A stretch of DNA of 64,000 nucleotides from assembly GCF_009834535.1 (NCBI RefSeq), contig NC_045696.1:48920001-48984000 (forward strand), given 5' to 3'. Position 1 is the stretch's first letter. Every line of letters begins with the position of its first letter. The notes beneath the pieces are model-generated. The model saw nothing but the letters and a program-made list of their open reading frames with translations. It was not told the DNA's origin and made no database searches. The DNA is from Camelus ferus. Lineage: Eukaryota. Positions 1 through 64,000 of the stretch are shown here, piece after piece. Made by a program: the position numbers and the translations under genes.

Positions 1-66
1 GGAACTCTCTATAATATCTTTTACTTTTTCTATAAATTTAAAACTGTTCTAAAAAGTAAAGTCTAT
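1..66 (+). mobile_element. 3' terminus of an old L1M-type LINE (window edge)
   Basis: ggaactctct...ataaatttaaaactgttctaaaaagtaaagtctat resembles the L1M 3' UTR end. Confidence 0.7.
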
Positions 67-402
67 GAAATATGAAGGCAAAATACTTTCCAGGTACACA
101 AACAAAGAATACATCACCTGTAGACCACATGACAAAAAATTTTAAAGGAATCCTCCACTCAGAAAGAAAATGATCCATGATGGAGAAATATGGATCTATG
201 CAAAATAATGGAGAACACTAGAAATGATAACTCTTTCCCTTTGTTAGTTAGAGACCTTTAAAATATAATTGACTATTTTAAAAGCTAATTGAAGAAAAAT
301 TACAATGTAACATTGGGATTACAACATATAGAGAAGTAAAATATATGAGACCAATAGCTTATAGACCAAGAAGGGAGAAATGAAAATACACTCCTACAAG
401 AT
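67..402 (+). mobile_element. Old L1 fragment, ORF1 3' end and inter-ORF region
   Basis: aatactttccagg...aaagaatacatcacctgtagaccac...aaaggaatcctcc...gaaaatgatcc; homologous to the ORF1 end at about 39880-39995. Confidence 0.7.
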
Positions 403-935
403 TACTGGGGATCTGTTTTTCTTGTACTCTTCAGATTGGATAATTTCTATTGTTCACTGAGCATTCCTCTGCCACCTAAATCAGCTTAACCCCATCCAGT
501 GAATTTTTCCATTTTAAATATTGCATTCTTAAATTCTAGAATTTCCATTTGATTCTTTTTCAGGCTGAAATTCCTTATCTGTTTATTCATTAAGACCATG
601 ATTTCCTTTATACACCTGTCATATTTATAAAAGCTACTTTTAAAGTCCTTGTCTACTAAGTCCAACATCTGATTCAGCTCATCATCTCCTTCTACTGACT
701 TGGACTGGAAATATCCTCCGGTGGAAACCCATATAAAAGTTAAATTGACCCAGTTCAGTGCCTGCCACCGTTTCTTTTTTTATTATTATTATTTCTTTTG
801 TCACTCTCCTTTGCCTTTGTATAGTCATGTATGTGTGTGTTTGTTTTTCACTATTTTGACCGAAGTTTATGATTGTTATCTGTGAGAAGGATAGTCCAAT
901 ACAGTCTATTCTACCATTACTAAAAGCATAACTTC
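403..935 (-). mobile_element. Old L1 5' end plus ORF1 N-terminal fragment
   Basis: ORF 486..668 (-) MLDLVDKDFK...KNQMEILEFKNAIFKMEK resembles the L1 ORF1p coiled coil; 860-935 resembles an L1M 5' terminus. Confidence 0.7.
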
Positions 936-1089
936 TTCAAGATGTTTTAAACTTGTAGAAAGTACATGTTTTCTGCCATCATGTTGAAGAAGAGAGCAGG
1001 AAGACTTTTTTTTCCTTTGAACTGAAATCTTAAGAACTAAGTATATATAACCCTTAGCTATGGCCTACTGATCTCATCTGTCTTCCAAT

Positions 1090-1810
1090 ATTCACTCAAA
1101 AATATTGTCAACTATGTGGCAGTCACTTCTGTAAGCATAGAGGAGATAATAATTGAATAAGATAAAGCCTTTGTCTGTAAAACTTATATTTAACAACCAT
1201 TATATTAAGTTTTAATCTCACTAAAAAATAAGTGACGTAAGAACAAGTTAGTAGAACAAAGAGTTATTAGGTGATAGGAGGGGTGGAACTATTTACACTG
1301 GGTGGTTAGAGAAGGCCTCTTCTGGACAGGTAATATATGAACCACAACCTAAATTCTTTCTAAATGGTTAGAAAGAATTAAATATGATAAAATCTAACGA
1401 TTGGCTTCTCAGTATATCTGAGGATAAACGTCTTAGATATTTAAGGATACTTCTCCCTTGGAAATATTGACATTTGGGGCCAAAAAAAGAAAGAGAAGAA
1501 GGCTGTCCTGTGCACTACAGGATGTTTATCAGGATCCCTATTATCTACCCACCAGACAGCAGCACCCCTCACCCCAGATTTTGATGATGAAAAATGTCTA
1601 CAGTTATTGCCAACCATCCCCTGAGGGGCAAAACCACCTCCAGTTGAGAGTCACTAATCTAGATGAAGAATATTTCAGGCATAAGTTATTATAAGGGCAA
1701 AGATTTTGAGACAAGAACAAGTCCAGCAAGCTCAAGCAAGAAAAAGAAGGGCAGTGGAGCTGACAGCTAGTGAGGGAGTAGAAATGTTAAGATGGGTTCT
1801 GAAAGATGAG
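1090..1810 (-). mobile_element. L2 3' region interrupted by MER20
   Basis: ttcactcaaaaatattgtcaactatgtggc and agagaaggcctctctgg are typical antisense L2 motifs; similarity resumes after 1660. Confidence 0.65.
1450..1657 (-). mobile_element. MER20 (hAT-Charlie MITE)
   Basis: ggctgtcctgtgcactacaggatgttt...aaaaatgtct...attgccaa...cccctgaggggcaaaaccacctccagttgagag matches the reverse complement of MER20. Confidence 0.85.
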
Positions 1811-2457
1811 AGAAGACTATATAATTGCTTAGTGTAGAAGGAGAAAATGAATAATTATTCATTTAATGCAGTCTGATTGAAATACATAGATATAGATACA
1901 TACCCATGAGGGTTGGTGAATTATAAAGGTTCTTTGTAAAGAAGTATTTGTGGACTATTTTAGAACACAAGAAGATGTGGCCTGGAGGCAAGGAGTTACA
2001 GCATAAAACCCAAAAGCTTCCGGTACATACAAGAGTTTGCCTCACTTTCTATGCATGACTCTTTCTGCTGTAGAAAATTCCACATGGTGACAAACTCTCA
2101 TAAGCCAACAACTAAGCGTCAGGGTGATACCCAGTAATATAAAGGCAGATTTATGAAATACCTAATTTAGATCCAAATAATTTTTGATAGGCATTGTATA
2201 ATAGCATATATATGCTTAATAACTTTGAATAAAAGAGCACTAAAATAAGGGTTAAAAGAGAAACGAAGAATAATATATAACTAGTATTTCTTAATCTGAA
2301 AATAATTTCAATCGCCACTCACTCCTAGAAAATAAGGTTTTGCTTTGGTCTCCTTTATTTTATGCCAATTGTAGTCTTCAAGGCCAGGATTCTTTGTTTA
2401 AAAAAGAAATTCTACTTTTGGGGAAATACTGTCAGATTTCAGAAGATTATTTTTAGG

Positions 2458-2821
2458 GGTGGAGGTGCCAAGGTGACAGAGCAGAGAGACTCACAGCTCA
2501 CCCTCTCCCACAAATACACCAAGAATTACATCTACAAACCCACTGATTCACACAGAACACCTACTGAACTCTGGCAGAGTGTCTCTTGCTTTGAAATACA
2601 GGAGGATTCTCACAAAACCTGAAAAACAACAAGTTCACACTGTACAGCACAGGGAACTATATTCAATATCTTATAGTAACTTATGGTGGAAAAGAATATG
2701 AAAACAAATATATGTATGTTAATGTATGTCTGAAGCATGCTATACACCAGAAATTGATACAACATTGTAAACTGACTATACTTCAATGAATGTATATACA
2801 AAAAATTAATTAATTTTTAAA
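2458..2821 (+). mobile_element. Short L1-derived retroelement: L1-like 5' UTR head (2458-2621) fused to L1 3' tail (2622-2821)
   Basis: TSD aagattatttttagg (2443-2457) / aagattgtttttagg (2822-2836); the tail is homologous to the L1 3' UTR at 37440-37612 (-); the head resembles an L1 5' start (ccaaggtgacagag...cagctcaccctctcccacaaatacaccaag). Confidence 0.8.
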
Positions 2822-3599
2822 AAGATTGTTTTTAGGTTAGTCAATTCTATTATAAATTTCATTCCTTGCTTTCTCTCTATAAAATTTCAAGTTTAAGTAG
2901 TATAGATATTAATGCATTTTCTCATCTGTTAAACGTAAAGAATTTGTATTAAAATACTGAATACTGTTATTATAACAATTTTGTGGATATGCTCCAGCAC
3001 GTATAGTAACAAGATAGTCTTCCAAATTCTTTTATCTTATGTAGGAAGGATGACATGAGTTTTTCCATGTCTTAGTGGTATTAAGATATCAGTCAGTATT
3101 AAATGCTATTTCAAATCTCCGGTATCCATTTTCTGTCTCGAATTCCCTTAATGTTGTGTATTTGGGTTGCACCTAAACATATTCTAATCTTCTAAGCTTA
3201 TGACAGACTGAACAGAAATACCATACATTTATTTCTAGCCTCATCATAGTATTTAACTAAGTCAAAATATAAAACACACAAAAAAAGAATGATTTGTGAT
3301 TTGGTGAAGTCATATGCTTTGCACATAATAGTTAAGTATGAGTGAATGAATGTATCCATAAATGAATGAATAACTGAGTGTTTTAGATCTGCAAGGAATC
3401 TTAAAGACCACCCAATTCAACACTCTCAATCTTTCAAAGAAAAACTCTCAGGCCAAAATATTTGATCAAAAGAAATTAATTTTCCCAAAATTTTAATAAT
3501 AAAGACATCTGATAACCCTCTCTATTTTGCTCATATTACTTACTTTAACTTAGTTATATCCAACTACCCACACATAACCTCTCATATGGTAATAGATTT

Positions 3600-4390
3600 A
3601 TCTATTTATTTTAAAACTTATTAAGCATTTCCTACATGCTAGGCATGGCCCTTAGGTACTGTGGCTACAGAGCGGAATAAGACATAGTCTTCATGTTTCA
3701 GGAGCTGAGAATCTGGCAGAAAGAAATGTATGTAAAAACTAATTAAAGAGTAAGACATGCTATGACAAAGCAAGGAACAGTTTGATGAACACCCAGAGGA
3801 AAGGCACACTGATTCCACCTGGAAGAGCTTGGGACTGCTCCTCAAGAAGATGAATTGCTACTGGGTCTTAAGGCTGAATAAGAGTATGACAGACTCAAAA
3901 CATGGACACATTCTAGGCGGCAGAATGTGCACATACAAGCCCCAGGGATGAGAGCTCAGAACATATTCGGGAGCGTGGTGTACTCTGAGGAGTGCCAGAG
4001 TTGAGACTAGAAATGCGCGTCTCAGCTAGATTGTAGAGAGACTGGTAGAGAGCCTGGTAAATAGCCATACTTTAGAAAACGTGTAAACTTCAAAAGCTGT
4101 ATCAGCAGCACAATACAAACAGATTAGCGTTTCTGAAAGACATCAGCTGGCAGTGAGAAAGTTGGATTTGAGATAATAGAAAGACAGTGGCAGAGAAAGG
4201 AGTTAAGAAGTGAATGTTGGAGTCCGGATGACAGATGATGAGGGTCTGGAGTGAAACAGAGTCAGCGACGATGGAGAAGGGCAGCTTAGCCCTTGGTAGG
4301 TGGTTGGATCAAGCAAGCAGACAAGGAGAAAAAGATGAAGGTAACTAAGGTCTGAGGGTTTTCTGGGACAACCAGGTAGATTAATTTTCT
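3600..4390 (-). mobile_element. L2 fragment
   Basis: ttattaagcatttcctacatgctaggcatgg...aataagacatagtc...aaagacatcagctggcag antisense L2 motifs. Confidence 0.7.
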
Positions 4391-4439
4391 TTGCTGTCAT
4401 TCTTTTTTATTATAAATATTATAAATTAATTGTTAGATT

Positions 4440-4910
4440 CTGAGTAAAAGCCAAAATATTTACAATGCCCTACAAGGCCTGCATAAGATGGCTTCTATTG
4501 CCTCTTTGATCCCATCTCCTATGACTATTTAATCCTTCACCACCAGCTCTGCCCTGGCCACACTGCCTACATGCTGTCCTTCAGGAAAGCAGGGCGCACT
4601 CAACCATGGGACCTCCTGACCCAACCGCTTAAACCTGCAGCCCCCTCCTTTCCTGTTGCTCCCTATCTCTCTAAGTTTCCCTTTCTATGTGGCATTTATC
4701 ATTTACCTCCACTATTTTATATCTGTGTGTGTATGTGTATGATGATTGCCATTCTCTGCTTCCTAGGTTGTTAACACCATAAGGACCAGGGTTATTGTCA
4801 GTTTTTATTCACCACTCTCTCCGAGCACATAGAAGACTGTCCAATAGACGTTCAACAAATATTTGTTAAATAAAATAATGCATGCATGCATGAATGGAAG
4901 ATGCATGAAT
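4440..4910 (+). mobile_element. L2 3' end
   Basis: acaatgccctacaaggcctgcataag...ttcaacaaatatttgttaaataaa followed by a (tgaa)n-like tail. Confidence 0.75.
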
Positions 4911-5589
4911 GAAGACCTTAATGGATTAATATTGCCTGAAGTAGGAACCTTAATTAATGTTTTTAAAAATTTAAATCATGTTTCTAAATCTGACAATTTA
5001 CATATATTTATTCCAGGAAAAAAACACAGGAAGGGGAAAAATGTGCCACTTACCTTCTTCACTTAATTCCAGACTATGCGTTTGATGAATCTCTTTTTAG
5101 CTCAGTTCAGGCTTTCACCCTGACCCCTACATGACTTTTAGAATGTGAAAAATTTTGAGTAGGCTCATAGTATTCATTTTGAAGGGTTTTATTTTTTATT
5201 GTCATGAAGTCTGTTTTATATTTTCACCCTTCATAGTATTATTTAAATTATACTTCCAGTCTATATATAAATTCATTCACATTTCCACCCCAGGAATTTT
5301 TCAAAAACTCATTCTCCTTCCTTTACTTCACTACCCCTACATCTACTCTGAAAATTTAAAATAAAGCAGATTCTCTTTTATTCTTCCACAAGTTTCCTTT
5401 TCTGTCTAGACAGACCCCTATATCTGATCCTAAGGCTACTCTTACATCCTCAGAAAAAGAAAAGAAGAAAGTACTATAAGTATAAAACCTTATTTAAATC
5501 TCATAATTATTTTAATTTAAAATTAAAATTGAAGCAAAGCACATTATTATAGAGTTAAAATAGAGGGAAGAAAGCACAATTGTTAAGCT

Positions 5590-5800
5590 AGCATTCTATT
5601 GCAGGCCCTGAAGCCATGCCACATGTTAAGCTTGCACTTTGCACAGATCTGTAAAGGTAGGTAGAACTGACCCTCTGTTTTTTGCAGATGGGGATACTTA
5701 GGCTAATGGAAGTCCAATGAGTTGCCCATGGCTACACCACTACTAAATGGCAAGCCAAGAATTTAAATGCAATTCTGATGCTAAAATCTATCCTTTTTTT
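5590..5800 (-). mobile_element. MIR
   Basis: MIR core ttttgcagatggggatacttaggct...gagttgcccatggctacac. Confidence 0.7.
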
Positions 5801-6764
5801 TCCCCCTAAGGATAGGGAAAAAAGTCCTGATAAAAGAATTAGGCTAAATGATCCCTAAGATTGCTTTAAGCAGTAATATTCCATGGGTCTAAAGATCCAT
5901 ACAGTGATATTTGCCTATGACTATAGTAACCTCAAAACAAAGCAACATCAGATTAATATTTACTTTTTCTAACAAGTAAGGGCAAACAAAAATAAGCAAA
6001 ATCATCTGAAAATACCTAAGAAGTCTACAAAAGTATAACTAGCTAGAAAAGTAAAAGGTCCAATTCCTAGTTACTTTTCCACCACATCCTAAGTCTATTC
6101 ACAAGCGTTTGGAGTTTAAGGGACAAAATTTAGACAAACAGACAAGCCGCGGTTTAACTTAATATTGTATCAAATATCAACAGTATGCATAGTATAAACT
6201 TGGATATTCACAGCATGCCTTGTCATCAGAAAAGCATGCTATTATTACCAAATTAAGACACATAAGTATGCCTGCACCCCGCCCTTCAGCTTCAAAGCCG
6301 AGTTGCTGAGGCTCAAAACACCAACATTATAGTTGTTGGTAATCCCAGTTAACCCGTGCAGCCCAATGACCCATCCATATACGGCAATGGCATGCCCTGT
6401 GACTCATCACCAAGGGGCTCTGCAGAGAAAGCAGCTCCAGGAGGCCCACAGGTTACGAAAACTGATCTCCACATGGGCACAAGAGCAAATGGCCCATTCC
6501 TCTCATTTGCCAAAGGGGCTTATCATGAAGTAAGAGATAAAGCTCCCTCTGAGATAATGCCCCTCCCATTCCCACTGCTAAGAGACCCCAAGGTAAAGAG
6601 AAGCATGGGATGTTCAAGCTTGAAGAGCTGCTGAGCTGTAATACAATATAGCCTCCTGGATTCACGTGGCCATCAGAGAGCAAGGCACCCACACAAAGGT
6701 GGAGTGGGGCTGAGGCAGCCAGGGCCCCAGGTGTCTTTCTTTGCATCCCTTTCCAAAGGAGATA

Positions 6765-6960
6765 CTGCAGAATGGTTAAGAGGTCTGAGACAGACTTTGA
6801 CTGTCCTGCTTTGAAATTCTACTTATTTTATGTTAACTCTATGTGTGAATCTAGGTCACCTGATTTGAGCCTCATTGATGAGGTCCAAATAGGACACTGC
6901 ATGACAGGTACTGCTACCAAGCCTTACACAGGTAGCTGTTTAATAAATGTTGTTTACATA
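6765..6960 (+). mobile_element. MIR
   Basis: agaatggttaagagg...cagac...ttgaaattctac...tctatgtgtgaatctagg...tgagcctca. Confidence 0.6.
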
Positions 6961-7223
6961 AATTATGTTATTTATCCTCATATCAAATATAGTATGGATT
7001 ATCATTAATAACAATAAGGGATAAAAATAGGAAAAGTGGTCTATTTTAAGTAGTTTATACCTTTGTTCTTTGGGGGCATCTCCTTATTTCTATATAATGT
7101 GACCATGGATGCTTGACCCAGCACTAGCTATTAACCAGTGTCACTACCCCCTTCATGCAGCTTCAGAGTCCAACCTTCACAAGGGATCCTGACTGCTGCT
7201 TCACAGCCTGCAGAATATCCAAT

Positions 7224-7268
7224 TGATTTCAATTTCAGTGATTTCAATTTCAGTGATTTCAATTTCAA
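7224..7268 (+). repeat. Tandem repeat, 15-bp unit tgatttcaatttcag, 3 copies
   Basis: Read directly; the third copy ends in a instead of g. Confidence 0.95.
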
Positions 7269-7660
7269 TTACGTTAAATTCAATTTAAGTTAAAGTAATT
7301 GGGAGGACCTAGGCTTGTAAGCTGCAGTGACTAGATGTATCAAACAATCACAACACGTGGCACAATCTCACAGTTGGGACAAGTCCTGTAAAGTTTGGCA
7401 AACAGGCCTCCTCTTTCCTCTTTAAAAACCCTGCTCCCCTCTTCTGAGTCGTCCTCTCAATGCCTCACACTGGCCCAGGGGCCCCACCTTCCATGAACGC
7501 TCGCACCTCCCCTGGACATACCTTACTGACTTGTACTAACAAAACTGGTCTGTAAAGGAGCCTACTGACCCACACTCAGACGCTAACAACAGGATGACGT
7601 GTGACCCTTCCCAGGGACATTTGTATCCAAAAGGAGTTGAGAGTTTAACAAAGGAATTAC

Positions 7661-7761
7661 CTTCAGTTGTAAAATTTTAAGTAAGAAAAAGAGGAAGATA
7701 TTTTGAGGTACATGGTGTTCCCAGTTCCTCCCAGATAATGTCATTTCAAGATCTGCCTACC
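7661..7761 (-). other. Candidate 101-nt internal exon, probably non-coding or 5' UTR
   Basis: Minus strand: tctaatatttttcatcaacag|GGTAGG...CTGAAG|gtaatt, with branch-point-like CTAAT; lies in unique sequence. Confidence 0.4.
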
Positions 7762-10737
7762 CTGTTGATGAAAAATATTAGATAAAAACTTCTTTTAAAA
7801 AATTTTTAAGCTTAACAGGAAATCCCCCTGCTGGATGTTTAAACTTAATTTGCTCTTTTAAGATTCAGTCAGTTGAGTAAAACTAAAAACAGCAGGCATC
7901 TGTCTCAAAAACAATACAGAGGCCTTCTCCATCACACCCCCATGGCAAGATGGGGCAAGTACCTGTCCTGATTTGACTTTGGCCCAACTATTGAACACCT
8001 GCTGTATGCAAGACATCCTCCTAGACAACATGAGGATAGAAAAATTGCTTTTTTCAGTCAGATGCCAGCAACTCAGTCAAAATTAACCTTATTTGCCCCC
8101 AAAATTCTTTCTTTATTGCTCAACTTTAGAACCCACCACCTGACTTAGTTTTGTGGTTAACTGTGTTTATGACTGCCTTCTTCATTAGACAAGATTCCTC
8201 TCCACAGAAGGGACCATTTTCCAGACATTTCTAGAGGCCATGACACTTAACACAATACTTGGTCCTTGGGAAGTACATCTAGACACTTAGGCCTGAAAAT
8301 CCTAACCCTACAGCCATTTCCTAGAGCTGATCAACAAATCCTCTAGGTTGGAAGACTCACTTCCAAAGTGAAGAAATTCGGTCATTGTAATGCATAATAA
8401 GAGTCCAAATAGAAAGTGAGCACACGTTATTTATTGTCTCTATGTTTCATGACAAAATTTGAGACACATTGTTAAAAAATATTTTTCACACCTCTGCATC
8501 AATATTTAAGATCATATAAGATAAAATGGCATCAATCACATAACTAAATGCTTCTTTCTGAAAAAATTACATTATATGAAATGCAAAGCAAAATTTAACA
8601 AAATAATCCCTTAAAATTAGGTTGTCCTTTCAGTTATTTCAGTTATTTCACTGCTAGTGAAAACTTTAGTTTTTTTTAAAACTTATGTATTGTTCTCTCT
8701 CCTAGAAATATTGGCAAGTCTGTGCTTTTTCACTTGGATTACAAACATTTTAGAGATACATTTAAAGGTATGTTTTTTGTTTCTGATGTCCAAAAGTTAT
8801 TATTTAGGGAAAACAGCCTTTCTGTCAGAGCATTTGTACATAACAATGAGACAGTGGATCCAAATAATGTCACTGTGTGCTTTGAATCCTATTGGTTTCG
8901 TGACAAACATCTTTATATCCTCTTAGCCATCTCTGCCCCGGAGAGTCTTTCTACTCACCCTGTTCGGCTCACAAACTCTCATTAAATGTAATTTTAGAAT
9001 ATGTTTATTTAACAGATTGTTTTCTAAAAAGTAAGAAAGCCTTCTATGAATTTACAAAAAAAAAAAAAGTCTCCCCTTTTCTACCTGTAAGTTAATAGAG
9101 CCTAAAATAAATCAAGTTTGTTTTTTGTTTTTTTTTTTTGCCTGAGTATATAAAAGCATATCAAATTCCCAGTGCTATCAATATACATCTCACTTCTGGA
9201 ATGTGCACAATATCACTTGTGATTACTGGTTATTTCTTAAAATGGGATATTCCTTTTACCTAGTTGCTTTGAAAGTACACATTTTCTTGATTTTTACATT
9301 CATTTTGACATTAAAATGAAATATAATTTATTTTGAACTTTAAAGAATGCTAGCAATGTAGGCAAGTAACTGCTTTCAGTTATACTTGGAAATATTTGTC
9401 ATGCGTATCACCTTGAATGAGGGACTCAGCTTTGCCTTGCTCAGGCAAACACAGCAGTTGCCCTGGCATTAATATCAGGGGGTGTTCAAAGAGAGTAAGG
9501 TTAGTAAAGCGCATAAAAGTTCCTGCAGATATTTTTGTAAACGTTCCATTTCTCAGCCTCTGACTTGCATCATTCCACTGTTATTGCCAAATCGGGGGGG
9601 ATTCCTGTGGCATTTTGATGTTTTAAGACACTAGTAAGACAGTATGCTTAATACCAGGACCATCCTGGAAATTTTGTGAATCTGATTTAAGAACAACCAC
9701 CCAGATACGTGAATAAATACGTCACATAGGGACGACTTCAGAAGAGAGGCTGCCCAGATAGCCCAGAGCTGGCCACTGAGTTCAGATTCTTTTCCCAGGA
9801 AAAAAGAAGCACCATGCCTCCTTGAGTAATAATCAGTATCCACAATTAATGTTTATCTGCCAATCTGCTGTTGCCAACTGGGTACACTATTTGGGGGGGA
9901 AAGAGCTATCATTCAAAACTATGAATTTGACTTTTCCAAAGGAGTACTGTCTGACTGGCTGAATGTTCTTTGTCTCTTCCATCGCAGCAAGGTATCAGTG
10001 AAATACGATAGACTACAAGGTGGCACATTAAAGGGGAAAACAGCACATATGCGAACACGAACCACCATCTCCTTCCCAAAGAGCCGCTGTTTCCTGACAG
10101 CTCTCTGCATCACCAGATTTGAATAGAAATTCATGTCAAAGCATATGTAAGTCTCATAAAAATTCAATAGTGCTTCTTTTATTAGGAGAGTGCAGGATGT
10201 CCTCAGGAGACATCAGAGCGAATCTGGAATTTAGAGTTCAAGAAATGAAGCAAAATGTAGACATGTGGCGTGGAGCTGCTATTAAGCAGAGTGGAACTAA
10301 CAGTCTCCACCATCTTTTCACCAGAAGAGGCTGCTGCCAGGTGAGAACTGCTCCAGTTTGTGCACGTAAGATCTAAAACACCATCGAATCCTCTGCATTC
10401 TAAGATTACGGAAGCAGGAGTCACAGAAACTTGGTTTTAGACTGGGTTCTACCATAAGCTAGCTTTAAAACCTTGTAAATGAATTTATTGACTTATCCAC
10501 CAATAATTTATGGACCAACAACCCTAAGCCAGACACCGTTTATTGCTGGAAATACAGGTAAACAAAAGAGACAGCTCGTCTCCCCCCATAAAGCTCACAG
10601 TCGAGCATGGCTGACAAATATTAAATATAACCATACAGTGTGCAATAAATATTACAAACAAAAAATATAGTCAATTAGGAATTCTAACGGAGTGGTGAGT
10701 CAGGAAAGGCCCCTCTGAGAAAAGTGACATTTAAGCC

Positions 10738-10911
10738 GGTAGTTCTAAATTTTGTACATTAAAATCAACTGGAGGAGCTTTAAAATCAATGTGAGTGCCT
10801 AACCCTACACCAGATCAAAGGAAGTGAATTGAAGAATGAGGTCCAGTAAGCATTATTTATTAAAATCTCACCTAAGTGATTATTATTTGCGGCCAGCATT
10901 GAGGACCACAG
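10738..10911. mobile_element. MER5-family hAT MITE
   Basis: gtagttctaaa...cattaaaatcaactggaggagctttaaaa...ccagcattgaggaccacag. Confidence 0.65.
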
Positions 10912-11037
10912 ATTTCAGCTGGTATTGGAAGGCAGGAAGAGGCTCAGTAAAGAGTAGAGGGGAAAGTTTTCAAGCCACAAAGAATGATATTTGTCAAAGC
11001 ACTGGAAAGAGCCTGCCATATTTGGGAATTAAAAGGA

Positions 11038-11172
11038 GGAAGAGGGTGTAGCTCCAGTGGTAGAGTGCATGCCTTAGCATGCAAGGGGTCCTGGGTTCAA
11101 TCCCCAGGACCTCCATTAAAATAAAACATACAAATAAAGAAAATAAGCCTAATAACCTCTCCCACAAAAAAA
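11038..11172 (+). mobile_element. tRNA-derived camelid SINE (Vic-1 type)
   Basis: gagggtgtagctccagtggtagagtgcatg (A box), gggttcaatcccc (B box), then A-rich body and aataagcctaataacctctccc tail. Confidence 0.85.
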
Positions 11173-11838
11173 GGGGGGAGAGAGGGAGTCGGAGGGAGCG
11201 GGGGGAAAAGCACTGGAAGATGGATTAGGCAGGGACACTGGATCAGTAAACAATCTGAAGGATTTGGGATGTTAACCTAAGTACAATGTAAAGCTATTAA
11301 ATGGAACTTTCATGACCAGTTTTTAAAGATTACTTTGGCTCCTCTCTATAAAAAGCACTGGAAGGGTCAAAAGAGGAATAAGGGACTAAGAAAGTAAGAG
11401 AGAATGATGATGGCTTGCACTGGGCTCATAGCAATAGAGGTGGAGAGAGAATTATTTTGAGCAATTTCAGAGATAGAACTGATATTCTGATGAATTACAT
11501 AAAGGAGGGTGAGGGAGAGGTGTGAAAGAGGATTCCCAGGTTTCTGGTTTGAACAGCTGGGCAAAAGAATGCACATTTGCTGAGATGTATGACACTGGAG
11601 AAGATACAGGGTTTGTACCTGTGAATCTGAGGTACTTGTGACACTCGAGTGCAGGTGTCAAGTAAGCAGCTGGATACGGGTCTAAGGAAGTCTAGACATA
11701 CCGATATGGAAGTCAGCAGCATATAGACAGTACTTGAAGCCAAGTGTGAATGAAAGTCTGGAGAAAGCACAGGATAAAAGGGCTGAGGTAGTCCAAGTCT
11801 CAATGCTGTTACTGTAAAATGAAAGGATTGGATATGAT

Positions 11839-12022
11839 CAGCGGTTCTCACATTTCAGTGTGCCTCAGAATCATCCAGAGGACGTGTTAAAATATCAATC
11901 ATTGCACTCACCTCCCAAAGTCTCTGATTTTGTGGTCTGGGGCAGGGCCTGTGAATTTGCATCTCCAACAAGTTTCCCAGGTGACATTAATGCCGGCAGA
12001 CAGAAGCCAGATTTGAAAACTA
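11839..12022 (+). mobile_element. MER5A (hAT-Charlie MITE)
   Basis: cagcggttctca...cagaatca...atttgcatctccaacaagtttcccaggtga; homologous to 20904-21093. Confidence 0.8.
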
Positions 12023-12490
12023 GATGATCTAAGATCTCCCTTCCTCCTCTAATATCCTACAGTAACACTGCTGTGCCATCTGCAAAAATTCACAGAAAAA
12101 CACGTGCAAATGCCAGATAGAGATTTTCAGTATTGCAAAAGGAAAAAAATGTAAAATGAAAAGATAGAGATGTGATCACAGGAATGGTTAAGGGTTGTTT
12201 TATGCCTTCACAATTTGTTTTTTTTTTAAATGTTGGGCAAATTGGGCAGTTGACAAATGTTTGTGGAGCATCTTCTTCATGCAGAACATTGTATGGCAAA
12301 ATAAACCTGCAATTCTCTCCACGTTAAGTGTATACATTCTCTTGTTGGTGTTGCAGCTGTTTTTGAACAGCCTACTGAAATTTAGAGAATCCAGTTCTTC
12401 AAGTATCATTCTTTCAGATGCAAAGAAACCATGAGGTAGGATGATCAGAAATAAGCAACACAGACCACAGTACAGGCATTTTGTACCTTG

Positions 12491-12508
12491 CACACACACA
12501 CACACACA
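12491..12508 (+). repeat. (CA)n microsatellite
   Basis: Read directly. Confidence 0.95.
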
Positions 12509-14169
12509 TTTGCATACAGAATCAATTGAGATTGTGAGAATACTTTTTATTTTATTCTTACTACTTCATCTCATTCAGGCTTCACATTAAGAAATAAACA
12601 GCTCATCATTTAAAGTAAAGTTTAAAGTTCATCATTATTGTTAGTTACTGGCAACCAAAATTTAAAAAAAAAACAAAAAAAAACACATCCTCCCTTCCTA
12701 GACTTCTCAACTGCCACATCATCAAAGAATCTGGATTATACATTTGTCATATAATTGTCAAAACAGGTAAGTTTTTCAACCTCAACCTACCTCTTCTGTG
12801 GATGGTTCATGAATAAGTAAAACTGATCCTTCTAAAAGGACACAGTAAACACACTTCCCAAAACCATTTGAGAGAACTCTACCTCCTCTTCCAACTTCTA
12901 AAGCTTTATAGTCACATTATTTATGAGGATGCTACCACATACTTTCCCTCCCAAATCCTAATCTTCTAGCAGGCTGTGTTTGTATTCAAGAGTAGTGTTT
13001 ACAAGGTTGCTGACTGAGCTGAGGGGCTCATTCTCTGAAAAACCCAACAGACCAAGGTGTTCTGGAATCTTACTAAAGTGAAGTGTTTGAGCTAGGCATT
13101 TGCTGTAATTTTTTTTAAATGCCACCAAATAGAAGTTTTAAGCTACCCAGGGACAAAGACCAACGGATTTTTTCTTAGTCCTTTGCTCTCTACACAAGAC
13201 ATTCAAATAATATTGTCATTGCTTCCAGCCCTCAATTGAAGACAATGAGCTTTACTTCAAACATCTAGGTCCAAGATCCCTAAGTTGATAAGCTTGTTTG
13301 GGCAAAATGGTGCACCCCACAGACAAGCTCCTGTGCATGAAGAGTAGGTGCTTCAAAGAGAAGAGGTCATCTGCCCTCCTTTCTTACCTCCCAGTGACAG
13401 GAGTCATGAGCCTTAGGTGATATCCAGCCACAGTCCTCACCTCATATGAGGTGAGTTCAATCTGACATCCAAACACAACTTCCTAACCTCATTTAAGACT
13501 TTCCAGGGCAGCTCCTCTCTATTCTCTGATAGAAATATGAAGCTGTAAATAAGCAGAATTTCTGGACAATAGGGGTCTTCTCATGAGAGTTTTGCAAGCA
13601 TCACATGTCCTATCCTCTTGCTGAATAACAAGACAGGGGGCATAAAATCTTGGTATGATTTAGCATTTCTTAATCCATTTGTTTCCCATAAAAAAGAAAA
13701 AAGTATTACTTTTTTATGGGTCTTCAGTCTATTAATTTTAATTATGGATTATTCAGTCCCATAAAGGATAATTTGACTGAAGTCTCATTACATAATTGCT
13801 GACAAAGGTATTAAAACATAAATACATAAGTGGCAGAATGTTCTGAATCAAAATAATGGAAATACCTCAATTTAAAAAAAGGAAAAAATAAGGAAACCAA
13901 GCTGAAGCACAAGAACCTATTCATATGTAATACGTAAATGGAAGTAAACAATATTTTTTGAAACAACCATTAGGTGGGTGTGCTACTTGAGTCCTCTGAG
14001 CAACAGATGTCAAGACAGGATTAGACATTCAAGGGCTTTATGAGGATTATATGAGTTCCTATTTCCTGCCTCTACCTAATCTATCCAGCCCCACTCCTGA
14101 TTCTTGTAATGTTCTTTCCAGCTACATTTCAGATGAAAAAGAAGAGTATTGATTTAGCTGCATTAGTAA

Positions 14170-14415
14170 TAACACAACTGGTATTCGCTGAGTTCTTATC
14201 AAGTTCCTGGCATTACTGTGTTAATGTATTTTACATGCACTGTATCATTTAATTTTCACAACAAACCTACATGGTGTGTGCAGGGGTCTACTTTTACTCT
14301 CACTTAACAGATGAGGAAATTTATTTAAGCCATTTACCCAAAGGCACAGCCAGTAAATGACAGGGCTAAGATTTTAGTCTAGATAGTCTGATACTATAGC
14401 CCATTCCCTTAAACA
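14170..14415 (-). mobile_element. MIR
   Basis: tcatttaattttcacaacaaacc...acagatgaggaaa...cccaaaggcacagccagtaaatgacagggct. Confidence 0.8.
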
Positions 14416-14449
14416 GAATTGTATCCCCCAAACAAATGAAAAAAAATCA

Positions 14450-14910
14450 GTAAATCAGTAAACGTGCATTTATTGGACATCTACTGTGTTTGGGGAGCTT
14501 TGGAGGATTCTAAAGAATAGGAACCCCTGGCGTTTATGGCCTTACAGTGTAAAGATGCAGCCAGGAAGACAAATCTTTTATAGATAAATGATATGAGACT
14601 ATATGTAATTAAGTACTAAATTATATGGCTCATTCCGGAAGTGCTGTGGGAGTTTAGAGGAATTATTAATTATGAAATAAGTGTGTAAGTGAGGCAGAGC
14701 AGAATTTCTAAGAAGATGGGATTGGAATTACTCCTTGGATCACACATAGAGTTTAAATAGACAGAGAGTAAAAGGGAAGGACTTACAGCCCAAGAGAATA
14801 ATGGGGACAAAACCTTAGGAGCAGAAATGAGTGACATAGTCCCAGGATCGTGAGGTATTGAAGCCACAAGACAGGTAACATACCTATCCAATTACAGTGG
14901 AGGTTTTGTT
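14450..14910 (-). mobile_element. L2 3' fragment
   Basis: gcatttattggacatctactgtgt and downstream antisense L2 motifs. Confidence 0.6.
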
Positions 14911-15891
14911 TGAGAAAGTTAGGTACTCCATAAAAGTTCAGAGTCAGTGAATCAGTGAATAAGTGGATAAGTAAATGATGATCACATTTCCAAAATTAAA
15001 AAGACAAAAGTAAATTATCTCCTTAAAATCAATTTCCTATCTCTTTTTCTGTGCCATTAAGTTTAAGGATAAAATTTGGTGAAAAGGTTAAAACAGAAAA
15101 CTAAATCTCTGGAGTACACTTTTTATCTTGACTGGATTCACTTCAGAAATACCCCTAAAAATCAGACACCTAGGATCCTAATAGAAAATGCTACTTTAGT
15201 TATCTATTTCTATAAAATTTCTCTGATTTCAGCCACACTGTGATTTTAACTCTAAAAAACTCATTAATAGTATCCCTTATGGAAGCTGAATCTTAAAAAG
15301 GAAAATTCTCACAAGAGATTAGACAACATCAGAATAGTATGGAAAGCTAAGTAACAAAATGAATTATATGTTTTGAATGGAAAAAAGAAAATATGAACAC
15401 CTAAGTATTTTAAACGTCTTGTAAAATATGTTGAGAAACATTTCCCTTTATGTATGTGGGAAGTTAATGGTAACTTGGTAAGTCAATTCAAAATTTCTAA
15501 TGTGAGGCATTCCAGGCTTGAAGGAACTGGGGTCAGAGAAGAGACTCTTTCTTTATCAAGCCATAGATCACGCAGTGACAGCCCGTGTGAACACACAGCC
15601 CATCTTCAGAATCTCAAGGCTGCAGGAAGGTCAGCATGTGGCACTGTGTTCTTCGTTTCCTATCTCCAGTCAAGCTTAGAATGTTTTGTGTGTAACAACG
15701 TGAGGGGAAAAAACCCCAAACCTTTTAAACGACCTCTGGCCTGAGGGGAAAATTCCCTTGGTTTTGTTGAAATAATTACCATTCAATTTATATTAATCAT
15801 TTGGCCAATTCTCTGCCCCCATACATGAAACAGCCAGAAAAAAAAAAATTGATACAGGTAAAAAGAAAACACAGACCTCACCCTTCCTTAC

Positions 15892-16070
15892 CATATGAAT
15901 TCAGTAACTTCATTCACATGGGAATGCAACTAGTAAACTAGCAGCTTGTGTCAAAGGAACTCCATCACCAGCAGAGCTCAGTATTTCCAGGGCTGGGACA
16001 ACAGCTGCGGCTCCGCAGCCCTGCTTTGTCAACAAGGATTCCCATGACAACATAAGACAGTACCTCCCAG
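15892..16070 (-). other. Candidate alternative first exon ending in ATG at a splice donor (5' end uncertain)
   Basis: Minus strand GAATTCATATG|gtaagg; second donor AGG|gtgagg 10 nt downstream; unique sequence with a small GC-rich core (gctgcggctccgcagc). Confidence 0.3.
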
Positions 16071-17699
16071 TTAAAACATAAAAAAAAAAAAAAAAAAAAA
16101 TTAAAGCAATTCAAGGGCTACACAAGTTATGTTTTCTTAACCAGAGAAGCTCCAGTGACTCTTTAGATTGATGCAAAGCCGTATTTAGGGTGATACCTCC
16201 CAAAGTGTGTTAAATGAAACATCAGTTCCATGGGATGTTCACAGCTGTGACAGGAAGAAACAGCCTTGTGATTAAAGGCTGAATGAAACAAATGTCTTCA
16301 CTACTGGGATTCTCTGATTCTTTCATATGATGATGTGCATCATTAATATCAGTGGGGAATAGTATGTGGCATTTTCCCAATTTGATTGACTATAGAACTC
16401 GTTTTTAATGGCGCATAGGGTAAATTTCCAGGAAGTCAATTTAAGCATTTTTTAAAGTAGGGGAAGAAAAACATGAAACCACTAAAGATGAGGCAACTCA
16501 TTTTGAACCTGCTCAAATAATGTGGGTTGTTTTATATACACACATACATACATATATATACACACATATATATGTTTATATGTTTAAACTGAAACTGCAA
16601 AATTCTTCAATGCTAAAGTACATTTGAGTTTGGCAAAAAATACGATTTTTTCTAAAGTACTATATGTTGTTTCGGCTCCCTTTTCAATTACATTAAGCAT
16701 TTTGCAAGTAGAAAAATATTTTTCTAAATGTAGAATTTTATGTGGAAGTTAAAATATTAGAGAATTGAAATGACACATTTTTAAATTAAATTCTTCAGAA
16801 GAAAAATGTATAAATGGAAAAAATATACCATAAAACATGAAAAAATTAGAACTTGAAAAAATTAGACATTTTGCCACCCTTACACTTCCACTAGCATCCC
16901 TAATAAAAGCAATCATTTAAAATATATTAAATTTTTTTGTAATTATTTCCATCAATTTCTAAGGAACAGAAATTAAAACTATGCTTAACTACAACCTGGC
17001 CAAAAATATTTACTATTCTTTGAAAATGTTAATTTCAAAATTTAGAGCATCTTATATTTTCTATAAAATGAGATGAAACTAAATCTATGGATACAAACTA
17101 TTTGAGAACTAATATGCATAGTTTATAATATATTAAAATTTTTTAATTATATCAGAAAATTTTCATGAAAATGTATCCTTTGTAATAACACTTTGAATAT
17201 TTTACAATTATATTCAAGCATAGAGAATGGACCGCAATTTAAGAAATGATAATTTCCAAAATGACTTCAAAGATGAAATGGGGAGCTGACCTACCTGCAA
17301 ATAGCTGAGAGAAGAAGGATGTTACAGGAAAGTGAATGGAAGAGTAAAAGAGGAAGGTGCTATATGAACAGAGCAAGAGACTCAGCTAAGCGAGACATGT
17401 GTGAGTCAGGAAAGAGAGTAACTCAGTTAAATGTTCTGAGGCTTAAGCAGTGGGATGAAACATAAAGGTAGTCTCTGGTTTAGGACAAGAAGTTAGACAA
17501 TGCGTTCCTTCTGTCAACTTCAATCAAATTCAGCAAACACTGTATCCCTGATGTCTTTTTCTAGATCTTCATGAGTATTCAAGGGATAAGTATTTATTTT
17601 GCAAAGCACAGTTATTTAAAAAAAAAAAAAGCATGAAGAATGCTATAGAAACAAAACATTTCTTATTTTTCTTGCATAAATAGCCAAGGGAAAAAAAAA

Positions 17700-18220
17700 G
17701 AACTCAATAAATGTCCAAATGTTTGGACCTTAAAGTCTTTCACAACAGTTGATTTGATTTCAGGATGGGTTGATTCAGCAGTTTGGAGGATGGTTCTTTC
17801 CTCTTCTCAGTTCAGCCACCCACAACTATCCAACAGGATAGCTGGCTCTGTCCTTAGATAGAGCAGCATGGCAACCACAGAGCAGTTTCAGGGAAATATC
17901 CAGACATGACAATGTTCAGAGATAGTTTTTCTTCTGTGGAATTTCTTAGAGATGAGGAAAATTCTTTCCAGATCCTCCGAGAAGAACCGTCCCCACACTT
18001 CACTGGCCAAAGTCGGTTCATGAACCCATTCCTCAAAGAGTCACTAGGACTATCCTTAATCCAATGACTTCACTACCAAAGCTGGAATGGCGATCAGCTT
18101 TTCCAGAGGTACATGGCTGTTTGAGGAAGAGGTAAACATCTAGAAATGATTTTTTTAAGAATTCACTTAGAAAGAAGAAAGAATGAAACTAGGTAGAAAC
18201 CAACAGTATCCTTCACACAT
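17700..18220 (-). mobile_element. Old MaLR LTR (MLT1J/K-like)
   Basis: atatccagacatgacaatgttcag...gaggaaaattctttccaga...cacttcactggccaaag...catgaacccattcct. Confidence 0.65.
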
Positions 18221-20903
18221 GTACATGTTGTCTATACTTTTAAAGACAAAAGATACATAATATTTAGCTTACATAGTAACACTAAAGAAAGCTTAACTTA
18301 AAACAAATACCTAATAAACAGCCCATATTAGCGTAATTTTCCTCTTCTGAGAAAGTCAGTGAACTCCTAAGAGCTCAGTTTCTGGAAACCTCATTTTTTA
18401 AACATTTACTCTGGTATCTTGGTTCTTTCCTGCAAACAGCCTACTGCATAGATCTGTACAATAACTCACTTAAGAATAATGACAATGCTCTCAGGCAGTT
18501 AATCTCATCTGCTTCCAGGGAAAGACAAATTGTGACATAGTGATGTTAGAGGCTCCCAGGGGTCTGCCACAGCCCTCCTCTCCCTGCATGCTCATGAGAA
18601 CCCCTGCAAGTATTGATCTATTCAGTGCCCCATTCTTGGCCTGACAAGTGGTTGTTTACTGTTATTAACAAATCCCTGTTAAGTGGTCATAGGTAATGAA
18701 CGTGTTGGTGGGTAAATTTAGTGCTAGGAGTGCGGTTTAAAAAATAACTGCCTCTATGAGAGGCATGTTTAAAAAGACAGATGAAATTATCTTTCATTTC
18801 CGCACAGCATGAAACTAGAGTGGTCATTAAGATTTGATGGGATCAGAAGTGACACCAAGGCAATGACAAACTACTATGAGGACATGAAGAAAATCTCAGT
18901 CAATCTGCCAAAGAGAAGGAGACGGTTTTCACAGGTATCTGCCTGCTTCAGCCTTTTGTCCCACCCTAGTCTCCCCCCTGGTGGGGAGGGGTCTTTAAAC
19001 TCAATAATTCATAGAAATTTTTCTATGAGAGTTGATGGATATTAATTAGCGAGATGATGTGTTTCTTTGTCTATGTTGTCCATTTTGAGAAATACGAGGA
19101 TCAAGGTGAAACAGAGCTTGACAGATGGAGCACGGGGCATTGCACCTGGATTAAGTAGAAAAAGAGGACAGAAATAAAAACGAGAGGGGATTTCCAGTAC
19201 CTGTGAGAAGTTTGTGCAAACAAGAAATATTTGTTTCTCAATAAAGAATAAAAAAAGCTTTGCACCCTGCTTTGGATCCTAGTCAATCATAAAGAACATT
19301 GGGTTCTTTCTGATGATGGATGAAGTCTGTGAGCCTCTTCAGGGCGTAACAGCAGGAGCACACCTATCCTAGGGAGACTTCACTCAAGGTTCAGATTCCA
19401 GCTGCTTTCAAAGTTCAGTCCTGGCTCCAGGACTGGGAGTAGTATGGGCAGCTGTCTTCCCCTTCACTCTTAGGAAGACATTTGGCCTTTTGCAACTTCC
19501 TCGGTCTAACTAGAGAATAATGTTCCTTCCGACAGCTAAGAGGCAATGAAGCAAACTGCAACTAGGTATCCCCACAGGCAACCCTACAGCTCACCTCGGT
19601 TCCAGAACATCGGCCATGTAACAGCTTTAGTGCTAAGCAAACCACAGCTCTATCCTCTTCATCTTTTTTATGGATCAGGAAAGCAGAAGCTTCCAAAGAC
19701 TCTCTGTTAATAATAACTGATAGGAGGTACTTGAAAGTCCAGCTATAGTGTCATGTTATAGGGGAAGATAGAGATCTAACTGCAACAGATCACTCCAATT
19801 AAAATAATATTTAACTTCAAATTTGTACTCAATCAGAGGTAAACTCTGTTACCTAAGAAACATTGCCTGGCATGCCTTTTGTTCATTCAATAATTAGCAA
19901 ATATATATTAGACACATATTACTATGGCCCAGTAATTGTTACAGGTGTTGGAGATACATTGTTAAACGTAACTGACCTTCTCTGCAGCTAAAAGTAGCCA
20001 AACAAAATCACAGTATTTTTGGAGTTTACATAGAAACACTAAGGAAAGCTATATGTCCTACATGGGAATAATTTTACATCCAAGTAAGTTTCTATCTGAA
20101 TCATTACAAACATGTTTTAGCAAGGAAATCACGTTCAGTGCTTAACAAACTACACAGTGTAAATATAACCAAATAGTCCAGATGACAATACAGGTATTAG
20201 GCAGCCTCGGGAGCGTATAAACAAAACTTGCTGTTAAAGGCCAGTGGGTGACCCATGACTCCCACCATAGCCAGACTCAGGCACTCCCATTTTACAGACA
20301 AGGAAGCAGAGGGGATATACTTGTACAAGACTGTTCAGTGACCACACGTTGAGCCAGATTTTTTTCCAAGTAAGATATGGCCCCTGGAACCCTTTACTCC
20401 TTTCGTCTGATCATCCCCCAATTTCTTCACTTTTGTCCATAATTGTTCTGAGCAAGTATTAGTGTATTTACACAAATCTACATTAATTGTAGACACCAAT
20501 CTACATGTAAAATAAAAGTTGTTAGGATTTTTGAAGTTATTTGCAGCTAAACATTATTTGAAGTAAGTTCAGTTCCCCAGATTAAAATAATGCAAAGTAA
20601 CCCATGCTAAAGAAGACCCTTCCGGACATCTCACGAGCAATCCAGGCAGCTGCTCCTCAGAGATCTAAGTGTTTGTCATTTGTTCCCAGGGCCACTGCCT
20701 AAACCGAGACCCCGGCCTTTTTTTTTTTTTTAAAGACCAAGGACAGTTATTCCTCCCTGTTTCCTTTAACCCCCAATCTCCCCATCCCAGACAGCTATTA
20801 TCTACCATCAACAAGTCCACCCCCTATGACTTGATTGCAGCTTCTTTTAAATTTGAGGATGTTTTCTGCCAAGACGCCTCATTCTTGTTTTTACCTTATA
20901 GGT

Positions 20904-21093
20904 CAGTGGTTCTCATACACTAGCGTGCCTCAGAATCACCCATGAGGACTTGTTAAAATAGACCTCCAGACCCCCACCCCCAGAGTTTCCGATTCTGTAG
21001 GTCTCAGGGTGGGGCTTGGGAATCTGCATTTCTAACAAGCTCCCAGGTGACGCTGGTGCTGTAGGACCAGAGACCAGTCTTTGAGAACCACTG
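20904..21093 (+). mobile_element. MER5A, full length (190 bp)
   Basis: Perfect 12-bp terminal inverted repeats cagtggttctca / tgagaaccactg; flanks ttataggt / ctctagtt resemble a decayed 8-bp hAT TSD. Confidence 0.92.
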
Positions 21094-21101
21094 CTCTAGT
21101 T

Positions 21102-21243
21102 CAGTGATGCTCAATACCAGCCACATATTAGAGCCCTCTGAAGAGAATTTTTAAATGGAGATACCCAATTTCTCCAGATGTTCTGATTCAAATGTCGGAC
21201 TAGGGTAGGGCCCAAGTATCTATTTTGTTAAAAAAAACTTTCC
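21102..21243. mobile_element. Second MER5-type MITE, interrupted by L1
   Basis: cagtgatgctcaa...catattagagccctctgaagag...ttctgattcaa...gggtagggcccaagtatctatttt. Confidence 0.6.
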
Positions 21244-21245
21244 AC

Positions 21246-22082
21246 ATCTATGAAAATAGCTAAAATTTTTAAACTGTGACAGTAAAAAATGCTGACCAGG
21301 ATACAGAGAAACTGGATCTCTCATACTTTGCTAATGGGGTTGTAACTGATAACGGCCATGATGGAAAATGCTTTGATAGTTTCTTTAAAAACTAAACCTG
21401 CAGTTACCATACTATATAGTCAGTGCACTCTCAGGCATTTGTCCCAGAGAAATGAACACATGTTCACACAAAAACCTCTCCATGATAGTTCGTGGCAGTT
21501 TTATTTGTAATAGCCAAAAAAATGGAAACAACCAAAGTGTCCTTCCAAAAGTGAATGGTTAAACAAACAGTGGTATATCTACACCCAGGAATACTACTCA
21601 GCAATGGAAAGGAATGAACAATTGACTCAGGCAACAACTTGGATAGATCTCAAGGGCATTATGACAAGTTTAAAAAAAAAAATCTCAAAAAGTTACATAC
21701 TGTATGATTCCATTTATAGAGCACTTTTGAGATTAAATTACAGAGAAGTGAAACACATTCATGCTGTCGGGGGTTAGGAGTGGTTGGGGGTGAGAGTGAC
21801 TTTAAAGGGGCAGCACAATGGAAGCCTCTGTGGTGATGGGGTAGTTCTCTCCCTTGACGGTGGTGGTGGTTATGGAGTCAACACGTGGTAAATGACATAG
21901 AACTACACACACATATTACATGGATGTCCGATTCTGGGCTTAGGTATTGTACTGTGACTATGTAGAAGTCACCACTGAGGGGAAACGGTGAAGCATACAC
22001 TGCTCTTCCCTATACTCCTTTGCAACTTCCTGTGAATCTATAATTATTTCAAAATAAAAAGTTAAAAAAAAAAAAAAAAAAG
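21246..22082 (+). mobile_element. L1MC-like 3' end (ORF2 end, 3' UTR, polyA)
   Basis: ttatttgtaatagccaaaa...gaatactactcagcaat...ttgcaacttcctgtgaatctataattatttcaaaataaaaagtt(a)n; possible TSD aaaaaactttcc (21232) / aaaaacctttcc (22083). Confidence 0.9.
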
Positions 22083-22309
22083 AAAAACCTTTCCCTGAGC
22101 TTCCAAGATTTGGAAACGCAAACACAGCTAAGCACAATCCTGATGCCCACCCCTGTGCTGCTGTTCCAGCCTCCATCTTTCTTGAAGTGTCTGTACCACT
22201 CTGCCCACACCTGGCTCAATTTTGTGTAGATTACTTCTTTTTTACAATTACCTAAGTTGGCTGACTTTTCACATGCTGCTGTAGGAATTAATTGATATTA
22301 CCTGTCAGG

Positions 22310-22760
22310 AGAGGCAGCTGGGCAACACCTACCAAGACCCTCAAAAATATTTACATCCTTTCACCCAGTATTTCCAGTCCTAGCAAAGTATCCTAAGGAA
22401 ACCACCAGAGATGCAGTCAAAAGACTTACTGCAGTTCTATTCACAAGAGCAAAAAACTGAATGCAAACTAAGTAGCTAAATAAATGTAGATACATCCACA
22501 TGGTAAAATGAAGCATGCTTTTAAAGTAAAACTATTGATAAATATTTGCTAAATCTCATAAAGAATGATACCAGAAACTCTACATAGATTTTGTTCTCAG
22601 TCACATTAAGTTGTATTTGCAAAGAAAACATGCTAAAATGTAAATGGAGATAATTTTTGAGTGATTGGATTATAAGTGATTTTGGATTTTCTTTAAGTTT
22701 TTCCAAATTTTCTAATTTCATATGGTGAGCATGAACTTTTATAATTAAAATAATGTTTTC
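22310..22760 (+). mobile_element. Very old L1ME-like 3' fragment
   Basis: catcctttcacccagtatttccagtcctag...tatcctaaggaaa...gagcatgaacttttataattaaaa. Confidence 0.65.
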
Positions 22761-24699
22761 CAAGGCAGCTATTGCTAACATTCACATCTACAGGCTTTCA
22801 GGATGCTTACAAAAGAAAATCTTGCCCCTAAACATATACAGAAATGCAGTCTACTTCTGTTCACATTTTATCTCAGCCTCTCTTGCAGACCTCTGGATTC
22901 TCCCAGCTAAAACAAGGTCAGACTGTCTTTCCAAATACATGATGATGGTCCTTCATTCTAGCTCCCACCACTTAACTCACCCAACCCCTAGCCTATGCCC
23001 CTACTATTCTGCCGTCTGATATCATGATGACAGTATTGCCTCCTTCCATCCACTCGAGATGTGCAAGTATTAGAGCTATTTAAAGCAAAGGGAAGAGTAA
23101 TTTCTGTTTACATCTAATTAAAAGTCTTCCAGAAACACTGAGAAATAGTCCTATAGCTCTTGCTGCCAATAAAAATTCCTTTCAATGAATATTTTCAATG
23201 TTTATGATTTAGAAATACATTTTTAAGGGCCATGGCATTTTGCTATCAGTTTCTTTTTCTGTAATTAAGTTTCTCTTTGGCAGTTTGAACTATTCTAATG
23301 AAATACTTTAGTAACAAAAAGTGTTTGTGTTTTACTTTTCCTGGATTCAATTTTTATTTTTAAAAAGAGCACAAAATGAAGTATCTTCATCTCCTTAATT
23401 TGATTATATTCTACCCATCAAAATATTTATATAACTCTCACTAAAATATGAATAAGTATTTTTATGGTGCTTGATTTTACAGAACTCCCTGCAATTCTTT
23501 TGAATGTCTTTCCCTATTTTGTAGATTGTAAGTCACCACAGTGCTGTCCATTACATTGCCTCAGTCATCGTAATAATCTAAAGGTCTTCCAGTAACTGCA
23601 TTTCAGAGATATGCTTTCTGTTTGAGTTTCCAGCATCCCAAGCCTGAATCTCTTATTTTAACCCTGTGAAAAATAGATACACCCTAAAAGTGTAACAGAG
23701 TAACAAATACCACTGGAGTCCCAAATTAGAGTTCAACTCTCACATTCACTGGGTTGACTTGGCAGATCAGTAACCTCAGTATTCTCGTGTGCAAATGGAA
23801 AACACTGGACCAGATGATTTCTAAAGGCTCTCTGATGGATTCCATCATGTTTTCTGAATTTGTATAGATACAAGACAACTGGACTGCTCCCACTGTTGCA
23901 ATCCATTTCCTAGCAGCATGGATATTGAACAGGATTTTTTAGGAAGTGAGATCAAGTAAGGGACACGGGCTTCAGCCACAAGACTGATTCCTAACCAGCT
24001 ACTCTAAAACACAAGAAAATGTTGATTTTAAAATATTATAATTTAAATTCAAATTTCCTCAAATCAGGTGCATAGTTTTGGGATAGATTAATACTAGTGT
24101 AAGGAGTCAGAGGGCCAATCTTGAGTTAGTTTTGGGTTGACAGTCATTTGACAAAACTCCAGTTAGACTTCAGAGAATGTCGCAAACACTCCAGGTAAGT
24201 AAACTTACAGTGCACTTCCATCACAAAGGGCCACAGTGACTGGTTAAAGACTTTGCTTTGTTCTTTTACTTGTTGATGATGGAAAACTAACCATGAGAAA
24301 TCTAAGGAGGGCCTGCCAAGAGCCTGCACCTGACAGACTGGTTGATTTAGATTGCAATCCAGAGCATACATTTTATTTATAGTGAGTTAAAACTTTGTTT
24401 GAAAGATTTTAGCATGAAGAAAAGCAAAGCAGAATATAATTACGGGGGTTATGACTTATACAGAGCTTCACTCTAAGTTCATTTTTCCCATTATTAACAT
24501 AATGAATTATTAATGATTAATTAATAATCAGCAGCAAGCATTTATTATCTGCATTGTATATTGCTTTGTGTTAGAGCATATGTCATGGAGAAGACATTAG
24601 ATATTCACTCAGTAACTCACTCTTTCTACAAATATTTATTAAATGTGTAAAATACTAAAAACTGTGCTAAATAAAACATGAATATCAAGTAAATAGCAA

Positions 24700-24945
24700 T
24701 AATAATAACTAATTGCTAGCAGTTATGGAGTGTTATAGCACTTATTGCACTATCATAAACATATACATATATATATAAGCTTGTTAATTTTTCTAGCAAC
24801 CCCATGAGGTTGGTAATATTATCATTCCATTTTACACATAAGAAAACAGAGACAAGAAGTTGCCTTGCCCAGGATCTGGGTCCTAGATCTACTATTTAGC
24901 ACAGAATCTAAGTTCAGAGTCTCAGGATCTTAACTACCATAATGC
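24700..24945 (-). mobile_element. MIR
   Basis: gcaaccccatgaggttggtaatattatcattccattttacacataagaaaacagag...ttgcccagg. Confidence 0.75.
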
Positions 24946-24948
24946 AAG

Positions 24949-25030
24949 TATTAGGGTGAAGCACGAAATTGCAGTTTTTGTTGGTCAAAAGTGGTTTAAT
25001 ATTATCAATTTCATATGAGTCAAGCATATA
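24949..25030. mobile_element. MADE2-like mariner MITE (~80 bp)
   Basis: tattagggtgaagcacgaaattg...caatttcatatgagtcaagcatata; imperfect inverted termini with TA flanks. Confidence 0.75.
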
Positions 25031-25368
25031 GGTTTGCATGCATAAAATAAAAAAATCAGGTATCCTAACAATAAGGCTGTAGGAATTTAGAGGTGATAGA
25101 AATAACCGAAAGGGCTGGTGTTCTCAAAGAAGCCTTCATGAAGAAGGTGGAAATTGATCTCAGTTTTAAAGGACAGGACTTGGATAAAGGAGAAAACAGG
25201 AAGTGTTTTCTAGGTGAGAAGGCAGGGAGGTAAGAATGTACGCATGTCTTCTGTAAGCATAGACCTTTATTAGGTTCCTGCTATAGGGTCTTATACATAT
25301 CTCCTGCCTAATTTTGGGATTCCAGTGACTTCTTGTACCACTACTAACTGATTTTCCCTGAACAGGAG

Positions 25369-25836
25369 TGTTATGTATTGAACTGTCTTCCTAACTCCAA
25401 ATCCACATATTTAAGTCCTAACCCTCAGCACCTCAGAATGTGACCTTATTTGGAAATAGGGTCACTGCAGATATAATTAGTTCAGATGAGATCATTAAGG
25501 TGGGTCTTAATCCTATATAACTCGGTTCCTTATGAAAAGGGGAAATTTGCCATAGGGATGTGCACACAGAGAGAACACATGTGAAGGTGAAGGCAGAGAT
25601 TGAAGATGAGGCACAGAAATGCTTGCACAAACCAAGAAGCACCAAAAGTTGCCAACAAACAACCAGTAGCTAAGCAGGAAACATGGAACAGGTTCTCTTT
25701 CACAACCATAAGAAGTCACCAATTCTCCTGACATCCAGACATTGGGACTTCTAGCCTCTAGAACGATGAAACCATACATTCCCGTTAAGTCATCTGGTTT
25801 GTGGTACTTTGTTGTGGATCCCTAGCAAATTATGTG
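25369..25836 (+). mobile_element. MLT1B-like MaLR solo LTR
   Basis: cctcagaatgtgaccttatttggaaataggg...gacttctagcctctagaac...gtggtactttgtt...ccctagcaaa; homologous to 62485-62953. Confidence 0.9.
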
Positions 25837-26309
25837 AGGGGAAACACAGCGAGCCCCACATCTTCCACTCACCACATGAGTGTCCTTGCCTTTCCCCCAC
25901 TTCCCCAACATCCACCCTGGGAAGAGAGTCATAGGACTTCCAAATTCTGAGCCTTGATCAGTACATCAGTCCTTCTCTTTCAATATTTTATTTAAAAACT
26001 TGGCCATTAACTGAAATCCTTTTTAAACACTCTGACTTTTGCATCTTCCAGGTTATGTATTTTTGTGGTATAAAACTCTACTAAGATCAATTATCCCCTT
26101 AGACCTGTGTTCTTAGTATCAGCATTTTAATCTCCCAATTTAAGAATTTTTATAAGCCATAACAAAAATTTAAGACATTATTTTATAGTAACATGTCTAT
26201 CTAGAAATATCCATATACACTTCTAAAGATAAACATCCAGATATTTAAAAAGAATGTACCATGATTTCCTGAGGCAGTTCCAAAAGAAGAAAATAAACAT
26301 TCAGTGGAC

Positions 26310-26730
26310 ATTATTTAATACTTATAACAAGTACTTCTTAAGGCAGATTTACACGTATTACTTCATTTAATCCTCACAGCAAACTATAAAGTGGTTTCCA
26401 TCATTATCCTGAAGAAAGTGAGGCACAGATATCAAGGAATTTACTCATGGTTATTATGCTAGTTAGTGTTATAGTCAGGATGAAAAGAAAGAAATATTTA
26501 CTGAGTACCTACTGCATACATACATAACACTGTGTCATCTGGTTGTCTCCTTTAATTTTTCTTAATTTTTGTAACTTTGACTAAAACTAGTGTGTGTAAA
26601 GCATTACTTATATCTTTTTTCTACATCATACAAGTAAGGCTTGGAGAGTTTATCCAATATATTTTGTTCACATTGCCAGTAATTTGGGGGACAATATTTG
26701 AACCAATTGGCAATGTCTTTTGGGTAAGTG
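26310..26730 (-). mobile_element. Two adjacent MIR fragments
   Basis: cttcatttaatcctcacagcaa...gaaagtgaggcacaga; tttactgagtacctac...atttgaaccaa. Confidence 0.6.
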
Positions 26731-27451
26731 TTTCCCCCCTGCCCAACTTAATTATATTGATCAGTCTCATTACATCTTCATATATCTTTCATTTTTCTTA
26801 ATCTACCCACTGGTGTTACTTACCTACTCCTGTAAGCATAGTCCTATCTAGTACTTTAGAAAAATGTGATCTCCACAAAGGTCTAATACAAAACTAGGTT
26901 CAACCATGGTCAAATAGCTCCTCTTCAAAGCTGACTCACTGCTTTTCTTCTCTGGGCTTTTATCCTGGTTCTAGGCACCAAGATAATTTTTTAATTATTT
27001 CTTATAACTAAATCCCTATTTGAATCAGGTATTGACTAATTAGGCCCTTGACTTGATTTCTTCACTCTAGTGTGTTCCTTACTGGCATGAAATTTCTTGT
27101 AAATATCAGTATTTACTATAAGTTTTTGTTGGTGATGGTGAACTTTCAATCATTAGGAGCACAAACAAAGGTTTCTGAAATTCCTTGGGAGTCTTCTGTT
27201 AATTGCACTATGAAGGAGATACAGTGCACATTCTGTCTGTCCTCTTCTGCATGGATGGAATGACAAAAATCCCTACCATTGAAGAAACCTGGTCCCAGAA
27301 AGAAGCATCATAATAGACTCAGACACCAGAGTAAGAAGAAGGGGCCAAGGGCCTAATTACTCTCTATAGGACACAAAGTGGGGACTAGAAGCACCATACC
27401 AGTTCTTTACATTGCCAACAGTTTTAAAATATAGGGTAGTGATAGAAAACT

Positions 27452-27982
27452 TTAGTTATAGCAAGGCCAGCAGATCAGGAAGTGATTACCATTGAAAAGA
27501 TAGTTTACTGCTCACAATTCCCAAGAGGAAGGGGTGCACAATACCATTCAGGGCCACATGGGGAAGCACCAGGGCTGGTCAGGAGGCAGAGGGAGAGAGA
27601 GAGAACCACGGGCAAGAGCCTTTACTGTGGATCATAACCACACTGCAGTTTCAATGGGAAAAAAATGGTAACACAGAGTAACCAGGCTTAGGATTGGGCA
27701 ATTTGAATAATTTCAGTGGGTTCTGAAGCATAGAGGCTGCCCCAAGCTATCTGGTACCTGGGAGATTAAGGCAGATGGATAGTGACCCAGGGTGTGAAAA
27801 TTCAATAAAGGAGGTGGTAGGGGTGTGGACTCTGGATTGGTTAGCTTTTATTTGAAAAGTACACTCATGGGTGAATTGTTTACTATTTTTAGCTATTGGC
27901 TAACCCTGGGAAGAGGTGTTCCTCCCAGGACCCAGATATCAGAGCATCAGGATAAAGAAAATAAAAGATATGATTAATACAC
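27452..27982 (-). mobile_element. ERVL-class solo LTR (MER74/MER76-like, subfamily uncertain)
   Basis: ggccagcagatcagga...cattgaaaagatagttt...cagggccacatggggaagcaccaggg...ggcaagagccttta...tttgaataatttcag. Confidence 0.7.
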
Positions 27983-29139
27983 CAACTAGACAACCACTGA
28001 GCTGTTGAATGGTGGGCTTTTTAATTTTTTTTAACTTTTTAAAATTAATTTTTATTCAAATTTTTGATCTTTATTAATTATAATTTTTACATGTATTTTT
28101 ATTTTGCTATTTTCTAATATTTTTTAAGAAAAAATGACTTTTTATGAACAAAGAAGCTTTTAGGAATTACTAGGTAGACATATATATTACTTTAAGAAAC
28201 ACTGAAAATGATGCATAATTATTTATTTAAAATTTTATCATATACAGCATCACTTGCAATGTTTGAACATGATAGGCAAATATGCAAATTGTGTGGTCGA
28301 TTTTTTAGGATATATGAAATTCTTGGTTACTATGTTGTGTAATAATTGCCTTGAAGAGGAAGCATTTGGTGAAAATGCTTGAGGGTTGAATTGCATTAAC
28401 TGAGACTTTCTGAGATCAGTTTGCGGGCAATGGAAAGAAGAATGGTCATGATCCTGGCTAGTGGGCTAGTGTGCAGAATCTGGCCCCACCCTAGCCCACT
28501 CCAGCCCCTAACCCCAGCTCTCTTCCCTGCTGTCAGGGAAGTCCTCCTGACAACTCTGCTGTCCCCATGGGTGCTCTCAGAGGGAGCCAGGATGTGCAAA
28601 TGCAAAGGGAGGTTAAAGCTCCACATGTCTGAGGAAGAAGAGGTCCTGTTCTGTGGTCCGTGTGGGCACTGTAGTTTGATTAAGTACACCTCTTCAGGCC
28701 CCACAAGCCCCCACATTACTGCGTACAATTTTCTATTTTAGGAACCCAGAGCAGACTCACCAAGGAACCAAATGGCAGAAGCTAGCTGCCAGTCAGTGCT
28801 CCCTAACATGCTCCTTTCTTATGTCCTGTAAGAGGGTTTACGTCCATTGCCTTCAGCTGTACTTCTCGGTCCTCTGTCTTTCCCTGACTGGAGCTAATCC
28901 AAATCTCCCCTAAATCTAACATTGTGCTCACCTAGAGTAAAATTTTAGGGATATTTATGAAAATTAAAAAAAAAAACCATAACCAGTCTCAAGTTTCCAG
29001 AAGGGGCTACACTTCTCACATTCTCCCGAAGCCTGGAGAATATTATGTACTATTCAGAACCACAGATTACACTTCAAAGGAATAGATTCCAAATTACAGA
29101 AAACAGCAAATATACATAAATATCAATGAGTTTCATACT

Positions 29140-29310
29140 TAGGAGTCAGATACTTGGGTTCAAGTTCTAATATACAAGAGATTAGAGGACAAATCAATTA
29201 CTTATTCTTGCTCTCTCTTCCTCTTCTGTAAAGTGGGGGGAAATAATCACCTCCCTATTGTGATAACCAAATAAGATAAAGTGTAGTTAATTACTGCCTA
29301 TACTGTAAAG
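29140..29310 (+). mobile_element. MIR
   Basis: ggagtcagatacttgggttcaagttct...ttcctcttctgtaaagtgggg. Confidence 0.75.
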
Positions 29311-30196
29311 AGCTGGAGAGAAGATGCCCCCATGGCAACCACTCCAAGGTTCTGCTTTGCCCAAAGTTATTCTGTGGCCAAAATCTTAAAGAGGAAAAGA
29401 TCTGGATGTTTGTTTTCAATAGAACTGAACAAGTTAGGGTACAAGGCCAACATTCACAAGCAATCTTGGGTAGAGACAACCCTGAAGAAACTGATTGAGC
29501 AGTGGGAGTTTTAATAAGAACGGGGAAGGAAGTTGTATCTCTAAGGCAGCTGGGAAACAAGGGAGAAGGACAGAGAACTGGTCTAGGTTGTAAAGACACG
29601 ATCAAGAGCTGGGCCCTGTATTTCCCTAGCAATGCCACACAGGTAAGGTGCAGTGTTTATATTAAAATGCTTGCAACGAGGAGTTGCATTGACACTAAAG
29701 ATTTTGCTTTTTGTTCACCTCATCTGCCCAGAAAATCTTTCAGAGTGCTATGCTAAGCGTTGTTTTTCCTTATGAGTTAAAATAAGTAATTCTCTTATAA
29801 ATATTTAAAAGAAATCAGCATTGTATGCCTTAATATAGCAGTACACATATAAAAGGAAGTTTCTACAATCACAAATATAGAAAAATACGTTTAAATGTGC
29901 TCCAAGTCCTCCAGGAACTACCTAAATTCTATGATAGCTTTAAATACATTCTATCAATTTCTGGGACAAGAATCTCATTACAGAAATGCAAACTGTGTTC
30001 TTTAAAATGAGACATCACTCAACCAAAGAAATGAGTTACTACTTCAAAAAAGCAGATCACTGAAATGAAAAGCTAATACACACACACACACACACAAAAA
30101 AATCTGCATACACTTGTTATTAATTATATGTCCATATAAACACACATAGATATCGATTAGATATAGATATTACATAAATATCTAAAAACTAAAGTA

Positions 30197-30359
30197 CAGT
30201 TGACCCTTCATCAAATAGGTTTGAACTGCAGGGGTCTACTTATACAAGGATCCTTTTCAATAGTAAATACTACAGGACTACACTGATGAACCCATGGGTA
30301 CAGAGGGCCAAATATAAATTATATATGGATTAACCCCACTGTTGTTCAATAGTCAATTC
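30197..30359. mobile_element. Tigger2/MER8-like Tc1-mariner MITE
   Basis: TA|cagttgaccctt...tttgaactgcaggggtctacttatac...gttgttcaatagtcaattc|TA: inverted termini and TA duplication. Confidence 0.85.
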
Positions 30360-31072
30360 TATGCACATTTCTTTTTTTTAAATTCCATATTACTTTAATG
30401 CAATTTTAAGAAAAAATGTTCCCTTTAAAGAAGCACTGGGAGAGGTATTAGAACAATCTGCCTGAGAAAAAGCTGCAGTAACTATTCTTAAGACAATTTA
30501 CAGGCCCATATTTTTTGATTCACTGAACATACAGTCTTGTTAATATGGTGAGAAATTAGACAAATCTATGTTCCCTTAAAGCAGATGATTGTCTGAAACT
30601 AATTACTAAGTCAAGTGTTTATGTAATTGTTGTAAACATTTCTTATAAGTTAGTCATTTTTCCACACTATAAAACCATTTGGGACTTAAAGTTTCATGTT
30701 TCTATCCTCTGATTGGCAAGTTATTTACCAAAATAAAACCTCCAAATCACTATACACTATAATTAAATGCCTGCATATGCTCTGAAGATAAAGCAATGAT
30801 TACAAATTATTCAAAAGCATTGTTTCAGGAATAAGTCCGACAAATAGACTGAGTTGGACGCACAGGTGTTTCAGGTAGAACTATGCCTCTCTTCCTACCC
30901 TATAATAACAGCTGTAATGAGTGCAGCTAGTGTTAAACACTTTCTGTTCTGGAAAAGGCCAACAGTAAGAGCTGATAGCTCCTAGAAATGTAAAAATTTT
31001 CAGGAATTTTGCTGTTCTATTATTACCTATAATTGTCTTGTCTTCTCTTCTCTTCCTCTTTATCTTCATCAG

Positions 31073-31142
31073 AACAAGAGATCAAACAGGTTGCAGTGAC
31101 TAGAAAATATAGGCACCTGCCAACCAGGAATTCTTGAAGCTG
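31073..31142 (+). other. Candidate 70-nt non-coding exon
   Basis: Acceptor with a ~38-nt pyrimidine tract (ttgtcttgtcttctcttctcttcctctttatcttcatcag|A) and donor CTG|gtgagt; stop codons in all three frames. Confidence 0.4.
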
Positions 31143-31452
31143 GTGAGTAAATACTCAGTATTAACGTCATTAAAGCTTTCATTCACTTATTCATCCATCT
31201 ATGCATTCAGTCACCAAATATTTATTGAATAACTATTATAAGTGCAAAATTATTGAGCCCAAGAAAGATGTCCAGTTTTTCACGTCCATCAAATTACACT
31301 CTAATAAGCACATAAATGAGAAATACTACCCAATCACTGAAGAATTAAATTGATATTTAATTTTTTAAGAATTAAATATTTTAGTGTTTTCCATAAGATT
31401 TACTAGTACAGGAAAAATGATACCAAAAGCTTAAACTACTACTTTAATACTT

Positions 31453-31604
31453 TTTAAAAATTTTTTTAAAATTTTGCTTTGGGTGGGAGGCAATTAGGTT
31501 TATTTTTGTTTGTTTATTTATTTAACAGAGGTACTGGGGATCAAATGAACCCAGGACCTTGTGCATGCTAAGCACACACTCTACCACTGAACTATACCTT
31601 CCCT
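31453..31604 (-). mobile_element. tRNA-derived camelid SINE (Vic-1 type)
   Basis: gaggtactgggga...gaacccaggaccttgtgcatgctaagcacacactctaccactgaactatacc; TSD ctactttaatactt (31439-31452) / ctactttaatagtt (31605-31618). Confidence 0.92.
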
Positions 31605-32499
31605 CTACTTTAATAGTTAATTATTCTTCTTGCTGTACAATTGTATGACTTGTGGGTGTAGAAAATGAAGCACTTAGGTCGGTGACAGTAATGATGTGGG
31701 TCAGGATAAATAATGAGTCTACTTTGCCCGACGGAAGTTAAATGAGCAATCGTTGTTAGGCCAGCTCTGCCTTCCACGCCATCCCCATCCCTCAAATGGC
31801 TAATATGAAAGATATTTTTATATTAAGTAGAAAGGGCACCCTCTGTCCCTCTTCTGGTAACCTGGTTTTCTATCTTTAGAGAATATATTTCACAAGTAAC
31901 ATTTACACCTTTCAATATAAGTAAAAAAAAAAAAACTATTTACCAAAGCAATCATTCTAGAAATTTGAAGTCATCCTGGAAGGGATTTTGTGTATCAATT
32001 TTTCATTATCCAATAGGGAAAAAGAGCTAAAGAAAGTGTGAACAATTTATAAGTCTATCTCTGAATTATTGAGTATGTATTTTAACTGCCAGATTTTAAA
32101 ATCAGTGCTAAGTCAACTTAACACATATAATATTATATAACTTCTTTGATAAAAATTTAAAATTCTGAGCCAAAATTTTCTCTTTAGTTTGCTGATGTGG
32201 TGTACCTTAATACAGACTTGATCTCCTACTCCTGAAAATGCTTTTAGAAAGATGAAAGAGATTGGTTTCTATAAATTGGGCTCTGTATTCATAAAAGTAA
32301 TATTCCCTACCTTTCTTATTCAGATGCTATATAAATATTGAAAGATAAAAGAATCAGAGGTGGAGTAGGGAATATTGAGTTGGGAATATATAAAGAACAA
32401 TGATTATTTGGGGCACGACAGGATGGGAGGATGCAGGGAGAGGAGAAAGTACATTAGCCTGCAAATTTAATTTCCATTTGCAAGAAGGAGAAAAACAGA

Positions 32500-32700
32500 T
32501 CACTATGGAGTTTCCATCATATGTCAGGCCCTACAGTAATCTTATTTAATGTTCACTGTAACTGTACGAGAGAGAGTATTTTTTTACCCTTTTTACAAAT
32601 GAGAGAACTAAGCTTAAATAAAATATCCAAGATCCCATAGTGATCAACCTGGAAATGGAATCCACATCTGTGATTCCAGACTCTGCTTCCATTCCCTTCT
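32500..32700 (-). mobile_element. MIR
   Basis: tatgtcaggccc...cttatttaatgttcac...tttacaaatgagagaactaagc. Confidence 0.65.
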
Positions 32701-33719
32701 GCATAGGAGAAGAGGGATCTGATAAGAACAGATTATTGCAGAAAACAGGAGCTATGTATGCTAGGACCAGGAGATCCCAAACAAACTACAAAAATATAAT
32801 TTATTCTCCAATGACTTGCTGATGCTTTAGTCAAAATACTGGATTATTCTATTATTTTTGCACTGATTTTTATGTTCTAGCACAGGAACTTTCTCAATCA
32901 ATGTAACCAGTGTTAAACCACCAAGAGTTAAGAATTCTTGTTCTAGTTTGGGTTATAGTGCTGAAACTTTCCTAACACAATTCAAATAGCTCCTTGCTCT
33001 AACTATAAAATGCTTTCCACAGCATGAGAGCATTCTGAGATATTAATGAGTGTATGCATGTGGTGTCCCTTGAGTTCCTTTAAAAAAGGGGCTAAGTACA
33101 AAAGTGATGTTATTCTCTTTGGTTCCCTTTCATTTGATGTCTTGCCTACGCTGACGGTGGTGTGTTGATTCTGTTAGCCTCCAGAAAAATGAAGCCACTC
33201 TTCAATGCCTACCTGAAAACAGAGGTCAGTTAATGATTTAAGTTTTACCTCCTGACTTCCAGGAAGAAAGAAAGGTGCTTTGATTTCATTTCCATGGGTT
33301 TAATGTGTATGCATTGTCAGGTTAACTGAATAAGAATTGAGAAACTAGGGGTAAGTGCAGGTGATGTGAGCATTAGAGAGAATGTCCTGAAAAAATCTGA
33401 GAGCTACCTTGCAAGAATCCAGGAAGAAGGGAAAGTAGCTGTTAATGGAGCCAGCAATATTCCAAGTGAATATATTTAACTTTATAAAACTTGAAGTTGT
33501 CATCAATGTGGTGACCCAGAAGACAAACTCAGATGAAAAAAAAAATGTCTTTTTGACAGGAGAATGGGCTGTTTGTAAATGGATTTTAAGTGCACTAGAT
33601 TTGTTTGTTTCTGTTATAGTAATACTTACAAAGCTAATCACGTAATTTATAATTAACAGAAGATACATCCTCTGAATCAAGAAAAGAATTTTAACTCAGT
33701 ATGTAGAGTTGTTGATTCA

Positions 33720-35095
33720 GTTTTATCAACTCCTCTCAGCTTCCTTTTATCCTGGTCTCCCTTCTGCTTTCTCACCAGGATCCTCAGCCTCTCTTTTTCT
33801 ACTGTTTTCTCTCCGTCAACATTTAAACATGATCAATGAGTCATTTATCTAAAACAAATGAACAAAGCCCCTTTAATCCCACAACCTCCTCTATTGATTG
33901 TCCAATCTAATCTTTCATAAGCATCTTCTCTTGAAAACATTTTCTTTATGTTTTATACATAGTAAATAATGGTATTTCTCTCATCAAATAATGTTGATTC
34001 TGCCATTCCTTGATGCATTCTTCTATTATAATCCTTATCACATTTTATCGTGATTATTTCCATCTACAAGATGTATTAAGATTGTTCTCACCCATAGGTG
34101 ATTGGTAGAACTATAGTCCTAGCCTGTCCTCTTGTATAGCTACAATCCAATCCAGTATATATCCAACTACCCATTGGACATCTTCGCCTAGGTGTCTCAT
34201 AGCACTCCACACTCAGCTTGTCCAAAACTGACTCATCATCCCTTCACCTCCAAACCTACTTTTTTTCTCAAGCCTTCCCTATCTCAGTGAAAGACAGCTC
34301 CATCTGCTTTATTTTCCAAGCTGGAAATCTAGCAGCCATCCTTTATTTCTCCCCATGTGTCACCTCCAGTATTCAATTAACCACTACATATTGCCAATTT
34401 ATCTCCTAAATACTTCTTGGGATACCCATGTCCCCCCATCTCACTGTCTCTGTTCTAGGCCATACCACCACTGTCATCCTGAATTACTGGAACTACCTCC
34501 TAACCCTCTCATCTGCTCTACAGTTTGCTTTAGAATCACCTTGCTAAACATTAATATGGTCCCTTTACTCCCCTGCCAAAATCTTTGCCCATTGCCCTTA
34601 TAATAAATGATCAATTCTTTAACATGGCTTGCAAGTCCCCACCTACATCGCCAGTCTCATTCCTTATTTCCCCCTCCTAGACCAGCCTATTCTGGTGTGA
34701 CACAGAGATTTTTATTTCTCATTCTTTGACCTGCCACACTCTCATAGTGAGACCTTCATGTACGTATTTCCCTCTCTCTGGAATCCTTCTCCCATTCTGT
34801 TCCCCTCCAACCTGAGACATCGTTAACATCCTTCAGATTTCTGCTTCTTTATGGAAGCCTCCCCTTGTTCATAGACAAATTTAGGTTCTACTCCATATGG
34901 TCCCATAAACCCTTTATTTCTTCTAAGTTATTACTCATCGACTTTAATTCTTGTATAGTTGTCTAACTTTTCCAATAGAGTTCATAATTTTTAAGAAAAG
35001 AAAGCATGTTTCTTCTTGATGTTACTCCATCCCCAGCTTCTGGTACAGTGCCTTACAAGTAGTAGGTGCTTAATAAAATTTGTATACAAATAACT
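33720..35095 (+). mobile_element. L2 fragment(s) including the 3' end
   Basis: atatccaactacccattggacatctt...ctcagcttgtccaaaactgactcatc...tggtacagtgccttac...gtaggtgcttaataaaatttg. Confidence 0.8.
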
Positions 35096-35274
35096 ACATC
35101 CAAAATTAAAAATAGTATTATTTAAGTATACACATTCTTCATAGTTAATTGTATCCTCTCCTTACATTAGAGAACACAGATTCAGATCTCTCTGAATAGC
35201 ATGACCATGTAATTGCTCATCTACACCAGGGCATTTTTGACAGCAAAGGGGATAATAATAATGACTTATAGGTC

Positions 35275-35600
35275 AACAGGGATAAACTTCCTTCCTTTAA
35301 GAGCAAAGCAGATAACATAAGTAAATAAAGCACCTCTGTTTTTTTTAGGGGTGGGAATTGGAGGATGTCCTATTAACCTCGAGATGGCAGTAATTATGCA
35401 GCTCTGGACAATTGTTGCCATGTTGGAATTCAGACTTAGTCCCCACAGTTCTTCTGATTTATCAAGAAAAACGGTAAATTTCGATTTTATTTGAAATATC
35501 CTAATGTTTAAATATTGGTAACTCATTAAAAAAATTTTTTTAAAACAAAACACTTCTAAGGATGAACAGGAGTTAAAATAGAAGTATGTGATCACCTATA
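35275..35600. mobile_element. Old hAT-Charlie MITE (MER102-like, uncertain)
   Basis: agttcttctgatttatcaagaaaaacggtaaatttcgattttatttgaaatatcctaatgtttaaatattggtaact. Confidence 0.5.
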
Positions 35601-36779
35601 TAACCCAGACACACAGACATCAGTGTCAGCCACTGCGTGGGAGCAGGCACTCCAGGCATTACACCTTTAGCCGCTGAGTCATAAGGAGGTTCAGAAAGTC
35701 CCAAGAACGGGGCCCAGGCAGCCAGGATATTGGGAGGACTCTCAGGAGACTTAAAAGCATCTCAATATTTTAAATCCTGTAGAGCCACAGCTAAATATCA
35801 GTCCTGGTATAGAAATAAGGAATATTTCATGAGAACCTCTACAGTGTCTTTGTTAAAATCCGAATAGCTGAGTTACTTCCACAATAGGATATTGACTTTT
35901 AATTCCTACTCATTCATCACAATTACCCTCTAAATGCTGCCTGTGTTTGATTTGCCCCTATATTAGGTGTTAAAGTTTAGAATTTCATGTACACTACCTC
36001 TACTACAGAGTTTTACTAGTCAAATGCAAAACAAGTACCATTAGCTGCCAATGCTTAAATCATCAGTTTGGTAAATATAAGTTGGGTTGGAAAGATTGAG
36101 CACAGCTTCCACAACTCCTCACCCACAATTTGCCCATGAACACTACCTGTCTAACACTCCTAGTTCAGTCTGAAAGCTCTTGCTGAGTCTGTTAATACTG
36201 CATATGAAATGGTTTCACGACCAAGGACTGGATGAGTAATTCACCAAACAGCTTATGTTATTTATATTCTCCAAATGTATATAAAACAAACTTACAAAAG
36301 TGATTATGCTAAGGATATAATTAAAGAGTGAGCCACAAAGAACCTTTGACATCATCTAGCCCAGCCTCTTCATTTTACAGCTGAGGAAACTTCACCTGGG
36401 CGAGGCTGAGCAATTTACTGAAGTCATGCAATCAGCCAGATGTGGTGTTTAAGTTCTCTGAGTGTCAACAAAGAGTTTGCAGGTGATAGAAGTTTCAGCA
36501 TATGGATGGGGATGGAGGCTAAAGAATTTAGGGGAGGAGTTTGTGAACCAGAAGCAGTTACTTGCTGGTTACCAAAGATAGACTTTTTAAAGAGACAGAG
36601 CAAACTGCCAGTGACCTAACCACAAAGCAGAGGCACACTTCCTGTTGGGGCACTAAGGCCTTCACAGTCAGCTGAGGAACAAAGTGGGGTCCACCAGGAA
36701 ATGCCTCAGACCACAGATCCACTGGGTAGTGCAGATTTTTCAGTCTCAATTTTGTTATTTTATTTCTATCTCCAAACTT

Positions 36780-37400
36780 CATACTCTAGTCCCTCATTTC
36801 CCCACATAGCCTCATTTCCATTCAGGTTAGACCTCTCCCTTGCCTTTTGTTTCCTCCTTCATGTTGTTTACCTTGTTCCTTACCACCATGCCCTGGTATT
36901 CCAAAGAAATATTCTAGTTCCCTTAAATTTTTCCATGGAATCTTCCATTTATCTCCTCATCCCTACTGAAACCTGGATTTCCTGTAGCAACACCACTTCC
37001 CTCAAGAATTTTCCAAGTGAGCACTTCTCATTCTCCTTCTTGCTTCCTATTTCCTGGCTCTCTGAGTCATCCAAAGCCCAGGTCACTCTTGACTTATCCT
37101 GGGCTCCTTTCTTCTCTGTCACCAAAATTCTGTTTTAAAAATAACTTAGGCCATCTCTTCCTCCTCCTCATCTCTAGAGCCATTGCCTTAGTTCATGCAC
37201 TTAGAGTTTCTAACTCAAAACATTGTAATTAACTCATGAATGACCCCTCCACCTCCCTCTCCTTCCTATTCAGCCAATTCCCATATGGCCACCAGAGTTT
37301 TCCACCCCAAGTATAAAGCCGATAAAATCACTTCAGCACATATGTCCTGTCACTTACAAGGTAAAGTGAAAATGGCTTAGCAGTAAAAAACTTACATGCT
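36780..37400 (+). mobile_element. L2 fragments including an endonuclease-region relic
   Basis: ctcatccctactgaaacctggattt (LIPTETWI in ORF 36701..37138); later gccattgccttagttc and ataaaatcacttc L2 motifs. Confidence 0.6.
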
Positions 37401-37436
37401 TTGACTTAGTGAATTAAATTAGAGGAGCTTGTTCTT

Positions 37437-38187
37437 TTTTTTTTAAATTGAAGTATAGTCAGTTTACAACGTTGTGTCAATATCTGGTGTACAGCAAATT
37501 GCTTCAGTTATACATGAATACACATATATTTATTTTCATATTCTTTTCACCATAAGCTACTACAAGATATCAAATATAGTTCCCTGTGCTATACAGTATA
37601 ACCTTATTTATCTATTTTATGTATACCAGTCAGTATCTGCAACTCTTGAATTCCTAATTTATCACTTCCCATGCCCTTCCACGCTGGTAACCATAAGTTT
37701 GTTTTCTATGTCTGTGAGTCTGTTTCTGTTTTATATATAAGTTCATTTGTCTTTTTTTTTTTTTAGATTCCACATATGAATGATACCATATGGTATTTTT
37801 CTTTCTCCTTCTGGCTTACTTCACTTAGAATAACATTCTCCAGGGACATCCATGCTGCTGAAAATGGCATTGTTTTATTCTTTCCTATGGCTGAGTAGTA
37901 TTCCATTGTATAAATATACCACAACTTCTTTATCCAGTCATCTGTCAATGGACATTTCGGTTGTTTCCATGTCTTGGCTATTGTAAATAGTGCTACTATG
38001 AACATTGGGGTGCATGTGTCTTTTTGAATTAAGGCCCCCTCTGGATATATGCCCAGGAGTGGGATTGTTGGATCATATGGTAAGTCTTTTTTTAGTTTTT
38101 TGAGGAATCTCCATACTTTTTTCCATAATGGCTGCACCAAACTACATTCCCACTGACAGTGTAGGAGGGGTCCTTTTTCTCCACACC
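37437..38187 (-). mobile_element. Young 5'-truncated L1 (ORF2 C-terminus, 3' UTR, polyA)
   Basis: ORF 37763..38218 contains [22 protein letters not shown]...[13 protein letters not shown]...ALFTIAKTWKQPKCP (L1 ORF2p Cys-rich end); TSD tagaggagcttgttctt (37420-37436) / tagaggagcttattttt (38188-38204) with a TTTT/AA endonuclease site. Confidence 0.97.
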
Positions 38188-38384
38188 TAGAGGAGCTTAT
38201 TTTTAAGTCATCAGACATATAGAGAAATATTTATTTTCAGTAATGTTCTCTGTAGTGTTTTTAGAAGAACTTTGGTGAAATGAAAAAGATCTGAATGTTC
38301 TCAACTAGAAAAGCAGTTCTAAATGTTAAGATATTTATAAAGTGCATTATAATGTAATTAAAAAAATTATATTTATAAAAATTA

Positions 38385-41300
38385 CTATTGCCAGTCAAAA
38401 TCTAGGAGCTGACTATAGCCTGACTCCTCAACTGATTACAACTACAATCTCTGGACTAAAATGCAAAATGTAGTTACTTAAATAAGCAGATTGGGGAGGG
38501 AAAGTCAAAGCTAGAGGAAGGAATACACATAAGTGTGACTTTCCCAGGATTTTTCTCCTCTTTTCCCTCATGATAGAAAGGTGAGAGTATACCCCGGTCA
38601 TAGCAAAACCTAATCTTTTGTGTCAGTGAACAGGGCTAAAGGTCCTCTGTAAGATAGAAAGTATAGAGGAATCCAATAGAAGAGAAAGCTGAAGAAGGGA
38701 ATTTTCTATATTCTATGCATAAATCAGCCAAAGTCCTAAGCTTACCTCTGAGCTGTAAGAGCATAGGAAAGATCCAAAGTAACAGAAAAAGCTTTGAGAC
38801 TTGAACTACAATATAAAGCATGATCCTAATTCCTGACTGATCCCTGCATGGCACATGAGTGGCACAGACCCAAAGCAATGTGGCAGAGGCTTGAAAACTA
38901 ACCTGATATTTAAACCACTACTAAATAAGGTAAGAAAAGAAACTGTTATCCAACCCTAAATAGGTTAAATGCCTGCCAAAACCACAACAAAGTCAACATT
39001 GTCAATAGAATTTTAACAGAACCCAGACTCTCAAAATATAATGTTTGAAGTGTACAGTATATATCCAAAAATACTCAACATGCAAAAATCCAGGACAATA
39101 TAATGAAGTATTAAGGTCAAAAAAAATAATTAACAGTTGCCAAATATAAAACAACCCAATTGTTGGAATTGCACAGCAATTTTACAGCAGATAATATGAT
39201 TATTGTTCCATTAATTAAAAGTAAATGCACTTGAAATAAATGGGAAAACAGAAATTTTCAGCAGAAAATTAAAGTAAAAATGAAAACTTTAGAACTGAAA
39301 AAACATAATATGTAAATTATTCTTAATTCACTTATGAGTTCAACAGAATAGAGACAACAGAAGATAATCTGGGAACTTGGAAATAGATCAACAGAAACTA
39401 TCCCAATGGAGAAGAGTATATTGGAAAAATGTAACAGTTTTAGGTCCCTGTGGGACAATATCAAAAGTTCTAACATTCTTGTCACAGGAGTCCTTTAAGG
39501 AGAGAGAAAGAAAGTGGTACAGAAAACAATACTTGAAGAAATATTGGCTAAAATATCCCCCAAATTAATGAAAGACATAGATTGAGAGATTCAAGAAGCT
39601 CAGTAAACCCTAAACAAGATAAACTCAGACGTGAAATACCATGTTCAGATATATCATAATCAAACTGCTAAGTATCAAAGATAAAGAAAAAAATCTTTAA
39701 AGTAGTGAGAGAAAAATGATAAATTACATATACGGGGCAACAATTCAAATGAAGGCAGTTTTCTCACTAGAAAACAGTAAAGGAAATAGAATGCTAGAGA
39801 AGAGTAAAGCAATCTTGTAGATACTGAAAGAAAAGAACTGTGAACCCAAAAATTTATAGCCAATGAAAACATTCATTAGACATAAAGGTGAAATAAAGAT
39901 ATTACTAGATGAAAGAAAACTAAGAGAATCTGTTTGCAATAGATCTACCCCAAATAATATACTAAGGGAATTTCTTCCTATTTAAGGAAAGTAATGCCAA
40001 TCCTATACAATCTCTTCCAGAAAACTCTTCCCAAATTATTTTATTAGGCCAGAATTACCCTGATATCAAACCAGACACCAACACCAAAAGAAAACTACAG
40101 ATCAATATCCCTCATAAACATAAGATACAAAACTCCTAAACAAAATAATATGAAATTGAATCCAGCAACATGTTGCTGGAGAAGATAATACATCTTCTCA
40201 ACTAAGTGGTCTCTGTCTCAAAATGAAAAGCGGGGCAAACAACCGAAAATCAATCAATATAATTCACTGTACCAACATTCTGGAGATTAAGAAATATATG
40301 ATCATCTCAAAAGTTACAAAAAAAATTTTCAACTTGCATTCATGATCTCACTAAGTGAGGAATACATGAGAAATTCCCTAGTTTGACAAAGGTCATTGTG
40401 ATGGTTAATATTATTTGTCACTTTGTACAAAAGAATGTCCAGATTAAACATTATTTCTGGGTGTGTCTGCGAGGGTGTTTCCAGATAAGATTAGCATCTG
40501 AATCAGTGGACTTGTAAAATAGATTTCTCCCATGCTGATGTGGTAGGTATCATCCAATCCTGGCCTGAACAGGACAAAAAGGTGGCAGAAGGCGGAATTC
40601 ACCCTTTTTGTTTCCTGCCTGTTTGCTTGAGCCATCAGTCTCCTTTTGCCCTTGGACTGGAATTTACACCACTTCCTGGTTCTCTGGCCTTCAGACTGGG
40701 ACTAGAATTCACCACCAGCTTTCCTATGTCTCCAGCTTGCAAGGCCATAGGACCTCTCAGATCTTCATTATCGTGAGAGCCAATTCCTCCTAATAAATCT
40801 CTCTAGATAGAGTTATAGATATAAATAGGCATATAGGTATCCATATCTATATAAGCATATAGGCATATATGCCTATCTATGTCTATACCTACAGAAGAGA
40901 GATCTCCTACTGATTGTTTCCTAGGAGAACCCTGACATACAGTCATCTATCAAAATACATACACACATTGATTAAAAAATTATGGCTAACATAATACTCA
41001 GTGGTGAAGCCTGGATATTTTCCTCCGAATATCAGAAGCAAGGCAAAGAATTAAAAGGAGTACATATTGGCAAGGAGGAAATAAGACTTTATTATCAAAT
41101 ATGATCTTCTACATTAAAAAAAATTTTTAATTTACCAAAAAGCACTTAGCCCTAACAATTATGTTTAACATAGTCACAAAATACAAGGTCAAAAATGTCT
41201 AGGATCAGCATCCTAAAAACTAAAAACACTAAAGAAAGAATCAAAGATTGAAATAATGGAGAGATAAATCATGTTGTTCATTAATTGGAGAATTCAGTAT

Positions 41301-42790
41301 CACTAGGATGTCAGTTCTCCCTAGACTGATCAATAAGTTCATTACAAACTTAGTCAAATTCCCAGCAGGATTATTTTGCACATATTGACAAACTGTTTAT
41401 AAAATATATATGGTTAGGCAAAGGGACTAAAACAAACTTTTCTGAAAAACATGAAAGTTACATACGATCTGATTTCAAGATTTACTATAAAAGCCATAGT
41501 AATGAAGACAGTGTAGTACTCCTGAAAGGACAGACACACAGGTCAGAGGAACAGAACAGCAAGTGCAGAAATTGGCCCACATGACTACCGTCAGTTGGCT
41601 CTGACAGTAGTGCGAAACAAATCTGACAGGGAAATGATAGTCTACTACACAAATGGTGGTAGAACAATTAAATACATACACACAGAAAAGAAAAACCCAA
41701 TACACACCTCAAACCTTATGTAAAAATTAGCTCAAATTAATACATATACCTATATGTAAAAGCTAAAATTATAAAATTTACAGAAGGAAGTGTAAAAGAA
41801 AAACTTTGTGCCATGGGTTAAACAAAGGAATTTTAGATATACCAAAAGCACAATCTATGGAAGAAAACAATTAAAAATTGACCTTATCAAAATATAAACT
41901 TTGCCCTGTTAAGAGGATGAAAAACAAACCACACACTGGGAGGAAATATTTGCCAATCACATATTTGATGAAGGACTTGACCCAGAACACATAAAGAATT
42001 CTGAAAACTCGATAATAAGAAAACAAAACCCCATTTTTAAAATGGGATAGAGGTTTGAATATTTCACCAAAGAAGAATATGGATCCCAATAACCATGTGA
42101 CAGAATGCTCAACATCACTACTCATCAAGGGAATACATATTAAAACCACAATGAGATACCATTACACGTCTATTAAAGTGGCTTTAAAATACTGTCAATG
42201 TCAAGTGCTGATGAGGATGGAGAGCGACTCATACTTTGCTTGTGAGAATGAAAAATAGTATGGCCACTTTGGAAAACACCTTGCCAGTTTGTTATATGTC
42301 TAATCTAAATATTTATGATACAGCAATCCTACTCCTAGGTATTTACCCAAGAGAAATGAAACTTATGTTTACACAAAAACCTATATGAATGTTTTAGCAT
42401 TCTGTTCATAATTGCTGAAAACTGGAAGCAACTCAGATGTCCTTCAGTCCATAAATGGATGAGCAAACTCTGGTGTGTTCATATCATAAAATGCTAATCA
42501 ATGATAAAAGGGCAACAATATGAGTATATTTGAAATTGTTCCATCGTATGAGATCATGGAAAAGACAAAATGACGATTACTAGTTAATGAAAAATTAGTG
42601 ATTGCCAGTTTGGGGTGGTGGAGGGATTAACCACAGAGGAGAAGTATGGGGAATTTTCTGCGGATGGTGAGGGAACTGCTCTGTATCTTCATTACGGTGG
42701 TAGGTGCACAACTCTAAGCTGTTTTGAAAGCTCACAGAACTATGCATAAGGATGAGTGATTTTTACCGTATATAATTAATAAAATATTTT
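38385..42790 (+). mobile_element. Old, internally deleted near-full-length L1M (5' UTR, ORF1, ORF2 parts, 3' UTR)
   Basis: ORF1 motifs attcaagaagctcagtaaaccctaaacaagataaa; RT motifs ggccagaattaccctgatatcaaaccagac and aactacagatcaatatccctc; ORF2 end aaaccacaatgagataccattacac and cctaggtatttacccaagagaaatgaaa. Confidence 0.92.
40397..40941 (+). mobile_element. MLT2-type ERVL solo LTR nested in L1 ORF2
   Basis: TG...CA ends (tgtgatggttaat...ggagaaccctgacataca), perfect 5-bp TSD gtcat, AATAAA followed by an (AT)-rich microsatellite. Confidence 0.92.
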
Positions 42791-42791
42791 A

Positions 42792-42937
42792 CGTTATGGT
42801 AGCTCACAGAGAAAAAAATGTGACAATGAGTGTGTATATGTCCATGTATGACTGAAAAATTGTGCTGAACACTGGAATTTGACACAACATTGTAAAATGA
42901 TTATAAATCAATAAAAAATGTTAAAAAAAAATAAAAA
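42792..42937 (+). mobile_element. Very young, severely 5'-truncated L1 3' end
   Basis: gtagctcacagagaaaaaaatgtgacaatg...gacacaacattgtaaaatgattataaatcaataaaaaatgtt(a)n; perfect 20-bp TSD ataattaataaaatatttta (42772-42791 / 42938-42957). Confidence 0.93.
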
Positions 42938-43359
42938 ATAATTAATAAAATATTTTAAAAGATCATATTTAGAGGAATGTTTAATTACATGGGAAGTTTT
43001 CATTAAAAAATCAAGAAACAAAAGTATTACCCAATTGTGTGAAGAAAGAAAATCAATAGAAAACTATTAGAAAGAAATGCTTCAAAACATTAGCCACAGG
43101 AGCTGTCATGTCAGGATGGACAATTTATAGGTGAATGTTATTTTCTCCTTTCTTCTTACTTTTCCCCAAACTATCTACAAAGAACATATATTGATTTTAA
43201 AAATCAAAGAAAAATAATCAATGCTATTTAAAATGATCATAGCTGATAATTGTCCATTCGATTTCTCCAAATACCCCATAGCTTTCTCAAGTTTGTACAT
43301 GTATACATCTTAAAACTAAATTTAAAAAAAAAAACTAAATCAATCCGCTCCCCACCCCC

Positions 43360-43765
43360 AATTCTTCTCTTCTGTTTATGTCTGCTATCTCAGTGAAAGT
43401 CTTATCATCCATCCAGTCTCCTATTTCCCCAGACTGAAAGTGACCACTGGCCCTTCCCTGTTCTACCCACCTTCCAAATTCCCTGCTGCTTTAACCTCCT
43501 AAATACCTCTGAATTCCCTTATTTCCATCTCCACTGGCAATGCCTAGTCACAGGGGCTAGAGGACTGCAACATTCTCCTATTACATTTCTCTTTGTTTAA
43601 AGTGACCTTTCTCCAATCAAACAACTGCCCTGCTATCAAAGGAGTCTTTGTGGAAAACAAATTTGATCATGTAATTCTTCTGCTTAAAACATACTGGCTA
43701 CCTATTGCCTGTGGAATGAAGTTCAAGATTCCTAGTGTGATGTACAAAGTCCTTCGTTACATTTA
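43360..43765 (+). mobile_element. L2 fragment
   Basis: ctatctcagtgaaag...catccatccagtc...aaatttgatcatgtaattcttctgcttaaaac. Confidence 0.75.
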
Positions 43766-45239
43766 ATATTTCATTAATGTTTTATAATTAAATTAATAAA
43801 TGAATGGGCAAATAGGACACTGTTATACTTGGAAGATAAATTCGCAGAAGATACGATATAAATAGATTTGTTCAGGACCCTTCACCCCTATTCCCCCTAC
43901 TCCCTTAACTTGCAAGCTTCTCTTATGTTTCTGGGAAAAGAAGTTAAGCCAGTATGAAATGCCTGCAGAAGAGGTTCTGTTCTCAGGAAAATCAATCAGC
44001 TCAGTACTTATTCTACATTCTGTTCTTTTCAACTTTCTCCCCTCAGGAGTTTATTGGGGAAGGAGATCCAGAAACTAACCTGCACAATTGTCCACTGTCA
44101 ACATTCATACCTCTCTAAGCACTCTTATGAAGAAGAGATAAACTAAAGAATGACAGAAATGTATCTTTATTTTCTATGCAAAGGGAAAAATTAAGGTTGC
44201 TATGTGCTTTATAATTCTACTTATAATGACGTGGCATTTATACTTTGGTCTATGAAAACAGCATTTCCCATACTTATTTCCATTTGCAACAACATGGTCT
44301 GATGAGATCATCATAAAAATTTGATAGCTGTAAGGTATCATATCAAATCAAATACTGCCTGTTTGTATTATATGTTTTGACTTCAGTGTAGATGTGGAAA
44401 CGAAAGAGAAGCATTTATCAAAATTAGATGTCATATCAAGGCAAGAAATATGCCCAAGACAATAGTCTATTCCATTAGAGTGGCATTTAGGTTCTAGAGT
44501 CCCCATTGTGGCTTTTCCTTACCTAATGAATGCTGGAATAAACAGATCTTTGTTTATTACACACTTCTTGGAAAACTTTGTGGTGGTCATCTCAAAACAT
44601 GTGCTTTCCCAGGAAGTAGGGGCCTCAGAATTGTAAATAGATATTTCATATGTCATTCAATGGACTTTGTTTCATTCAGGCTTAACTTTATTGTGTTTTA
44701 TAGCAAATAATATTTTGTAATTCAATTAAATTACACATGTGATCTTTTATATTATTTTCCCTTGGATATTTCATAAAAAGGAAAGTAGTAAGTAGAAGAT
44801 CAACATATACATATAGAGTGAAGATTTATTCAAATAAATTTATTCATGATGGCATAGAATTTTAGCATTTGAACTAGGATTATAATTATCCTTTGCTATA
44901 CTGTGATGTCAAAATGTAGGAGGTAGAAAATTATTTTAATGTATGTTATTTAACAATGACAATTACTAGTTTTTAAGTCAGAAAAGTATAAAGAAAACAA
45001 AATGACCCGTAAGTCCAGCTAGTGACTATCATTAATAAATAAAATAATTAATTAATTTAAAACTAATACATTCACAATTGAAGAATATTCAAATATAGAA
45101 TGAAATGTAAAAAATACTTCTCTTTTTCCACCACAGGTTTACTATTCTAAATACAATAAGTTAATATCTTTTGAAACTATCAAAAATATTTCTCCAAAAG
45201 AAACGTACACTCTGTTGCACTTTGATTTTTTTTAATCTC

Positions 45240-47495
45240 TAACTTTTGTCCTACTAATGTACTTCTTTGTTTTGTTTTTCGTTGTTCTAGCATATAGCTT
45301 TCATGCATCACAGTATACACCAAGTAACATTAAGCCACATCATGTATATTTCACACATCCTGTCCTCTTTACTCTTGTCATACATTTCTTCATATGTTAT
45401 AGAGTTTTATTATCTTGTTTAAAATAGTCAGTTATCTGTCAAAAATATTAAAAATGAGAAAAATATCTTTTATAGGTCCCACATACTTAGAATTTTCAGT
45501 ATTCTTCATTTTATGACATGACTTCAAACTTCCATCTTGTATAATTTTCTTTAACCCGAAGTTAAAGGTAGTGCAAATTTGCTAATAATTCTCTCAGCTT
45601 TTATTTATCTAAAAAGTCTCTCCTTTCATTTTTGAAAGATTCTTTTGCAAGTACAAAATTCTACATTGACAAATTTTTCATTCAGAATTTTAACGGTGTA
45701 ACTACCTTGTCTCTTGGCTTGCAAAACTTCTGACAAGAAATCATTTGCAGTTTGTTTATCTGTATGTGGTGAATCCTTTTCCTCTGACTGCTTTCAAATT
45801 TTTCTTTGTTATTTGTTTTTAGCAATTTGATTGCAATCTTTGGTGTGGTTTTCTCCTGCTCAGATTCACTGAGTGGATTTAATCTGTGGGTTTATAGTTT
45901 TCACCAAATTTCAAACATTATTAACTATTATTTCTCCAGGTATTTTTCTACGTCTTCACCCAATTACACGTAAGTTAAATTGCATTATTTTATTTTACAT
46001 CTCACCTATCCTGTGTTCATTTTGTCCAGTCATTTTTCCTCTCTGTATTTCATTTTAAATAGTTTCTATTGGTATGTCTTCAAATTCACTGATCTTTTCT
46101 TCGAGTGTCTGATCTCTTGTTAACCTCATTTATAATGGACTGACTTGTGCCCCACTCAAAATTATATATTGAAGTCCTAACCCCCAGTACCTTATAATGT
46201 GACTGTATTGGGACAAAGGGTCTTTCTTTAAAGAGGTAATCAAGGTTAAATGTGGTCATTGAGTTGGACCCTAATCCAATATGACTGGTGTCCTTTAAGA
46301 AGAGGAGATTAGAAAACAGAGGAAAAGCCATGTGAAGATACCATAAGAAGATGACTGTCTGTGAAGCAGACAGCTTGCCAGCCTTGCCAACAGCTTGATC
46401 TTGGACTTCTAGCTTCCAGAATTATGAGAAAGTAAACTTCTCTGGTTTAAGCCACTTTATTATGGGAGCCCTAGCAAACTAATTAATACTCTATCTAATC
46501 TATATTTTTCATTCCAAATATTGTTTTCCATCTGCAGAAGTTGTATTGGGATCTTTTCAAATTTTTCCATTTCTCCCCTCATCATGGCTTTTCCCTATGT
46601 TCTTGAACATATGGAGCGTATTTATAATACCTGTTTTAATGCCTTTGTCTCCTAATTCCATCGTCCGTGTTATTTCTAGGTCTGTATCTATTCCTTGATT
46701 TTTATCATGATAGATCATATTTTCCTGCTTCTTTGTATGTCTGGGAACTTTTCGCTGGACAATATACATTTTGAATGTTAATGCAACATTGTCCTGGATG
46801 TTGTTATATTTTTAAAAATAGCGTTTGACTTTATTGTTGTGTGTTGTTAAGTTATTTAGAGTCATTTCTGCCCCTCTGAGCCTTGTTTATAAGGTTAGGT
46901 CAGGTCCAGAGCAGCTCATAGTCTAGGATATTTTAGCCCATGTATAAAGCAATGCCTCTTGAGAATCTACCAAATGTCCTGTGTATTAAGAGATCTTTCC
47001 ACTTTGCTGCTGAAATCACAAACTCTACTCAGCCCCATGTAAACTCCAAGAATTGTTAAGCCCACTGCCTTCCAGATGTTCTTTCCCCAGCCTTGGGTAA
47101 TTTTCCTCCTGTACATATACAGACTGGTACTCACTTAAAATGCCCCCACTACAGATATCTGGAGCTCCGTCTTTGTGTAACTCCTTTCTTTCTGGTATTC
47201 TGACAGTTTTCTAACCACCTTGATCTTATCTAATTAGAATTTCTGCCTCCTGAATTCAGTAAAATCTCCAGGTGTTGCAACCTGAAAATTACCTCCAACA
47301 GATAACAAGAACTTAAGGTTCACCTACCCCATTTGTTTCCTTCTTTCGAGGATCAAAATTATATGTGCTCTGTGGTCCAATTGTGGTCTCAAAAACTACA
47401 GTTTCATATACTTTGTCCAGTTTTCCATTTGTTTAAGGATGGGAGGACTATCTCCTCCCTATCATTTCATTATGGCCTGAGGTGGAAATCCACAT
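45240..47495 (-). mobile_element. Old L1M 5' UTR and ORF1, interrupted by MLT1A
   Basis: ORF 46557..46769 (-) resembles the ORF1 start; aattctctcagcttttattt, ttctgacaagaaatc and gtcttcaaattcactgatc are antisense ORF1 motifs. Confidence 0.85.
46131..46489 (+). mobile_element. MLT1A-like MaLR solo LTR
   Basis: taatggactgacttgtgccc...gaagtcctaacccccagtac...cctaatccaatatgactggtgtcc...ggacttctagcttccagaa. Confidence 0.9.
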
Positions 47496-47499
47496 TTGC

Positions 47500-49400
47500 A
47501 TTCTGAATTTTTCATATTATTATACTTAAACTAACTCATTTACAGCAGGTGTACAATATTCCATGGGATGAATATAATGAATTGATTAAGAAAGCCCATA
47601 GTAAAACTAGCATTTTCCTATTAAAAATAGTGTTACAATAAGCATTCTTATGCTTACAACATAGAATAATTTTGTGATATTTTGTTTTATAGGCCAACTT
47701 CCTAGAATAGATTTTCTGGACCACAGGGTATGAATATTCTAAAATACATATTTCCTAATTCCCCTCTAAAACTTTGCAAAATTAACACTACTCCCAGTAG
47801 TATAGAGAAGCATAAATTTTCCCCAGCATAAGAAAATTAACCTTTACCAATCTGAGAGAAATGTGTCTTTTGTTTTGATTTCCACTTATTTGATTATGAG
47901 TAAGGTTGGGCATATTTTGTATTTTACAAACTATTTATTTTTATTTTCTGTCATTTGACCTTTTTTTAAGTATGTCTGAGCTAATTGTGCATAATATATT
48001 TAGTCTATACCATATTTTTGCAACTACTTTCACAATTTTATTTGTCTTTTAACTTTGTGTTATTTATAACATGCAGAAATATTGAATATTTATGCAATCA
48101 AAATCTTCAATATTTTCCATTTATGGTTTTGGGTTTTGTGGTTTTCCCTGCAACCCTCCTCAAACATACATTTTTACATCTTCTCTTATAAAACTTCACA
48201 GTTTAATTTTTAAATTTTTGCTAATTTAAACTTTATTTTGGTGCAAGGAGTAAAGTAGAAATTCCAGATTTTTTCCAAATAATTATCAAGCTGTTTTAAC
48301 TTTATTGACTCCCTTTTTCTATCACTGATTTCATCTACCACATTTATCATTAAAAGAAAATCCTTTTTATGGACTTTATATCCATGGATTTGTCTGGACA
48401 TAATTTTCTGTCTAGTATCAGATTGTTTCCATTATTGTAACTTGTTAAGTTTCAATATGAATTTTATGAACTTATGTTCATTAATTTTCTGGATATATAT
48501 TTTCCTTTACATGAAGCATTTAAGTTTCAATATTTGATAGAACTGATACCTGTCTACCTCTACCTATTTTTTCCTTTAAAAAATATCCTGGATATCAGGA
48601 CAGACATTTTTCCAAATGAACTTTATTTTTAATCAAAATGTATAGAATAATTTATGAAAATTTATACCTTGTAACATCAGTTGTGCTATCAAAAAAAGTA
48701 GTTTAAGTTTCCATTTACTTTAGCCTTCTCTTACATTCCTCATAATATTGTAAACTGTTCTAAAAATAATTCTGTATAATACTATACTACTACTCATATA
48801 TGTTTTCTGCTAAGCTTATTCCTATATATTCCTATATGTTTTTGATATCTGTATCAATTAGAGAAGACTAAGTTCTGTAATGAGAAATTCCAAATTCCCA
48901 GTGAGTTATCAGGATAAAAACTTTTCTTGTTCACATTAGAATACATTCCAGAATGGAGATCAGCTTTCTATAAAGGATTCAGAGACACAGGCTTTATCCA
49001 CCTTGTGGCTCTGCCTTGGACAGAATCATAAAATTAATCTTCAGCATTTGTCCAGAGAAGGTAGGAAATGTAAGAACTCATGGGGAAATGGTTCCAGGCC
49101 TAAAAAATAGCACACATCACTTCTGTGCACAGTCCATTGGTTAAGGCTAATCCTATAGCTACACCCAGTAAAGAGCTGGGAGATGTTGCCTTCCTCTGGT
49201 CCAAAGAAGAAAACAAAACTATCTGATAAACATAAACATAGTGTCTGGTGCAATAATTATTATAATGGGGAATTTTTCTATTTATCCTTATTTTTGAAAA
49301 TAAGGAATGGACATCAGATTTTGTCAAATTACTTCGAATTATATATTGACCTAATCAATATGCTATTTTCACCTTATATTTAAATATACGTATCATTATG
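47500..49400 (-). mobile_element. Very old L1ME-like ORF2 fragments
   Basis: T-rich antisense L1 motifs (ttttttccaaataattatcaagctg, ttttccaaatgaacttta); highly diverged. Confidence 0.6.
48860..49250 (-). mobile_element. Old MaLR LTR (MLT1-like)
   Basis: gattcagagacacaggcttt...cttgtggctctgcc...cacacatcacttctgtgcacagtccattggttaagg. Confidence 0.65.
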
Positions 49401-50980
49401 AAGTAGAATATATATTTAGCATAACACACATACTTAAAATATACATTTGATGAGTTCTGACATATATGCATACTGAAAAACCATCACCATAATCCAAATA
49501 ATGATTTCATTCACCTCCAAAGTTTCCTCATGCCCTTTTATAATCCATCCTCTCTCCCACATTTGTACCCGGTAATTACTGATATGTTTTCTGTCACGAC
49601 TGATTAGATTGCATTTTCTATAATTTTATATAAATGGAATTATACAGTATATATTCTATCTGGCTGGCTTTTTATATTCATAAAATTTATTTTGATTTTC
49701 ATATATATTGTTGTACATGTTAATAACTATTTCTTACAGTTTCTGAGAAGTAATATATGAATTTACTATGATTTGTTTATCCATTCATCTTTTGTTGGAT
49801 ATTTGGGTCATGCCCATGATTGAACTATTATGAATAATCTACTATAAACATTCATATACAAGTCTTTGGAAATATGCCTTCATTCTCTTGGGTAAGTATA
49901 TAGGACAGAATGGCTGGGTCATGTGGTAGATGTATATTTCATTTTTAAAAAGAGATTTCTTAAGATATATTTTATATACCATTCATCTATTTTAAATGTC
50001 CTATTTAGTGTTTTTTAGCATACTTACAGAGCTGTGCAACCGTGACCACAGTCTAATTTTTAAACATTTTCATCACTCTTTAAAAAAAATACTTAAAGGT
50101 CACTGTTCATTCTCCATTCCCCCATCTCACCATCCTCAGTCCTAGAAAGCCACTAATCTACTTTTCCATCTCAATAGATTTTCCTTTTTCAGACATTTTA
50201 TGCAAATGGAATTATACAAGATGTGGTTTTTTATAACTGGCTACCTCTACTTAGCATAATATTTTCAAGGTTCTTCCATGTTGTAGAACGTATTAGTACT
50301 TCATTCCTTTTTATTGGTGAAGAATATTTCATTGTATGAATGTATCACATTTTATTTATCTATTCATTAGTTTATGGACATTAGGGCAGCTTCCACATTT
50401 TGGCTATTATGAATAATGTTGCTATGAACATCCCCATACAAGACTTTGTAAATATGCTTAATTCTCTTCAGAACATACATAAGAATATAATGGCTGGATT
50501 ATATGCTGTACATATAGTTAACTTTGAAAGAAACTTCTGAACTGTTTTCCAAAGCACTTGCAACATTTTACATTCCCACCAGTAGTTATGAGAGTTCCAA
50601 TTGTTCCACATTTTCATTATCACTTGGTGTGATTAAGATTTTTAATGTTAGTTAATCTAGTGTGTGTTTAATTGAGGTTTCAATTTGCATCTCTATAATA
50701 ACTAATGACATTGAGCACATTTTAATACACTTATTTGCTATCCATACAACATTCTTGGTGAAGTATGTTTTAACTCTTTTGCACATTTTTATTGGGTTAT
50801 TTATCTCCTAATTATTCAGTTGTAAGAATTCCTTATGTAATATAATATTATGGACACAAGTCCTTTGTTGGATTTGTATGTTTTCAAATATTTTAACCTA
50901 GCCTTTGTCTTGCCTTTCCAATATTTAATAGTATACTTTAAAGAACAAATATTTTTTCATTTTTATTATATTTGGATCAT
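49400..50980 (-). mobile_element. Two tandem old L1M 3' ends (about 49400-49950 and 49955-50980)
   Basis: The blocks aaatggaattataca and tattatgaataat...ctat.aacat...catacaag each occur twice; the second element extends into ORF2 (ttacattcccaccagtag). Confidence 0.85.
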
Positions 50981-51649
50981 AGGAAGAAAAAAAAAGTATG
51001 GGACCCTCACTTGTCACATATTTTATAAAGGATAATTCTGGCAAAAAAAAATTAAGAGCAAAGTCAGCCTTGATAACTAAAGTCGGAAAATACACTGAAT
51101 ATAAACTACTTATAGGTAGTATTTGTAGTCTACTCAAGAAAAAAGGTCATGTTGGTTTGGATCATCACTGTAAATCCTAGAGCCAAGCAGACAGAAGGTG
51201 CTCAAAAAAATACTGAATATTGAAAAAAGAAACAGGGAGAAAGGACAGGATAAATAGCAGACTAAAAGGATTACAAGTGAGAGATGCTCCAATTAGTAAT
51301 TGATGCATTTTGGCATTAGGTCCTGGGTCCATCAGGAATATTGATGGAGGAAGGATGGAAGTAAGACCTAAAGGCCTAGCACTGGACCTCCAGGGATTCC
51401 AGGTGGTGAGCCTTGAGACCCAATGGCTCCTCCTGGGGTTTTCTTGGCCCTCAGAAATGAGGGTATATTTGAGAATAACTTATAATACTGGTCTTTTGAA
51501 GATAGTTCAGGGGTCCAAAAGTTATGAATGTAAAAGCACTGAGAGGATCATAGTGTTGGGAGACTTCAGGATTTGAGGATGAGGGAAAAACGGTTAACTT
51601 CTATAGGCTTGTGGAATATGGGACATTGATATTGCTACTTGAATATTCC

Positions 51650-51800
51650 AGAGCCTTGGTTATCACACTTACTTTGTATCAGAATCACCAGGGAGCCTTT
51701 AAAAAACTGCAAAGCCCAGAGGTTCTGAATGAACTGGGATGGTACCCAGGCATCTATATTTTTTGAAGCTCCCAGATGGCCTTTAGGTTAGGTGCACTGG
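51650..51800. mobile_element. MER5-family MITE
   Basis: tatcagaatcaccagggagcctttaaaaa...cccaggcatctatattttttgaagctcccagatg. Confidence 0.7.
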
Positions 51801-51999
51801 TGAATCCTCAGGAATAATGCACTGTGGGTTATGAGGTCTGTGGCTGGATGTAAGAGCATTGGAGAAAAGAACATGGAGTGTTGGGGTGAGAGTATTTGGA
51901 AAGTGGTGGCTGGATAAAGGAGAGTGGGGGTCATTTGCATACTTTTATGCTTTATATATCAAGTGCTGGTTATTTTCCACATCCTTCAGAGGCTAGTAG

Positions 52000-52140
52000 A
52001 TTTGTGAGAAAAGCACAAAATTTGCAATCAGGTACCATGGATTTAAAGTCAGTCTGGTCTACTTACAGACTGACTCACTTTTAATAAGTTACTCAACCTC
52101 TCTCAACCTGATTTTTGTCATCTATAAAAGGAAAATAATC
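52000..52140 (+). mobile_element. MIR
   Basis: aagttactcaacctctctcaacctgatttttgtcatctataaaagg. Confidence 0.65.
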
Positions 52141-53429
52141 ATTTTAAAACTCGAAGAGTCACTGGGGAAGGAGGAGTCACTGCAATGCCCACACTAATGC
52201 TACTCATGATTAAATTCTGAGAGGCCTTCCCAAGCTGAAGTCATTTTCAACTTAGGGACGTTGTCTACAAATTTAGTGCCAAAATAAGAGGAGAGACAGG
52301 CAAGAAACACACTGATGGTGAGAGAGCAGACACAAAGGAATATGAAGGCAGGAATCTGCAGTAAGGACTCCATGATTCAAAGCTGAGAAGCCAGACAGGA
52401 GAGAAAAGTAGAGTTTAGATCTAAAGAGGATTTGAGGCTAAAAAAGATAGCATGACCCCCTCCGAGGCAGTTCAAGACTAGATAACTAGAAGTTACAGAG
52501 ACTAGAATTGACTCACTCAGAAGCTGGGTGCCTCCTCTCTGTGAGGTACCTTGAGGGACCACCCTTCCCACTTAGCTCCCCACTCGTGCACAAAGCTCCA
52601 CAGTCATAACTGAAGGTCCTACGTTGGATGTTGTAAAAAAAAAAAAAAAACAAAGGAACCCTTCTTTTAATTATAGCTTCAAATGAGGAAAATACTTTTT
52701 TTCTAAATAAAGTGGCCAAAAGCTTAAATTGAAATGAGAGATTACGGAAAATGAAGGGTAAATGTAACTTTGTCCTAATATCCAGGAATTACCCCAGCAA
52801 AGCCCTAAAGCAGTGTGTGTTTTCAAAAAGCTCTCACTGCCAGCTTGGCTACCGTAAAAACAGGACACTGTCTGTGAAACTGAAAACAAAAACAAGCACC
52901 CTCTAAAAACATATTATAGCCTATTTATTTCAGAATTTTACTTTGCACTGAAGCATTTGGTTAAAATTAATTTGACCTTCCATCTGTGAAATTATTGTTT
53001 TCCATGGGCTTGGTCATACGAGTATTAAATGGTGGTTTTAGTTTCATCACTTTCTTTATTATAGTTTAAGATCAGTGTTTTATTATCTATGTAGAAAGTA
53101 GGACTGAGAACTGTAACTACATTCATCACATTTCTGCAATGAGAAAGCATTTAATGAGCTTCACATGAAATGCTACCGTGAGGAAATGTCACAGTTAAAA
53201 CCGCACAGCTATCTTGAATATGTAAAATCTCCCACCAAAAAACAAAGCCAGGTACACCCTGAGGACTGTCACCGAGCCTGGCACTATCACCACCGTTGTT
53301 CAGCAGCCCCACCTCCCCCTTCTCTTCATGTCCACGCGCTGCTTACAGATATCACTGCATGATCAGTAACACGCAACTCAGTATGCACACTCGGTAGATG
53401 GAGAAGATTATATGAATATGAAAACTCAC

Positions 53430-53800
53430 CCTCTGACAACACTCACAACCTTACAGCCCTGCTGATTTATTATCTGCCTGACACGTTGTACCCTTCAAAC
53501 CCTCAAGCTTAAAAACATTAAATAAAAGTGTTCTGTATTCCACCTTCAAGATCAGATATGAGGAATTTCAAGACCATTGTATGATACACACTGTCTTTCT
53601 CTTCACTTGGCTAGAGAAAAACAAAAGATATAAAACTAATTTAAAGGAAAGAAGCACAAGATAAGTAATACCATTTAAGCGGATTTCAGAGTCTTCTGAC
53701 ACAGACACCACCCCAGTCACTCCACGTGTCGGGCATGTACAGAGCTGAGGAGCTAGCTGGGGCGCTGGCGCTCCGGCACAGCTTCCCCGACTCTGATGTC
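53430..53800 (-). promoter_or_regulatory. Candidate non-CpG-island promoter or 5' exon region
   Basis: Donor CAGAGG|gtgagt at 53430; acceptor tatcttttgtttttctctag at 53611; local CpG enrichment at 53720-53790; E-box CACGTG at 53723; lies in about 2 kb without recognisable repeats. Confidence 0.35.
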
Positions 53801-54994
53801 AACTGCAAAATAGGTCAGACTCTGAGGCACACCAGTCACATGCATATCATCATTATGGGAAATTTATGAGTTATTTACTCAGCAAGCTTGAAAATATCAA
53901 AGAATGAATTTGGCTCTTATTAGCATGAAGCCTTTTAAAATGACACCCAGGAAATTCTTTTCTGCTCTTTTATTTGCAATTCATCTCCTGAGAACCTTTG
54001 TACCACATCTTGAAATTATGGAGCCACCCACAAATTTCCTCCTCTTCTTTTAGACAAATATTGATTTTTGCCTGTCCTTCTATGCCCAAGTATTTTGGGT
54101 GGGATGGAAATGAATGTCACATACCTCTTTCAGGCTGTAAGTGCTTAATAATGAGATGCCCTCGGGTGCTGTGGCACTAGCCGTGGAGTCAGTCACGAAT
54201 TTTGGAAGGCGGGGTCCAGGTGTAGGGAGTAGCTTCATTGTATTTTAAGCTCTTGCTTAAAAATTAAGGCTAAAACATGGTGATGTGGCATTAGGGCTGG
54301 GAATGTTGTTATGCTGCTGAAGAACCAGCCCTTCCCAAGTGCTTTGCCCTCAGATAGTCCTCTGGAGAGTGAGCTGCATTAGAGGGACTCGGCTCCCCTG
54401 CAGGGGTGCTGTGTGAACTCTCCTTTCCGCAGAGGCTCCAGGCACAAGAGCTGGTTAGCTCAGCGTTGGAAGAGCTTCCTCTGAGGCTCCCCATAAAGAG
54501 CCAGTTCTTCCCAGGAACCTGTACCACCTTTCCTCCCAGCTGTGTACAGTCCACAGAGGCTACGGGAAGGGAGGAGGCACATTTCTCTAGAGTTAGCTTA
54601 CAGAACTCAGAGCTAACCCCTTCTGTTGGAGGTGGAGCGTAACAGCAGTGAAAATGACCACCAAGACAAGAAAATATGAAAGTGAGCTGAATAAAAATAT
54701 TCCAGGGCTAAGTAGAAGAAAGAGACTCAAATCTTGCCTGGCAAAGCAATCATTTGGAAAGAGCTGAGATACTGTGGAGACTCAAATAGAGTAAAAAAAG
54801 GAATGAACTCCAGTCTTCCAAGACTGAGGTCAGTTTGAACTTGGACAAATCAGTTAGCTTTTCTGGGTTTCGTAATGTGTTCCTTAATAACATTTGTGAA
54901 GTACTTTAGAGATAACAGGGTATTTCTGTACTCATTTTATCTTGTAATCATCACCGTAATGCCATGGAGTGAGGAGGAGGAGAAGGAAGAGGAG

Positions 54995-55230
54995 GAGGAG
55001 AAACATCATTTAGTTGTTGTTATACATCAGGTTCTGTTCTAAGTGTTTTCCATGTGTTAACTTAACCCTTCACCAGTTCTATAAAGTAACGATCCTTGCT
55101 AAGCCCACTTTATCGAAGAGAAACGGAGGTGAAAGGGGTGGCGTAATACACCTGATGACACAATCAGTAAATTTTTACAGAATCCAAACTGAATCGGCCT
55201 GGTTTCAGAGCTCCAAACCAAATGTATGAT
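54995..55230 (-). mobile_element. MIR
   Basis: tgttctaagtgttttccatgtgttaacttaacccttcaccag...cccactttatcgaagagaaacggagg. Confidence 0.75.
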
Positions 55231-55629
55231 TATTGCTATGTTCATAGGACAATGAAAAAAATATGATGAGGGAGGAGCACTACAGAAAGAACTATGCAGA
55301 GATTAAATCAGGTTTTCTCAGACTCCAAATTGCTTTCTTTCTGTAAGCAAAGCATTGCTGAGAGCTACATGACCTCATGTCAATCTGTGCAGCAAGTGGC
55401 ATCAGAGAACTCATGCACTTCCCAAAAGCACTTCATACTACCCAGGACACTGGGAAAAGTCGCTTCCAAGGTAAGAGGAAAGTGGGCATTATTGTTATTA
55501 CTCTTATCATTCAGTTGAGTAAACCAAGGCTTCCTACTATTCACACAAGTATAATGAATGGACAGCCATAATGTAGTTAGGTCTTGCTGACAGCAAAACA
55601 CTGTATAATGTTCCTCAAACATCTTTTTA

Positions 55630-56057
55630 GCTGAGTGGTATCCAGAATTTCCCTCTTATTATACCCCTTGGAAATTCAATTTGTAGGAGTCATTTAAACT
55701 CTTCTAAAATACTCTCATTCTCTCTTTCCTCTCACACAGTAGGACTGCCTTCTCCACTCCTTAAAGTTAGAGCAGAGCCATGGGACTTCTTCCAGGCAGG
55801 TAAGTGACATGTGTCATTTCTAAGCAGAAGGTTAAGAGTCAGTGAGTGATTGGCCATGTTCTCCTCTTTCTCTATGTTATGGAGACCAGCAAGGCTTTGC
55901 AGGTGGTTCCTAGGACCCTAAGTGAGGAGATACGGAACAGTCTCCCTGCTGACCTGCTTAAGATGTTTAGTCTGAATGAGAAATTATCTTTTCCTGTGTT
56001 AAGTCACCAAGATTTGGAGACTGTTGTTACTACAGTATAATCTCTGACTGATATACA
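55630..56057 (+). mobile_element. MLT1J-like MaLR LTR
   Basis: aagtgacatgtgtcatttct...gaatgagaaattatcttt...ttaagtcaccaagatttggagactgttgttactacagtataa...ctgactgatataca. Confidence 0.75.
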
Positions 56058-56064
56058 GATTTAT

Positions 56065-56835
56065 AATTGTGTTAGAGTTCAACACAAGAACCAGAAACCA
56101 CTCAACATATTATTTTAGTGGAAATACTATTAACAAAGTGAATAAGGTGCTACAAAACCATTGGAAAGCTTGAAGGAGAAGGGTTTAGGCCAAAGGTGCC
56201 AAATTGGCCCTCAGAAAAAATCCATCCCTGGTACCTGTTTTCATAAATAAATTTTTATTGGAATGCAGCCATGCCAATGTATTTATATATTGTCTGTGGC
56301 TATTTTCAAGCTATAGCACAGTTGAGTAAGTGCAACAGAGATTGTATGATCCACAAAGCCTAAAATACTCTCTGTTCTTTATAGAAATTTTCCTATCCCT
56401 TGTTTAGGTTATGCTTTCTGGGATGCATGCTGGAATCTTCCAAAAAGATTCAGAATCTACCAACTTAGGAAGCTACTACCTCTGAGGCCACAGCTGGAGC
56501 TTTGCCAAAAAAAATAAAAAATAAAAAATAATAATAAGGCAATTCTGCCCCCATTCTATCAGCCTGGCAACAGAGAGAAAGTTGAAGAAATTAACACTGG
56601 AAAGCTGATGCATGAAGACCGTCCGTTTGACAGAGATGCAGAAGGCAACACCTGCTTCACTTCTGCCTCCCAAAACTTGTGCAGGTAAACGTAATTGGTG
56701 GAGCCTACTTCTCATTCAGAATTTGAGCTTTTTGGCTGCAGGAAAGTACCAAGCATAGTTTTTAGGTTTCTAACTTCTTTTCTAGAAGAACAATGAAAGG
56801 GGGATTGAATGGCCAATCCAGAGTATTCGGCTTGT
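56065..56835 (-). mobile_element. Ancient LTR (MaLR/ERVL-like) interrupted by MER58A
   Basis: acaagaaccagaaaccactc...ttctgcctcccaaaacttgtgc...aattggtggagccta...ggctgcaggaaag. Confidence 0.5.
56191..56401 (+). mobile_element. MER58A (hAT-Charlie MITE)
   Basis: cctgttttcataaataaatttttattggaatgcagccatgcc...tgcaacagagattgtatgatccacaaagcctaaaata; 8-bp TSD gtttaggc / gtttaggt. Confidence 0.88.
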
Positions 56836-57113
56836 AGGAACTGTTTTCTATTTCTGAGAGTTCGTCCCTTTATGACTGTACATGAACCCTTGCAATACAT
56901 ACTTTCTTATTTAATCTAATTTGAGTGTATTCCTTGTAATCATTAGAAAATAACTTGAAATCAAGTTACAAAAAATATGGGTACTATCTCAACTTTATAA
57001 AAATATACATATACATATGCTTTGCATATTCATTTCCATACCATTTATAGCAGTTGCCAGCCAACAATAAGTGGTTAACAAATGTGTATTACATTGTCAA
57101 AAAACTTCTCAGT

Positions 57114-57249
57114 GTGGGGAAGGGATAGCTCAGTGGTAGAGCGTCTGCCCAGAAAGCACAGGTCCTGGGTTCAATACCCAGTACCTCTGTTTAAAATAAA
57201 CAAACAAACTTAATTACCTCCTTCTCAAAAAAAAATTTTAAAGTTGAAA
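57114..57249 (+). mobile_element. tRNA-derived camelid SINE (Vic-1 type)
   Basis: ggggaagggatagctcagtggtagagcg...ggtcctgggttcaatacccagtacctc; TSD aaaaaacttctca (57099) / aaaaaaattctca (57250). Confidence 0.9.
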
Positions 57250-57369
57250 AAAAAAATTCTCATTCTATCCATTTCCCTCTATATCAAATAAAATTCTCTC
57301 CCTTTGGGTTTCAAGACAGTCGGTCTGGCCCTATTCTATCTAACCATGGGGCTATCAACTCTTAACTAG

Positions 57370-57772
57370 GTTTCCCTGACCTCAGTCAAGTTGGTCTGAC
57401 TGCTTACCTTCTATAAACATACCACATAAGCCCCTAGCTCTGCGTCTTCCCCAATATTTTCTCCTTTTTCCCCTTTCCTTTCCCTCCAGCCCATCTGAAT
57501 TCTTCAGAGCCAATTTTTTGAAGAAACTGTTTGTTTGTTGTCTCAGTTCTACCCTGACACTCATTTCCATAAGTCCGTGGGACAGTAAAATCACCCGTGT
57601 CATTGAATTAGTGGACACTATAGTGGACTGTAGTCCTCATATTACTTGACCTCTCAGCCACATTTGAAGCTGTCACTGTTCCTTCCTTGTGAAATCACTT
57701 GGCCCTACGATTCTTTGACAATACCCTTGCCTGGTGTACTCCTCTCACCTCAACTGGCCAGCTTGTCATCTT
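57370..57772 (+). mobile_element. L2 fragment (continues at about 58185-58300)
   Basis: agtcctcatattacttgacctctcagccacatttga...ccttccttgtgaaa. Confidence 0.65.
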
Positions 57773-58182
57773 CCTGTCTTAGACAGATCAGGCTGCCACA
57801 ACAAAATATCACAGGCTGGCTGGCTTTGACAACAGAAAACAGACGTTCATTTTCTCTCAGTTTTGGAGGCTAGAAGTCCAAGATCAAGTTGCCAGAAAAT
57901 CTTGTTTGTGGTGAGAGCTCTTCTCCTGGCTTGCAGACAGCTGCCTACTTGCTGTGTCTCCACATAGCTTTTCCTCTGTGCATTTTTGGAGAGAGAGCTC
58001 TGGCATCTCTTCCTTTTCTTATAAGGACACCATTCTATTTTATTAGGGTTCCACTATTATGACCTCTTTTAACCTTTATTACCTCTCTGAAGGGCCTACA
58101 GACAAATCCTATCATATTAGGGGTTAGTGCTTCACCATATGAATGGAGGAAGGGAAGACAGGACACAATTCAGTCCATAAAA
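57773..58182 (-). mobile_element. MLT1A/B-like MaLR solo LTR
   Basis: cagttttggaggctagaagtccaagatcaag...tcctggcttgcagacagctgcc...cttataaggacacc...cacaattcagtccataa. Confidence 0.9.
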
Positions 58183-58829
58183 CTGCCACCCAGGTACTGA
58201 CTGTTTCTCAAGCCTTTAACCTAGGCTCTGCCTTCTCTGCATTCCCTTCCTAGGTGACTTTGTCCAAGTCCACAGAATCAATTACCATCCTCACAATGAT
58301 GATTCATTGTGGTTTATGTTCTAGATATGAAGAAGATAATTCTCCCACACTCCTTTTGTTTTCTTCCATATGGAGGATGCCTGTTCCTAAAACATTCCTG
58401 TTCTTCACAAAGGAAGGAGATACTATTTTTCAAATGCTAATTTTGAGAAAAATTAACCAGGAATACTTAGGTCAGCACTTTTTTCTTTCTTTTTAGAAAC
58501 CAGACAAGAACACATGTTCTGTTCTCTCCTCCTGTAAGTTTCCAGGCACGGGGCTCACCCATGTTTGGTGCAGCACTACCCATGATGGGCTGGGTAGGTC
58601 TGTCTATTTGTGGGGTTCACTATTAGTAAAGAGTGCCCACAGTCAGAAGCCATGTTCAGCAATACTAATCTTATCAATAACAAAAACAGTTTAATTCTCC
58701 ATCTTACCCTTAGATTTATCTCTCACTTAAATTTGAAATTGAGTAAGAAAGGTGGCACTCTGTATTGGGCCTGCACACAACAGCTCTCATGGAATTGAGT
58801 TCCATCTTCAGATCCATCTCACACACTTC

Positions 58830-59680
58830 AGAAATTTTTTTTGAACTATGTCCAGATACTATACTATGTACTGAAAATACATATGTATATTCTCAATGAA
58901 TAAGATAGCTAGCTCTTCCTTACTCATCCATTCATTTGATTAATCATTATATACTGAGCATCTGCTCTATATGCTTGATATACATCAACTAAAATGAATG
59001 GGAAAAGATGTATATCCTTGTGGGATTTATTGTATTGGGGGAAGACAAACAATAAATATAACAAATAAGTTCCATGATACATTAGGTGTTAAGTGCAACA
59101 ACAAAAACAACAACAAAAAAGCCAGTAGAGAAGAGTAGATCAGGATAGTTGAGACTGTACTGTGATTTTTAATAGGTTAATCAAGGTTAATTCTCATAGC
59201 GTGGTTGACATTCGAGCAAAAAGTGGAAGGTGATAAGGAGTTAGCCTTGTAAATACCTGGGGAAACTGTATTTAGACAGAACAGCCAGTGCAAAGGCCCT
59301 TGGATGAGAGTGTGTCTAGTGTGCTGTGGGAACTGTAAGAAGGCCTATGTGGCTGGAGAAGAGAGAGCAAAGGGGAGAAACGTAGGAAATACGGGTAGAC
59401 AGAGCCTTGAGGCCAGGGCATGGCATGCTATTGTAAGGACTTTGGTATTTAATGGAATCACTCTGGCTGCTGTGTCAAGAATGCCTCATTGAGAGGAAGG
59501 ATAGAATCTGGGACACCAGTTAGGCGGCTTTTGCTGAGAGAAGAGTGGCTTAGCCCAGTCTGATAGCAGTGGAGGTGGCAAAAAAAAATAATAGATTTGA
59601 GTATAGCTTGAAATTAAGGCCAGCAGGATTCCCTGACCAACTGGGAATGAGGTGTTAAAGAAAGTAAAAAGCTATAGGTG
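58830..59680 (-). mobile_element. L2 3' region
   Basis: acagccagtgcaaaggccct...ctattgtaaggactttgg...atcactctggctgctgtg...gccagcaggattccctga. Confidence 0.85.
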
Positions 59681-59689
59681 AAATCAAAC

Positions 59690-60700
59690 CTGCTTTTGTT
59701 TTTGTTTTTCAATTTTTAATGTTCCATTTTATTTTCTCTTTTGGATTTTTTTTTTTTGCTATACTTCTTTGTATTGTTTTATTTATTTCTTTGGAAACAC
59801 AATATGCATCTTTTTCTTATCATAGTGTATTTAGAATTACTACTGTATCACTTCATATGAAATGTAAGAAACTTTTAACAGAATAAATCCATTTATTCTT
59901 CTCTTCTGCACTGTTGACATCATATATTTTACTTGTATCTACATTATAAATGTCCCAAGAAAATATTTTTATTCTTGCTTTAAACCACCAGTTGTTCATT
60001 AAAGAAACTATAAGAAAAAAAACATAGATAATCATTTATACTTACCCACGTATGTATCATTTCCCAAACACATTATTCCTTCCTGTAGATCTGGATTTCC
60101 ATTTGCTGTTATTTCCCTTCTTCCTAAAGAACTTCCTTGAGCATTTCTTATAGTACAAGTCTGCTGGCAACAAATTCTGCCACTTTTTCTTTTTCAAAAA
60201 AAGGTCTTTATTTCACCCTCATTTGTGAAGGATGTTTTCAGTGACTATAGACTCTGAATTGACATTTTTCTTTCCACCACTTTAAAGGTACTGTTCTTAT
60301 CACTGTTCCTCTGTATGTAGACTTTTTTTCCTCTATTTTTTATGATTTCAAAGGTTTTTGAAACCTTTTGTTTTCAGCAATTTGATTGTGATGTGCATTG
60401 GTGTGGCTTTCTTTTTGAGTGTCCTGCTTGGGGTTTGCTGAGTTTCTTACATCTGTAGGTTAATGTTTTTACCAAATTTGGGGAAAGTTTGGCCATTATT
60501 TCTTTAAATATTTCTCTCTCTCTTTTTCACTCTGCTGCCCCTCCTGGGACTCCAATTTTATGTATATTATACTTCCTGATACTCAATGGGAATAGTGTTT
60601 AATAGATCACTGAGAATCCATTTATTTTTGTTGTGGTTGACAAGGAATGTTTTCTCCTCTCTCTTTTACTGCATCATTTTATATTATGATTTCCTATAGG
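59690..60700 (-). mobile_element. Old L1M ORF1 and inter-ORF fragment
   Basis: cctaaagaacttccttgagcatttcttatagtacaagtctgctggcaacaaattct; homologous to 45530-45960. Confidence 0.85.
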
Positions 60701-62484
60701 TTCTCATTAAAAATTTTCCACATATACATTATGTTTAACAATCTAACCCAATAAGTCAAACATTCCCTAGTTTCCATGGTAGTATGGAGGGAAGACTTCT
60801 AAGAAAAGTACCTAGAAAATTTTATAGCTGCTTTTGGAAGAAGATAATTATTTCTCTCTGCCAACAATGAACTAAATTAAAGTCTAGTGTGAGAATTTTG
60901 GCAGATATTTGAAGCCTTGTTGCCATGGATTTGGAGGATGCTTCATATAGCAAATTGAAAGACATTTCTGTATTGGCTCTTCTGTCCAGAGTGTGGCTCA
61001 ATTAGTTACACAACCGTATTCAATGATATTCTACTTATTTTGCCAGGACTTGAAGTAAGTAGTCATTAATTTGTAATCTATTATTATAGTTACAAAAATC
61101 TCAAAATATTTTCAGTGGGCACATTCTGATAAATAAAACAATTAACATTCATTAAAAAGAAAAATGTTTACTTCCTACCATCAAGCACCTCCTTTCATTC
61201 TACCAAACTGCTTTTTGTGAAAGGAGTTTTTGTTGCTAGTTGTTGTTGTAGTGATCCAGGCTTGCTGACTAATTCTCTTTTCTGTTTCTCACTTGACTCT
61301 CAATCACAGGGCCCAAATAAGGTGCTTAAAAACAAGACCATCGCCCCAGCGTTTCTGATGCATTACTGAGTCACTACGCGATCTAAATCAGGAGAGGGCT
61401 TCCCTGAACAGTATTTATCAACAAGGCTCTGAAGATGTCATCTTGGATTTTACCTGATTTAAGCAAAGTGTTGATTTGTTGCTGAAATCACAAGAGAGGA
61501 TTATAGAGATGAGGACATCCAGAGGTTAGGAATGAGAGCGGAAATCTTCTCTGAAGTGACTGTGGGAATCAGGCTGTTAATTCATTGTTGAATGATTACT
61601 GTAAATCCAAAGTATGTGAGTTGGGAATGGGGGGAGGAGGTAGGAGAGAGCTACTGAATTACATATTCCACTAAGGGAATTTAAAAAGGCACAGAAAGCA
61701 CGATTCTTGGCCTTAAAATTCTCAGTTTCAATTAAAAGAGACAAGACACATGCAAATACACACAAGAAAAAGAGACAAAGAAAGGTATGTACAAAATCAA
61801 GAATAAAAAATATTTCAACTGGAAAAAATAGATTAAAATTATAGAAGAATTTGTTTTTAGTATTAGAACTATAACTGGTGTTTTTAGCCTCTCTTCCAAA
61901 TTACAAGTAATGTCTTTTATGGCAGAGATAATATATTTATCAAGATTAAAAGAATTTATGAACTAATATATTAATAAGCATAAATTTGCATAATAGAAAC
62001 CAATTAAGAAGTATGCATTACACCTCTACTATGTGCCTAGTGTGTGCTGGACACTGAGTACTGCTGAGGAGCAGAAGAGACAATCTCTGTACTCCGAGCT
62101 TACAGTCTCATGGAGGATATAAAGCTAGGAATATAGCAATAAAGCATCCTGTGTGGCACACTGTAAGTTGTAGGGATAGAAGTTTCATTCATTGATTAAT
62201 ATTCTCACTAAATATTACATTATTTATTACATACCTTTTATTGCTATAAAATAGTTGCAAAAGAATTGATCCTGGTATTCATGGAACTTTTGGTCTGATA
62301 GGTATAAACTGATATTGACTGATTAACCATAATAGGTGAACAGAAGCTCCACTTCCTCCCTTGATTTGAGTATAAAGTCTTCCCTTAGTTGTTTTTTCTA
62401 CCTCACTGATCACTCATTTTTAATATCTTTTCTTAATCCATGAGCCTCTTTTCTTTAAAAAAAAAAAAATCTATGCTTGGTTCC

Positions 62485-62953
62485 TAACATGAGTTGAATT
62501 GTGTCCCTCCAAAATTCATGTTGAAGTCCCAGTCCCCAGGACCTCAGAATGTGACCTTTATATGGTAATAGGGTTGTTGTGAATGTAGTTAGTTAAGATG
62601 AGGTCATACTGGAATAGGGTGGGCTCCTAATCCAATATGACTGATAGCCTTATGAGAAGGAAAAACTTGGACATAAACACACACACAGGGAGAACGTCAT
62701 GTGAACATGAAGGCGGGATCGGGGTGATGAATGGATCTACAAGCCAAGGAACACCAAAAACTGCCAGCAAACACTAGAAGCTAGGAGAGGGGCGTGGAAT
62801 AGATTCTCTGTTTTACAACATTGGAAGGAACCAACCCTGCTGACACCATGACCTTGGGCTTCCAGCCTCTAGAACTGTGAGACAATAAACTTGTGTTGAT
62901 TAAGCCACCTAGTCTGTGGCATTTTCTTATGGCAGCCCTAGCAAATTAAGTCA
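62485..62953 (+). mobile_element. MLT1B-like MaLR solo LTR nested in L2
   Basis: gttgaattgtgtccctccaaaattcatgttgaagtcc...cctcagaatgtgacc...ttccagcctctagaactgtgagacaataaac...ggcagccctagcaaa. Confidence 0.92.
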
Positions 62954-63235
62954 GTCTCTAAGTAATCCCATTTGTCTCATAGCTTTAAATACCATCTCTA
63001 TGCCACCACCTTCTAAATTTACATCTCAGTCCCAGAACTTCCATCCTCCAGACTCACAGATATAAGTCTACTGGCATTTCTACTTGGAGGTCTTACAAAC
63101 ACATCTCAAATTCAACATGCCCAAAACTGAACTTTTGATCTTCTCCTACAAAACATGTTCACCCACAGCATTCCCTGTCTTATTTGATGGCAGTTTCATC
63201 CTCTTGGTTTTCAGGACAAAAACCTTGATGTCATT

Positions 63236-63600
63236 TCCTATGGACTGAATTGTTTCTCCTAAAAATTTATATGTTGAAGCCCTAACCCCCAGCATGATTG
63301 TATTTGGAGATGGGGCCTTTGGGAAGTAATTAGAGTTAGATGAGGTCATGAGAAAGGGTCCTCATGGTGGGATTAATGCCCTCTTAAGAAGAGACACCAG
63401 AAAGATGGCTTACTCTCTCACCACATGAGAATACAGCAAGAAGGCAGCTGTCTGCAAGCCAGGAAGAGATTCTCACCAGAATCCAACCATGCTGGCACCC
63501 TGTTCACAAACTTTCAGACTCCAGAACTGTGAGAAAGTAAATTTCTCTGTTTAAACCATGCAGTCTATGGTATTTTGTTACGGCATCCTGAGCTAAGATA
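63236..63600 (+). mobile_element. MLT1A0-like MaLR solo LTR nested in L2
   Basis: ctatggactgaattg...gaagccctaaccccca...ttagatgaggtcatgag...ctccagaactgtgagaaa...cctgagctaagata. Confidence 0.92.
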
Positions 63601-64000
63601 TCACCCTTGACACCTATCTCTCATATCTCAAATTCAGTCTTCCAAAAAGTCTTGCTGGCTCCACCTTTGAAACAGATTCAAAATATACTCTGTTCACTGC
63701 TTCCACTGCTGTCACCCTGATCTGAGCTACCGCCTCTCTCCCCTGGATTCCTGCAATAGCCCTCTAACTGATCTCCCTGTTTTTGCCCTTAAGCCCCTCA
63801 TTCCACTCAACACAGCAGCCAGAATGAACCTTTTAAAATGTAATTCACGTGGTATTGAACCTCTGCTCAGGACCTGCAATGGCTCTGATTTTCTTCAGTG
63901 GAAATGTCAAAGGTGTGCAATGGCCTAAGCCAGGTGCTCTGACGCCAGACTCTTCTACTCTGGCATATTCTCCTCTACCACACTGACTGGACAACAGATA

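Follow-up and report, generated by a model that had tools for sequence, protein, structure and literature searches.

In the window, a stretch of 64,000 nucleotides of Camelus ferus contig NC_045696.1, an insert of 364 bp (2458-2821) is bracketed by a 15-bp target-site duplication (TSD) whose two copies agree at 14 of 15 positions. A first-pass annotation of this DNA had proposed a TSD-flanked insert of exactly this size, and the duplication holds up well against chance, 13/15 being the best agreement among 1998 random pairs of 61-nt segments from the window. From left to right, the insert is composed of a 164-bp head, a 166-bp piece of L1 3' UTR and a decayed A-tail (Table 1). The 15-bp TSD, within the usual range of about 6-25 bp, and the 34-bp A-rich tail are hallmarks of target-primed reverse transcription, and they are read from this copy only.

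Table 1. Parts of the insert and the comparison L1 in the window, with the evidence for each
Feature	Positions	Strand	Evidence
Left TSD, 15 bp (15/17 if extended two bases to the left)	2443-2457	+	Sequence; random-pair control
Head, 164 nt assigned to the start of an L1 5' UTR whose type is common to pig L1B/L1C	2458-2621	+	L010 alignment; pig consensuses; P0002
Head-tail junction, common to other loci	2621-2622	+	Run contigs: allele counts, bridging pieces
Tail, the last 166 nt of an L1 3' UTR, starting directly after AG in bulk L1	2622-2787	+	Match to L1 in the window; loose-end consensus before 2624 and before 2639
Decayed A-rich tail, 34 bp	2788-2821	+	Sequence; bulk L1 contigs enter poly(A) past 2787
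Right TSD	2822-2836	+	Sequence; random-pair control
5'-truncated L1 (end of ORF2 and 3' UTR), about 760 bp, with its own 11-bp TSD; comparison only	37420-38198	-	AG before the shared tail

The tail had been described as about 200 bp of sequence homologous to the 3' UTR of an L1 near 37 kb. The homology stands, with window positions 2628-2787 matching the 3' UTR of that L1 at 37608-37447 (minus strand) at 86% over 163 columns (E 4e-49). The length does not: because contigs of bulk L1 run into poly(A) past 2787, the 3' UTR part of the tail is 166 bp long and the remaining 34 bp are A-tail. No ORF1 sequence was found in the 364 bp of the insert, the tail being 3' UTR only, and a self-comparison of the window found no second copy of the head within it. 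The comparison L1 carries an open frame at 37763-38230, which we take to be the ORF2-like C-terminal end of L1; a Pfam search of this ORF2 end (37766-38230) gave no match.

Other repeats in the window were noted in passing. An isolated fragment at 42811-42956 (+), the final ~145 bp of the 3' UTR of a related L1 together with an A-tail, is 70% alike to the tail and lies behind an older and decayed L1 (about 41200-42800). Three related short repeats, 75-78% alike (11042-11168, 31465-31603 and 57117-57242), are probably a tRNA-derived SINE family, two of them having Rfam tRNA matches.

The first-pass annotation had suggested that the head represents the start of an L1 5' UTR. A metagenome scan with a head motif yielded 14 loci, two of which (L019 and L020) were chance matches, while the other 12 collapse into two host loci (seven and five overlapping contigs) that are closer to pig L1B than to the camelid type. 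One of these contigs, L010, has its homologue of the head from 6965 onwards, then an ORF1-like frame at 8661 and, at 10233-10970, a frame for the L1 endonuclease (PF03372, E 2.5e-11); the second piece of this ORF1 reaches Transposase_22 only below the cut-off (E 0.004), and the first piece has no Pfam match. The head aligns to L010 with a local score of 119.8, the maximum in 500 shuffles being 56.9, and by eye it also matches the first 165-170 nt of the pig L1B, L1C, L1D and L1A7 consensuses in the accessible part of a supplementary file (PMC6501411, supplementary file 1). Two word-index protein searches yielded only P0002, a peptide predicted on a Logan contig and 82% identical to the frame of the head over 38 residues; a further candidate, P0003, is a repeat protein with no match on reading and was set aside as a chance hit. 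Judged by these comparisons the head is the start of an L1 5' UTR, and the original suggestion is borne out by the frames downstream in L010 together with the pig consensuses. It is not a classical SINE head (tRNA, 7SL, 5S or snRNA), as no part of the element matches an Rfam family at the gathering threshold and the head itself is assigned to L1 5' UTR.

Searches further afield gave little. The head pattern returned no loci in viral contigs and none in a first metagenome scan, and its nine loci in prokaryote genomes were rejected as chance, with a match length of only 18-22 nt; the tail pattern had no loci in viral and prokaryote contigs, and the element had no blastn match in plasmids or phages. 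Within the head, a 49-codon frame (2473-2622, +) begins at a GTG, where L010 and pig L1 have ATG, and stops at the junction; it is possibly a putative upstream ORF of this L1 5' UTR type.

Whether the arrangement is peculiar to this locus can be judged from contigs of three DNA runs and one RNA run (X15), aligned at 80% likeness; the runs with the stretch come from three organisms, and the small-share runs X17-X24 were left aside. One contig per DNA run covers 2300-2505 without a difference, and this insertion is therefore present in all three organisms. The junction is bridged by 12 of the 32 pieces listed from the four runs (of about 99,570), each with at least 31 nt on both sides, and a thirteenth listed piece misses the 31-nt threshold by one base. 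As the bridging pieces carry 18-31 differences each, they come from other loci, about nine of which look distinct after twins from different runs are merged; some pieces have 8-14 gap positions, and in those the exact junction is less sure. Allele counts agree. T at 2623 is found in 57, 47, 47 and 21 contigs of the four runs, and C at 2620 in 28, 23, 17 and 12, and the latter almost certainly span the junction, because clipping would remove such a mismatch from an alignment confined to the head. The majority states of the junction contigs (2620 T>C, 2621 G>A, 2623 A>T) describe a decaying CpG followed by AT. The element is thus multi-copy, with one shared junction at separate loci, as the first-pass annotation had anticipated.

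These observations bear on the simplest explanation of the insert, namely a single full-length L1 that lost its interior by deletion after insertion. Within the window the copy is indeed single, and nothing further speaks for such an event, but the pieces listed include about nine further loci joined at the identical point, and each DNA run has 47-57 contigs carrying the junction allele, neither of which fits it. The recurrence of the junction refutes a single-copy deletion, short of the bridging contigs being artefacts of alignment, and we regard it as extremely improbable.

Summed depth, taken relative to that of the single-copy flank, corresponds to 154-188 copies (roughly 150-190), a crude estimate given that summed depth is not copy number; the C allele at 2620 on its own sets a floor of 71-94. 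On equally crude depth, the junction form accounts for 11-24% of heads (floor 5-7%) and about 0.1% of tails (junction/tail depth ratio 0.0008-0.0010). The CpG at 2620-2621 is kept in only ~29% of the depth and copies differ by 10-17%, which points to an old burst, probably on the order of tens of millions of years. Separately, run X5 contains joints leading from the tail back to the start of the head (2676 to 2461 and 2691 to 2465), which are probably head-bearing elements inserted in A-rich L1 3' UTRs.

The ends that meet at the junction are informative as to how it was made. Loose ends before 2624 (588, 508, 533 and 173 contigs in the four runs) give a consensus that ends in AAAATAG and continues with AT; an AG directly precedes the tail in this bulk L1 consensus in all four runs and in the 37 kb L1, in agreement with what had been noticed in that L1 at the outset. 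The exact register of the tail was taken from the bulk consensus, since two nucleotides immediately behind the AG have been lost from the 37 kb copy alone. On the side of the head, the register was set by a scan of its last 14 nt, MAFFT being one column off owing to an end gap. The best register in L010 matches 10 of 14 (next best 5) and lies directly before GTAGAA. GT likewise follows the head in 21 of the 24 pig consensuses with a homologous head visible (8 L1B and 13 L1C), the exceptions being L1A7 with AT and L1D1 and L1D2 with GC (PMC6501411, supplementary file 1, as far as the accessible part extends); the L013 copy also lacks GT at this column.

For the camelid type itself, a single witness came to light, P0002. 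Where the translated window has Pro-Glu-Lys, P0002 has Ser-Gly-Arg, and this Gly-Arg falls opposite GGT AGA in L010, so that by its glycine codon G follows the head in the long element of camelid type, with T compatible but not read. The expectation of GT after the head is supported for related L1s, in L010 and most of the available pig consensuses, while for the camelid type only the G is fixed. Two head-only loci (record 30 of run X5; record 21 of X2 with record 28 of X5) stop aligning at 2621 by a reading of coordinates, and a stop at 2621 instead of 2622 fits a next base other than A. GT and AG would coincide at the ends of a random deletion with a probability of about 0.002, or 0.004 allowing for a shared G (from dinucleotide frequencies). 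None of the three sequence-based outcomes that the first-pass annotation had listed against its own proposal (a head that is not L1, the absence of GT/AG, a single copy) occurred, the GT being read in relatives and only its G in the camelid type.

The common junction, the AG acceptor, the GT in relatives, the G in P0002 and the low probability of chance together argue that the head and tail were very probably joined by splicing. Several features count against this: no polypyrimidine tract precedes the acceptor, the last 40 nt being 40% pyrimidine; the donors of relatives, GTAGAA and GTAAAA, fit the consensus weakly; and L1A7, L1D1/D2 and L013 depart from GT as described. The join could instead have arisen without any splicing, if a template switch or microhomology deletion in reverse transcription had made one head-plus-tail master that was then amplified. 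Both sides of the junction are A-rich, the acceptor is weak, local alignment of both head and tail continues past the junction into L1 5' UTR, and AGATA at this column in pig L1A7 (again in the accessible part of PMC6501411) would constitute a 5-nt microhomology with the tail; moreover, internal deletion is the origin stated for known bipartite LINEs, as proposed for RTE and Vingi derivatives in the available text of Kojima 2018 (PMC5786205). However, with the G that camelid-type P0002 has in place of A after the head only one base would be shared, the two head-only loci stop one base too early, and the GT..AG ends would be a rare coincidence, all of which leaves this alternative improbable and splicing the preferred origin.

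A second joint with GT..AG ends, from 2578 to 2648, occurs in one contig per DNA run (three runs) and is the sole head-to-tail joint among the 15 shown of 67. It connects nt 121 of the head with a position 26 nt deeper in the tail, a 69-nt skip, and supports splicing weakly, in that its shorter side is 24-25 nt and the content between its ends is marked as not known; it is possibly a second splice form, either from full-length L1 or from a re-spliced short copy. In pig, the youngest family (L1D1, L1D2) has GC where the older L1B and L1C have the GT donor, and the 3' UTRs compared have GG at the acceptor column (PMC6501411, accessible part). These states could possibly reflect a loss of splice sites over L1 evolution.

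On balance we favour an account in which full-length L1 RNA was spliced and the product likely reverse-transcribed in trans, most of the many copies being dead ends. A full-length L1 transcript would be spliced from the GT donor at nt 165 to the AG acceptor in the 3' UTR, a join that we infer to be the work of the spliceosome, and the resulting RNA of ~330 nt plus poly(A) would have no ORF. Because both ORFs are missing, action in trans would be needed: L1 proteins from other transcripts would insert the spliced RNA by target-primed reverse transcription, and copies would come repeatedly from full-length L1 transcripts, not from one another. Most multi-kb L1s lose their 5' end on insertion, but an RNA of ~330 nt would almost always insert with its head intact, which would explain why the short form is so much better represented among heads than among tails. 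There is precedent in human, where the retrocopies known as SpIREs form by splicing of L1 RNA and are described as dead ends in the sections available (Larson et al. 2018, PMC5860796).

The same splice origin is also compatible with a different sequel, in which one or a few inserted copies, transcribed from the 164-nt head, seeded most of the others and so constituted an ORF-less parasite of L1, driven by Pol II and propagating itself, as in the SINE-like family of the first-pass annotation. That so many heads are in the short form, even at the floor far above the 1.8% of human SpIRE97/622, could point to self-propagation and sits less comfortably with dead-end copying. There is, in addition, one dominant junction, and the element has retained the very 5' terminus from which LINEs are transcribed according to the part of Kojima 2018 at hand (PMC5786205). 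The 2578-2648 joint, with donor and acceptor both inside the short element, could stem from a re-spliced transcript of a short copy, and junction contigs occur in RNA run X15, although contigs cannot show transcription and this run also covers the flanks and may hold DNA, so that they are not evidence of it. Against self-propagation, human SpIRE97/622 retains 97 nt plus the final third of the 5' UTR and even so its promoter activity is much lower (PMC5860796, available sections), the short form amounts to only ~0.1% of L1 tails, a range that trans-mobilisation could give, and this copy shows no RNA fold signal (z +1.55, with 99 of 100 shuffles folding as well). We therefore hold self-propagation to be a tentative reading, and on present numbers a SINE-like family is less likely than repeated trans-mobilisation from full-length L1s. 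The stronger proposition, that a single splice made a 330-nt Pol II-driven ORF-less L1 parasite amplifying from its own copies in camelids, seems doubtful.

Comparison with described systems helps to place the element. SpIREs share with it the internal loss of L1 sequence, an AG acceptor (and the 5' UTR GT donor in relatives), a TSD, an A-tail, and many copies with one junction. The classes described in the accessible sections of Larson et al. 2018 are nevertheless intra-5' UTR or 5' UTR/ORF1, with acceptors at 620, 788, 851 and 974 and ORF2 kept (PMC5860796), whereas here the acceptor lies in the 3' UTR, both ORFs are lost, both proteins would have to be supplied in trans, and the product is SINE-sized. 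Its share of heads, on crude depth, is also larger than that of the main human class, SpIRE97/622, which makes up 116 of 6,609 full-length L1PA1-6 elements (1.8%), other classes contributing 15 of 131 SpIREs (PMC5860796, same sections). One later SpIRE case was revived by a host promoter, as reported in the portion available of PMC13174262. SpORF2 and other spliced L1 RNAs similarly join a 5' UTR donor to a distant acceptor in L1 RNA, but in the available text of Belancio et al. 2010 the acceptors are at 1837/1920 and ORF2 is kept (PMC2896524), while it is lost here.

In architecture the closer parallels are ORF-less bipartite LINEs, among which the available text of Kojima 2018 counts RIME, NARTc, Vingi-1 derivatives, Bov-A, RTESINE1/2 and WALLSI3 (PMC5786205). 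These, too, consist of LINE 5' and 3' ends only, have no ORF, are multi-copy and are trans-mobilised. In the same text, however, such elements are reported from RTE, Ingi, Vingi and R2 only and are attributed to internal deletion, with splicing unmentioned (PMC5786205); the element described here differs in having a mammalian L1 as parent, ends that look like splice sites and, set against their propagation, candidate dead-end copying. What that text lists for L1 is the ORF1-bearing HAL1 (PMC5786205), or half-L1, a non-autonomous derivative that keeps ORF1 (Bao and Jurka 2010, as cited in the parts available of PMC5786205 and PMC13756887). HAL1 resembles the present element in being non-autonomous and in having both ends of L1, but the latter is a 364-bp element without an ORF.

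No prior description was found in full-text searches of the literature; an unnamed consensus in Repbase, Dfam or SINEBase is quite possible. The available text of PMC13756887 and PMC2896524 contributed nothing beyond HAL1 and SpORF2, though Belancio 2006 may list further 3' acceptors. The element was not found in the accessible text of a paper on camel transposable elements (PMC8605555), whose supplementary library may contain it, and one supplementary file of PMC5381506 had no motif match. In standard annotation each copy would probably be split into two L1 fragments, and the element as such would be missed.

An ORF-less head-plus-tail form derived from L1 is absent from the list in the 2018 survey, to the extent that its text was available (PMC5786205), and the present element would take spliced L1 retrocopies beyond the small 5' losses known in primates, to the extreme of losing both ORFs. 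Given that the pig consensuses compared, in the part available, have GG and not AG at the acceptor column, pigs should lack the form. With ~150-190 copies per genome (on the crude depth estimate), it becomes testable whether spliced L1 copies are always dead ends or whether one of them became a SINE-like family. If self-propagation were true, this would be the first ORF-less bipartite family from L1, it would contradict the view of spliced L1 copies as dead ends, and splicing would be a route from a LINE to a SINE-like element.
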